A stretch of 64,000 nucleotides of DNA. Source: Octopus vulgaris (Eukaryota). The notes below the pieces were generated by a model that did not search any database, was not told where the DNA came from, and saw only the letters and a list, made by a program, of their open reading frames with translations. The stretch lies in the NCBI GenBank assembly GCA_951406725.2, contig OX597818.1, positions 115,506,001 through 115,570,000 of the forward strand. The letters are read 5' to 3'. A program made the translations under genes and the position numbers. This document shows, piece by piece, positions 1 to 64,000 of the stretch; the stretch's first letter is position 1; the number at the start of each line of letters is the position of its first letter.

Positions 1-16
1 ATTTATTTTACTAAGC

Positions 17-68
<52 letters not shown>

Positions 69-1450
69 GTGATATTTACCACGTGAACTACAATGAAAAA
101 ACATATCAGAAAGTTATGGTATATAATTTTGTTTTATGCAGGGGTTCCTTGAGACATGTAATTTATTTTAAGGATTATTCAAGGGTAAAAAGGTGGAGAA
201 ACACAGCCTTCTACTCTTCATTATGCTATCATACTTCTAAGCCAATCAGGATTCCATAACTACAGCATTATGCTGCAAAGCTGTTTATAACATCACATGT
301 CAAGGAACACTGCTTAACAGCATATAACCCTCTCTACTAAGCCATTGAAATTTTATCCATATTTATAGGCTTTCTGATAGAACAAAATACAAATATTATC
401 TCTTAATACACAGCAATTTCTCTTCAAGATTTATAGAGATTTATTTTTCTTATTTTTACTTTCGGAGATTTTTTTGGGTTTTTTTTTTTCCTTTCTTTTC
501 CCAATTTCATGAATGCAAAAGAAATAAAGAAGAAAAAAGTGTTATAAGGATTCTACAATTCTGAATCTATTTAGCATAGTTTTTGTTGTGCCTTGTAAGA
601 GCCACGACACTAATAATAAATAACACATGAGTTCCGCCTATGTTGACTTAGCCGTTCATCATTTTGGGGTTGATAAAATAAGAGCCAGTTGAGCACTGGG
701 GTTGATAGAATTGACTTAGACCCCCCTCCTAAATTACTGGTTTTGTGCCAGAATTTGAAATCAATAACAACAGCTTTTTAATATTCTCCCAAAGAGCCTG
801 AGGGACCTACACAAAGTGGATGTAGGCGTTTTCAGATTAAAACTGGAGGCACAAATGAGGGTAGCGACATCAAACTCCCTTATTCACTAAATGCTACATA
901 TCAGAGGAGGCTCTCAATAACAGTGTAGCAAAATGGTGGTGCCCCTGTATGGCCACAGCTTTGAGCTGAAACTGATAAAATAAATAAATAAAAAAAAAAT
1001 AAGTGATCTTTTGTTTAATGTACTGGTTAAACAATCAGTTCTTTCATTGTGGTTTGTGACCTTTTCAGTGAAAGACCTGACAAACAAACAATCAAGTGAT
1101 TGTTTAACCAGCACATTAAACAAATGCTCAATTCATTGGTTAGATATTTAACCAATTGACTAACAGTAAAGAAGTGAAACTGAACCTGTGAATGTGTTGT
1201 TATTGATTTCAAATTTTGATACAAAACCAGTAATTTAGGGGGAGGGACAAGTCGATTCCATCAACCCCTGTGCTTAACTGGTATTTATTTTATCAACCCA
1301 GAAATGTTGAAAGGCAAAGCTGACCTCAGCAGAATTCATGTGTTGTTGCTATTGACATGATGACTTTCCCAAGACACAAGGAAACTTGTTTCAACAGACG
1401 AATTCACATCAGGAATCTTGCAAACCAAATTCAAAAATGAAGATACTAAC

Positions 1451-1643
1451 CATGAATATATTTGACAACAGCCGGCGTCAATCCATGTCGCGAAAGTGTT
1501 ACCAGAATCTCACCAGCACTCTTACGCCAAGGAATGCTGTGTACATGACACCAGGAAGTGATAGCGTTAAATAACAAACTCAGGTCATCTTTCCTTGCCA
1601 GTTCTTCAGCAGGAGAAACATGACTGCACAGTCGAACAAGTAC
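1451..1643 (-). CDS. WDFY3: WDFY3/Alfy internal coding exon C, 193 nt
   Basis: VLVRLCSHVSPAEELARKDDLSLLFNAITSWCHVHSIPWRKSAGEILVTLSRHGLTPAVVKYIH, matching WDFY3 (SPAEELAQKDDLQLLFSAITSWC...PWRKSAGE). Acceptor tttgcag|GTA, donor CATG|gttagt, phase 0 to 1. The gene continues beyond the window start. Confidence 0.96.
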
Positions 1644-1748
1644 CTGCAAACAGAACATATACAATTAATCTATACTTGAAGTAAATAAATCACACAGGTA
1701 CCCATTACTACAACCCACCCAAACTCCATCTTTTTTCACACATCGACT

Positions 1749-2137
1749 TACTCTTTTACTTGTTTCAGTCATTTGACTGTGGCCATGCTGGAGCACCGCC
1801 TTGAGTCGAGCAAATCGACCCCAGGACTTATTCTTTGTAAGCCTAGTACTTATTCTATCGGTCTCTTTTGCCGGACCGCTAAGTTACGGGGACATAAACA
1901 CACCAACATCGGTTGTCAAGCGATGTTGGGGGGACAAACACAGACACACAAACACATATATATATACATATATATGACGGGCTTCTTTCAGTTTCCATCT
2001 ACCAAATCCACTCACAAGGCTTTGGTTGGCCCGAGGCCATAGTAGAAGACACTTGCCCAAGGTGCCATGCAGTGGGACTGAACCCGGAACCATGTGGTTG
2101 GTAAGCAAGCTATTTACCACACAGCCACTCCTGCGCC
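1749..2137 (-). mobile_element. tRNA-derived CORE-like SINE (family 2), full length, with internal CA/TA microsatellite
   Basis: Head GCAGGAGTGGCTGTGTGGTAA...GGTTCAGTCCC (A/B-box-like), CORE-like ACCTTGGGCAAGTGTCTTC, 3' end CAGTCAAATGACTGAAACAAGTAAAAGAG. Many near-identical copies in the window. Confidence 0.85.
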
Positions 2138-3107
2138 TTACAAACATTCAAGTTTTAAAAATCATCCAAGTCAACTTCATCAGTCTAGGAAGGCCTAAAA
2201 AATGCTATGAGCATTTACCATCTTCCTTGAGGTATAAAATAAAGGTAAAAGTAACCCATTAGATCATTGAGGCCACCATGAAAAACTCTGTCCTCAAACA
2301 AGTGGAGCCAGAAGTCAGTTGTTAGCAGTAAGAGGATTGTCTTTATTAAGCAGATCTAGTGGAAGCAGAGACCTTAAAGGTTGAGTTTAGAATTTAGAAA
2401 GAGTATTTAGAGCAGTAGTTCTCAACCACAGCTCCCAGGGCTGCATGCAACCATAAAGCATTCTCCTGGCAGCCCTCAACGGTCATGTGACAATTAACTG
2501 ATGCTGGCTGCTGGAGCCTACCGGCGAGTATTTAAAGGTGAGTGATTCAGGATGGTCAACCGCCTACTGACATTTGTTTTGCTGCATTACAAAGAAAACA
2601 AAGAAGAAAAGAAGAAAGGAGTAAGAAGAATCACACTCAACAGGAGAGCTGAAGCCCCCTCCAAAGGGAGGGGGGGGGGGGGCACCATGTCGAAAACGGT
2701 AGAGGAGTAGGGGCCAAAACCGGAGGTGGTTCCTCCTGATGATGTTTTTAGCTACTGGATCATATAAAGGAGCTTTTTGAGGTAGCGAACGATGAAACGT
2801 GGTTGGAATTCCTTTCTACATGGTACAACACAGGTGCTTTTCATGTGGTGCCTGCATGGATGGATTTTCATGTGGCACCAGTACAGGTGTTTTTTATGTG
2901 ACTCCAACCAAAATATCTTGTGGTGATTGGTTACATTTGTTCTTCATTCAAAATCCCGATGAGTATAATTTCAAGTATCAGTCTGTTTAAGTCACTAAAA
3001 TAAGTAACAACCAAAAATTCAGTCTAATTGACAAATGTTCTATTCCCACATGCTCAGAGTTCTTTGGAACCTGTCAAAGAGTAAAATAACCACAGTAAAG
3101 TACTTAC

Positions 3108-3382
3108 CTGGACAAAAACCTTCTGTAATAAAATACGACGCTCCTTTGGGGTAAACTGACAACCATCAACTAGAACATCTGTGCAGGGCACGTTGGGTAA
3201 ATCAAAGAACAAGTAGAGACATTTGACCAGGGTTGAGGGCAAAGCAGCGGCAGTCATACAGTCAACCAGAGCTTGAGAACCAGTTGAAAGCAAGTTTAAT
3301 GTCTGCAATAAGATCCAGCCACGGTTGTTCTCTTGGCTTGATTCCACCTCCAGGAAGTTCACAATAGCACAGCTTGCAGCCT
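3108..3382 (-). CDS. WDFY3: WDFY3/Alfy internal coding exon B, 275 nt
   Basis: (E)AASCAIVNFLEVESSQENNRGWILLQTLNLLSTGSQALVDCMTAAALPSTLVKCLYLFFDLP...ERRILLQKVFVQ; PSTLVKCLYLFFDLP is characteristic of WDFY3. Acceptor tgctgtag|AG, donor CAG|gtaagt, phase 1 to 0, in frame with both neighbours. Confidence 0.96.
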
Positions 3383-4011
3383 CTACAGCAACAAAGATAA
3401 GCAATCCATTGAAGAGATTCAACAAGAGGTTCATTTATGCAATCAATAAGTTAAGAAAAAGATTCGGATTTAGTCAGATATCAATTGCAAGGAAACATCA
3501 CCTGGTAACAAATATGTTTTGATTAATTTCATTATGTAATACAAGGTTGCAAAGGTGCCAAGCAGCAGGACTGAACTTGGAACCATGAGGCTGAGAAGCA
3601 AGCTTCTTACCACACAGCCATGCCTGCACCGATGGTTCTTATTTATTTATTTTAATTCTGTTTTATTCTTTTTTTTCTAATATGAAGCTCAATTTGAGTC
3701 ATCTTCCGAATTGCTTGGAACTAAACAATCTGAAGCAGTTTACCCAAATTATAAGGAGTACAAGTGACCAAAATAGGGTTCCTCCGAAGTATCTCTAGAG
3801 TATCATTAGTCAATAGGATGTGTAACTCGGAGATCAGGGAGTCTCTTCAGTAGAGTCACTACTTCTCCACATTGAGAAGTCACAGCTCCAGTACTAAAGA
3901 TGTGATTTGAGTATTGCAGAAAAAAAATCACAAAACATTCTTCAAGCCAAGCCAACCAACAAGACACCTAGGGGTAAACTGAGAATGAGATGGGTGGATA
4001 ATATCCATAGT

Positions 4012-4042
<31 letters not shown>

Positions 4043-4189
4043 ACATACAATAATACTCATATTCTTAGAGATAAATGCATGCATAGATAGGGGCACACAC
4101 ACACATCCAGAAAATACCTGAGAGCATTCAAAACATTGGCAGGAAATACAAAAATAAAACAGCATTTGTTTTCTCAAAATAATCCTTAC

Positions 4190-4313
4190 CTGTAGACTGA
4201 TTAGATGCCCTCCTCCGTATCTCAGTAACCATAAGTTTAGCCACTTGGCTACAGAACTGCAAAATATCTCCAAATTTTTCAGTCATTTCACTGGATGGGG
4301 AACTGTCAAATAC
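4190..4313 (-). CDS. WDFY3: WDFY3/Alfy (blue cheese) internal coding exon A, 124 nt
   Basis: Translates VFDSSPSSEMTEKFGDILQFCSQVAKLMVTEIRRRASNQST, matching the WDFY3 N-terminus as I recall it (VFGNAPPNTMTEKFSDLLQFTTQVSRLMVTEIRRRASNKST). Acceptor tttccag|GTA, donor ACAG|gtaagg, phase 0 to 1. Confidence 0.95.
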
Positions 4314-4653
4314 CTGGAAATAAACAACAGACATCAGTGTCATCATCATCATCATCATCATTATTATTATCAACATTATCATCAACATCATCATCAGTAT
4401 TACAATCATTATTGTTTTAATGTCCACTTTTCCATTGGTCAAACAGAATCCACTGAGGTCAATTTTCTGCAGGTAAATGTGTTTCCCATCACCAGACATC
4501 ACCTGTTTCCAGGTAAGGCATCCCCCCTCCCCATGGCTGGATATGGTTTTGTGGATAACTGGAAACAAAGGAGACTGGTTGTCAGACACTGGCACTCATT
4601 TACAACTAACAAGTGATATCAAGACAAGGACACACACTCACACACATGTGCAC

Positions 4654-4690
<37 letters not shown>

Positions 4691-6396
4691 CGTGTGCAAG
4701 TGTGTATTTTTGTATATAGAACTGGTTTCTTTCAGTTTTTTGTCTGCCAAATCCACATTGGTCAGCCTGAGGATACAAACTGAGGCACTGGTGCTAGATG
4801 CCAGACAATAGGACTTAACTGCAACCACATTATTGAGAAGCAAACTTCTTAGCCACTCAACCATATCAGCAGCTAACTAAATTAAATCTATTATTATATA
4901 AATTAAATGAACATTGAAATCAAAATACATAATGAAATTTCAGAGCTGCACTTGGTCTGATCATAGAAGGGCAGCAAAACTTCTGGTCACTTTGTAGCAG
5001 AATATAAAACTATCAGAAAATCAAATCTCAAGAAATATAATGGCATTTGTGCATTTGATGTGCATAATCGGAATCTTCCATAATAAAACCATTTAGAAGA
5101 TATAATTGTATTAAAACATTGGTTCTGTTTGTTCCTGGTTTCTTTAACTCCAGAAACACAGGTTATTCTACTTACTACTAACCAGTTTTAATTCATTTGG
5201 CACCTGTGTCAGCTGGTGTTGGTTTGTTTGCATCCCCATAATTTAGTGGTTTGGCAAATGAGACTGATAGAAAAAGTACCAGGCTTAGGAAAAAGCAAAA
5301 AAAAAAAAAAACAGCACTGGGTTTGATTCATTCACCTAAAAAGCTATTTCAAGGCGGTGCTCCAGCATGGCCTCAGACGACTGACTGAAACAAGTGAAAG
5401 ATAAAGGATAAATTCTGAGAAATGAGAAATGAATAATCTCTACCAGGAAAACAATAAAAAGCAAAAATAAGATTTCTGCTGGTTTTAAAGAGGTTCCAAT
5501 TAACTAAAACTATTTAATTACTAACAGAATTAAGATGACAGGGCTTCTTTCTATTCTTTTACTAGTTTCAGTCATTTGACTGCGGCCAGTGTGAATCAAA
5601 CCCAGTGTGTGTGTTTTTTTTTTTCTTAGCCTGGTACTTTTTCTATCAGTCTCTTTTGCTAAATCTCTAAGTTATGGTGACACAAACAAACCAACACCAG
5701 AAGAAGCCCATCGTTTATATATATATATATACCAAAGGCATGTAAAAGCATCCATTACACTCCCAGAGTGGTTGGCATTAGGAAGGGCAGCCAGAGGTAG
5801 AAAACCATGTGAAATCAAACAAGCCTGGTGCAGCCTTCCAGTTTACCAGCTCTGGTCAAACTGTCCAACCCATGCCAGCATGGACAATAGACATTAAATA
5901 ATGATGATGATGATAACAATGATGTGTGTGTGTTTCCCTCCCGAAACCATTGCTTGACAACCGATGTTGATGTGTTTACCTCCCCATAACTTAGCAGTTC
6001 AGCAATAGAGACCAGTACTAGGCTTACAAAGGTCAACTTTGCCTTTCATCCTCTCGGGGTCAAAAACTTTCGGGCTTTGTGCCTAGAGTAGAAAAGTATA
6101 TATATGTATGTATGTATATGTCTGTGTCTGCATGGGTTCCTCCACCATCACTCGACAACCGATGCTGGTGTGTTTACGTGCCCCCTAACTTAGCAGTTTA
6201 ACAATAGATACCAATAGAATAAGTACTAGGTTTACAAAGAATAAGTCCTGGGAGTCGATTTGTTCAACTAAAAGTAATGCTTCAGCATGGCCGCAGTCAA
6301 ATGACTGAAACAAGTAAAAGAATAGAAGAACTGCAGTGTCATGCTGCGAAGCGGATAAAAGATAAATCTGCCACTGGATAGAATGGTAGTCCTTTA

Positions 6397-6645
6397 CAGT
6401 GGTTTTCAGCTGGGGTCCACATGAGCCTTGAGGGCCCACATAAGATTTTGTTGTTAAAATTTGCTAGCAATAAATTAGTTAAACTTCTATAATTTACAGA
6501 ATATTTTAATAACTTTTTAATACAATTTCTAATGATATTTAATTATGAAAATAGGACTCTTTATTATAGAATGGTTACAAGGGTCCAGCACAGTAAAATA
6601 GGAATCAAAAAGATCCATAGGTAAAAAATGGTTGAGAACCAATAC
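6397..6645. mobile_element. hAT (Charlie-like) MITE
   Basis: Imperfect TIRs CAGTGGTTTTCAGC ... GGTTGAGAACCAATA. A similar right end lies at about 130-207. Confidence 0.6.
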
Positions 6646-7468
6646 TCTAGAAATAACAGCCAAACTTCATCAAATCACACCCAACATAAAGAGGAAGAGG
6701 AAAGATAGGAGGTGGGGGTCACATTGGGCAATCTAATTCTAGATAATACATAGAATAGTCTTTATTGAAACCTTTTTGACTATAGGGCTGATTGATCAGG
6801 GCCCACAAAAAGTGATCTGGTATTTATTTGTATAAACCAGCAGCTAAGCAAATAAACTGATATGACACGAAATGAATATAAAAAGCAGAATTTCCTGCCC
6901 CAAAACACATGGAAATTCCTGCATTAATTTGAACTCATAATCTCAGAATAATTAGCTCAATACCTCGTCCATTTTATTTCAGTTGCATCCTGTTTGTTAG
7001 CATCAAATTCCTCCAAGAAGGTGAAGAGTAAAAATAGAGTTTTCGAAAGGGGAACAATAAACCAAAGGAAGGAGTTATCTAGGAGTGAAAAGGTTCAGAA
7101 GAAGGGGATTCTGTAAAATGTGAGTGGGAGTAGAAAAGTAATAGATAACAGGTGTCATAGAGGGGAGGAGGGTGAATTTAGTTTAGCTTTTTGTTCTTTT
7201 ATTTTTTTATTTAAGCAAAGAAGCAGAAAAAAATTATGAAGAGAAAGAATTGGGGCCTTTAACAAAAAAAGCAATTAATCTAATTGAGATATGAAGCTAA
7301 TAAAGAAGAGAAAGAGATGTAGAGTTTTAAGAACGACCAAGTGATTAATGAGAACAAGGCAAGCATGAGAAAAAAGTTGTTGTTGGTTCGCTCCAAGTTA
7401 ACCCAGACTGAGCGGAGCTAGGATTAAAAACATTCCAGTTGTGACAACCCTGTCTTATTTATTTTTAA

Positions 7469-7688
7469 CCCTTTCGTTACAGTATTTATTTTGAGATACT
7501 TTGTGTTTCTTTCAATTACTTTAAATATAACAAAGAATTTAGTAAAATAACTTAATTATCATTAAGCTAGTGTTAGGAACATAAATTGTGACTAAGGTTT
7601 GGTGGAAGATATTAATTCAAAACTTATGAAAACAAGACATTTGTACTCAGATCCAGAGCCGGTTTCAGCCGGATTGGTAACAAAAGGG
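7469..7688. mobile_element. piggyBac-like MITE (TTAA target)
   Basis: TTAA|CCCTTTCGTTAC ... GTAACAAAAGGG|TTAA. A second copy of the same internal sequence lies at about 54570-54792. Confidence 0.8.
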
Positions 7689-9059
7689 TTAAAGACCATG
7701 TATACAGATGCAGAAATGGATGTGTGGTAAGAGGTTTGCTTCCCAGACATGGTTCTGGGTTCAGTCCCATTGCATAGTACCTTGGGCATGTATCTTCTAT
7801 TATAGATCCAAGATGACCAAAACCTCGTGAGTCGATTTGGTAGATACATATATACTTACTCTCGATCTGTGTCTCGTGTTTACACGACTGCCCAACCTGT
7901 TAGCAATAGGAGCAAAATATCCTTTAAATTCCATCTTATCTTAAGAAAATATGCATTGGATGGTGTAGATGTATTTTTCCTTTTATCTTTTACTTGTTAC
8001 AGTCATTGGCAGCAGTCATGCTGGGACACACCACCTTAAAGGGTTTAGTCAAACAGATCAACCCCTGCATTTCCTATTTATGAGTCGTAGGTAAAGTGGC
8101 TGAATTCCCTTTGAGCGTTGAACCTCATAGAGGCAATGACTGAGACCTTTGGCATTATGTTGTGCTTGAGAAGAAGACCCATCAGGCTGAGCAAGATTGC
8201 AGTCATAGCAGATAATGGTGTCGTGAAAATTGGTACCTGTGCCAGTGGCACATAAAAGCACCCATTATACTCTCAGAGTAATTGGCATTAGGAAGGGCAT
8301 CCAGCTGCAGAAACCATGCCAAATCAAACTGGAGTTTGGTGCAGCCTTCCAGTGTGCCAACCCATTCAAACCGTCCAACTAATGCCCGCATGGACAACAG
8401 ACGTTAAATGATGATGATGATGATGTCGATGATGGTGATGCCTATTCTGCCCGTCTCTCTTACCAAACCACTAAGGTACAGTGATGCAAACAAACCAACA
8501 CCAGTTGTCAAGCAATGGGGGGGGGGATAAACACAAGACACACATACAGGCATTTACACACACAAACATATACGACAGGTTTCATTCAGTTTCCATTTAC
8601 CAAATCCACTCACAAAGTGTTGGTCAGCTCAGAGCTATGATAGAAAACTGACCTTTGGATGTTAATCCTCACAGAGGCAATGACAAGTGGCCGAGGCTGT
8701 TGGCAATTTGCTGTGCTTGAGAAGATATGTCACGCTTTGTGAAATCGTGGTCATGGCTTGTGGTGGTGCCACATAAAAGGAACATGTGCCAGTGACACAT
8801 TAAAGGCATTCGTGCTGGTGACATTACTGGTGACACGTAAAAGGCACCCGTGCCAGTGATATATCAGAGGCACCCAGTACATTCTGTGGAATGGTTGGCA
8901 ACAGGAAGGGCATCCAGCTGTAGAAACCAATTCCAAACAGATTGGAGCCTGGTGCAGCTCTCCAGCTTACCAGTTTCTTGTCAAACAGTCTAATCCATGC
9001 CAGCATGGAAAGCAGACATTAAATAATGATGATGATGAGGGGGATATACTAAGACCCGC

Positions 9060-9380
9060 TTCAGTCATGACTGACCATGGGATTGCACCTAGAAAGACAG
9101 GCACAAGTCCGGGCAAGGTTGTTTATGGAAGACCAGCAGTTGCCCATGCATACCGGCCTCCCCTCTCCACGACACCAGTGTTATCCAAGGGAAAGGCAAA
9201 GGGGCCGATACAGCTTGGCACCTGTGGCGTTGCAACTTATTTCTACAGCTGAGTGAACTGGAGCAACGTGAAATGAAGTGTCTTGCTCAAGAACACAACA
9301 TGCAGCCCAGTCCGGGATTTGAACTCACAACCCCACAATCGTAAGCTCGACACTCTAACCACTGAGCCATGCGCGTTCAC
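9060..9380 (-). mobile_element. tRNA-derived SINE (family 4)
   Basis: Minus-strand head GCATGGCTCAGTGGTTAGAGTG...GAGTTCAAATCCC followed by TTCTTGAGCAAGACACTT. Homologous + strand copy at about 63520-63838. Confidence 0.75.
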
Positions 9381-11581
9381 TTTAAGGAGGATATATATAT
9401 ATATAACTGTAAAAGGGTTTGCTGTTTTTTCTTACAGATCAAGCAGTCATGTAGACAGAGAGACAGATAAATGCATAGACAGAAGAATGAATAAATTAAA
9501 GAAAAGGTCATATGTTAAAAGCAGAGATGGCGGGGATGGGGGGAGGACAAATAGTATGAAAGGACAGATGTAAAATAAAAATATATGGAAATGCCAAACG
9601 GACAAATACACACACACACACATAATTATTTCTACGAAAAGGAAAACCTATGAAAGAGTAAACTTCAGAAATACCAGGATGAAAGAATATCTCACTTATG
9701 AACACACACACACACACACAGAGACACATACACACACACACACACACACATACATACATACATACATACACACACAGACATACACAATACTTATTCAAAT
9801 TACAATATACTCTATCATTCCTTAAAAGAAATTGAAGTAGAAATGGTAATACTATTTTAAAAATGGAAACATCCTGTTTGTTTGTGTGTGATTGAGTGAA
9901 TGTATAAGCGATTACATATGAGTATGTGTATAATAGGGTGTGTGTGTGTGTGTGCACATGCGCACGTGTATGTGTTTATGAGGGAGAAAGAGTATGTAAA
10001 AGAGTAATTGAGTGCATATGAGGGGCGAATGTTTATATAAGAATAATATGGTTGAAATATGTTGACTCTAATGAAATTAAAAATACTAAGATAATATTTT
10101 TATGCAGGCAGTGGTGGTGTTGGGGGTATTAGTGGTGGTGGAAGTCGTGGAGGTGGTGCTGGTGCCGGGATCACAGCATTCTTATGGTGGTGGTGGTGGT
10201 GGTAGTGGTGGTGGTGGTGGGAATGCTGATGATAGCAAAACAGATTTAGACATTTATAAGAGAGAGCGGAAAGGAAGACCAGCCAATGTGATGTCTATGT
10301 CTTTCTGGAAGACATTCCCATCACACAGAGGACTGGAATCTTTTATCTCTTACTCGTTTCAGGCATTAGACTGTGGTCAGGCTGGGGCACTGCCTTCAAG
10401 AATTTATTGTCAAATAAATCGGTTCCAGTACTTATTTTCTTAAAGCCTGGTACTTATTCTATCAGTCTCTCTTACTGAACCACTAGGTTACAGGGTCGTA
10501 AACACACATTAACACCAGTTGTCATGTAGAATGGGGGAAGAAACACAAACTCAAAGACAAACAGATTATGCAATGAGCTTCTTTCAGTTTCCATCTACCA
10601 AATCCACTCACAAGGATTTAGATGGCCCAAGGCTATAGTAGAAGACATTTGCCCAAGGTGCCATGCTGTGAGACTGAACCTGGGACCCTGTGATGATGAT
10701 GATGATGATTACAGACAGATGAGCACCAAGGTCATTCATGATAGGATTTAAACTCAAAAAAGACCCAATACACTCTGTAAAGTGGTTGGCATTTGGAAGG
10801 GCATCCAGCCATAGAAACCACGTCAAAACAGACAACTGAAACCTGGTGCAGCTCTCCAATTTTCAGCTCCTGTCAAACCATCTAATCCATGTCATTATAG
10901 AAGGTGATGATGATGATGATGCAACTATGACACAGTCAAGATACCATCATGCATTTAAGTTGGTATTGCAAATGCTTTGCGGGGACCTGGTTGGGTTTGA
11001 TTTGTCCATTTGAACTGATATTGAAGTCAACTTCACATTTTTTTGTTTACTCTAAAGTGAAATCAATAACATCACCATCATCATTGTTTACCATCCAACT
11101 TCCATGCTGGCATGGGTTTGACTGAGGTCTGGAAAGCCAGTGGCTGCACCAGGCTCCAATCTGACATTAGCACGAAATATGTACGACTTAATCCAACCAA
11201 CTATAATTAGGTCCACCAAGATTTTATCACTCTGCACTAAAGTTACAAACAACAACAACAACAGCATCAGCAGTAGCATCCATCATCATCATCATCATCA
11301 TCATCATCCCTAGAACAACGAGTGACAGAATTAGTAAAGCAGCAATTAGTAAACGAGTTGAAGCACTTAGTGACATTCCTTAACATTCAGTGTTTAATTC
11401 TCACTGGGGTCAAATCAGGCTTCTCTGCTTTCTAACACCAACAAAAGAAGTACTAGTCAAGTACTAATCTCAGTATAAGAGATAACCCCCATCCCACCTT
11501 GTATGCTCTATATTACAAACTACTACCACCACCACCACCAACACTATAAATATCATTATTATTATTATTATTATTACTGTA

Positions 11582-12100
11582 GGGCAAAGAGCTGGCAGAA
11601 GTGTTAGCATGCTGGGCAAAATGCTTAGCGACATTTAATCTGCTGTTACGTTGTGAGTTCAAATTCCGCCAAGGTCAACTTTGTCTTTCATCCCTTCGGG
11701 GCTGATTAAATAAGTACCAGTTATGCACTGGGGTCGATGTATTTGACTTAATCCCTTTGTCTGTCCTTGTTTGTCCCCTCTAGATTTAGTTCCCTGTGGG
11801 CAAGAAATAAATAAATACAATAGATACCCATCTTGTTACAAACCACTACTGCCACCACCACCACCACTATTAATATCATTATTATTATTATTGTAGCACA
11901 GACAGCTGGTAGAATCGTTAGCATGCTGCACAAAATGCTTAGCGGTATTTTATCTGTCACTACGTTCTGTGTTCAAATTCCAAGGTTGACTTTACTTTTC
12001 ATCTTTTCAGGGTCGATAAAATAAGAACCAGTTGAACATTGGGGTTGATGTCATCAACTCATTCTCTCTTCCAAAAAGCTGCCCTTGAGGTAAAATTTGA
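11582..12100 (+). mobile_element. Two tRNA-derived SINE family 1 copies
   Basis: Head GAGCTGGCAGAA..GTTAGCA..., B-box-like GAGTTCAAATTCC, central GCCTTTCATCCTTTCGGGGTCGATAAA..AAGTACCAG (resembles the Meta/Sauria-type SINE central domain; inference). Confidence 0.75.
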
Positions 12101-12319
12101 AATAATTACTATTATTATTATTATTATTATTATTAAAGTCAAAATTAAAAGAAGAGTGCCATTGTCATCCGTGAACGATATTTCACATCTCGTGTTCTTC
12201 AACATGTTCAAAAAATAATTTTGTCAATCTACTTCATTTTGGTTAATATATAAGGGATTGAGGTAACTCCTCCAGAAGATAATATTATTATTATGATTAT
12301 TATTATTATTATTATTATT

Positions 12320-12860
12320 GGGAGAGAGAACAGTGCATGCCATCAAAGTGACACTGGGGTAAAATATACGAAGCCCAGTATACCCATCATGACTACCCGT
12401 CTGATAAGGGTACACCAGGCACATGCATCACAACCATTTGTGCACAACACGGTGATCTCATATCAAGATGAACGGCACATGACCTTGTAGGTGGGGCCTT
12501 GTTAAAATTTTTTTCAGGTCGAGTAACCCATCCTGCTCAAAAGCTCCCTGAATAAGGGTTGTTTAAAGATGTTGAACGAACCACCCATGTTTCCAAAGGT
12601 GAATTATCCAAACACCAAAGAATCCCTCTCAACACATGGCTATGATGTTCCCCCCACTACTTCCGCTCATGATCAGAGATGCACATATCGTCAGCCACTA
12701 AGGGACATGGTCAACTGGTTAAGGTCAAACAACTGACAAGCAAATCTGTGGTATTGAGCAGAATATTTGCTGTAGCCCATCTTTTATACCAAGACAAAAC
12801 AATGTACATGATAACACTTCCAATCAGTTAAGATCAGAAGCCATGAGAGCCACTGTCTGG
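12320..12860 (-). mobile_element. Putative non-LTR element 3' segment ending in (AAT)n
   Basis: High-complexity, GC-elevated 540-bp block that abuts a (TAA)n microsatellite; no ORF. Confidence 0.3.
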
Positions 12861-13696
12861 TTATTATCTATCACCATATTTTAAACAGCTGTATGGGAGT
12901 TTCTGCTGTCCTGTAATATATATCTCTGTGTTTCTGAAGTATAGACAGTATTACCTTTTGGAACTATAGTAATTGGGGTGGCACAGATTTTGGCGAAAGG
13001 AGAGCACAAAAATGATATGTAGCCGAATGGGATACATATGAATATACAAGTCCTAATAACCTCAAAAAAAAATACAGAAGAATTCTGGATTTGTAGAATG
13101 AAAAGATACGACACTGGTAGAACAAGGGATGAGATCCTAACTGCTTACACATTTAACACAAGTGATTTGTGATTTTATGGCAGAAAACAACACTATTATC
13201 TTGAACAATTTAGACAGCACACTTAACCAAGACAACAACAACAACAGAATCAATAAAATACTCACAGTCATGCATTCTGCTAAGCAAAGAAATGAATGGA
13301 AGTTTGAATTTAGTGATAGGAGAAGCCATTCCAGGCACTATTCTGAGCTCAAACTTAGCCATTTCAATGGGGTTGATGAAATAAGCAAGTGGTAAAGTAC
13401 AACAGTGGATCAAGTCAATTCCATTCTTTTCCCCAATATTAGTGGCCTTGTGTTGATGCAAGAAGTAGTTGTTGTTGTTGTTGTTATTTATAGAGATGGA
13501 AAGCAGCCAGGTAAACAAAGTACAAGCTTCAATGGTTTACTGAATCTATTTTTGGCAGCCCCATTGTTCCGAGTTTGAATCTAATTTCATCCCTACTGGG
13601 TTAATAAATTTAATACCGATAATAGGAATGCTTTGTTCGTTTGTACCCCATGCAAAGAAAATCACACGAGAGCACAAGACCTTACACCTATTCAAA

Positions 13697-14385
13697 CATC
13701 ATCATCATCATCATCATTTCTGCAGTCATTATTGTCTTCATCAGCATCCTTACTGTTTCCATCATCATCATCATCATCACTATCACTGCATCATCATCAT
13801 CATCCTCATCACCATCATCATCACCACCATCATCATCACCATCATTGATGCTACTGCTATTATCATCATCATCACTATCATCACACCATCATCACCATAA
13901 CCATCATCATTATCATCACCATCACCATCATCATCACCATCATCACTGCATCATTACTATCATCACTATCACTGCATCATCATCATTACCATCATGTTCA
14001 CTGATGCTACTGCTATCATCATCATCAATATCACTGCATCATCATCATCATCACTATCACCACCCTCATCACTGATGCTACTGCCGCCATCATCATCACT
14101 ATCACTATCACAGCCACCATAATGCTCATCAGTGTCATCACCATCATCATCAACTGCATCAATACCACCATCACTATCAAGATGATTATCGTCGTCACAG
14201 TCATCAGCAACATCATTGCCATCATCACCATCAGCCACATCACTATCATCACCACCATCATTATCATCATCATAACCATTATTGCCATCACCATCAGTGG
14301 TCAGCATCATCATCATCTTCATCACCAATGCTATAGCCATCATAATCATCACCATCGTCAACCTCTTCGTTACCATCATCGTTAT
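13697..14385. repeat. Degenerate (CAT/CAC)n trinucleotide tract
   Basis: Seen directly; source of the poly-His/Ile/Asp/Met artefact ORFs. Confidence 0.95.
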
Positions 14386-14752
14386 CTTTAGAGAAAATCT
14401 TAATCAAATTGCATTGTGATGGGGAAGGATAAAAAAAAATTACACTTTTGGTTTTTTTTCTTTTTTTTTTTAATCTCTTTATTTTTTTTTTTCCTTTTTA
14501 TACAACAATAATACCCGTAATTAACTGAACGAGAGTCATACTGTGGTGTATAGCCTTATGTAAGCAGTACCTGAGTGGTAGATGGCTAACAGACATTATA
14601 ACAATGTCATTGTATAGTGGTGATGGTGTGAGGAAGAGGAGGGAGAGGAGGACAACAGTGCCAGATTAAACAGCAGCAGCAGCAGCAATTTCATATGAAT
14701 TAATTTCCATTTCTGTGGATGAAATTACAGGCAATCGGTTCACTTGCTTTAG

Positions 14753-14754
<2 letters not shown>

Positions 14755-14795
<41 letters not shown>

Positions 14796-15070
14796 TTGCT
14801 CTCTGTCTTTCTCTTGTTCTCTCCCTTCCTCACTCTTTTTCTTGCTCTCTCCTTATCTTGCTTTCTCTCTCTCTCTCTTGCTGTCTCTTTCTCTCTCACT
14901 CTCTTGCTCTCTCTCGCTCTCTCTTTCACACTCACTTTCTCTCTTGCTCTCGCTTTCTCTTTCTCTTGCTCTCTCTCTCTCTCTCTTTCTCTTGCTCTCT
15001 TGCTCTTTATCACTCTCTCACTTTCTCTCTCACTCTCTTGCTCTCTCACTTTCTCTTTCGCTTTCTCTCT
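14755..15070. repeat. (CT)n polypyrimidine tract
   Basis: Seen directly. Confidence 0.95.
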
Positions 15071-15401
15071 ACAACTTGTTAGGATCAGCAGAGCAATCTC
15101 TCTCAGATCTCATTCTAACATTTTACATTTAAGACAGAACACTTTTGACCAAGTAATTCTAAATAGCCTTAAAACACACAGCAACATGATTAGAAGCTAT
15201 ACAACAAAGGCGATTTCACCAACTTTACAGCAATATATATATATATATATATATACATACACACAATTCAATTTATGATGAAAGTAAGCTTTAGAAGCGT
15301 TGAGATGTATTGAAAGATACAGAAATAATTTTTTCTCAAACGCATGATAATGCTAATACAAAAGCATGAACAGGATAAACTATGCATAAATTGCAAAAAA
15401 A

Positions 15402-15587
15402 TTGTTACTGGCCAGCCATGAGACTCGAACTCAAATCCCTGAGATTACATGTCAAGTGCTTTACCTTTAAGCTTAACTGCCCCATAACGAATTGTTCTAA
15501 CTATCCATATATTGTAAAAAAATAAATTTGTTACTGGCCAGCCATGAGACTCGAACTCAGATCCCTGGGATTATGCATCAAGTGCTA
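15402..15587 (-). pseudogene. Tandem tRNA(Thr)-like pseudogene copies (one full at 15409-15482, one 5'-truncated)
   Basis: Minus strand GGGCAGTTAAGCTTAAAGGTAAAGCACTTGACATGTAATCTCAGGGATTTGAGTTCGAGTCTCATGGCTGGCCA has a D-arm GCTT/AAGC, GTTCGA T-loop and downstream T-run. The anticodon stem is imperfect. Repeated about 126 bp away. Confidence 0.5.
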
Positions 15588-15737
15588 GGGTTGATCCATT
15601 CAGACAAAATTCTTCAAAACAGTGCCCCAGCATGGCCACAGTCTAATGATTGAAGCGAGTAAAAGATAAATTACTTCAAGGAAATACAGCGGTATCTCTT
15701 TGAAGATACACTCACCAAGCGGTGACGGTGGGGAGGA

Positions 15738-15795
<58 letters not shown>

Positions 15796-16323
15796 GGGCT
15801 ACTTTCAGTTTCTGTCTCCTGAATCTACTCACAAGGCTTTGGCTGGTCTGAGGTTATACCAAACATCACCCCACGCTTCAGTCACAATCCAGACAACCGT
15901 GGTGACTATCACAGCAAAGCGACCAACCATCCACTGAAATCATGACCCATAAAAATAGCTGTATGCTAAGCTAACTTTGTTCATATCTACTTTACTTGCT
16001 ACATGGGAATTCTTCGGTACTTTGTAACACTTAACCCTAAGCCGTACAAAGATTATTTTGTGTGTCATATTTTTTTAGTTTTTTTCCCTTTCATTTAACA
16101 TAGCTTCCACTCTGAAATTTTCCATGCTATCATGGTTTTGAAAAGACATTTAGTAGTAAGATGATAAAATGAAAGATTAATATTTCAGGGTATGAACATT
16201 CAATTAGATTAAATTAGATACTCCACAAACACAAATTTAAGATGGAAAAAGTGTGCACAGTATGCATGTATGGATGAAGAGAGAGATAGGTATGTGAGAT
16301 ATGTGTGCGTGAGTGTGTGTACA

Positions 16324-16370
<47 letters not shown>

Positions 16371-17092
16371 GTTGTGATTAATAAAAATTCTAGTATCTTC
16401 CATCTTCCGTCTTTCATTTACCAAATATATATATATAGATAGATATAGATATATATATGTATATATATATATATGTATGTATATGTATATATAAATTATT
16501 TTCAACTAGTGGCATTCTGTATAATGCATTTTAAAAATCACAGAACAAGTGATCTTAATTAGATATACCTGTACACTGGATATAGATATACCATTACACT
16601 TCATACCCATATATACTTCTACACACCAAAATACAGAACTGTTATATCTTGCCTTATTAAATAAAACATACCCCAGCTCCCATCCAACAAAATATTTACA
16701 CTAGGAAACTTTTCCAAAAACTTGTGAATGTCATCTTTTGCATGTAGAGGAAGGCTCACTTCCACAAATTAGATTTAATCTCACAACCTAAATACCACTA
16801 CACTATCAAAACACATAACTACTTCCTAAATAAAGCATCAAAGACTTAAAGCTCTTTGAAGCCAACTTTCTAAAACTGGTAACCAACATTAAATTCTGCA
16901 GGAACATTAATCTTTCCCAACTTCTACCTAAGAAGATTAAAAATTCTAATGAAGCACAATTTTTCAGGCAAGGCTAAGAGGCCATACGAAGTAGACAACA
17001 GCCTCCACACAGTAACTAATAAAAGACATAACCCACATTTAATGAAGGATTAGCTCACATACACACATGCATACATACATACATATACATAC

Positions 17093-17437
17093 ATGATGAT
17101 GGTCATCCACTCGTGACTGAGGAAGACCACTGCTGACCTTTAGGAACATTGTGCGCTCTAAGACTAACTTATATTTTGCATTTGCAGCTCCTTTGGAGAC
17201 TAATGAGCCCTGCTCTTGACAAGCATACATGACTACAAACATTGCAAACCAAACTTTCCCCATTCACTACCCCAGCAGTGCGCTTTAAGGAGCATGCTTA
17301 AATTCTTCATGCAGAATACATGCTCTCTCAAAAGTGCTAACCCCCTGATTAACCTGCTTCCTCCATCTGTGGTGATGACAGGTATTGCTCTCCCAGGCAG
17401 TGTCCAGCATATCACAGGCCTTTAATGAGGACTTGAC
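17093..17437 (-). mobile_element. RTE-clade LINE 3' fragment (C-terminal domain with zinc-knuckle-like motif, (CAT)n tail)
   Basis: KSSLKACDMLDTAWESN...RWRKQVNQGVSTFE, then after a frameshift LVCNVCSHVCLSRAGLISLQRSC*. Short 3'UTR ending CATCATCAT. Confidence 0.8.
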
Positions 17438-17550
17438 ACACACATACATACATACATATACATACATAGTTCAGGTTTATACCTGTAATTATTGAGATCC
17501 TGGGATATGTAACACACTGCCTAAATACCAATCTTGAGAAATTAGGCTTC

Positions 17551-18284
17551 TCAAAACCAGAAAGGAGAAAGCTAATTCCAAGACTACAGATCCAATCCAT
17601 CACTGGAGCTGTAAAAATCTGTAGAACTTTCCAGAAGTTTATCATTTAAATATATATGAGCATGCCTAGATATGTAACTCTATGCATTAGAATACATACA
17701 TAAAACAAAACATACAAATCTGCACACACACACACACACATACATACATACATACATACATACATACATACATACATACATACATACATACATACATACA
17801 TACATACATACATACATACATACAAACAAAAATACCTGTTGTTGATGTTGAAATTCCAATGAAGGGGTCTTGGATCTAGGTTAGAAACCAGTTCTTTCTC
17901 TATTGGGAAGAAATCTTGAAATAAACTTAATAATGACATACAGGAGACTCTATAATGAAATCTGCCAGAAGGATAACCCGGAGGTTCAAAACCAGAAAGG
18001 GGAAAGCTAATTCGAAGCTAATTCCAATCGATCACTGGAACTGTAAAAATCTGTAAGACTTTCCAGAAGTTTATCATTTATGTATATATTAGCATGTGTA
18101 GATATGAAACTATGTGCATGAGAATACATACATAAAACAAAACATACAAATCTGCAGATGCATACAAACAAAAATGCCCTATTGCTGATGTTGAAATTCC
18201 AATGAAGGAACCTTGGATCTGCATTAGAAACCAGTTCTTTCTCTACTGGCAAGAAATCTTGAAATAAAACTTAAGAATGACATG
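17551..18284. repeat. Tandem direct duplication of an unclassified repeat (17551-17940 and 17986-18284); first copy carries a (CATA)n expansion
   Basis: Both copies run TCAAAACCAGAAAGG.GAAAGCTAATTC ... GAAATCTTGAAATAAA. Confidence 0.85.
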
Positions 18285-19241
18285 CACGTATATGCTATTA
18301 ACTGTGAGGTTAAAGTAAAAAAAAATTTTTTTAAACAGTAGCATACAACTTAAACGCAGACACCAGACTAGAAACACTTGTTAAATGGCAAGCATTTATC
18401 ACACACAAGGATTACAAAGATTGTTCTGCCTCTAATCACCAGAGGAGGCTTATTAACTCCCATCAAGTCCAAGATAGAACTCATTACTAACAAAATAATT
18501 ACCAACGTCATTAATAATCTTTTCTATTATAGGTACAAGGCCTGGAATTTTTTCTTTTTGTGTGTGTGTGTGGTGGGGAACAAGTTGATTACATCAAGCC
18601 CAGTGTTTCATTGGTACTTAATATATCAACCCCAAAAGAATGAAGGCAGAATTTGAACTCAGAACGTAGCAATGGGCAAAAGCCAAGTGAAATTGTAGTC
18701 ATGGCAGATACCAACATCACGGTAATAGCACCCTTACCAGTGGCAAATAAAGGTACTAAATACACCTCCAGAGTGGTTGGCATTAGGAAAGGAATCCAGC
18801 CACATCAGACTGGAGTCTTGTGCAACCTCCCAGTTTACCGACCCTAGTCAAATTGTCCGACCCATGCCAGCATGGACAACAGACGTTAAATGACTAAGAA
18901 GGAAGGGGAGGAGGAGGAGGAGAAGAAGAAGAAAAAGAAGAAGAGGTGTATACACAATATTATTGTTCAAGCAGGCCTATGGAAAAAGGCATTGAAGCCA
19001 TGAGAACCCTATCTTTTTGTCATAAGGACTACACTGTTTACTGTGTCCTTCCTTTTCCAAGACTGTAGGAGATTTAGCTGCTTTTTCTAACAGTTTGAGT
19101 AACACTCAGAAGCTCTTATCTGTGTCTACCAGTGTACTGTAATGGAAATTGCTGTGCGTGTGTGTGTGTGTGTGTGTGTGTGAATGTACATTATTCACTG
19201 TGTGTATATTGGAGATAATGTGTGTCTATATATTGATGTTA

Positions 19242-19471
19242 TTTCTTTATTGCTCACAAGGGACTGAACATAGAGGAGACAAACAAGAACAGACAAAGGG
19301 ATTAAGTCGATTACATCGACCCCAGTGTGTAACTGGTACTTAATTTATCGACCCCGAAAGAATGAAAGCAAAGTCGAACTCGGAGGAATTTGAACTTAGA
19401 ACGTAACGGCAGACAAAATACTGCTAAGCATTTTGCCCGGCGCCCTAACGTTTCTACCAGCTCGCGGCCTT
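19242..19471 (-). mobile_element. SINE family 1, full length, 15-bp TSD
   Basis: TSD TATATATTGATGTTA at 19227-19241 and 19472-19486. Confidence 0.9.
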
Positions 19472-20549
19472 TATATATTGATGTTACTGTGTGCATGCTT
19501 TGAGGGAGGTTTGACTGCTGTTTCAAGTAGTCTGAGTGACTACTCAGAGGCTTTGTCATCGAAGCTCTCTAGATGGTTGTTCTTGCAACATCCCAGATTA
19601 GCTGCCATCAAAGAGACTTATCATAAAAGACAGTCCAGCCATGACCATTCTACCTTTGTATACTACAGAATACTAGGGACCACATTGTCCAATGTGGCAT
19701 TCCATTTTTAGCAGCTAAATTTCCCTCAAATTACACCCCTACCTTCTAAAAACGAAAGGGCTGCATCAGATAATTCGGTCCTATTTGAAAAGTAAGAATG
19801 GATTAAATTGATCAAGATGAAAATCCTTTGATCACGGGTCTACTCAATCAGGACTGAACTATGGTCAAACAACAAAACAAAGAAATCATCTTTTTTATTT
19901 ATTTATTCATTTTTTTTTTTGGTATGATATTCTAGCTTTTATGAAATTAAGTTAAAAAGAACAACTATTTTTACTGATACACATGATAAAACAAATAAAA
20001 AGAAAATCTAGGATTTTCTGTCAATTGTGCTGTAAAGAGAAATGAAGAAATTACAAAACCCCAAAACAACAACAACAACAATATAAATATAGCCACTGAT
20101 ACTCATTTATTTATTTATTTTCCTTCCTGTCTAAGCAATCCAAAGAAATTCCTAAATAACATTCAGTCTTTCGGAATAGTACACAGATGCTTAGATTATC
20201 ATGTAAGATTTCTACAAACACAATGTGCATGTCAATTTCGTTGGGAGGTTTTGTTTATTAATTTTTATTATATTTGTTAATTATTTTCATTTATTTTATT
20301 TATTTATTTTTTTTTTTTGGTGTAGTTATTTTTTATTCCTTGAGTTGAAAACGTACAGTGGCAGTGGTGGTGGTTGTTGTAGGTAGGTAGGTAAAGAAGA
20401 AGAGGTTCCGAATGTCTAGAAGAGAAGGATGCCAGCCCATAAACAATAACATGCACTACAATGCTTATACCTGTCGTTTGCAGGCAGCTATATAAACTGC
20501 ACATAGTGAAAACTAAACAATGGAACAAAACGCCTGCACACAAACAGAT

Positions 20550-20621
<72 letters not shown>

Positions 20622-20808
20622 GTGGTGGTGGGTGTTCAAAGAGAGTCAAGAACATCCCATGCTTTGAAATACATTAAATTCCCTCTTATCAACGGAAGAT
20701 GCTCGCTAAAGATATGTACTTCTATATTTGAAGAAACTAACACACAATAAATTCTCTCTTATCTGATACTCAACCAGAATTTCCAAGCAACCCTACCACC
20801 CAGCAAAA

Positions 20809-20852
<44 letters not shown>

Positions 20853-20929
20853 GCAGGCTTCTTTTATTATCTTCTATTTTTAATTAGGGTCAGGAGAAAT
20901 TGTGCTAAATTACGTTAATTGTTCTTTAA

Positions 20930-21358
20930 CCCTTTGGCATTCAGATAACACTGCCAAATGTAATGTTTATTCATATAGTTTTGAATTAATCATGCATTAT
21001 CTCGTAGCTTTAAGATTTCAATGATGTGATTGTTTATTTTTAGAATGACATTGTAGGATAAGTGTGAAAGGCCAGATTTGGTCAGTTTGTACATCATCAT
21101 CATAATCATCGTTTAACTTCCGTTTTCCATGCTAGCATGGGTTGGACGGTTCGACCGGGGTCTAGCAAGTCAAGAGGCTGCACCAGGTTCCAGTCTGATC
21201 AGGCAGTGTTTCTACAGCTGGATGCCCTTCCTAACACCAACCACTCCATGAGTGTAGTGGGTGCTTTTTACGTGCCACCAGCACAGTGCTGAAGAATAAG
21301 TAATTGACATCGCTAGTAGGGGCTGGATACAAAACAGGCCTAACTGCTGCTAAAGGGT
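20930..21358. mobile_element. piggyBac-like MITE (second family) interrupted by a family-3 retroelement
   Basis: TTAACCCTTTGGCA ... TGCTAAAGGGTTAA. Related copies at about 42431-42640 and 43308-43527. Confidence 0.65.
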
Positions 21359-22259
21359 TAAAAACAGAAAGTTTCTATTTTATCTAAAATGGATTGTTGT
21401 TTCTCATAGTATAGGCTTTTATTTAATTGTATTTACTGTACCTAATCTAATTACCTTTATTTAATTAAGAAGATCCACTATCAGCTACCAGTCTTCAACA
21501 GTATACAGGAATTCTATCCAACTTTAAGAAAAAAAGACAGTTTTCTTCCAAGGGTGGTATTTACTGGACTGAGTGGCTGTAGGGACCACCTCTGTAACTG
21601 CCTTGAGTGCCTGCTCATGGTACTTGAGGATTGCAGCTATTTGCCAAGACTCAGGGGGTAGCTGCTGAAAAGGTGCTAAAGGGACTCTCTTCTGGAGTAA
21701 AGTGAGCAGGGGAACAATTCACTTCTGCCCCATGTGTGAAGGTTTGTTGGGCTTGGTAAAGCATAATATACAACCTGGGTCAGGTCAGAGAGAGAGAGAG
21801 AGAGAGTATTTGTGTCTATGTTTATACTGGTCTAAAGTATGATTTTGTTGTTCATTTTGTGTAGTTAAATGTCCAGTAACTTCACTGCCAGTAATTCAAT
21901 AAAAAGCGATTGGTAAATAGAAGTATACCAGAATGGTACAAGTACTTAGATCAATATCATCATCCAGAACCCTTAAACACAGTGCTCCAGCATGGCCATG
22001 GTCTAATGATTGAATACAGGAAACAAGTAAAAAAACAAAAAAAAACACAATAAAATGAAATATAAAATCAGTAACGATGCTTCTTGCCAAGTTTTCTTTC
22101 TGTTGCACTGGGTGGTTAATATTGATTTACAGTAAGTTACATATTTAGTTAAAAAAATAACGAGCTGGTTTTAATGCCTTGTGAAGTAGATAATGGCACG
22201 AGATATAGAAAATGGATAATCAACAAGCGAACAAGTGTGATACATAAAAATTATCACTG

Positions 22260-23555
22260 TCGCCGTTTAATGTCTGCTTTTCATGCTGACATGGGTTGGA
22301 TGGTTTGACTGAGGACTGGCAAGCCAGGAGGCTGCACCAGGCTCCAATCCGATTTTGCATTGATTCTACAGCTGGATGCCCTTCCTAATGCCAACCACTC
22401 CGAGAGTGTATTGGGTGATTTTTTATGTGCCACCGCCACGAGGGCCAGTCAGGGGGTACTGGCATTGGCCACGTTTGGATGGTGCTTTTTATGTGCCACC
22501 AGCATGAGAGCCAGTCACGGGGTACTGGCATTGGCCATGTTTGGAAGGTGCTTTTTATGTGCCACCGGCATGATGGACAGTCAGGGGGTACTGGCATTGG
22601 CCACATTTGGATGGTGCTTTTTCTGTGCCACCAGCATGAGGGCCAGTCAGGGAGTACTGGCATTGGCCACGTTTGATGGTGCTTTTCACGTGCCACCAGC
22701 ATGATGGACAGTCAGGGGGTACTGGCATTGGCCACATTTGGATGGTGCTTTTTATGTGCCACCAGCATGAGGGCCAGTCAGGGGGTACTGGCATTGGCCA
22801 CATTTGGATGGTGCTTTTTATGTGCCACCAGCATGAGGGCCAGTCAGGGGGTACTGGCATTGGCCAAGTTTGATGGTGCTTTTCACGTGCCACCGGCATG
22901 AGGGCCAGTCAGGGGGTACTGGCATTGGCCACATTTGGATGGTGCTTTTCACGTGCCACCAGCATGATGGACAGTCAGGGGGTACTGGCATTGGCCACAT
23001 TTGGATGGTGCTTTTTACGTGCCACCAGCATAAGGGCCAGTCAGGGGGTACTGGCATTGGCCACGTTTGGATGGTGCTTTTTATGTGCCACCGGCATGAG
23101 GGCCACTCAGAGGGTACTGGCATTGGCCAAGTTTGATGGTGCTTTTCACGTGCCACCGGCATGAGGGACAGTCAGGGGGTACTGGCATTGGCCACATTTG
23201 GATGGTGCTTTTTATGTGCCACCGGCATGAGGGCCACTCAGGGGGTACTGGCATTGGCCATGTTTGGATGGTGCTTTTTACGTGCCACCAGCATAAGGGC
23301 CAGTCAGGGGGTACTGGCATTGGCCACGTTTGGATGGTGCTTTTATGTGCCACCGGCATGAGGGCCACTCAGAGGGTACTGGCATTGGCCACATTTGGTT
23401 GGTGCTTACGTGCCACCGGCATGAGGGACAGTCAGGGGTACTGGCATTGGCCATGTTTGGATTGTACTCTTTACGTGCCACCGGTTCGCCAGACCCCAGT
23501 CAAACCATCCAACCCATGCTAGCATGGAAAGCGGACGTTAAACGATAATGATGAT
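22260..23555 (-). mobile_element. Family-3 non-autonomous retroelement carrying an expanded 66-bp VNTR, followed by a short opposite-orientation 3' end
   Basis: Minus-strand 3' end ...GGAAGGGCATCCAGCTGTAGAA...CCAACCCATG..GACATTAAACG at 22260-22420, then the VNTR, then a + strand 3' end at 23490-23555. Confidence 0.75.
22427..23485. repeat. 66-bp minisatellite, about 16 units
   Basis: Unit GTGCCACCAGCATGAGGGCCAGTCAGGGGGTACTGGCATTGGCCACGTTTGGATGGTGCTTTTTAT, with occasional 65-bp variants. Confidence 0.95.
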
Positions 23556-24721
23556 TATTTGAAACCAATTCAGATCAACAGTGGAGGCATGGTCATATGT
23601 ATTTAAAAAGTTTGCTTTGCAATGATGTGTTTCTGGGTTCAGTTCTACAGTGCAACACTTTGAACAAAAGTCATCAACCAAAAATTTGTGTAGATTCAAA
23701 CCTTCAGGCTCACTATCCTCATTTTCATGCCCATATTTCTAAGCTTGCGTGGGTCAGATGGGATTTGATGAAGTAGATTTTCTATATGACAGGATGCCCT
23801 TCTTGCCACCAACCTTCACTTCACTTGTTTTCCAAGCAAGGTAATATTCCCCCATGGCCAGACATGTGTTCATGGCAGATTGGAAACAAGGGAGACCACC
23901 TGCATGATGGTGATACTCATTTACAATTGTCACATGATGTCAAGGCAAGGAGATAGTAACATACGCACAAACACACACACACACACAAAACATGGTTCTA
24001 TCAGTTTCCAATGACTGAATCTATTCACAAGGCTTTTTATCAGACCAGGGCTATAATAGAAGACACTTGCCCAAGGTGCTACACACTAAGACTGGACTTG
24101 GAACCATGTAGTTGGGGAGGGGGGGCTGCTTACCACACAGCCACACCTATGCCTATCACAGAGTAAAACGAAATAAAGTGTGTAGTAGCTTATCAATAAC
24201 CTATCAATTGAGCTGAAGCCATCATCATCATCATCATTTAATGTCCGTTTTCGATGCTGGCATGGGTTGGACGGTTTCACTGAGGTCTGGAGAGCCAGCG
24301 GCTGCACCAGGCTCCAAACTGAGCTGGCAATGTTTCTACAGCTGGATGCCTTTACTAATGCCAGCACTCCGAGAGTGTATCACATTTAATCTGACAATTG
24401 GTTTCAGAGTACCCCTAGGTACTTGGGTACCTTCAACAAAGCCTCTCTTCTTTGCAAACATTTGGAGCATGTAACCTATTTCTTTACTACCCACAAGGGG
24501 CCAAACACAGAGGGGACAAACAAGGACAGACATAGGCATTAAGTCGATTAATGTAACAGCAGCTGAAATACCGCTAAGCATTTCACTCGACGTGCTAACG
24601 ATTCTGCCAGCTCGCCGCATGTAATCTGTCAGCAGATGATCCTTGAAATCACCATATTTCCCTTCCCATTCTTGGATGTCCAGCAAAACATGTCAAAGGT
24701 GTTGGCTTTCAGCCACTAAGT

Positions 24722-24768
<47 letters not shown>

Positions 24769-25347
24769 TATAATTTGAATGGAGGCAATACCAGCGGAAA
24801 ACTAGAGGAACGTGACCTATTATCCAATAGAATATTCAGTATATATGTGTGTACTTTCTTCGACATTAATAAATCAATATAAAGTTTGAGACAATATTAG
24901 TATCAAAAACATACAAGCACATAAACATATAAATATTTAACATTAAAAAACACGCAAATATTTAAAAATACGTAGGCTCAATTTGAGCACTTTGATTCTA
25001 GCCTGTTTCTGAGTATTGTCAAAGTTAACAATTTCTATATAAAATAGTATAATTTATATATATATATATATAATGTATATATATATGATGACAGACTCTC
25101 CTGTCAAATATGATGTATGAGTGTTCAGTGTCTGCTGAACGACCAGCACAAATGATTTTTCAGTTTATAGTTTTCAAATGTTCGTGCTGTGCAATTAGCT
25201 CACTCCGTCCATCAAATCAACATTACCTCTACAGCTGCACATGTGTGCCACATGTCAGATGGTGAAATGACTGCAAAGCAGAACTGAACCCATGATCTAG
25301 CTATCATGAGTGCAACACCCAAACCACAAGGCCACATGCCTTCACCC

Positions 25348-25603
25348 ATATATATATATAAAGCTGAAGTTGTCTCTGTTAACACCAAAAATTATTTACA
25401 TCAAAAAGGTGCTTTTTATCTATTAAAATCCCCATTTTTTACGATTTTTTTTACTGCTGTGTCGCCATTTTTCGGTGTATTTCAACCAGAAAAATGTTCA
25501 CTCAAAGAGAATAACAAGCTACATAATGCAAAATTTTTAATTTTCAAAAATTCCAATTCTAAAGGGTCAAAACAAACCCGAGCAACGCCGGGTGATACTG
25601 CTA

Positions 25604-25604
<1 letters not shown>
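25348..25604 (+). mobile_element. Non-autonomous Helitron
   Basis: 3' hairpin ACCCG-AGCAACGC-CGGGT followed 7 nt later by terminal CTAG (25601-25604). 5' end ATATATATAAAGCTGAAGTTG; no TSD; sits in (TA)n. Confidence 0.75.
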
Positions 25605-25647
<43 letters not shown>

Positions 25648-26515
25648 CAGACAGATGTATGTGTATGTGTGTATAGATCATAAATGACACATATTTGGAA
25701 AGCAATGGCATTAATTGTCCAGAATATATTTTTATCGTTTAATCAATAAACAAGCCTTCAATCTTTTTTGTCATTAATGATTTTTTGACCTTGTCTTCAG
25801 GGTAACTTGTACTTTTACCTGTGAACAGGTAATCTTGTGTATAAATGATGCATTCTGGACAGGGTGAATTTCCAGTTGAGAATTTGTTCATGGCATTGCT
25901 GTGGATCCTGATCAGCTCACATCATCATCATCCAGTGTTTTGAAGCCGGGTTTTCTCCCCATTAACAGGGGTGGCCGGATCTACCTCAATGCTATAGCAA
26001 CCGAGGTAGGCAGGTGCAGCTCACCCCAACCTTTGGGCTGGCTAATGCCCATTTTCCTTTGCTATCATGAGGCTTTTTTGGAGCTGGATTTTCTACAGGG
26101 AGTATGCCCTTGCTTACCCCCAACCTTGGTTTCTAGACATGAGTGGTCCCGAGACCAAAGCCTCTCCTACGATTTTTGAGCTCAGGAAGGCAAATTATTA
26201 TTATTATATATTTATTTTATCAGAGTTTTTTTAATCTTTTTACCTGTGTGGTAAGAAGCTTTCTTCCCAACCATATGGTTCCGGGTTCAGTCTCACTGTA
26301 AGGCACCTTGGGTTGATCAAAGCCTTGTGAGTGGATTTGGTAGACAGAAACTGAAAGAAACCTGTTGCGTATGTGTGTATGTGTGTGTATGTATGTGACT
26401 TTGTCTCCTCCCCATCACTGTTTGACAACTGGTGCTGGTGTGTCTACATCACTGTAACTTAGCAGTTTGGCAAAAGAGCCTGATAGAATAAGTAATAGGC
26501 TTTAAAATATATATA

Positions 26516-26915
26516 TACGAGGGTGAGTCAAAAAGTAGTTTTGTTTAGGACAGGTATAACAACCAACACAGAAACATGTATCATGCATCAAAATGAAGCT
26601 GGTCCTCCGTGCATCACATCCCTTCTTCTCAACATAGTTACAGTTTCTCTCAATAGCAATGTTCCACCTTCAAATGAGAGCGTGTATCCCTGCCCCGTAA
26701 AATTCTGTTGACTCTTCTTTGAGCCACTTCTTTACTACAGTTTTCACTTCCTCGTCACTGGAATAATGCTTGCCTCGCGAACCCTCTTTCATGGGGCCGA
26801 AGAGATGATAGTCTGGTGAGGAGGAAGTGAAAACTGTAGTGAAGAAGTGTCTCCAAGAACAGTCAACAGAATTTTACGGGGCAGGGATACATGCTCTCAT
26901 TCGAAGGTGGAACAT
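26516..26915 (-). mobile_element. Mariner transposon 3' relic with internal fold-back duplication
   Basis: TA + TIR CGAGGGTGAGTCAAAAAGT. Minus strand encodes PDYHLFGPMKEGSRGKHYSSDEEVKTVVKKWLKE...FYGAGIHALI*RWNIAIERNCNYVEK, a mariner C-terminus just after the YSPDLAPSDY motif. Confidence 0.88.
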
Positions 26916-27526
26916 GGATGGATGGACGGACAAAAGGATGGATGAATATATGGATGAATGAATGGACAAATGCTTAGATGGATGTATAGATAGATAGAGA
27001 GAGAGAGAGAGAAGCAGATATGGATAGATAGAGAAAGAAAGAGAGAGTGATGGAGTAATTGATAGTGGTAGATAAAGTAACTGATAGAGTGATAGAGAGA
27101 GTGAGGCAGAAGAGTTAGATAAAAGTAGGTGAATGAGTCACTCGCTGGGAATATTGATGTATACATTTCGTAACAATAAGGAGTAGGGTTGGTGAAGGGG
27201 AGGTAATTGAAAAACCCAGAGAAGACATAACAATCGTACAGAAAGAATCAATAAAGTCTGCAAGAAACTAGAAAATTAAAACAGAAATAAATGGAAAAGA
27301 AAAGAAAGAAACGAAATAGAAAAACAAAAAACAAACAAAAAAAAAGCCCTGGTATTAGTTGATTGCCAGTTCAGTGAGCAGTAGCTCAGTTTCAGGACAG
27401 TAACAGTTGCTATGGAACTGTTACTCAACTCTGCTACCAATTAAACAGGCTGCATATTGCTGCTGTGCTGCCTGACGTTAACTGATGCAAGAAAGTTTCA
27501 GAGACTAAAACCACATTTAGAGGCAG

Positions 27527-27567
<41 letters not shown>

Positions 27568-27609
27568 TCATCACCATCACCATCACTAACATGGAAGTGG
27601 TGAGTTTAA

Positions 27610-28530
27610 AGGAGGCGAGCTGGCAGAAACGTTAGCACGCCAAGTGAAATGCTTAGCGGTATTTCATCTGCCGTTATGTTCTGAGTTCAAATTCAGCTGA
27701 GGTTGACTTTGCCTTTCATCCTTTCGGGGTCAATAAATTAAGTACCAGTTATGCACTGGGGTCGATATACTCGACTTAATCCGTTTGTCTGTCCTTGTTT
27801 GTCCTCTCTGTGTTTAGCTCATTGTGGGTAGTAAAGAAATAGGTATTTCGTCTGTCTTTACGTTCTGAGTTCAAATTCCACCGAGGTTGACTTTGCTTTT
27901 CATCTTTTCGAGGTCAATAAATTAAGTACCAGTTATGCACTGGGGTCAATATACTCAACTTAATCCATTTGTCTGTCCTTGTTTGTCCTCTCTGTGTTTA
28001 GCTCATTGTGGGTAGTAAAGAAATAGGTATTTCGTCTGTCTTTACGTTCTGAGTGCAAATTCCACCAAGGTCGACTTTGCCTTTCATCTTTTCGAGGTCG
28101 ATAAATTAAGTACCAGTTACGCACTGGGGTCGATGTAATCAACTTAATCCGTTTGTCTGTCCTTGTTTGTCCCCGCTATGTTTAGCCCCTTGTGGGTAGT
28201 AAAGAAATAGGTATTTCGTCTGTCTTTAAATTCTGAGTTCAAATTCCACCGAGGTCAACTTTGCCTTTCATCCTTTTAGGGTCGATTAATTAAGTACCAG
28301 TTGCATACTGATGTCAATCTAATCAATTGGCCCCTTCCTCCAAAATTTTGGGTCTTGTACCTGGAGTTGAAAAGTGATGAGTTTAAAGGTGGCAAGCTGG
28401 CAGAAATGTTAGCACACCGGGCAAAATGCTTAGTGGTATTTCATCTGTCTTTACGTTGGGAGTTCAAATTCCACCAGGGTCAACTTTGCCTTTCATCCTT
28501 TCAGGGTCAATAAATTAAGTACCAGTTGCA
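27610..28530 (+). mobile_element. SINE family 1 tandem array (full monomer, three head-less units, then a second monomer)
   Basis: Units restart at GGTATTTCGTCTGTCTTTA at 27842, 28026 and 28210 (184-bp period). TSD-like AAGTG(G/A)TGAGTTTAAAGG at 27595-27612 and 28372-28389. Confidence 0.9.
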
Positions 28531-28560
28531 TGTAAGTATTTCATTTATTTCTTATCGTAT

Positions 28561-28619
28561 TCTCTACTGATGAGGGGAAAATCCATTGGATTAATCCAGA
28601 AACTGATGCAATATAGAGA
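28561..28619 (+). ncRNA. Type I hammerhead ribozyme-like motif
   Basis: Stem I TCTCTA/TAGAGA; core CTGATGA (28567-73); stem II region containing AATCC-ATT-GGATT; GAAA (28599-602); stem III A-CTG-ATG-CAA-T with one mismatch; UH = TA. Confidence 0.6.
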
Positions 28620-29639
28620 TAACGTATTTAAAAAAAATAAATCAGTCAGCTTGCTTTCCTCGATTTCAGTAGAACGTGTATGCATAATGATGTATATTGA
28701 ATGTGGCGATTGATGATTTAAAGTTTATTTTCTAAGCATAATACACACACACATATATGACGGGCTTCTTTCAGTTTCCATCTACCAAATCCACTCCCAA
28801 GGCTTTGGTTGGCCCAAGGCTATAGCAGAAGACACTTGCCCAAGGTGCCACACAGTAGAACTGAACTTGGAACCATGTGGTCGGTCAGCAAGCTACTCCT
28901 ATGCCATATATATATATATATACACATATATATCTGTGTGTGTATATATTTTTGTGCCTGTGTTTGTCCCCCTGCCACCATTGCTTGACAACGAATGTTG
29001 GTGTGTTTACGTTCCCCGTAACTTAACAGCTCAGCAAAGAAGACCGATAGAATAAGTACTAGGCTTACAAAGAAAATGTTCTGGGGTCAATTTGTTTGAC
29101 TAAAGGCGGTGCTCCAACATGGCCGCAGTCAAATGACTGAAACAAGTAAAAGAATAAAAGAATAAATAAATAATTTACTCAAAACAAGGGAAAAGCAGAG
29201 CCTGTAACCATTTGTAAACCCGCACCAGACTAGTAATTGTTTCAGCTTGAAATTCAAGGTCAAAGTTTGTAGGGTCAGTGTGAGAAAGGTCAGCATTCCA
29301 GATGGTTACAGTCCTAGAAAGGATAAATTATGAGAAGTATTTCACGCATGGCCAGAGAGATGAAACCAGCTCCGTCTTGCATTGTTGGACAATTATCTCT
29401 GTTCCTGCAGCACATAATAGGAGCAGAATATTTCAGTGATCGATTCTATTAAGACTAAATAACATGAAAATGGTATAAATTTTGTGGATAGCATTTTGAA
29501 GAATTAGGTGGATTGTTATTCAAGAACATGCAGGTGCCCCTGCTGATGGTATTGAATGGGGTGGAATTTTGATGTAACACAAGACAAAGTGGAGAGTATA
29601 TACAATGGAGAGGAAAGGAGAGAGGAAAGGAAGTTAAAA

Positions 29640-30247
29640 AGTGAAAAACAAAAAAGAATATTTTTAGGAGAGGGAGAGAGAGTAAAAGAGAACGAAAGAA
29701 AGAGGGAGGGAAGGAGGGAGAGGGAGGGAAGAGGGAAAGAAAGAAAGAAAGAAAGAGAAAGAGAGAGTAAAAGAAAGAAAGAAAGAGAGAGTAAAAGAGA
29801 AAGAAAGAAAGAACGAAAGAGAGAGATAGGGAGAGGGAAAGAAAGAAAGAGAGAAAGAGAGGGAAAGAAAGAGAGAGAAAGAAAAAAAGAAAGAAAGAAA
29901 GAGAGAAAGAAGGAAAGAGAGAAAGAAGGAAAGAGAGAAAGAAGGAAAGAGAGAAAGAGAGAAAGAAATGCCAAGTGAATAAGGTAAACAAGGAGATAGA
30001 TACAGGACGGCCAGAAAGATGGATATACACAAACAGAAGATAGAGAGAAATGCTGACACAGAGATATGCACAGGGATAGACAGGCAGACAAGTAGACAGA
30101 CAGACAGGTAGACAAGTATGCAGATAGACACATAGTTATGCAGACAGATGGATAGATAGATAGATAGCTGGATAGATGGCTAGATGGATGGTCAGATAGA
30201 CAGACAGACAGATAGATAGATAAATAGATAGATAACTAGATAGATAA

Positions 30248-30344
<97 letters not shown>

Positions 30345-30564
30345 CAGACAGATAGATAGACAGACAGACAGATAGATAGATAGGTATATAGATAGATAGG
30401 TATATATATAGATATATAGGTAGGTAGATAGATAGGTAGATAGATAGGTAGGTATATATATAGATATATAGGTAGGTAGATAGATAGATAGATAAATAGA
30501 TAGGTAGATAGGTAGATAGATAGGTAGGTAGATAGGTAGGTAGATAGGTAGGTAGATAGATAGG

Positions 30565-30648
<84 letters not shown>

Positions 30649-30790
30649 CAGACAGATAGATAGATAGATAGGTAGATAGATAGATAGACAGATAGATGGA
30701 CAGATAGATAGGTAGGTAGGTAGATAGATAGCCAGACGGATGGATAGATGGATGGATGGACGGACAGACAGACAAGCAGAGACCAGACAG
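29640..30790. repeat. Purine-rich (GAAA/GA)n tract followed by long (GATA/GGTA/GACA)n tetranucleotide array
   Basis: Seen directly; source of the SIYL/LSF artefact ORFs. Confidence 0.95.
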
Positions 30791-31266
30791 ACAGAATAAT
30801 GGATGGATGGGTAGGAGTGGTACAAGAGAAAGTATGAAGCCATTTGCAAGAGTAATTCAAAATGCCAAGTAAAACAAACAAACCCAAAAAGCAACAGGAA
30901 TCAATTTCTCATAGCAACAAATATGAATCCAAATATGAGTGTATTGAAGGAGATTGAAATATGAGTGTATTGAAAGGAGATTGAAAGCCTCAATTCTTAA
31001 AAAGAATACAAAAATGTACACAGACATATAATCTCAACTGAATTACATTTCATTTTAACTAGAGTTCATTTTCTTTTCTTCTGCTGCTTAAACGGTATAA
31101 TGATGTGTGTGTGTATGCATATATATAAATATATATATATATCTGTGTGTGTATATGTATATAGGTATTTGCACATACATGCACACGAATTAGGGACAGA
31201 AGTGGCTGTGTGGTACGTAGCTTGCTTACCAACCACATGGTTCTGGGTTCATTATGCACCAACCCA

Positions 31267-31306
<40 letters not shown>

Positions 31307-32247
31307 TTGTCTATCTTCCAATCATCACTTGACAGCCGATGGTGTGCTTTGATCCTTGTAACTCAGTGGTTTGGCAATAGAATAAGTACTAGGCCAACAA
31401 AAAAATAAGTCCCAGGGTCAATTTGTTCGCCTAAAAGGCAGTGCTCCAGCATGGCCACAGTCAAATGACTGAAACATGTAAAAGAATAAAAGAATACAAA
31501 TAGAAACGCTTATGAATACTCAAACATATACATGACACACACATGGAGATTACATATACATCGATACTTGCAGACATTTATATACATATACTCACACATA
31601 TTCACACACATACTCATACCTATCCCCATAGATATATTTACACACACACAGACTAAGTACACACAAATGCACACATATATAATATATACACATGCCATAC
31701 TATATTCACATACCAACACATTCACACACACACGGGGCAAATTCCTTCAGTATTTAATTAAAGCACTTTACATTTTGATTTCTAGACATGGCTGAGAACA
31801 ACTGTGACTTCCATTGTTGCAGCCATGGACTCAGTTCCGACAATAAGCCCTAAGATGGAGAGTAGAATTATAATGGAACCCATGCTGGTGGCACGTAAAA
31901 TGCACCATCTGAACATGGTCAATGCCAGTGGCCCCTGCCTGGCTCCCGTAAAAAGCACCATCCAAAAGGGGTCGATACCAGTGGCCCCTGACTGGCTCCC
32001 ATTCAGTGGCACATAAAAAGCACCCACTACACTCTCAGAGTGATTGGCATTAGGAAGGGCATCCAGCTGTTGAAATATTGCCAGATCAGATTGGAGCCTG
32101 GTGCAGTCCACTGGCTTGCCAAACCTCAGTCAAACCATCCAACCCATGCTAGTATGGAAAACGGATGTTAAACAACAATGATGATGATGATGATGATAAT
32201 AGCCCCCCCCACCGACACACACCCACACATACACATATATATATATA

Positions 32248-32470
32248 TACAAGGTCTGATCAAAAAGTATCAGTACTGTTGCTATGGTAACAGTGCTGAA
32301 GTAATACGCAGAATGAAGTCATGAAGTCGCTTGGCACAGTATGACCTTAAACTCGGTCATGCATGCACACTTAGTTATAACATTCTCATTCACTTCCATA
32401 GTCTGTAGTAATGCTTGGAAATAAAGTCTGTAAAGTGTGGTCATCTCAAGAAGATGACCGAGATTCAGCC
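32248..32470 (+). mobile_element. Mariner-like left-end relic
   Basis: TA + CAAGGTCTGATCAAAAAGTATC TIR-like start following (TA)n. Confidence 0.5.
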
Positions 32471-32509
32471 GTACAAGATCTCCTTGACTGTCTTAAGGAA
32501 GACAATATT

Positions 32510-32980
32510 AGCCCCAGCCCATCAAAAGTACCTTGGATTGCAGACTGACCTGCTGTGCTTACCTTGGATCGTAGGGTGACCTGCTGTGCTTGAGGAGACC
32601 TATTGAGTCAAGTACATCAACATCAAAATAAATATCAAATGGAAATTGTAGTTGTGATACCTGTGCCGGTGACACATAAAAAGCACCATCCGAATGTGGC
32701 CGATGCCAGCGCCGCCTAGACTGGCTTCTGTGCCGGTGGCACGTAAAAAGCACCAACTGATCGTGGCCACTGCCAGCCTCCCCTGACACTTGTGCTGGTG
32801 GCACGTAAAAAGCACCCACTACACTCATGGAGTGGTCGGTGTTAGGAAGGACATCCAGCTGTAGAAACTCTGCCAGATCAGGCTGGAGTCTGGTGCAGCC
32901 TCTTGGCTTCCCAGACCCCAGTTGAACCGTCCAACCTATGCTGGTATTGAAGGTGGACATTAAACAATAATGATGATGTA
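32510..32980 (+). mobile_element. Family-3 retroelement, long copy (reference orientation)
   Basis: Head ...ACCTTGGATCGTAGGGTGACCTGCTGTGCTTGAGGAGACC..., three GTGCCGGTGGCACGTAAAAAGCACC units, GGAAGGACATCCAGCTGTAG, tail (TGA)n. Confidence 0.8.
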
Positions 32981-33344
32981 GTTTTTGTTTTTATAGCACC
33001 AGTCCGGATACTTATTGATCAGACCTCGTATATACGACAGGCTTCTTTCAGTTTCCATCTACCAAGTTCACTCACAATGTTTTGATCAGCCCAAGGCTAT
33101 GGTAGAAGACACTTGCAGCAAGGTGCCACACAGTGGGACTGAACCCGGAACCATGCAGCTGGGAAACAAGCTTCTTACCACACAGCCACAGTGTGTATAG
33201 AACCATCATATTTTTCTGAAGCTGAGAATGCGTGACATGAGGGGGAGTTGGCTACAGTGTCTTGTATGCTGAGTGTAAACACGCAGAAGTTTCCACACTC
33301 AGCTCTCTCATGGGTCTGGAGTTTCGCTACTGCTGCTGCAGCTG

Positions 33345-33389
33345 ACGATGACAATAATGGTGGTGGTGGTGGTGATGATGATGGTGGTG

Positions 33390-33421
<32 letters not shown>

Positions 33422-33855
33422 GGTGGTGGTGGCGATGGTGGTGATGGTGATGATGATGGTGGTGGTGGTGGTGGTGGTGATGGTGATGTTTGTGGTAGTG
33501 ATGGTGGAGGTGATGGTGATGATGGTGGTGGTGGTGGTGATGGTGGTGGTGGCGATGATGGTGGTGGTGGCGATGATGGTGGTGGTGGTGATGGTGGTGG
33601 TGGTGGCGATGATGATGGTGGTGGTGGTGATGATAGTGGTGGTGGTGATGATGATGGTGGTGGTGGTGATGGTGGTGGTGGTGGTGATGATAATGGTGAT
33701 GATGGTGGTGATGGTGGTGATGGTGATGATGATGATTATGATGGTGATGGTAGTGGGGGTGATGGTGGTGGTGGTGGTGATGATGGTGATTATGATGATG
33801 AGGATGGTGGTGGTGGTGGTGGTGGTGATGGTGGTGATGTTGCAGATAGTAGTGA
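33345..33855. repeat. (GGT/GAT)n trinucleotide tract
   Basis: Seen directly; source of the 246-aa Gly/Asp and 188-aa poly-His artefact ORFs. Confidence 0.95.
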
Positions 33856-34454
33856 TGGGGGTAAGCTAATGCGTAGAATTCCTGAAATTTCACAGAAAGC
33901 AGCTCTCAGAGGTTCGGGACAAAAGCAATTTAAACAACTGTTGCTCCTGCGCCAGACTTTATGTGTGAGTGAGTGTGTACGTGTGTGATCACAAGTCAGT
34001 GTGCGTACGTGTGTGCATGTGTGTGTGTGTGTGTGTGAGTGTGTGCGTGCGTGTGTCTCTGCGGGTGCCGAATTTCAATCATTGATGCTGTTACTATTGA
34101 TTTTTATTATAGTTACAATTACTACTACTACTACTACTACTACTACTACAACTACTACAGCTACTGCTGCTGCTGCTAGTACTGTGGATTCTTCAAGTTC
34201 CAGTAACATTTAACAGTAAATACTATCAAAACTACCGACCAATTACAGAGAAGCATTTTTTCCGACTGTGATTTAATAACATAATACAAAACAGGAAAAT
34301 AAAGCACTAGAATAGGACTGGAAAATAAATTTTACTCTAATTTAAAATGAAACGAATAATAAACATATTTTCAAGATGTTTTTGTATTTCCTCAGATTAT
34401 AAATATATAAAACACATAGATATATACGTATAGACATGTGTATATATTCTCTTA

Positions 34455-34828
34455 TTCATTTATTTGTTTCAGTCATTTGACTGTGGCCATGCTGGAGCAC
34501 CACCTTTAGTCGAACAAATCGACCCCAGGACTTATTCTTTGTAAGCCTTGTAGTTCATATTCTATCGGTCTTCTTTTGCCGAACTGCTAAGTTATGGGGG
34601 ACATAAACACACCAACATCGGTTGTCTATACAGACAGACACACAAACACACACACACACATATATATATGCTTCTTTCAGTTTCCATCTACCAAATCCAC
34701 TCACAAGGCTTTGGTCTGCCCAAGGCTACAGTAGAAGACACTTAGCCATGGTGCCATGCAGTAGGACTGAACCGGGAACCATGTGGTTGGTAAGCAGGAT
34801 ACTTACCACACAGCCACTCCTGTGCCTA
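34455..34828 (-). mobile_element. SINE family 2 full copy
   Basis: Colinear with 1749-2137. Confidence 0.85.
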
Positions 34829-34899
34829 TGTATGTATATATACACACACACACACAATTATATCAATATACAAGTGTAGAACAATATTTAGCACTACTA

Positions 34900-35334
34900 A
34901 GGCAGTGAGCTGGCAGAAACATTAGCACATCAGGCAAAATGCTTAGTAGTATTTCGACTGTCTTTACATTCCGAGTTCAAATTTTGCCAAGGTCCACTTT
35001 GCCTCTCATCCTTTCGGGATCGATAAATTAAATACCACTTGTATACTGAGGTCAATTTAATCAATGCCCTCCACTAAAATTTCGGACCTTATGCCCAGGG
35101 TAGAAAATAATATTCCTCGTTTTAAAGGTTGTGAGCTGGCAGAAACGTGAGCATGCCAGGAGAAATGCTTAGCAGTATTTCATCTGTTATTACGTTCTGA
35201 GTTCAAATTCCGCTGAGGTCGACTTTGCCTTTCTTCCTTTCAGGGTTGGTAAATTAAGTACCAGTTGCATACTGTGGTTGATCTAATCGACTGCCTCCCC
35301 TAAAACTTTTGGCCAAGTACCTAGAGTAGAAAAG
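34900..35334 (+). mobile_element. SINE family 1 head-to-tail dimer flanked by one TSD
   Basis: AATATTTAGCAC(T/C)ACTA at 34883-34899 and 35335-35351. Confidence 0.8.
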
Positions 35335-36765
35335 AATATTTAGCACCACTACTAAAACGGAATACAGACAGGAGTGTTTAAAATGGCATCAGATGCCATT
35401 GCAATGGTTGCAATGAGTCTTTAAGAAATGAGCCTCAAAAGCATTGTTAAGACTAAAACTACAGAATTCCTTTCAAGTGTGCTCATTTTGTTGTACCTGG
35501 AGAGTTTAACCTGGCACTCCATCACTACCTCGCTTCATCTCTTCATCAACTACCCCCACCCCATCCATAGCCCTGTATCTCCTCTATAGCAAGACGCCTG
35601 TGCTTGTTCCTCTATCATACTTCAGCCTTACTACACATTTTCTTTTACTTGATCTTGTTTCTTTTGGGGGTGGTTATGCTTTGCAAATTACATGGCAACC
35701 TCACTAGTGTTGGTGCCATGAAAAAACTAGCACCCAGTACATTCTGTAATGTGGTTGGTGTTTGGAAGGGTGTCCAGCCATAGAGGCCATGCAAGAGTTG
35801 ATGCTGCAGCTTGCCAAATCCTGTCAAGCTCTCCAACCCATGCCAGCCTGGAAACCAGACATTAAATGATGATGATAATGATGATAATCTGATATATATA
35901 TACTGCTAACACAGTTGTGTAATATTCATGACCGACTAACTGGCTTCCGTGCCGGTGGCACGTAAAAGGCACCATTCAAGCATGATCATTACCAGCGTTG
36001 CCTTACTGGCACTTGTGCCGGTGGCATGTGTAAAAAGATTCAAGCGAGGTCATTGCCAGTACTGCCTGAGTGTCCCCCGTGCCAGTGGCATGTAAAAAGC
36101 ATCCACTATACTCTTGGAGTGGTTGGCGTTAGGAAGGGCATCCAGCTGTAGAAACTCTGCCAGACCAAGATTGGAGCCTGGTGCAGCCATCTGGTTCGCC
36201 AGCCCTCAGTCAAAATCGTCCAACCCATGCTAGCATGGAAAGCGGACGTTAAACGATGATGATTTGTAGTCTTCGCAATTTAACCAAAACACACCATACA
36301 ATTTTTTCCCAGTTCACACCTACCATTCACCTGGATGGTTGAGAAAATATGTGCTAGCATACCAAAGCAAAAATCTATAAAAATGTTAGCAGTAATATAT
36401 TAGCCAGAGTAGAATCTATTGGTTACTAAAGACAAGAACTTTATCTCAAGACCAAAATATCTTTTTTTTTCTCAGAACTGCGTCTCTCTTGATGCTTAAA
36501 TGTTTAATATCAAATATGCATAAAGTTAGTTCAGTGATTATATATTTGCCTTCTTAAATAAAATATAGAAACCATTGATTAGTACGAACAAAGAGCAGAA
36601 ATACTTTCCATTACTTCAACAGTAAAGAACAGGCGTATAATGGAAAGCGTCAGCAATGAAAAATAAAATCACTTTGCTTAGACTTGATAATGGACTAAAA
36701 ATATATTCCATTAATTTTACAAAACACAAACTAATGCAATTTTTTGTCTTAAACATTATATCTAT

Positions 36766-36767
<2 letters not shown>

Positions 36768-36809
<42 letters not shown>

Positions 36810-37010
36810 TATACATATACATATATATACATATATATATACACATATATATATACACATATATATATACATATACATATATATATATACATATATATAT
36901 ATACACATATATATATATACACATATATATACATATATATATACATATATATATACATATATACATATATATATACATATATACATATATATATATATAC
37001 ATATATATAT
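36768..37010. repeat. (TA)n/(TACA) microsatellite
   Basis: Seen directly. Confidence 0.95.
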
Positions 37011-37603
37011 AAAATAAATATAAGAGAGTGGTCACTATATTTCACTCTAGCACCAGTTAATCCAAAATCAACCACGAAAATACATGTTTATATACGACTG
37101 TTATCACACGGACAGGGCAAATAAAAATAACAAAAATACAGATTATTTTGGGACAATTGTTTGCATACAATAATCCATTTGTATACTATCTGGATGAAAT
37201 CATCAATCACATATACCATAACGATAAATACGCGTGCGGTTCAATTATTACATCGGACGTTATAATTCAAATGCCCCAACCAACAGCGCGCCAAATATAC
37301 AGCATTTAGAAATAAATGCAGCATAATTATAATTAATTAATAAGGGTGAGAGAATTAGATACTAATTTAATAGTATATTTATAGTGGCCTAGTGCTACGA
37401 GAAACCTGGATTATTATAATATTTTATAACATATTATAATATTTTCACAAAATAAATATAAGAGAGTGGTCACTATATTGACATAGTTATCCAAATATAC
37501 ACAGTGTGGAATAAATATACTATTAAATTATATCATATATTAATTAATTATATACATATATATACATATATATATATATGCACAGATAATATATATGTAG
37601 GTG

Positions 37604-38050
37604 AAGGCAGCAAGCTGGCAAAACCATTAGCACACCAGGCGAAATGCTTAGCAGTATTTCATCTGTTTTTACGTTCTGAGTTCAAATTCCGCCGAGGTCG
37701 GCTTTGCCTTTCATCCTTTCGGGTTTGATAAATTAAGTACCAGTTGTGAACTGGGGTCGATCTAATCAAGTGGGCCACCCCCCTCCACCAAAATTTTCAG
37801 GCCTTGTGCCTAGAGTGGAAAAGGTTCTCTTTTAAGGCATCAAACTGGTAGAAAAATTAGCACGTCAGGTGAAATTCTTAGTGGTATTTCATTTGTCTTA
37901 AGTTCTGAGTTAAAATTCTGCTAAGTTCAACTTTGCCTTTCATCCTTTCAGGGTCGATAAATTAAGTACCAGTTGTGTACTGATGTTGATCTAATCGACT
38001 AGCACCACCCCTCCCCAAAAATTTGGGGCCTTGTACCTAGAGTAGAAAAG
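37604..38050 (+). mobile_element. SINE family 1 head-to-tail dimer flanked by one imperfect TSD
   Basis: AATATATATGTAGGTG (37588-37603) versus AATATACATATAGGTG (38051-38066). Confidence 0.75.
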
Positions 38051-38941
38051 AATATACATATAGGTGTTTGTATAAATTTTAACATGTGTGTATGAACATT
38101 CATGTGTACAGATGTGTGTGTGTGTGTGTGTGTGTGTGTACATCATCGTCATCAATTAAAACCAGTTTTCTAAACTGGCATGGGCTGAATGGTTTGGCAG
38201 GTGTTGGCAAGGGCAGAAGCCACACTAGGTACCATCATCTATTTTGGCATATGTTCTACATGTAGATGCCCTTCCTAATGCCAAACACTTAAGAGTATAT
38301 TGGATGCTTTTTACATGGCACCAACACACACACACACACACATATATATGATTATGAAGAAGTAACTCAGAGTGGCCAATAGCCAGTATTTGAACAACAA
38401 AGATGAAAAATGGTATGTGAAGTAAAATACGACAGGTTCTTGCTTTATTGAAACTATCTCTAGAAGGTAACAAAAAAAGCCAGGTGGCAGTTGGACTAAC
38501 ACTCCAAATGAGAGAGAAAAGATAATTTCAAGACACCAAGGATTCTCCAAAACAGACATGCCATTAAGGAACAACCAGTCTGATTGAATATAAAAACACA
38601 CACACACACATATATATATTATCACCATTTAATGTCCATGCTCCAGACTAGCATGGGCTGGATAGTTTAATGCAAGGGTGGAGAAACTCCAACCCTTGGA
38701 CACAATTGCGCCCACTAGCCCATTTTATATCCCCCCCCCCCACTGCAGGCTGGTATTATTCATATGTACAAGATATAGTAAATTTTTCAATTATAAAATT
38801 TATACAATATTCGTATTTGCCTATTTGCGACATAGGTCACGCTTCCACTATGACTTAAAACAAACTCAAACAGAAAATCGTCCACTCGTGCAGTATCTTA
38901 CAACTTTACTTTGTTATATATATATATATATATATATATAT

Positions 38942-39350
38942 ACTAGCAGCTAAGCCTGGTTTCACCCGGTCTGTTTGGATGATGTGGCTGTAATCGTTTT
39001 CGGTTGGTCATAATCTATAACAGCATTTGTCAACCTTATCATTTCAGGTTCCCTGTTTCGATTGGAGCCTCCAGCTGTATGAAAATTTCCTGACCCCACC
39101 CCATCAGAAAACAGCTTCTAAGCAACTGGTTGTTTTAATGGCAGAAGAAAGAGGGAAATTCTATTAGAAAAGGTTTTGATCGATTTTCTCGGTAAGTATG
39201 GGGGTTAGGGAAAAAATACAAACTGCATTCCAATCTATGCACCCGTCTCCGCATGTGTGCCATTTTTCATGCGAATCCACCCAGCCGTTTGGCTGTGAAC
39301 CTCAAGACAAGAAAGAATACAACGATCGCCCATGTCCAATTTATCTATAT
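38942..39350 (-). mobile_element. Non-autonomous Helitron (second family)
   Basis: Minus-strand 3' end ACCGGGTGAAACCAGGCTTAGCTGCTAGT (imperfect hairpin plus CTAG-T). 5' end ATATATAGATAAATTGG; flanked by (TA)n. Confidence 0.65.
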
Positions 39351-40282
39351 ATATATATAAATAATGTATGTGCCTATATATGTGAATGGGTGCACATGCA
39401 TACATACGTAAAAATTTTCACACGGTCTCCATTCACTAAATTCCTTTCACAAGACTTAATAATGGTAAATGGATTTACAGGAGTTTCAGTGACGAGTATT
39501 CCAGTTGTCCAATCAACCGAAATACCAAAGTGGGTGAATACATACAGCAGAGACATCTGTATAACCTTAATACGATTCTTCAGATTGAATCAGCATAACA
39601 ATATAGCCTTTGCATTAGAGAAACAATCTCTCCGACGGTCTTCCAATTTCAGTCTCAATGCTTGTTTTTATTTATACACACACACACACACATACACACA
39701 CTGTATGAATGTATATATAGTATAGCAATTTAGATTACAAGCCTTCGCACTTGATAATGAAAATGCCTCTTGAAATGGAGGACAAAAATATATCAAAGAA
39801 TGCCATATGGTAAGATTCTAGTCAATGTAGGACATATTCAGCCCCAGTTATGAGATAAATTAAATATAGGTATCTAATATTAGAATAAGGACATAGGGGG
39901 TGAGGATAGAGTGTAGCCAATTAAATCATCTCTCGTTATTTGGCTCTTACTTTATTTCGGTGACCCACAGCAAGGATAAAAGCAAAATTGACCTTAGTAG
40001 TATTTGAACTGAGAAACCTAAGGATAAATGAAGAAAATTCAATGAAATAATAATTAGGAAATTCCTTTACAGCAGAGGAGGGGGGTGAGAGAAGAGGTAA
40101 GGTTGTAGACGTACAAAATGTGTTGCTTTTGTTGCTGCTGTTGTCCCTCCCATATCAGTCCTCATCAAGCTCTCTTATGATCATCCAAAATATAACCATA
40201 TTGGCCAAGTGATGCAGAATTCTCTGGAGAGGCTCCAAAGAAAGTTGGAAATCGGATCCGGCCGTTAATCATATTTTTGCAG

Positions 40283-40965
40283 GAGCAGGCGTGGCTGTGT
40301 GGGAAGATATTTGCTTCCCAACTACATGGTTCTGGGTTCAGTCCCACCACATGGAATCTTGCGCAAGTGTTTTCCACTACAGCCTCAGGCAGACCAGAGC
40401 CTTGTGAGTGGATTTGGTAGATGGAAACTGAAAGAAGCCCATCATATATGTGTGTGTGTGAGTGAGTTTGTCTCCCACCACAGCTTCATAACCAGTGTTT
40501 CTGTCTGTGTAACTTATCAGCTCAGCAAAAGATACCAATAAATTAAGTACCAAACCTAAAAAAGTATAACAGCGATTGTGTGGTAAGTAGCTTGCTTACC
40601 AACCACATGGTTCCAGGTTCAGTCCCACTGCGTGGCACCTTGGGCAACTGTCTTCTACTATAGACTCGGGCCGACCAAAGCCTTGTGAGTGGATTTGGTA
40701 GACGGAAACTGAAAGTAGCCCATCATATATATGTACATATGTGCATATATATACGCATATGTGTTTGTGTGTGTGTGTGTGTACGTGTGTGTATATGTTT
40801 GTCCCCCACCCAACATCGCTTGACAACTGATGCTGGTGTGTTTACGTCCCCGTAACTTAGTAGTTCTAAGCCTACAAAGAATAAGTCCTGGGGTCGATTT
40901 GCTCAACTAAAAGGCAATGCTCCAGTATGGCCACAGTCAAATGACTGAAACAGGTAAAAGAGTAT
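40283..40965 (+). mobile_element. Two SINE family 2 copies on the + strand
   Basis: Reverse complement of the 1749-2137 element. Confidence 0.8.
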
Positions 40966-41240
40966 ATAGAGTGTGTGAGATAAATCTACTCATTCAAGTG
41001 GTACAGGTATCTCAGCAGTTAGAGATTAACAGCTCAAATTGCACCATCAAAGCTGTTCTGTATCCATGGTCAAAATGCCCAGTTCTTAATGACTCCTGCT
41101 TATCTCATCATCTTTTCAATGTCCACTTTTGCATGCTTGAATGGGTCAGACAGAGTTTATTTAGACAGACTTTCTCCAGCCAGATGCCCTTCCTGTCATC
41201 TGTAAATTCATGTAAATGAATACAACTAAGCAGAGTAAAT

Positions 41241-41565
41241 GTGGAGGTGCAATGGCCCAGTGGTTGGGGCAGCAAACTCACTGTCGGAGGATTGTGGTTT
41301 CGATTCCCAGACCAGGTGTTGTGTGTGTTTATTGAGCGAAAACACCTAAAAGCTCCACGAGGCTCTGGCAAGGGGTGGTTGCGACCACTGTTGTACTATT
41401 TCGCCCCAACTTTCTCTCACTCTCTCTTCCTGTTTCTTGAGTAATGCTGTGATGGACAGGTGTCTCATCCAGCTGGGGTAGGGGGGGAACACATATGCCA
41501 CAGAAACCAAGAAACCGGGCCCATGAGCCTGGCTAGGCTCGAAAAGGGCACATAAATAAATAAAT
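41241..41565 (+). mobile_element. tRNA-derived SINE (family 5, V-SINE-like central motif), (TAAA)n tail
   Basis: Head GGTGCAATGGCCCAGTGGTT...TTCGATTCCC, central GATGGACAGGTGTCTCATCCAG, imperfect TSD TAAGCA(G/T)AGTAA. Confidence 0.65.
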
Positions 41566-41838
41566 AAGCATAGTAACTCACTATTAAAGTAGCAGCAGCA
41601 GTGATATTGAAAAGATGTTTAATTGTTCCAGACATTCTTATGGGATGAAGACGAAAGTGTTAATGCAACCTCACCCTTAATCATGTCATAGACTTGGGAA
41701 AAAAAAAAAAAACCTAACAGATGCATCTTACCAAACTTGAAGCATTTCATGAGAGGATTTGAACTCACTGCTTATGAAATATTTCTCAGCTAGAATCATC
41801 CAACAAAGGTAATGGACAGTAAAATATATAGACCAAAG

Positions 41839-42320
41839 GCTGCGAGCTGGCAGAAATGTTAGGGCGCCGGGCGAAATTCATAGCCGTATTTTGTCTGTCG
41901 TTACGTTCCGAGTTCAAATTCTGCCGAGGTCGACTTTGCCTTTCATCCTTTCGGGGTCGATAAATTAAGTACCAGTTACGCACTGGGGTCGATGTAATCG
42001 ACTTAATCCCTTTGTCTGTCCTTGTTTGTCCCCTCTGTGAAAGGTAGGAGAGTCCAGTTTGCTGGACATTGTTGTAGAGCTGAAAAAGAAGTAATTTCTA
42101 CTCTTCTCCTCTGGAAGCCATCTACTCGCAATACCAGAGGGCGCACACTCTCCTACCCTGATGTAATCTCCAGGGATACAGGCATCCAGCAACAGGACCT
42201 CCGTAATGCCATGATGGACCGTGAAGTCTGGCGTAGCATGGTAAATTCCATTGTCTCGACCACGGTCGAACAATGATGATGATGATGATGTGTTTAGCCC
42301 CTTGTGGGTAGTAAAGAAAT
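41839..42320 (+). mobile_element. Young SINE family 1 copy (15-bp TSD) with nested RTE insertion
   Basis: TSD ATATATAGACCAAAG at 41824-41838 and 42321-42335. Confidence 0.9.
42040..42288 (+). mobile_element. 5'-truncated RTE-clade LINE 3' end with (TGA)n tail
   Basis: Open frame KGRRVQFAGHCCRAEKEVISTLLLWKP...RGRTLSYPDVISRDTG...AMMDREVWRSMV is a typical RTE post-RT C-terminus. The stop runs directly into (TGA)n. Confidence 0.88.
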
Positions 42321-45300
42321 ATATATAGACCAAAGCCATGGCTAAAAACAAACTGTAATTCACATTAAATTTTCCAATTTAACAAGATTCTAATTACACT
42401 TTTCTGCACTGAAAATAATTATATCATAATTAACCCTTTAACCTTCAGATTACTCTGTCGAATGTAATTTTTATTTATTCATATTGTTTTGAATTAATCC
42501 TGCTTTATCTTGTGATTTTGTGATTTTCATGATGTGATTGCTAATTTTAAGAAGGACATTCTAAGGCATCTCACTGGTTTGAACATAAAACAGGGGAAAT
42601 ATTTAGGCCGGATGTGGTCAGTTTAAATGCTTATGGGTTAAGGGCTTCTGTGAAAGAGGATTTGGCAGAAGAAATTCTAAGAAGATGAAGTTAGTAAACT
42701 TTGGATTTAGATATTTGATTTAATGCCCAATCTAAAGATAAAATGTTTCTTTCATAAATTTGTGTGAAGTGAGATCACAGTCACGCATGTCTGGCCCTAT
42801 TAAGAATACCCCTGATGTATCGGGCAATATGATATGCATGAGAAGACCTGTTGAGTCAAGTAAAATCAATATCGTAGCTGGGGCCAGTGACCCTGACTGA
42901 CTCCCAGCTGGTGGCACGTAAAAAGCACCAACTGATCATGACTGAAGCTAGTACCCCCTGATTGGCTCCTGTGCTGGTGGCATGTAAGAAACACCCACTC
43001 ACTCTCAGAGTGGTTGGCATTAGGAAGGGCATCCAGTTGTAGAAACACGGCCAGATCAGATCGGAGCCTGGTGCAGCCGCTGGCTCTCCAATGATAAACT
43101 AAATATTGACAACCTTTTTCAAGAACCAGGCCGCATCAGACACAGCTCGTCATTAGGCAGGCAGCACTACTAAAAAAAAATTCAAGATAATTTTGTGTTA
43201 GGCATGCCATTCAGAAAATCCCAACAGGCCACATGCAGCCTGCAGGTTGCAGTTGGCCCAAGATGGGGATAAACTTTCCAATATAACTTTTATGTCATAT
43301 CAGATTCACTAGCATTTAAACCAGCCATATCTGGCCCAAATATTGAACCTGTTTTGTGTTCAAACTGGCCAGATCCAGCCTCTCACACCTACCCTACAAT
43401 GTCATTCTAGAAATAAACAATCACATCATTGAAATCTCAAAGCTGCAAAACAATGCAAGTTTAATTCAAATCAGTGGGAATAAATAAGCATTACATTTGA
43501 CAAAGGAATGTGAATGCTGAAGGGTTAAGCCATATATTCAAATAATGCTTTAATCTCAGAAAGGAAAAGCTATGCATCTATTTGAGTGTTTCATTTTAAA
43601 TGGTTATTTGTTAAGTAACTTAAGGTGTTTGACCTTTTAGTTTAAACTTTTGATGTAGTTTAAGCTTTTGAACTGGTAAACAAAATTGTTCCTAATTTTC
43701 TCTTATAGTACATTTCTTTTCTGTCCTTTCACTTTATGGCCTGTTTTGATAACAACAACCTTTCCTTTAACCTTTAAAACCCAAACTTTAACAGGTTAAT
43801 GCTCTTAAAAGCAGCATGATGGTTCATTTTGGCCACATATGATGTGTGCTTTGAATCAATATAAAAGATATATAACGTAAAAAGCACCATCCGAATGTGG
43901 TTGATGCCTGCCCCCTCACCCCTACTAGCTCCTGTGCCGGCGGCACGCAAAAAGCATTATTCGATTGTGGTCAATGCCAGCACCCTTCTGGCTCCTGTGC
44001 TAGTAGCATGTAAAAAGCACTCACTACACTCTTGGAGTGGTTTGCGTTAGGAAGGGCATCCAGCAATAGAAACATTGCCAGATTAGACTGAAGTCTGGTG
44101 CAGCCTCCTGGTTTTCCAGTCAAACCATCCAACAGTAGCTGCACGACATCTTGAAATATATTTGCCACCTAAATGTGGCTAACCCTTAAGGGTTGATGCT
44201 ACTGTAGCTTGTAGTCCCAGGAAGACATCTCCTCCATCTGGCTTTTTCAAATTAATAGAAACAAAGGCAGAGTATTTCAAGAGAAATATGGTGGCTAAAG
44301 TGTTAACTTCCTAGCTTAGGTTACACAATTGTAAACAACTACCTTTGACTAATTAAATAACAAATGTTTTGTTAACTTTGTGTCGGATTAAAATTGTCCA
44401 ACAAACTCTTGTTTATAGATGGTTTGAACAGTAAATATTATGTCTCAAAAACACTAAAAAACCAGATTTTTGCAAAGATTTGCTTCAAGATAACAATGAA
44501 TCGCAATTTATATACCAATCAATAACCCTCATTAAACTTATATTACTTATCTTATTAGATTGATTTTTGTATTTATTTCTTTTGTGTCAGGAATTATTCT
44601 GGAAGACAGCTTAGAATAAAGTCATTATCTTTTAGATTATTTGACTAATTTCAATATTTGTCTATAACTGTTGATGGTTTGTTTCTACAGAGTATTCTTG
44701 GTTTCTTTGCTAAACAATTCTAATACTAAAACACATAAAATTTCTATTGAAAATCCATTATCATAGACTATAATTTCGTAATGGAGTATCTTTGGCAATC
44801 CAATAAAATACCAATATATTTTTGTGGCTAGTCTTTACAAAGAAAAAAAGAAAACAAGAAAATGGTAAACACGCAAAAATAATTAGAAATTTACAGTAAA
44901 AACAATAATAAAAACTATAAGAACAGCTTTATTAATGTTGGATACAATGTATGGTAGTTGGAAAATGTGTGCTACTGAGGCACATCTTAACATCTGCCAA
45001 TTCTTATAGGAAATAACCAGTTACACAGCTCTGTCGAAATTCTTAGCTCTTAATTCCTGCACCTCCACACTAGAATTGAAGTGAGGTATTATTATTATAC
45101 ATTCTGCTGAATCACACAAGATATACCATTCCAGATTCTACTATTACATAATGACAGGATCTCTTAGTCTTTCTCTCTCTCATGCATACACACACACACA
45201 CACAAATAGTTGTTTTCATTAAGCCCAGTAATGCACTCTGCCTACAAAAGGTTCAATAAGTCTGCAGAGTTATCTTGGTGTCTATGAGTTTTACATGTCC

Positions 45301-46244
45301 GTATGTTATATTTTATTAATTTTGCCTTTCATCCATTTGAAGTCAATAAAGAACCACTCAAAACTTAATTTCTTCTCTCTCTTTGTCTCTGTCTCTCTCT
45401 CTCACTCTCTTTCTCCCTCACAAGGTGAATAACCATGTATCTCCTTTGTGGCAGAACACCTGTTTCAATCCTCATTCCTGATCTCTCTCTCTCACTCACT
45501 CAGGCCAGGTAACCTTGTACCTCCTCTACAGCAAGACACCTGTTTCTGTCTCTGTTTCGCTATAACCTTTCATCATCTGGCATAAGATCACCTCCTGCAA
45601 TGGTCCCTCCCCCTCTCAAAAGATTTTTGTCTTGCAAGTTAGTTGGTGACCCTGTCAGGGCAGGTGTCACTTAAAAAGAGGCTTGTCTACAATGTAGCTT
45701 CCTCAATATTCTTTATTCTGTTTATAAAACAATGAGCAATGTACCAGTCTATGTAACAGCTAGCTGAAGTATAAGGATTATCATTCAGTTCATTACATAC
45801 AAATATACAACAAAGTGACATTATGAAGGGCATCCAGCAGTAGAGATCATGCCAAAACAGACAAGAGAGATTGGCATAGTCCTCTCACTTGCCAGCTCCT
45901 GTTCAAACCTTCCAGCCCATGTTGGCATGGAAAATGGACATTAAAAGATGAGGATGTAGATTATGATGATATAAATATGTATTTGTGAACTTGTAAATAT
46001 TTTAATTAGAAAATGATTTCTCATGAGTACTGATAATTATCATGACCAAAGTGCTTGACTAATTACTGATTTTATTCATCCCAAAAAGAGATAAAAAGCA
46101 AAGTTGAAGCCAACACAATTTGAAATGCAAACTGAACATAGTATTTTATCTGGCTCTCATCAACCACTCACCTCTTTGCACAGCTGAATTATAATTACAT
46201 ATCTATATCAATAGATACACATACATAAAAACAAAAATCAACTT

Positions 46245-46878
46245 TTGAACATCCGGCCTGATGGAGGCAAAGTGGCCGAGTTCCTTTCAAGTGCTGGGCC
46301 TCACAGAGGTGAGATGGCTGAGTTCCTTTTGAGCAGGCCTCACAGAGGTGAGGTGACAGAGTTCCTTTTGAACAGGTCTCACAGAGGTGAGGTGGCCCGA
46401 GTTCCTTTCAAGCGGGCATCACGGAGGTGAGGTGGCAGAGTTCCTTTTGAGCATTGGACCTCATAGAATCAAAGTGGCCACACTTCTGGGCCTCACGGGG
46501 GTAAAGTGATTGAGTGACCCTTCAAGTGTAGGGCCTCATGGGGGTGAGGTGGCTGAGTTCCTTTTGAGCATTGGGCCTCATGGGGGCAAAGTGGCCAAGC
46601 TCCTTTCAAGTGTTGGGCCTCAGCGAGGCAATGACCAAGACCTTTGGCATTATGCCGTGCCTGAAAAGAAAACCCATCAAGCCAAGCAAAATTGCAGTCA
46701 TGGCAGATACCAGTGTCACACGAATGACATCCAGGCTGGTGGCACGTAAAAGCACCCATTACATTCTCAGAGTGGTTGGAGTTAGGAAGAGCACCCAGCT
46801 GTAGAAAACCATGCAAAATGAAACTGGATTCTGGTGCAGCCAAACCATGGACAACAGACATTAAATGATGATGATGAC
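46245..46878 (+). mobile_element. Family-3 retroelement with 5' ~42-bp VNTR
   Basis: Repeats of GGGCCTCA(T/C)GGAGG(C/T)(A/G)A(A/G)GTGGCTGAGTTCCTTT lead into the shared family-3 body and (TGA)n tail. Similar copy at 58458-58930. Confidence 0.75.
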
Positions 46879-47164
46879 ATAAAAACACACAATGATTAAT
46901 TATACTCTAATTATATTTGCAAAAAAGATAAGTGTACACAAACTACAAAAGACAAATGATAATAATTATAGATACTTAATTGCTTATATAAACGATGACA
47001 CAATTAAGCAGAATAGAAATAATGTTGGACAAATACTTGTAACACATTTGGAATGTATTGTTATTTTCATGATTCAAATCCACTCCTGTGGCCATTAAGA
47101 GTTGGGCATTGGAAGATGTGATGTTCATGACTGTTCTGAAAAGCATTAACAGACTAAAGAATAA

Positions 47165-47565
47165 TACTCTTTTATTTGTTTCAGTCATTTGACTACGGCC
47201 ATGCAGGAGCACCACCTTTAGTCGAGCAAATCATCCCCAGGACTTATTCTTTGTAAGCCTAGTACTTATTCTATCAGTCCTTTTTGCTAAACTGCTAAGT
47301 CACGGGGACATAAACACACCAGCATCAGTTGTCAAGCGATGTTGGGAGGACAAACACAGACACACAAACACATATATATACATATACACATATACGACGG
47401 GCTACCAAATGTCCATCTACCAAGTGTCCGTCTACCAAATCCGCTCACAAGGCTTTGGTCAGCCTGAAGCTATAATAGAAGATACTCGCCCAAGGTGCCA
47501 GGCATTGGGACTGAACCCGAAACCGTGTGGCTGGTAAGCGGGCTACTTACCACACAGCCACTCCA
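47165..47565 (-). mobile_element. SINE family 2 full copy
   Basis: Colinear with 1749-2137. Confidence 0.85.
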
Positions 47566-48738
47566 GCTACTATTAAGAATAAAACCGGAACCAAAGACAC
47601 AGTTTGTCAGGAACTTACCACCTAAGCTAGTCTTCATCATCATCATCATCATCCTCATCACCATGCTTCTCCATACTGGCATAGGTTGTATGAGCCTACA
47701 AGGCAGCACATCACATTCTTCAGGCATTTATGGAGATGAAATATCAGGATTCTGGGACTCCTAGCTGACTAATCCTTTATCAATCATGTGGTTCAAAACC
47801 CTATCTGACCTCATTGCTCACTGCTTTGTAATTTACAAATATAACTTTAAGACCACTGGATAAGAAGTTAGAATAACTCTTGGCAAAAATTGTGGTGCCA
47901 CTCCATACGGAGAATGCTCAGTGGATGGGGACGATGACCTCCCTTTGCAAATACTGATAGGGCACAGACAGTGTGTTAATATCCAGCTGGAGGAGATGTC
48001 TTCCTGGGGCTACATGCTACAGTAGCATCGACCCTTAAGGGTTAACCACATTTAGGTGGCAAATATCCTTCATGAATTCCAGAAAATTCTCACATAAGAT
48101 CGGGTCATTGACCCTAATGTGAAATATAATAATCAAATGTGCCTCCAACTTTTATGGCCGAGCGTATAATTCTTCAAAGATAATTTACAAACAATTTTAG
48201 AAGATGTAATATGTCAGCATATGGTATTGATATCAAAACAGTGAAACCTGATGTGTTTTCTGTGAATTATATTTGTCTGGTGATTTGATCAGGAATGGAA
48301 TCACAAGTTGCATAAACAACTGCATCATTGCAAAGCCAACCACTGAACAACTCAATAATATAAATTACAACATTTGATAGTTTATACCGGTTACCACAAA
48401 ATTACAACAAATCAAAACGAATACAAAAAATAGTATATATGCATTTGGAATGAATATAACAAATCTTTCACCATGATGAACAATTGTTTCTTTGTTTTAC
48501 ATTCAAGTTTCCTTTCAGAAAATTGCCAATAATTTAATTTTATCTTTTGAAGAACATAAAAGTAAAAATAATTTGTATGTAGATTCAGTATTCCATCATC
48601 AAGAAAATTTCAAAGAGAACATTTTATAACATATTACAACAAAATAAAATCTTAGTGAAAGATGAAGAAAACTAGAGATTGTTTTTTCCCTTCCATCTTT
48701 TTAATAGTCAAGTCCAAGACATTTGTAAGGTTCTTACC

Positions 48739-48969
48739 TATTTCTTTACTACCCTCAAGGGGCTAAACACAGAGGGGACAAACAAGGACAGACAAATGGA
48801 TTAAGTCGATTATATCGACTCCAGTGCGTAACTGGTACTTATTTAATCGACCCCGAAAGGATGAAAGGCAAAGTCAACCTTGGCGGAATTTGAACTCAGA
48901 ACGTAACGGTAGACAAAATACAGCAAAGCATTTCACCCGGCATGCTAACGTTTTTGCCAGCTCACCGCC
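48739..48969 (-). mobile_element. SINE family 1, full length, 17-bp TSD
   Basis: TTTGTAAGGTTCTTACC at 48722-48738 and 48970-48986. Confidence 0.92.
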
Positions 48970-50741
48970 TTTGTAAGGTTCTTACCATTAAGGGGAGGGG
49001 AATGGCACGCATGCCAGTAAGAAGTGACATGTGAGGTTATCAAATTAATCTCAGACTGATGGTCTGGTCTGAATACAACTTCATAATGACTGGACTTCAC
49101 TGAAGACAACAAGAGCCATGTAATGCTGTTAAACTTTAGAACCAAGTGATGTTGTCTTTTTCACTTGTCTCAGTAATTGGACTGCGACCATGCTGGGGCA
49201 CCACTTTGAAGGGTTTAGTCAAACAAATCAACCCCGGTACTTATTTTATCAGTCTTTTTTTGCCAAACCACTATGTTTAGTGATATAAGCAAGCCAACAC
49301 TGGCTGTCAAGCAGTAGGGGTACGGACACAAATGCAATGACACACACACAAACATATGACAGGCTTCTTTCAGTTTCCATCTACCAAATTGCTTCAGTCA
49401 GTTCAGGGTTATAGCAGAAGACACTTGCCCATGATGACACAAAGTGGGACTGAACCTGAAGTCATGCAGATGAAAAGCAAATTTCTTACCACTCAACATT
49501 CCATCTTTGGAAATTTCCTTTTGGGTAAGGCACAAGTCTTATTTCAGAAATATTTCTTCAGAAGCTCTGGTGACTTTTCCCAAAATTTAAGGCAAAGCAA
49601 GGAATGTAGGAATAATGTCAAAATATACAAGAAAACAACTGATAGATAGAAGGGTATAAACCTAATGTAAAACTATCTTGAATTTTTTTAGTAGCATGGC
49701 CCACTTGATGGTGAGCCATGTGTGGCCTGCATCTTGCAAAAGGTTGCCCATGTTCGTTCTACATGGTCACTCAGCTTGCTAGAAATAGAAACCAGATACT
49801 CCTCAAATTACACCCTATCATTTTAAAAAAGGAAAGATTGAATAATGTAGTCCAAGATACACTATGCCGGAAGAAAAACGAGACATGAAGGTCACAGACT
49901 GAAATAACAAGTCTTCTTAATCAAGACTGACTTGGGGATTAAAATTTTTTTTTTAATAAATTAAAAAAACAATAATGTTTTGATCACAATTAAATCTTTG
50001 AAGTCTCACAAAGTGTAATTAAACAAGAACTTTTTGAACCCCATTAATAAAAAATCCCAAGAGATTAATTAGAGTAACTTATATTCTTTTCAACTCTAAG
50101 CACATGGACTGAAATTTTTGGGGAGGGTGAGGCAGTTGATTAGATCGACCCCAGTACGCAACTGGCACTTGATTTATCAACCCCGAAAGGATGAAAAGCA
50201 AAGTCGACCTCACTGGAATTTGAACTCAGAACATAAAGACAGACGAAATATTGTTAAGCATTTCGTTCGGTGTGCTAATGAGTATGAATGTTACAGAAGG
50301 AATGTGTACAGATATTGTCAACATGAGTAAAGGACAGAGGTGGTGGGATCGTTAGAATTGATACAATGATAGGCTGTGTAAGTTCTACAGTGTTTAATAT
50401 TAAGTTACATCATTAGTTTGAATCTTAATGAGATCAGTGGTATCTTCCATGACCTAAGGTCAATATATAACTAATTGCTGCACCCAAGATTGACAGACAA
50501 ATGACAAAATGCATAGCACCATTTCTTTGAGCTTTATGTTTTGAGATCAGATTCTGCTGAAATCAACTGTGTCATCCTATTAACATTGATAAAAAGAGTA
50601 CCAGTCAAGTACTGGGGTCAACATAATCAACTAAACCCTGCCTTAAAAAACATTTCAAGTCTTGCACCTTCAATAGAAAGAATTATTATAATGAAGATGA
50701 TGATGGGACAGAATCTGTAAAGTGCAAGACAAGATGTTTTT

Positions 50742-50905
50742 CTATTCTACATGTTTGAGGTGAAGAATTATGTACATTATTTACAATTGACGGATAGGTG
50801 TCCGCACCTTGTTTGTTGTTTACACAACATTTCCACCAGAACACCTGATGAAGGCTGGAGACAACAAACAAGGTAAGGAAACCTTACCGTCCATTGTAAA
50901 TAATG
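50742..50905 (-). mobile_element. Internally deleted copy of the fold-back hammerhead element
   Basis: Inverted arms CATTATTTACA..GACGGA / CCGTC..TGTAAATAATG. Retains ACACCTGATGAAGGCTGGAG; the one-sided tail is on the left. Confidence 0.75.
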
Positions 50906-50938
50906 AAAACATTTTTCAGTATTCAGTTACATCTCTTT

Positions 50939-51391
50939 TGATGTTGATGTACTTGACCCAATAGGTCTCCTCAAGCACAGCAGGTCACCCTACGATCCAA
51001 GGTACTTTTGAATGGGTTGGGGCTAGTTATGCGAAACTGTTGAGGATAGAGCCGTGAATAAGATATAGGAAATTGTAGTTTTGATATCCATGCCGGTGGC
51101 ACGTAAAATGCACCATCCAAACATGGTTGATGCCAGTGTCGCCTTTACTGGCTTCCATGCTGGTGGCACATAGAAAGCACTAACTGATCGTGGCCATTGC
51201 CAGCCTCCCCTGGCAGGTAAAAAGCACCCACTACACTCACGGAGTGGTTGGTGTTAGGAAGGGCATCCAGTTGTAGAAACACTGCCAGATCAGACTGGAG
51301 CCTGGTGCAGCTTCCTGGGTTCCCAGGCCCCAGTCAAACCATCCAACCCATGCTAGCATGAAAACAGACATTAAATGATGATGATGGTGAT
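50939..51391 (+). mobile_element. Family-3 retroelement with inverted 5' segment, 12-bp TSD
   Basis: TSD TTACATCTCTTT at 50927-50938 and 51392-51403. 50937-51025 is the reverse complement of the head seen at 32510-32628. Confidence 0.85.
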
Positions 51392-51455
51392 TTACATCTC
51401 TTTACATTCTGAGTTCGAATCACACCAGGGTACAATCAATATAAGTAAATGACCA

Positions 51456-51920
51456 AGGCACAAGCTGACAGAATCGTTAGCATGCCGGGCGAAATGCTTA
51501 GCGGTATTTCGTCTGTCTTTACATACTGAGTTCAAATTCCGCTGAGGTCAACTTTGTCTTTCATCCTTTTGGGGTCGATTAAATAAGTACCAGTTACATA
51601 CTGGGGTCAATCTAATCAACTACCCCCCCCCCCACCTCTCCCAAAATTTTGGCCTTGTGCCTAGAGTAGAAATGTATTGTTCATTATTGATTCTTTGATA
51701 TTTAAGGTGGCAAGATGGTACAAATGTTAGCACACCGGGCGAAATGCTTAGCGGTATTTCGTCTGTCTTTACGTTCTAAGTTCAAATTCCACTGAGGTCA
51801 ACTTTGCCTTTCATCCTTTCAGGGTCGATAAATTAAGTACTGGCTATGTACTGGGGTCAATCTAATAGACTGGCCTCCTCCCCACAAAAAATTTCGGGCC
51901 TTGTGCCTAGAGTAGAAAAG
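51456..51920 (+). mobile_element. SINE family 1 head-to-tail dimer flanked by one 18-bp TSD
   Basis: AATATAAGTAAATGACCA at 51438-51455 and 51921-51938. Confidence 0.88.
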
Positions 51921-53015
51921 AATATAAGTAAATGACCAGTAGTAGAGCCAATATAATCACGTGTAACTTCCCAAAACGTCACTGGCCTTGTGCCAATATT
52001 AGAAATCTTTGTATTAATAAGACATTGAACTGCTGTAAATTAAAGTGAATAGAACCATGCCTAAGTGAGAAAACACAATTCAGCTTAGTTAAATAACCTG
52101 ACATCTATAAGTGAGACGGACAAGAAAGGTTATAAATACTTGTGGCTTTAATCAATAATACAGGTTCTAAGTTTATATTGAAATGTTGGCACCTATCATG
52201 AAACCTCTTAAGTATGCGGACATTTATGGGGTTACAAAAAGGAAATTAAAATTAAGGTCTACTGTACTCTGGGGAAAAGAGCTTAAGAAATACTTTTGTG
52301 AAATCCTTCAAAACAAACACAAATTCAAAATCAATATAAGCTTTAATAAGATTACTTAAGAGATAAATCACTGAGTGGCTAATAACAATAACGAATCAGA
52401 AATTAATTAAATTAGTTACAGCTAAATATATTTTTTTCTCCATGTTCTACAAAACCACATTGATGAAATTCCTTAATATTTCAAAACTAAAGAAATTACT
52501 AACAATAATAAATTTAGAAACAGAATGTTTTGTGTTTAAAGTCGATGTTGTGGCACTAATTAGTTTAATTACTGAAGCAATTATCTGATAGTGACATTAC
52601 AATAATAACATGGAATTAACACTAGACTGAACAATGAAGGTCAGACGAAAATACAGCTGTTTCAGATAAACAGAAGTCGGAGTTTGTTTTTTGTGAATGG
52701 AAGGCAAAAAAGGCAACGGGCACAAATTAAGAAGTATCAATGAAATGAATTAATGAGTGAGGTTAGTCTTACATACATGTATATGTCACATGATCAACCA
52801 GGTTATGAGATGCCGTTATATATCACTGGTCACAATGCGTTTTAAATTGTTTTACCTTTCAAATGATACCACTCCACTCACTAGGCAAGCAGGCTAACAT
52901 GTATATATATATATATATATATGTTTAGAAACATAATAAATAATATTAGGGTAATAAGAATTATAAAAATTATTATTACCAGTGGCCTAGCACAAAAAAA
53001 AATTAGTCAATAGAC

Positions 53016-53213
53016 TCTCTCTCTTTTACTTGTTTCAGTCATTTGACTGCGGCCATGCTGGAGCACCGCCTTTAGTCGAGCAAATCGACCCCGGGACTTA
53101 TTCTTTGTAAGCCCAGTACTTATTCTATCAGTCTCTTTTGCCGAACTGCTAAGTGACGGGGACATAAACACACCAGCATCGGTTGTCAAGCAATGCTAGG
53201 GGGACAAACACAA

Positions 53214-53260
<47 letters not shown>

Positions 53261-53426
53261 TACGACAGGCTTCTTTCAGTTTCCGTCTACCAAATCCACT
53301 CAGAAGGCTTTGGTCAGCCCGGGGCTATAGTAGAAGACACTTGCCCAAGATGCCACGCAGTGGGACTGAACCCGGAACCATGTGGTTGGTTAGCAAGCTA
53401 CTTACCACACAGCCACTCCTGCGCCT
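53016..53426 (-). mobile_element. SINE family 2 full, young copy
   Basis: CpG-rich and near consensus; colinear with 1749-2137. Confidence 0.88.
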
Positions 53427-54032
53427 AAAAATATTGTGTACATTAAAACACATCTGGTTGTTTGTTCCTAGACAACCATGGTCTAGGAACTAAATTGGTA
53501 AACGTTTTTAATTTTCATTCCTTTCGAGAATTTATCCCTAATTAGTGGTTTAAGTTTTCTATTGCTCTTTCTAGCACAAGGCTTTCCTATTTAGAAGCCT
53601 CTTAATGTGTTATATATATATATATATGGGTACAGGATGTCACCAAGTGTGCAAACAGCATGAAGTACACAAACAAACAAGTCAAATATGTAAACAACGA
53701 GAAAAAAATGGAAAACAGGACAAGTAAACACAAAAAAGGACCCTTCAACAGTTGTCGGCTGTCTATCTACTCCTCATTTTGAGCATTCAATGACAATATG
53801 AGTCTTCAAAGACAGTTGCTCCCAGAAATTCTAAAATAAAAATATAGGACTTATGGAGGCTCAAAGTTGGGAACAAAAACAGGATTGTGGAGACATGCAA
53901 GGAACCTGAACTAAAACAAAACATGGAGGGTCGTTGCACCAGAACAAAGAGGAAAATAGTGAATGCTGGGAGAAATATTTTCTTTGAAAATAGAAAAGAT
54001 AGGAGAGAAAGAAAAAAAGGCCAGTTGTTTTA

Positions 54033-54063
<31 letters not shown>

Positions 54064-55284
54064 TATACGACAGGCTTCTTTCAGTTTCTGTTTACCAAAT
54101 TCACTCACAAGGCTTATAGTAGAAGACACTTGCCCAAGATGCCATGCAGTGAGACTGAACCCAGCACCATGTGGTTGGTAAGCAAACTACTTAACACACA
54201 GCCACTCCTGCTCATTAACTACACAACCATATCTGTGCCTACACACACATACTTGTGTGTGTATGTGTGTGTGTGCGTGTGTGTGTCTGAGGTTGGATAA
54301 GAGTGACAAAGAGAAAGACATGGAGTGTGAATGGTCCCTGATCAAATAAAAATGTGCCAGTAAGATTGTTACCATAACAACCACAAGAGCATCATATTGT
54401 AACTGTGTTACTGAAACAATTTGTGAAGAAAGAAGGCACAAGTCTTGGATACAAAGGTATGTCGATAAAATAAGCAGACAAACAAAAATGCAGGTCTTGA
54501 AAATATTGATAATAAAAGTAGTTTGTGTTCACAATATGACACAATGATGTTTCCGTTGGTTAACCTTTACCCTTTTGTTACCGGATTTCTGTTGAGATAT
54601 TCTGTGTGTCTTTCAATTAATTTTAAATATAACAAAGTATTTAGTAAAATAACTTAGTTATCATCAGGCTAGTATTAGGAAGATAAATTGTGACTAAGGT
54701 TTGGTGGAAGATTTTAATTCAAAACTTATGAAAACAAGACATCTGTACTACAGAGCCAGAGGCTGTTTCAGCCACGTTGGTATTGAAAGGCTAGAGTAGA
54801 AGGAACTTGCCCAAGGTACCATGCTGTGGGAGTGAACCCGAAACCATGTGGTTGGGAAGCAAAGTTACACACCTTATCCATAAAACTGATAAATGTCATG
54901 TTTATGCTGTGTTTGGTTCTAAAAGTTAATTCTTTCAAAACATAATAAACACACTTTCTTCACCCAAATAATCTTTGAACAATTCTGTTTAACAGCCAAC
55001 AGATTTAAAAAAAAAAAATGATGAGGAGGAGGATGATGATGGTGATGTTGTTGTTGTTGCTTTTGATGATGATCCAGCTACAAGAGAGCAACAGATTGTT
55101 TCAGATATTATATAAGATCTGTTACACTGCCAGGTCACTGAAGCACAGATTTTAACCCATTTAATACCAGCCCATCTGAGACCACTCCTAGTTCTATGCA
55201 ACAATTTCACTGTGTTGAAGTGATCTAAAAAAACCCTCCTGCAAAATTTCGTTTCAATTTATTTTTCAAAAACCAGCTTTAAAC

Positions 55285-55760
55285 TATCAAGCTTATTTTA
55301 GGAGCATGTAGGACCACACAATTGAATGTGACTTTCCAATATTTGATACTGAAAGGGGCAATCTAAGTGAGATTTTTGAAATCAATGAATGTATTTCACT
55401 AGAATTATTAGATGTTTACAAGGGCTAAATAGGCATCTCCAACTAGCAGGCCATGCTACTTCAGACTGAAGACGAGCAATAACTCAGAAACTAGTCTCTG
55501 GCTGCTGGCTTAGCTGGGTGGAGGTGCTTATCTCCCCCTTGTAAACATAAATACACAGAAAATGTGTCAAGGCCAACAGGAAGTGGTGCAGCTAAATAGG
55601 GCTAAATAGCAGTAGTATTATTCCCTTCATGGGACTGTCACATTAAGTAGACAGCATACAACTACTTTATTGTATCACTACTGTATAAATCTCTCTGAGA
55701 GAGTTAGAAATGTATTATTTCTGAAACCTTTGAACTTTTTGAACTTTACGTAAAACTATT
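55285..55760 (+). mobile_element. Penelope-like element 3' relic (possible degenerate GIY-YIG C-terminus plus hammerhead-bearing pLTR)
   Basis: EHV.../DHTIECDFPIFDTE...E...NECISLELLDVYKG* loosely resembles the end of the PLE endonuclease domain; a hammerhead motif follows about 30 nt later. Confidence 0.45.
55461..55501 (+). ncRNA. Minimal type I hammerhead ribozyme (PLE-type)
   Basis: TCAGA-CTGAAGA-c-GAG-caataa-CTC-a-GAAA-CTAG-TC^TCTGG: stem I TCAGA/TCTGG, intact core, palindromic stem III ACTAGT, GUC cleavage after 55496. Confidence 0.8.
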
Positions 55761-55806
55761 GTTATTATTACACACATTTTTTCTCTCCTTGTTTCTTTCT
55801 GTGTTC

Positions 55807-55842
55807 CTTTCTGAGGAAGAGCGTAGGCTCGAAACGTTAAAG
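55807..55842 (+). ncRNA. Minimal type I hammerhead ribozyme (PLE-type, second family)
   Basis: CTTT-CTGAGGA-a-GAGC-gtag-GCTC-GAAA-CG-TT^AAAG: stem I CTTT/AAAG, perfect stem II, palindromic ACGT stem III. Confidence 0.78.
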
Positions 55843-56466
55843 ACTTTTTCAATTCCCGAGCATTATACTAATACATCTATGTTTTCTACACCACCTGTTT
55901 TCGTCTTTTGTTTTTTTCGTGAATTCTCCCTAAATATATACAATGGGCATCTTTCATTTTTTGCTAACCAAATCCACTCACAAGGCTTTGGTCGGCCCAA
56001 GGCTAAAGCAGAAGACACTTGCCCAAGGTGCCACGCAGTGGGACTGAACCCAGAACCATGTAGTTGGTAAGCAAGCTTCTTACCTCACAGCCACGCCTGC
56101 ACCTACATGCAAAGTTTTATATTCTTTTCTACTCTGGGTACAAGGCTCAAAATTTTTCAGAGGGAGCTAGTCGATTAGATCGACCCCAGTACAAAACTGG
56201 TACTTAATTTATCTACCCCTGAAAGGATGAAAGGCAACGTTGACCTCGACGGAATTTGAACTCAGAACATAAAGACAGACGAAATACCACTACACAAAGT
56301 TTTATATTAAAGGTTTATTTCACTATAAAAATATGTTAATGGAATATAATGGAATGTGCACAAAAGTTGTTGGCCTGTTTCCTTAGTAGGAAGCAAAAAC
56401 TAGATGTTTCTAAGAAAAATGAAATAAATAACAATTAAAAGAATTAATTATCTACAACACACGCCA

Positions 56467-56524
<58 letters not shown>

Positions 56525-56647
56525 CCATGCCAACACATGAATGTCATGAAAACTACAAGTTGCAGAATTCCAGATTAAACTTTAAACGAAGAAATAAACA
56601 GTGAAAACGGCATTAACTGACTGAGATACAAACAAAAGAGCTGAGCT

Positions 56648-56839
56648 AGTGTGTGTGTGTGTGTGAGTGAGAGAGTGGGTGTGTGCGAGTGTGTGTGTCG
56701 GTGTGAGTGTGTTTGTGTGTGAGTGAGTGTGTGTGTGAGTGTGTGTGTATATGAGAGAGAGTGTGAGTGTGTGTGTGTGCACATGTGTGTGTGAGAGTGT
56801 GTGTGTGTGTGTGTGTGAGTGTGTGTGTATGAGAGTGTA

Positions 56840-56873
<34 letters not shown>

Positions 56874-56928
56874 TGCGTGCGTGTATGTGTGAGAGAGAGT
56901 GTGCATGAGTGAGTGAGTGAGTGAGTGA

Positions 56929-56971
<43 letters not shown>

Positions 56972-56990
56972 TGAGAGAGAGAGAGAGAGA
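56648..56990. repeat. (GT/GA)n compound microsatellite
   Basis: Seen directly. Confidence 0.95.
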
Positions 56991-59900
56991 TTGACTATAT
57001 ACACATGTAGGTGGGTGTATGTCATTTTATACATGAATGTAAGAGGATGTGTGTGAGAGTAAATATTCATATGTGTCTACATGTATGCGAGTGTATCTCT
57101 GGATCTGTGTGTGTGTATCTACATTTCTGTCACCTTTTACTTGTCTCAGTCATTAGATTGTGGCCATGCTGGGGCACTGCCTTGAGTAGGTTTAGTCAAA
57201 TGAATCAACCCCAGTGCCCTTCGTTTTTTTCTTTAAGCCTGGTGTCTATTCTATCAGTCTCTTTTGCTGAACCACTAATTAACAGGGATGTAAACACACC
57301 AACACTGGTCATCAAGTGGTGGCAAGGAACAAACACAGACACAAAGACATACATACTTTATATATATGTGTGTGTGTGTGTATATATATGTGTCTGTGTG
57401 TGTGTGTGTATACTTCATCATCATCATTGTCATTTAACGTCCACTTTCCATGCTAGCATGGGTTGGATGGTTTGACTGAGGACTGCACCAGGCTCAATCT
57501 GATCTGGTAAAGTTTCTATAGCTGGATGCCCTTCCTAATGCCAACTACTCTGAGAGTGTAGTGGGCGCTTTTACGTGACACCGGCATGAGAGCCAGTCAG
57601 GTAGTTCCAGCATGGCCATAGAAACAAGTAAGACAATAAAAAGACTAAGCCAAGTATCTCTGCTAGTATATATATATATATATATATGCTAGCATGGAGA
57701 ACGGACGTTAAACGATGATGATGATGATGATGATGATATATATGTATACATACACACATACATATTTACAAACAAATGCACATTCATACACACACGTGTT
57801 TGTGTACATACGTAAGTCTATACAAGTTGTGTGTGTGTGTGCGTGCAAGTGTGTGTGTGTGTGCATGCATGTGTGTGTATGTCAGTGTCATGTATGAAAT
57901 GCATACTGTATTCTCCGTCCCCATCAAAGTCGAAATTATAAATAATTGAAGAAAACAATGAAATCTCAAATTCTTTTGGGGAAAGGGGTTCTGTGTAATT
58001 TCACAATGTTTTTCATGTCTTGTATCTAAAATAAACTATCCCCTTCTTCTGTTCTATAATTTTTTCCCCTCTGAGACTATCAGCTGTTTCTGATTAAGCT
58101 AAAGAAAAAACTCCTGTCGCAGTGCCACTTCCTGCCCATCATTCTTATTCCCATATTCAGTGATAAACATTTTTTTAGATATGTTAACCTCAATCTGAAA
58201 ATAACCATTTTATAAATGGGCTGTTGTAGTTGTCTTTTGGTCTCCTGTCACCTCTGATCAAGCAGGCTCTAAGATCAATCCCACTGTTATCTCATTGCTT
58301 TATATTCTTTTACTGCTTTCAGGTAGTATACAATAACCATGTCTTGTTTGATTTAATCAATAAAATCAACCTAGAGAATATTTTTAATCCAGGTACTTAT
58401 TTTATTAGATTCCGTTTATTAAACAATAAAGTTTGTCAAAAAGAGTTAACATACACTTCGAGCATTGGGCCTCTTGGAGGCAAAGTGGCTGAGTTCCTTT
58501 CAAGAATTGGGCCTCGTGGAGACAAAGTGGCTGAGTTCTTTTCAAGAATTGGGCCTCGTAGAGACAAAGTGGCTGAGTTCTTTTCAAGAATTGGGCCTCG
58601 TGGAGGCAAAGTGACAGAGTTCTTTTCAAGTGTTGGGCCTCATGGAGGCAATGACCAAGAACTTTGGCATTATGTCATGCTTGAGAAGAAGACCCACCAA
58701 GCCAAGCAAAATCACAGTTGTGGCAGATACCAGTCACGCAAATGGCACCCATGCCAGTAGCAGATAAAAACACCCATTACACTCTTGGAGTGGTTGGCAT
58801 CTGGCTGTAGAAAATCATGCCAAATCAGACTGGAGTTTGGTGCAGCCTTGCAGTTTACCAGCCCTGGTCAAACCATCCAACCCATGCTAGCATGGACAAC
58901 AGACATTAAATGATGATGATAATGATGATGATATGTATATATATATATATATATATATGGGAAAAAAGTCAAGGTAGAAAATGCTAAAATAATTTTATAA
59001 AAAACATTTCAGTACCTGTTTCGGTCATTGAGACTTTTTCAATTGTAAGTATGGAAAACAAATTTTGGAAAAATTAAATGAAAAGTTTTTTAAAAGAATA
59101 TTTGCATAGTATCCAAATAGAAGGGGCATTTTCCTTGTTTCTACCTATATATATATATAACGTTTTGGGTTTTGTATTGTATCAAGCCACCTTTATCATT
59201 TTATAAGTTTCACATTAAAATTTTGCAGAATCTGCCATCGATTCTAATGGTAAAATCTATATGCCGACAGTTTGGATTTGACTTAACTATAAGCAATGGG
59301 ATAGTAAAATTGATGAGTCTTAATTTCAAGCAAAATTGGTTTGCCAATTTAGTGTCCTCACTTGCTATTGGGTGGTTAACTCCCCTGTCAGTAGATGGAC
59401 TTGTGCTACGTTTGTGTCTATAAGGGTCTTTGACTCTTATTTCTAGCAATGTAGATGCTACAATGCACCCTCAGTCACTATTAGTAATAACTGAATTCTT
59501 CCTTTTTGATTTTATATAGTGTCTAGCTACCTTCGTTACTTCATATATCATTTCATATATACTGGCTTCAGTACATTTTATATCTACAAAGTTTTACTCA
59601 GAAAACATTGGTTGACTTGAGACTAATGCGGAAGAGACTTGCCCAAGGTGGCATACAATGCAACTAAACCTGAAACCAAAAGCATATGAAGCAAGCTTTT
59701 TAACTGCACGGCCAAGCCTGTCCTTGAGCACATGGCCACACCTGCACCTCCACCACACAGCTAAGTCTACATTATCTATGAATGAGATTATTTTTAAAAC
59801 CAGTAAATATAAAACAGTCACAGCTATAGACCCACTCAACTGATGCTGTATACATGACTACACTTGTTAGACTGTTGTATCTATCAGATCCTACTGTTGA

Positions 59901-60822
59901 CAATGCAAGGCTGAAGTCAAAATGAAGCCAAGATTTAATTTTACTGCCTTTTGTAATAATTCGTTTAAACAGAAACATAATAACACCGACTTACTGCTAC
60001 TTGTAAACTTTGAGCAATTTCAAGCAAGCTGTTATTGGTTGGCTTTGTTCATTATACAGCAATATTTATAGTTGAAGGGGGAGAAAAATAAAGAGGTAAA
60101 AAAGCAGAAAAAGAAACAAACTCTTTTAAGTTTCCAATCAAATGAACACGGCCAATAAATGTTAAGGTATTGCTCAAATAATTATTGGCTTGTTTGTTTT
60201 TGTTTTTGGCGGTGGGATTACATATTTTTTTTCCTTCCCATCTGCTGCCAGAGATAATAATTTTAGTCTCATTTAACCATTTTTATGAAGCATTTGTAAA
60301 GCTTCTTTGAAATTTTCAAATACAGCAACAGCAGAATGATCTGAGTTCAAAAATCTAGTTACAAGTCCTCTTGAGTAGAGCGTATTTTATTTTATATTAT
60401 AAAATATATATTTTTTTCATTCTTTTACTTGTTTCAGTCATTTGATTGTGGCCATGCTGAAGCACCACCTTTCGTCGAACAAATTGACCACCCAGGACTT
60501 AGTCTCTGAAAGCCTAGTACTTATTCTTTCAATCTCTTTTGCTGAACTGCTACGTTACGGGGATGTAAACACACCAGCATCGGTTGTCAAGCGATGATTG
60601 GGGGACAAACACAGACACACAAATACAAACACACACACACACATATATATATATATACGACGGGCTTCTTTCAGTTTCCGTCTACCAAATCCACTCACAA
60701 GGCTTTGGTCAGCCCTAGGCTATAGTAGAAGACACTTGCCTAAGATTCTCGTTTCTGAGAGCAGTTGAGTTTATTCCAGGTATTCTCATTAGTGTTGCCT
60801 TGGTGGAGGTTTGCACTCTCTG

Positions 60823-60854
<32 letters not shown>

Positions 60855-61168
60855 CATCATTCATTTTATTATTATTTATTACTAATTATTTTTTAGTCCT
60901 TCTTGATTGGCCACAAGACTAACATATAATACAAACCCTTTCATTCAGAACAGTTACAAAATATGAGAGAGCAAGTAAACTCGTGTGTGTGTGTGCATGC
61001 ATGTGTGTGTGTGTGAAGGCATACTCACACACAATAAGCAAGGAGGAGGAGAGAGACAAAAACATATTGCAGCATGGAAACAGGTTAATAATTTCAGAAA
61101 CAATAAAAAGATACATTATTTACATTATTTACATTCGACGGATATTTGTCCTCATCTTGTTTGTAGTT

Positions 61169-61214
61169 AACACAACGTTTCGGCTGATATACCCTCCAGC
61201 CTTCATCCGGTGTC
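61169..61214 (-). ncRNA. Hammerhead motif, left arm (U4->G core mutation)
   Basis: GACAC-CGGATGA-a-GGCTG-gagggtatat-CAGCC-GAAA-CG-TT^GTGTT. Confidence 0.7.
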
Positions 61215-61410
61215 TTGGGGAAATTTCGAACCTGGGTTCTCATTCCTAAGGTATTTTTCAATGTTATTATTTTTATTATTATCATTATTATTATTATTTC
61301 TATTCAGGTTACTGCCTAGTGACTTGAATAATAATAATAATAATAATAATAAAAATAATAACATCAAAAAATACCTTAGGAATGAGAACCCAAGTTAAAA
61401 ATTTCCCCAA

Positions 61411-61456
61411 GACAGCTGATGAAGGATGGAGGGTATATCAGCCTAAACGTTGTGTT
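61411..61456 (+). ncRNA. Hammerhead motif, right arm (G12->U and stem mutations)
   Basis: GACAG-CTGATGA-a-GGATG-gagggtatat-CAGCC-TAAA-CG-TT^GTGTT. Confidence 0.65.
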
Positions 61457-63223
61457 AACAACAAACAAGATGAGGGCAAATATCTGTCAAATGTAAATAA
61501 TGTAAATAATGCACATAATTCCTCATCTCGTAAATATAAAACTGAATAAAAAGATACACAAACAAAGACACCCATCCAGAAAGGAATGAAAAGCCAGCAC
61601 CTAAGAAACGAGAAGAGAGCACAGAAATCCGATCACCTCTGCACCAGGCACTCCTTGCTTTCTGCTAACTTCAAGCTACAAGTAGAATTTGTGTATTGAC
61701 CCTCAATATGAAGAAAGGAAAGGAAAGAATAAAAGAAATATAAAAGAAAAAATAAATGAATAAAATAATAAGCAACAGATGCGAATACGGCTCTGTGGTT
61801 AAGGAGATCAGGATTTCAGGTTCAGTCCCTCTGCAAAGCACCTTTGGATAGCCCTGGGTCAACAAATGTCTTCTGAGTGAATTTGTTAGACAGAAACTGT
61901 GTGGAAGACCATCGTGTGTGTGTGTGTGTGCCACCACTTGACAACTAGCGTTGATTTGTTTACATGGATGTAAACAAACCATCATTGTCAAAAGCAAACA
62001 ACAGAACAAGTATCGAACTTCAAGATAAATACAAAGGGTTGATTCGTTCGACTCAAATCTTCAAGGCAGTGCCCCAGCATGGCCACAGTCCAATGACTGA
62101 AACGACCATAGGAAGTTGAAAAGAAAAGGAAAATAAAACAGCAAAATAGAAGTATAAGATGAAAGAGAAGAAAGTAGAGATAGAAGAGAAACGAAAATAG
62201 AAAATAGAATAAAAAACAAAGGAGAGAAGATCCATCTTAATCGAGAAGAACTGTATACAGCCTATGATACCAGCCCAATAAATTACCTGCAATCAATCTA
62301 TAGATTCTCCATAAAAACTCCCTAAGGATTGAATGGTAAAGCCAGCCTAGTTGTATTTGAACCTAGAAATGGGAAACAAATTGAATTAGATAGCATAAAG
62401 AACATTTAGTGTTACTCTCCACGGCCCCCACAAACCAAGCTGGAGTCAATAACAACAACAACAACAATAATAGCTGTTGTTCTTGTCACTGCGTCATGGT
62501 AGAAAGGAATGGGGTTGGGTGGTCTATTTTAGATTCATTCTTATGCTATAATCATTTGGTTTTCCTTAAGCCTCTAAGAGAACCTTAGAACCTTGTTCAA
62601 CAATTTTTTAAAGTACTTGGAGCAAATTCCAAGTGCATAGGAATTGTTTAGGGTGCATCTGTGCTTAATCTTTTTTTTTCTTTCAGCATACCAAGTGCAG
62701 GCATGGTTGTGTAGTTAAGTTAAGAAGTTTGCTTCCAAAACCACATGGCTTCAGGTTCAATCCTACTGAACAGTACCCTGGGCAAGTATCGGTTCCGAGA
62801 TGACCAAAGTCTTGAAAGTGGATTTGGTAGGCAGAAACTGAAAAAAATTCCATAGAGTATGTCTCAGCCATAGAGTATGTCTCAGCACAAAGAGACAGAA
62901 AGACACATACACACAACCACAAAATGGGTTTCTTCCATTTTCTGTCTACAAAAATTCACTCATACAGCTTTGGTCGACTCAAGGCCACAGTAGAAGGCAC
63001 TTGCCTAAAGTGTCAAGCAATGGGATTGAACCCAAAACTACATGATTGAGAAGTAAACTACTCAAACACACAGCCTAATTAACTAGCAGCTATCATAGAA
63101 GCATCTCACTATTATCTCTTTACCATCTCTGCTAGAACTTTAAGAGTAAGGAGGTTAAGTACCAAAGTTTCATTTCCCACCAGGAATGCATTTTGCCTTT
63201 TACAAACGTGATAGCCTCTACAC

Positions 63224-63411
63224 CAGAGGCTCTCAGCTGCAGTTCCCAGGGCCACATGTGGCCCGCGAGCATAAATCTGTGACCTCCAATCATTTTCCCT
63301 TTATAAATATATATATTTTTTAACTGGCTTTTTTTACTTTTTTGATGTGGCCCCTTAAAAAAAATCCAGCTTTAGATCTGGTTCAGATATTAAGGAGTTT
63401 GGGAACCACAG
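63224..63411. mobile_element. hAT MITE
   Basis: CAGAGGCTCTCAGCT...GGGCCACATGTGGCCC...GTTTGGGAACCACAG, with imperfect 8-bp TSD CTCTACAC/CTTTATAC. Confidence 0.55.
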
Positions 63412-63519
63412 CTTTATACAGTCATTTAACCTACTAGAAATAGCAGGTCAATCTCCTCCAAATCCTACCCTACTTTTAAAAAACGGGAGGACATATTAGA
63501 TAATGGGATACACCTAGTG

Positions 63520-63838
63520 AAGGCACACAGCTCAGTGGCTAGAGCATCAGGGTTACAATCCTGGGGTTGCAAGTTCAATTCCTGGACTGGATTGTGTATT
63601 GTTTTTTTGAGCAAGACACTTTATTTCATGTTGCTCCAGTTCACTCATCTGTAGAAATGAGCTGTGATGTCACTGATGCCAAGCTGTATCGGCCTTTGCC
63701 TTTCCCTTGGATAACATCAGTGGCATGGAGAATGGAGGTTGGTATGCAAGGGCGACTGCTGGTCTTCCATAAACAACCTTGCCCAGACTTGTGCCTCGGA
63801 GGTAACTTTCTAGGTGCAAACCCATGGTCATTCATGAT
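63520..63838 (+). mobile_element. tRNA-derived SINE (family 4)
   Basis: Homologous to 9060-9380; GCTCAGTGGCTAGAGCA...AGTTCAATTCC head, followed by an A-run. Confidence 0.75.
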
Positions 63839-64000
63839 CAAAAAAAAAAAAAAAGATGAGATGATCACAGTTAAGAATGCTTCTGATCAAGGCTGACCTG
63901 GGAGCTGACCAACAGCAACATGAACAGCAATAACAACCTGTAGCCATTGCAATTAGATTAGCAGTAAATTACTCTCCAAGCATCGCAGTTTACCTCCATC

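What the first reader, a model, noticed from the sequence alone, without database searches (positions are those of the whole stretch)
61102..61558. Fold-back, non-coding mobile element with a hammerhead ribozyme in each arm (candidate Penelope-mobilised ribozyme retroelement family)
Seen: a 429-bp insert between 14-bp direct repeats (AATAAAAAGATACA), made of two ~190-bp inverted arms, a ~20-nt loop and a 33-nt tail on one side only. Each arm holds a hammerhead motif with a different lesion (left U4G; right G12U plus stem changes). Their consensus, supported by the third partial copy at 50841-50860, is an intact minimal type I hammerhead: GACAC-CUGAUGA-A-GGCUG/CAGCC-GAAA-CG-UU^GUGUU. Established: Penelope-like elements carry minimal hammerheads with palindromic stem III in their pseudo-LTRs, and inverted-pLTR copies carry a ~30-40-nt one-sided tail. 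Inference: this is a non-autonomous, ORF-less family that mobilises as a palindromic unit with a ribozyme on both strands. I know of no description of it in cephalopods, but cannot confirm that.
Basis: partly seen in the sequence, partly recalled or inferred. Interest (0 to 1): 0.85.

Follow-up and report, generated by a model that had tools for sequence, protein, structure and literature searches.

The report
Inverted stub of tRNA-headed Penelope retrotransposon

Summary
Observation confirmed: 14-bp duplication, 429-bp insert, two inverted arms 91% alike, 33-nt one-sided tail, one damaged minimal hammerhead per arm. The arm is the terminal repeat (pLTR) of a 2.65-kb Penelope-like element with an 835-aa RT + GIY-YIG ORF. 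It holds the ORF's first codons; the right arm still translates in frame. The palindrome is not a fixed unit: 47 of 86 sampled loci are head-to-head, 249-1248 bp long, with different junctions, variable duplications and a tail on one arm in 45. Papers from 2013-2014 describe this layout.

The less ordinary part is mostly deleted in this copy: a tRNA-Arg-like A/B-box head between the stop codon and the arm. Of 66 segments reaching it, 51 stop within 18 nt at its 5' end, mode at tRNA position 1. The family majority sequence has no TTTT on its sense strand (P about 0.03). This suggests Pol III transcription; RNA-seq neither shows nor excludes it. Short copies share variants with ORF-bearing ones, so there is no separate SINE. 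The scan already noted this family elsewhere in this genome (e1-8669850, e1-9583789 and others).

The parts
61102..61115 (+). Target-site duplication, left copy (14 bp)
   Evidence: duplications of 7-15 bp in 34 of 47 head-to-head loci
61116..61319 (-). Left arm: inverted, 5'-truncated pLTR/ORF start, ending at the inner 3' end site (about +130 from the ATG), no tail
   Evidence: 97% to family majority
61169..61214 (-). Minimal type I hammerhead, U4G lesion, inside the coding frame
61241..61243 (-). Start codon of the PLE ORF (left copy; reads MRTQVRNFPKTPDEGW...)
61263..61302 (-). (AAT)n tract of the pLTR, left copy
61303..61326 (.). Inversion junction: 3' remnants of the tRNA-like head on both strands, overlapping by 2 nt; A and B boxes lost
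   Evidence: junction against family sequence -50 to -15
61327..61359 (+). (AAT)n tract of the pLTR, right copy
61318..61511 (+). Right arm: direct, 5'-truncated pLTR/ORF start
   Evidence: 93% to family majority
61382..61544 (+). First 54 codons of the PLE ORF, still open
   Evidence: translation matches the N-terminus in L069, L075, L083
61411..61456 (+). Minimal type I hammerhead, G12U plus stem I and II changes; predicted cut after 61451
61512..61544 (+). 33-nt tail: ORF sequence between the two 3' end sites
   Evidence: equivalent to the PAc tail (PMC11167929)
61545..61558 (+). Target-site duplication, right copy
50767..50909 (.). Older, more diverged head-to-head remnant related to the same family (75-85%), with a half hammerhead at 50841-50860

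Best explanation
This is one dead insertion of an abundant Penelope-like retrotransposon with an RT + GIY-YIG gene, made of two 5'-truncated copies of its terminal repeat joined head to head, likely by priming reverse transcription on both nicked target strands, from an RNA that likely starts at a tRNA-type (Pol III) promoter in that repeat. Shown: the 2.65-kb unit is ORF - stop - 32 nt - tRNA-like head with A and B boxes - (AAT)n - ATG - hammerhead - two 3' end sites about 30 nt apart. Shown: head-to-head copies have one end at each site, variable duplications and variable inner junctions, and their two arms share variants. Inferred from PAc (PMC11167929): the protein binds the ORF-start RNA, nicks both strands and starts copying at two internal sites; the two cDNAs join at their far ends. 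Inferred: copying from the 5'-most sites runs only about 270 nt before reaching the RNA's 5' end at the head, which yields the many short, SINE-looking copies. This copy stopped earlier and lost the head. The hammerhead is likely uncut in the copied RNA.
For: ORF linkage: RT Pfam RVT_1 E 5e-10; C-terminus 38% over 176 aa to the GIY-YIG region of P0079, E 5e-29; arm and tail run on into the ORF in 3 of 30 RT-anchored loci and inverted pLTR pieces lie upstream in 12 of 30. Layout: 47 of 86 loci head-to-head, tail on exactly one arm in 45 of 47, duplication 7-15 bp in 34 of 47; 3' ends cluster at +115 to +139 and +155 to +164. Arms share 30 derived non-CpG changes against 8.3 expected, maximum 20 in 5000 shuffles. 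Head: A+B boxes in 1 of 20000 resamples; colinear with tRNA-Arg genes of this genome, z 8.6-8.8; 51 of 66 segments end at -100 to -117, mode -109 = tRNA position 1, and 38 of the 51 have no partner arm ending there; exact 20-mers 3917 in the head against 616 at the ORF end about 85 nt upstream; no T4 run in 2646 nt, 2.9 expected, P 0.027. No excess of 5' ends at the hammerhead cut.
Against: Pol III use is not shown. RNA-seq of a labelled species holding the family gives reads on both strands, 67-72% running into unrelated flanks, with no pile of starts. The T4 test is one consensus, P only 0.027, and G4 runs are also absent (1.0 expected). A palindrome (TGCCC-AC-GGGCA) lies at -116 to -105, and palindromes mark pLTR 5' ends in rotifer PLEs without any tRNA head (PMC3846280). 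ARAGORN finds no tRNA above its 70% threshold, and Rfam none at E<=1 in 4 loci. An uncapped Pol III RNA would need an unusual route to translation. Pfam GIY-YIG does not hit this family's own protein. No intact full-length ORF was seen among the copies fetched.
Confidence: 0.7

Rival explanations
1. Same PLE stub, but the tRNA-like segment is a passenger (a captured SINE head). The element is read by Pol II or by read-through, and the 5' wall comes from the palindrome stalling the RT or letting the cDNA fold back and prime itself.
For: Palindromes at pLTR 5' ends and self-priming are proposed for Adineta PLEs (PMC3846280, passages). The -116 ends seen mostly read TATGCCC, a fold-back of the head's first bases. 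D. virilis Penelope has a LINE-like internal promoter (PMC2377424). RNA-seq shows no discrete start.
Against: The mode is -109 (12 ends), inside the palindrome and exactly at tRNA position 1. 38 of 51 wall ends have no partner ending there. The hairpin has only 4-5 pairs. Both boxes are intact in the majority and T4 runs are absent.
Confidence: 0.2
2. A separate non-autonomous SINE (tRNA head + hammerhead + tail) copies itself with Penelope enzymes, as several earlier scan notes propose.
For: Short copies outnumber ORF-bearing ones about 6 to 1. Those with head and tail hold everything needed in cis. Schistosoma Sm-alpha joins a Pol III promoter to a hammerhead (PMC6765202, passages).
Against: The head directly follows the ORF stop in 67 of 168 head hits. 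No position changes its majority base between 67 ORF-linked and 68 short heads, or 59 and 55 arms; divergence and subfamily variants are alike. Occasional re-mobilisation of short copies is not excluded.
Confidence: 0.07
3. One reading: an ORF-less family that moves as a fixed palindrome with a working ribozyme on each strand.
For: Head-to-head pairs are common (47 of 86) and the two arms share variants.
Against: Junctions and lengths differ between loci; the arm encodes the ORF start; ORF-bearing copies have the same inverted layout. A transcript of the unit folds into one long duplex that buries the sense hammerhead.
Confidence: 0.03

Closest known systems
Penelope/Poseidon PLEs: Poseidon_Ac of Anolis (PMC11167929) and Adineta Pen2a/Pen2 (PMC3846280)
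   Same: Single ~835-aa RT + C-terminal GIY-YIG ORF; ORF start inside the pLTR near the hammerhead; ~31-nt tail on one inverted arm; head-to-head inverted pLTR; variable 8-10-bp duplications; palindrome at the pLTR 5' end.
   Different: Here the pLTR starts with a tRNA-Arg-like A/B-box head and an (AAT)n tract; Pen2a has a TATA/Inr-like motif instead. The ATG lies 34 nt upstream of the hammerhead core, so the whole ribozyme is coding.
Minimal hammerheads of metazoan PLEs (PMC4209133)
   Same: Core, single base before stem II, G10.1-C11.1 pair, palindromic stem III remnant, dual motifs on opposite strands 100-700 bp apart.
   Different: Nothing of note; cleavage untested here. Cephalopods were not named in the half of the paper I read.
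TRIMp3 elements Cassandra, Helenus, Ajax (PMC10886601)
   Same: A small-RNA-derived Pol III promoter placed inside a terminal repeat.
   Different: Those are short non-coding LTR elements (311-1263 bp); this is a protein-coding PLE of 2.65 kb.
Schistosoma Sm-alpha / Sj-alpha (PMC6765202, PMC2770079)
   Same: tRNA-related Pol III promoter followed by a hammerhead.
   Different: Non-coding tandem repeats with canonical hammerheads and no known linked ORF; here head and ribozyme are part of an RT-encoding unit.
Non-LTR retrozymes (PMC7229834; bioRxiv 10.64898/2026.07.22.740005)
   Same: Type I hammerhead repeats proposed to derive from PLE pLTRs.
   Different: Retrozymes are head-to-tail arrays; these copies are mostly single or head-to-head and keep the ORF start.

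Membership tests
EN+ Penelope-like element | RT domain in a single long ORF | tested here: met
   RVT_1 E 5.5e-10 and 1.4e-10 on natural ORFs; majority ORF 835 aa
EN+ Penelope-like element | C-terminal GIY-YIG endonuclease | tested here: met
   38% over 176 aa, E 5e-29, to the Pfam GIY-YIG region of P0079; no direct Pfam hit
EN+ Penelope-like element | pLTR from partial tandem, with hammerhead | tested here: met
   arm precedes and follows the ORF in L069 and L083
EN+ Penelope-like element | Inverted 5'-truncated copy, one-sided 30-40-nt tail, variable duplication | tested here: met
   47 of 86 loci; 45 of 47; 34 of 47 at 7-15 bp
Penelope/Poseidon clade | RT phylogeny against reference clade members | not tested
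   no reference set at hand; 40-42% to Anolis sagrei and Branchiostoma proteins and PAc-like layout only
Minimal type I hammerhead | Core and stems I and II | tested here: met
   majority intact at every core position; 1690 exact 34-mers; both window copies damaged
Minimal type I hammerhead | Stem covariation | tested here: inconclusive
   one distant PLE (L223) keeps stem II with other bases (by eye); none expected within the family; no Rfam hit
Minimal type I hammerhead | Self-cleavage | not testable with these tools
   no excess of copy ends at the cut site
tRNA-derived SINE | tRNA-like head with A and B boxes | tested here: met
   lost in the window copy
tRNA-derived SINE | Non-coding lineage independent of the autonomous partner | tested here: not met
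   head is part of the ORF-bearing unit; no diagnostic variants
tRNA-derived SINE | Pol III transcription | tested here: inconclusive
   5' wall and T4 absence for; RNA-seq uninformative
Non-LTR retrozyme | Head-to-tail arrays of ORF-less units | tested here: not met
   only occasional two-unit tandems (e.g. L024, L102, L105) among the 60 loci mapped
MITE / foldback DNA transposon | Symmetric ends and fixed-length duplication | tested here: not met
   asymmetric ends; duplications found range 2-15 bp

The most novel reading that the evidence does not exclude
A protein-coding, 2.65-kb Penelope-like retrotransposon has swapped its promoter for a tRNA-derived Pol III one and purged terminators from its whole coding strand. 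Because PLE reverse transcription starts inside the ORF's first codons, each transcript also yields ~270-nt tRNA-headed copies: a built-in route to SINE-like elements, whose 5' ends map the transcription start. The uncapped RNA would need hammerhead- or structure-aided translation.
Probability: 0.4. Interest if true: 0.72.

Novelty: new variant of a known kind. Interest (0 to 1): 0.42.

Why it matters
The fold-back and paired hammerheads are ordinary for Penelope-like elements. The family is still useful in two ways. Thousands of copies with one end at each of two sites, and arms from one source, support a two-strand priming model for the unexplained inverted PLE structure. If the tRNA-like head is the working promoter, this is a coding retrotransposon read by Pol III, against the usual split (autonomous elements Pol II, SINEs Pol III, as stated in PMC10886601), and it would explain how SINE-looking repeats arise from a PLE.

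Tried and rejected
Rfam scan of the window: no hammerhead among 88 weak matches; no tRNA match in 4 loci. ARAGORN: no call on the head in 14 loci (one unrelated tRNA-Ser in L005); only poor folds at threshold 70. Test for copies ending at the ribozyme cut: 6 of 210 ends in +70 to +79 (one counted twice), like neighbouring bins; rejected. Test for a separate SINE lineage: only small differences, chiefly a 9-nt indel at +119 to +124 that my query choice likely biased. Sequencing runs: no RNA holder listed on record; 3 raw RNA-seq runs and 4 contig sets plus one guessed-RNA set were laid (8 of 24 runs), no discrete starts or strand bias. Contigs of two other labelled organisms cover the right junction but with fewer than 31 letters inside the element, so shared insertion is not claimed. 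Close relatives with flanking DNA: the metagenome scan gave 9 distant loci; none has A/B boxes beside the match, and L223 has 16 T4 runs at 33% T, a poor control. A search with P0007 returned only this same family among the 30 loci fetched of 70 matches, so no in-genome sister family served as control. Paper searches: Penelope+hammerhead 45 papers; Penelope+octopus+SINE+tRNA-derived 1; Penelope-like+polymerase III+tRNA+pLTR 1; five-term SINE/Penelope 0; octopus+Penelope+TE+SINE 16; Sm-alpha 0 and 2; Pol III promoter/Ingi 35; Poseidon+Penelope+SINE+tRNA-like 0. Nothing I read describes a tRNA head in a pLTR. Dfam and Repbase are not available; the supplement of PMC13282606 was listed but not read, and its repeat library may hold this family.

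Full report
1. The observation. The described structure is present. A 14-bp direct repeat (61102-61115, 61545-61558) flanks 429 bp made of two inverted arms, 91.4% alike over 152 nt, and a 33-nt tail on the right. The insert folds at z = -31. The family majority is intact at all core positions (118 hits, core-selected loci left out), and an exact 34-mer spanning the core occurs 1690 times in the 2.8-Gb genome, reversed control 0. Rfam does not detect it.

2. It is part of a coding element. One arm-matching locus (L028) had an endonuclease-like frame upstream. Searching with it gave loci in which RT and GIY-YIG frames lead, through a tRNA-like segment and (AAT)n, into the arm (that output was partly cut). 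Of 30 loci anchored on the RT N-terminal region, 3 have the arm upstream in direct orientation, with arm and tail running on into the ORF, and 12 have inverted pLTR pieces upstream. The majority unit is 2646 nt with an 835-aa ORF. RT matches Pfam RVT_1. The C-terminus is 38% identical over 176 aa to the GIY-YIG region of P0079 but has no Pfam hit of its own. The ORF's ATG lies 34 nt before the hammerhead core, so ribozyme and tail are coding, and the window's right arm still reads in frame from 61382. Anolis PAc is similar: ORF start in the hammerhead, tail between two RT start sites (PMC11167929, parts 1-2 of 4 read).

3. The palindrome is made at insertion. Of 86 loci chosen without regard to layout (90 fetched, 4 overlapping or duplicate dropped), 47 are head-to-head units of 249-1248 bp; 45 of the 47 have the tail on exactly one arm and 34 have a 7-15-bp duplication (L116 and L147 look like one duplicated locus). 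3' ends fall in two clusters, +115 to +139 and +155 to +164 from the ATG. The two arms of a copy share 30 derived non-CpG changes against 8.3 in shuffled pairs, maximum 20 in 5000 (47 pairs); this fits one source RNA, though gene conversion could add to it. The same layout, with a 31-bp tail and 9-10-bp duplications, is described for Adineta Pen2a and Pen2 (PMC3846280, passages) and as general for EN+ PLEs (PMC8557442, passages). Opposite-strand hammerhead pairs were noted in PMC4209133 (parts 1-2 of 4 read). I infer two-strand priming, since PAc cleaves and extends both strands in vitro; self-priming is the published alternative. In this copy both cDNAs stopped about 45 nt upstream of the ATG and joined over 2 shared bases.

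4. The tRNA-like head. Between stop (-141) and ATG lies a 73-nt segment from -109 with an A box at -102 and a B box near -57; the pair appears in 1 of 20000 resamples of the spacer (box patterns recalled). It aligns end to end with tRNA-Arg genes of this genome, z 8.6-8.8, best among the few isotypes in 30 fetched tRNA loci. It does not fold as a tRNA. In 85 loci, 96 segments reach the head; 66 reach -100, and 51 of these stop between -100 and -117 (12 at -109, 9 at -116), 9 stop by -135 and 6 go further. For 38 of the 51 no partner arm ends at the same place. Genome-wide, a head 20-mer occurs 3917 times and an ORF-end 20-mer 616 times; contig depth in another labelled organism steps up at the same point. 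The sense strand has 14 T3 runs and no T4 run; codon permutation expects 2.9, P 0.027. T4 as Pol III terminator is cited in PMC4758252 (passages). Against: a palindrome lies at -116 to -105 and palindromes mark pLTR ends in rotifers; G4 runs are absent too; there is no matched control family; RNA-seq gave reads on both strands without start piles, which fits read-through of embedded copies. D. virilis Penelope uses a LINE-like internal pLTR promoter (PMC2377424, abstract and discussion read).

5. Not a separate SINE. Heads linked to the ORF end (67) and heads at the wall without ORF (68), of 168 head hits, and their arms (59 and 55) show the same majority bases, variants and divergence. Internal priming explains the short copies without a second family. 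There is no excess of ends at the ribozyme cut, matching the finding that uncut RNA is the PAc template.

6. Comparison and novelty. It works like, and by the features tested is, an EN+ Penelope-like element; the Poseidon clade label is by layout and similarity only. Closest analogues for the head are TRIMp3 elements (PMC10886601, passages) and Sm-alpha (PMC6765202 and PMC2770079, passages). The retrozyme preprint (10.64898/2026.07.22.740005, parts 1-2 of 5) and PMC7229834 (passages) concern tandem arrays. Nine searches and the passages read showed no tRNA-headed pLTR; octopus repeat surveys (PMC13282606, PMC8967140, passages) count Penelope families without such detail, and I did not read the supplement or see Repbase. 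I had reached this reading before looking at earlier scan notes; two agree, several prefer a SINE.

7. Verdict. The finding as framed is a known insertion pattern of a known class. The family's tRNA-like head is a plausible new variant with indirect support. Confidence: PLE stub about 0.95; two-strand priming about 0.7; head marks the RNA 5' end about 0.65; Pol III makes the full coding RNA about 0.4.

Noticed in passing
window 55765-55935 (+): A second hammerhead repeat family, T-rich, next to TA microsatellites, 4832 candidates. Most copies read CTGTGGA in the core where the window copy reads CTGAGGA. Likely another PLE terminal repeat; clade not determined.
   Followed up: partly
window 55380-55730 (+): A third hammerhead family, ~290-nt unit in partial head-to-tail tandem, palindromic stem III, no A/B boxes, 2193 candidates. 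No linked ORF found in 20 loci; retrozyme-like or a pLTR.
   Followed up: partly
window 55801-55845 and 55708-56070: The second family's hammerhead region also reads as an open frame in this copy and in L127; possibly another ORF start.
   Followed up: no
L012:630-1220 and L029:705-1300: The same ~600-bp unrelated repeat sits inside the (AAT)n tract of two different copies (also seen beside L004 and in L033); it seems to target this microsatellite.
   Followed up: no
L148, L150, L156, L161, L162, L169 near 1460-1470: Copies ending at -116 read TATGCCC rather than the source TTGCCC, a short fold-back of the head's first bases.
   Followed up: partly
L223:367-2430: Distant PLE (30% identity) on a metagenome contig with a very similar minimal hammerhead after its ORF and no tRNA head.
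   Followed up: partly
family position +38 and +107: Linked variants mark a subfamily; the hammerhead change falls on variable position 7 and is a conservative D-to-E change in the ORF.
   Followed up: partly
L211:2358 and L005:3095-3167: Other tRNA-like heads with A/B boxes, unrelated to this family.
   Followed up: no
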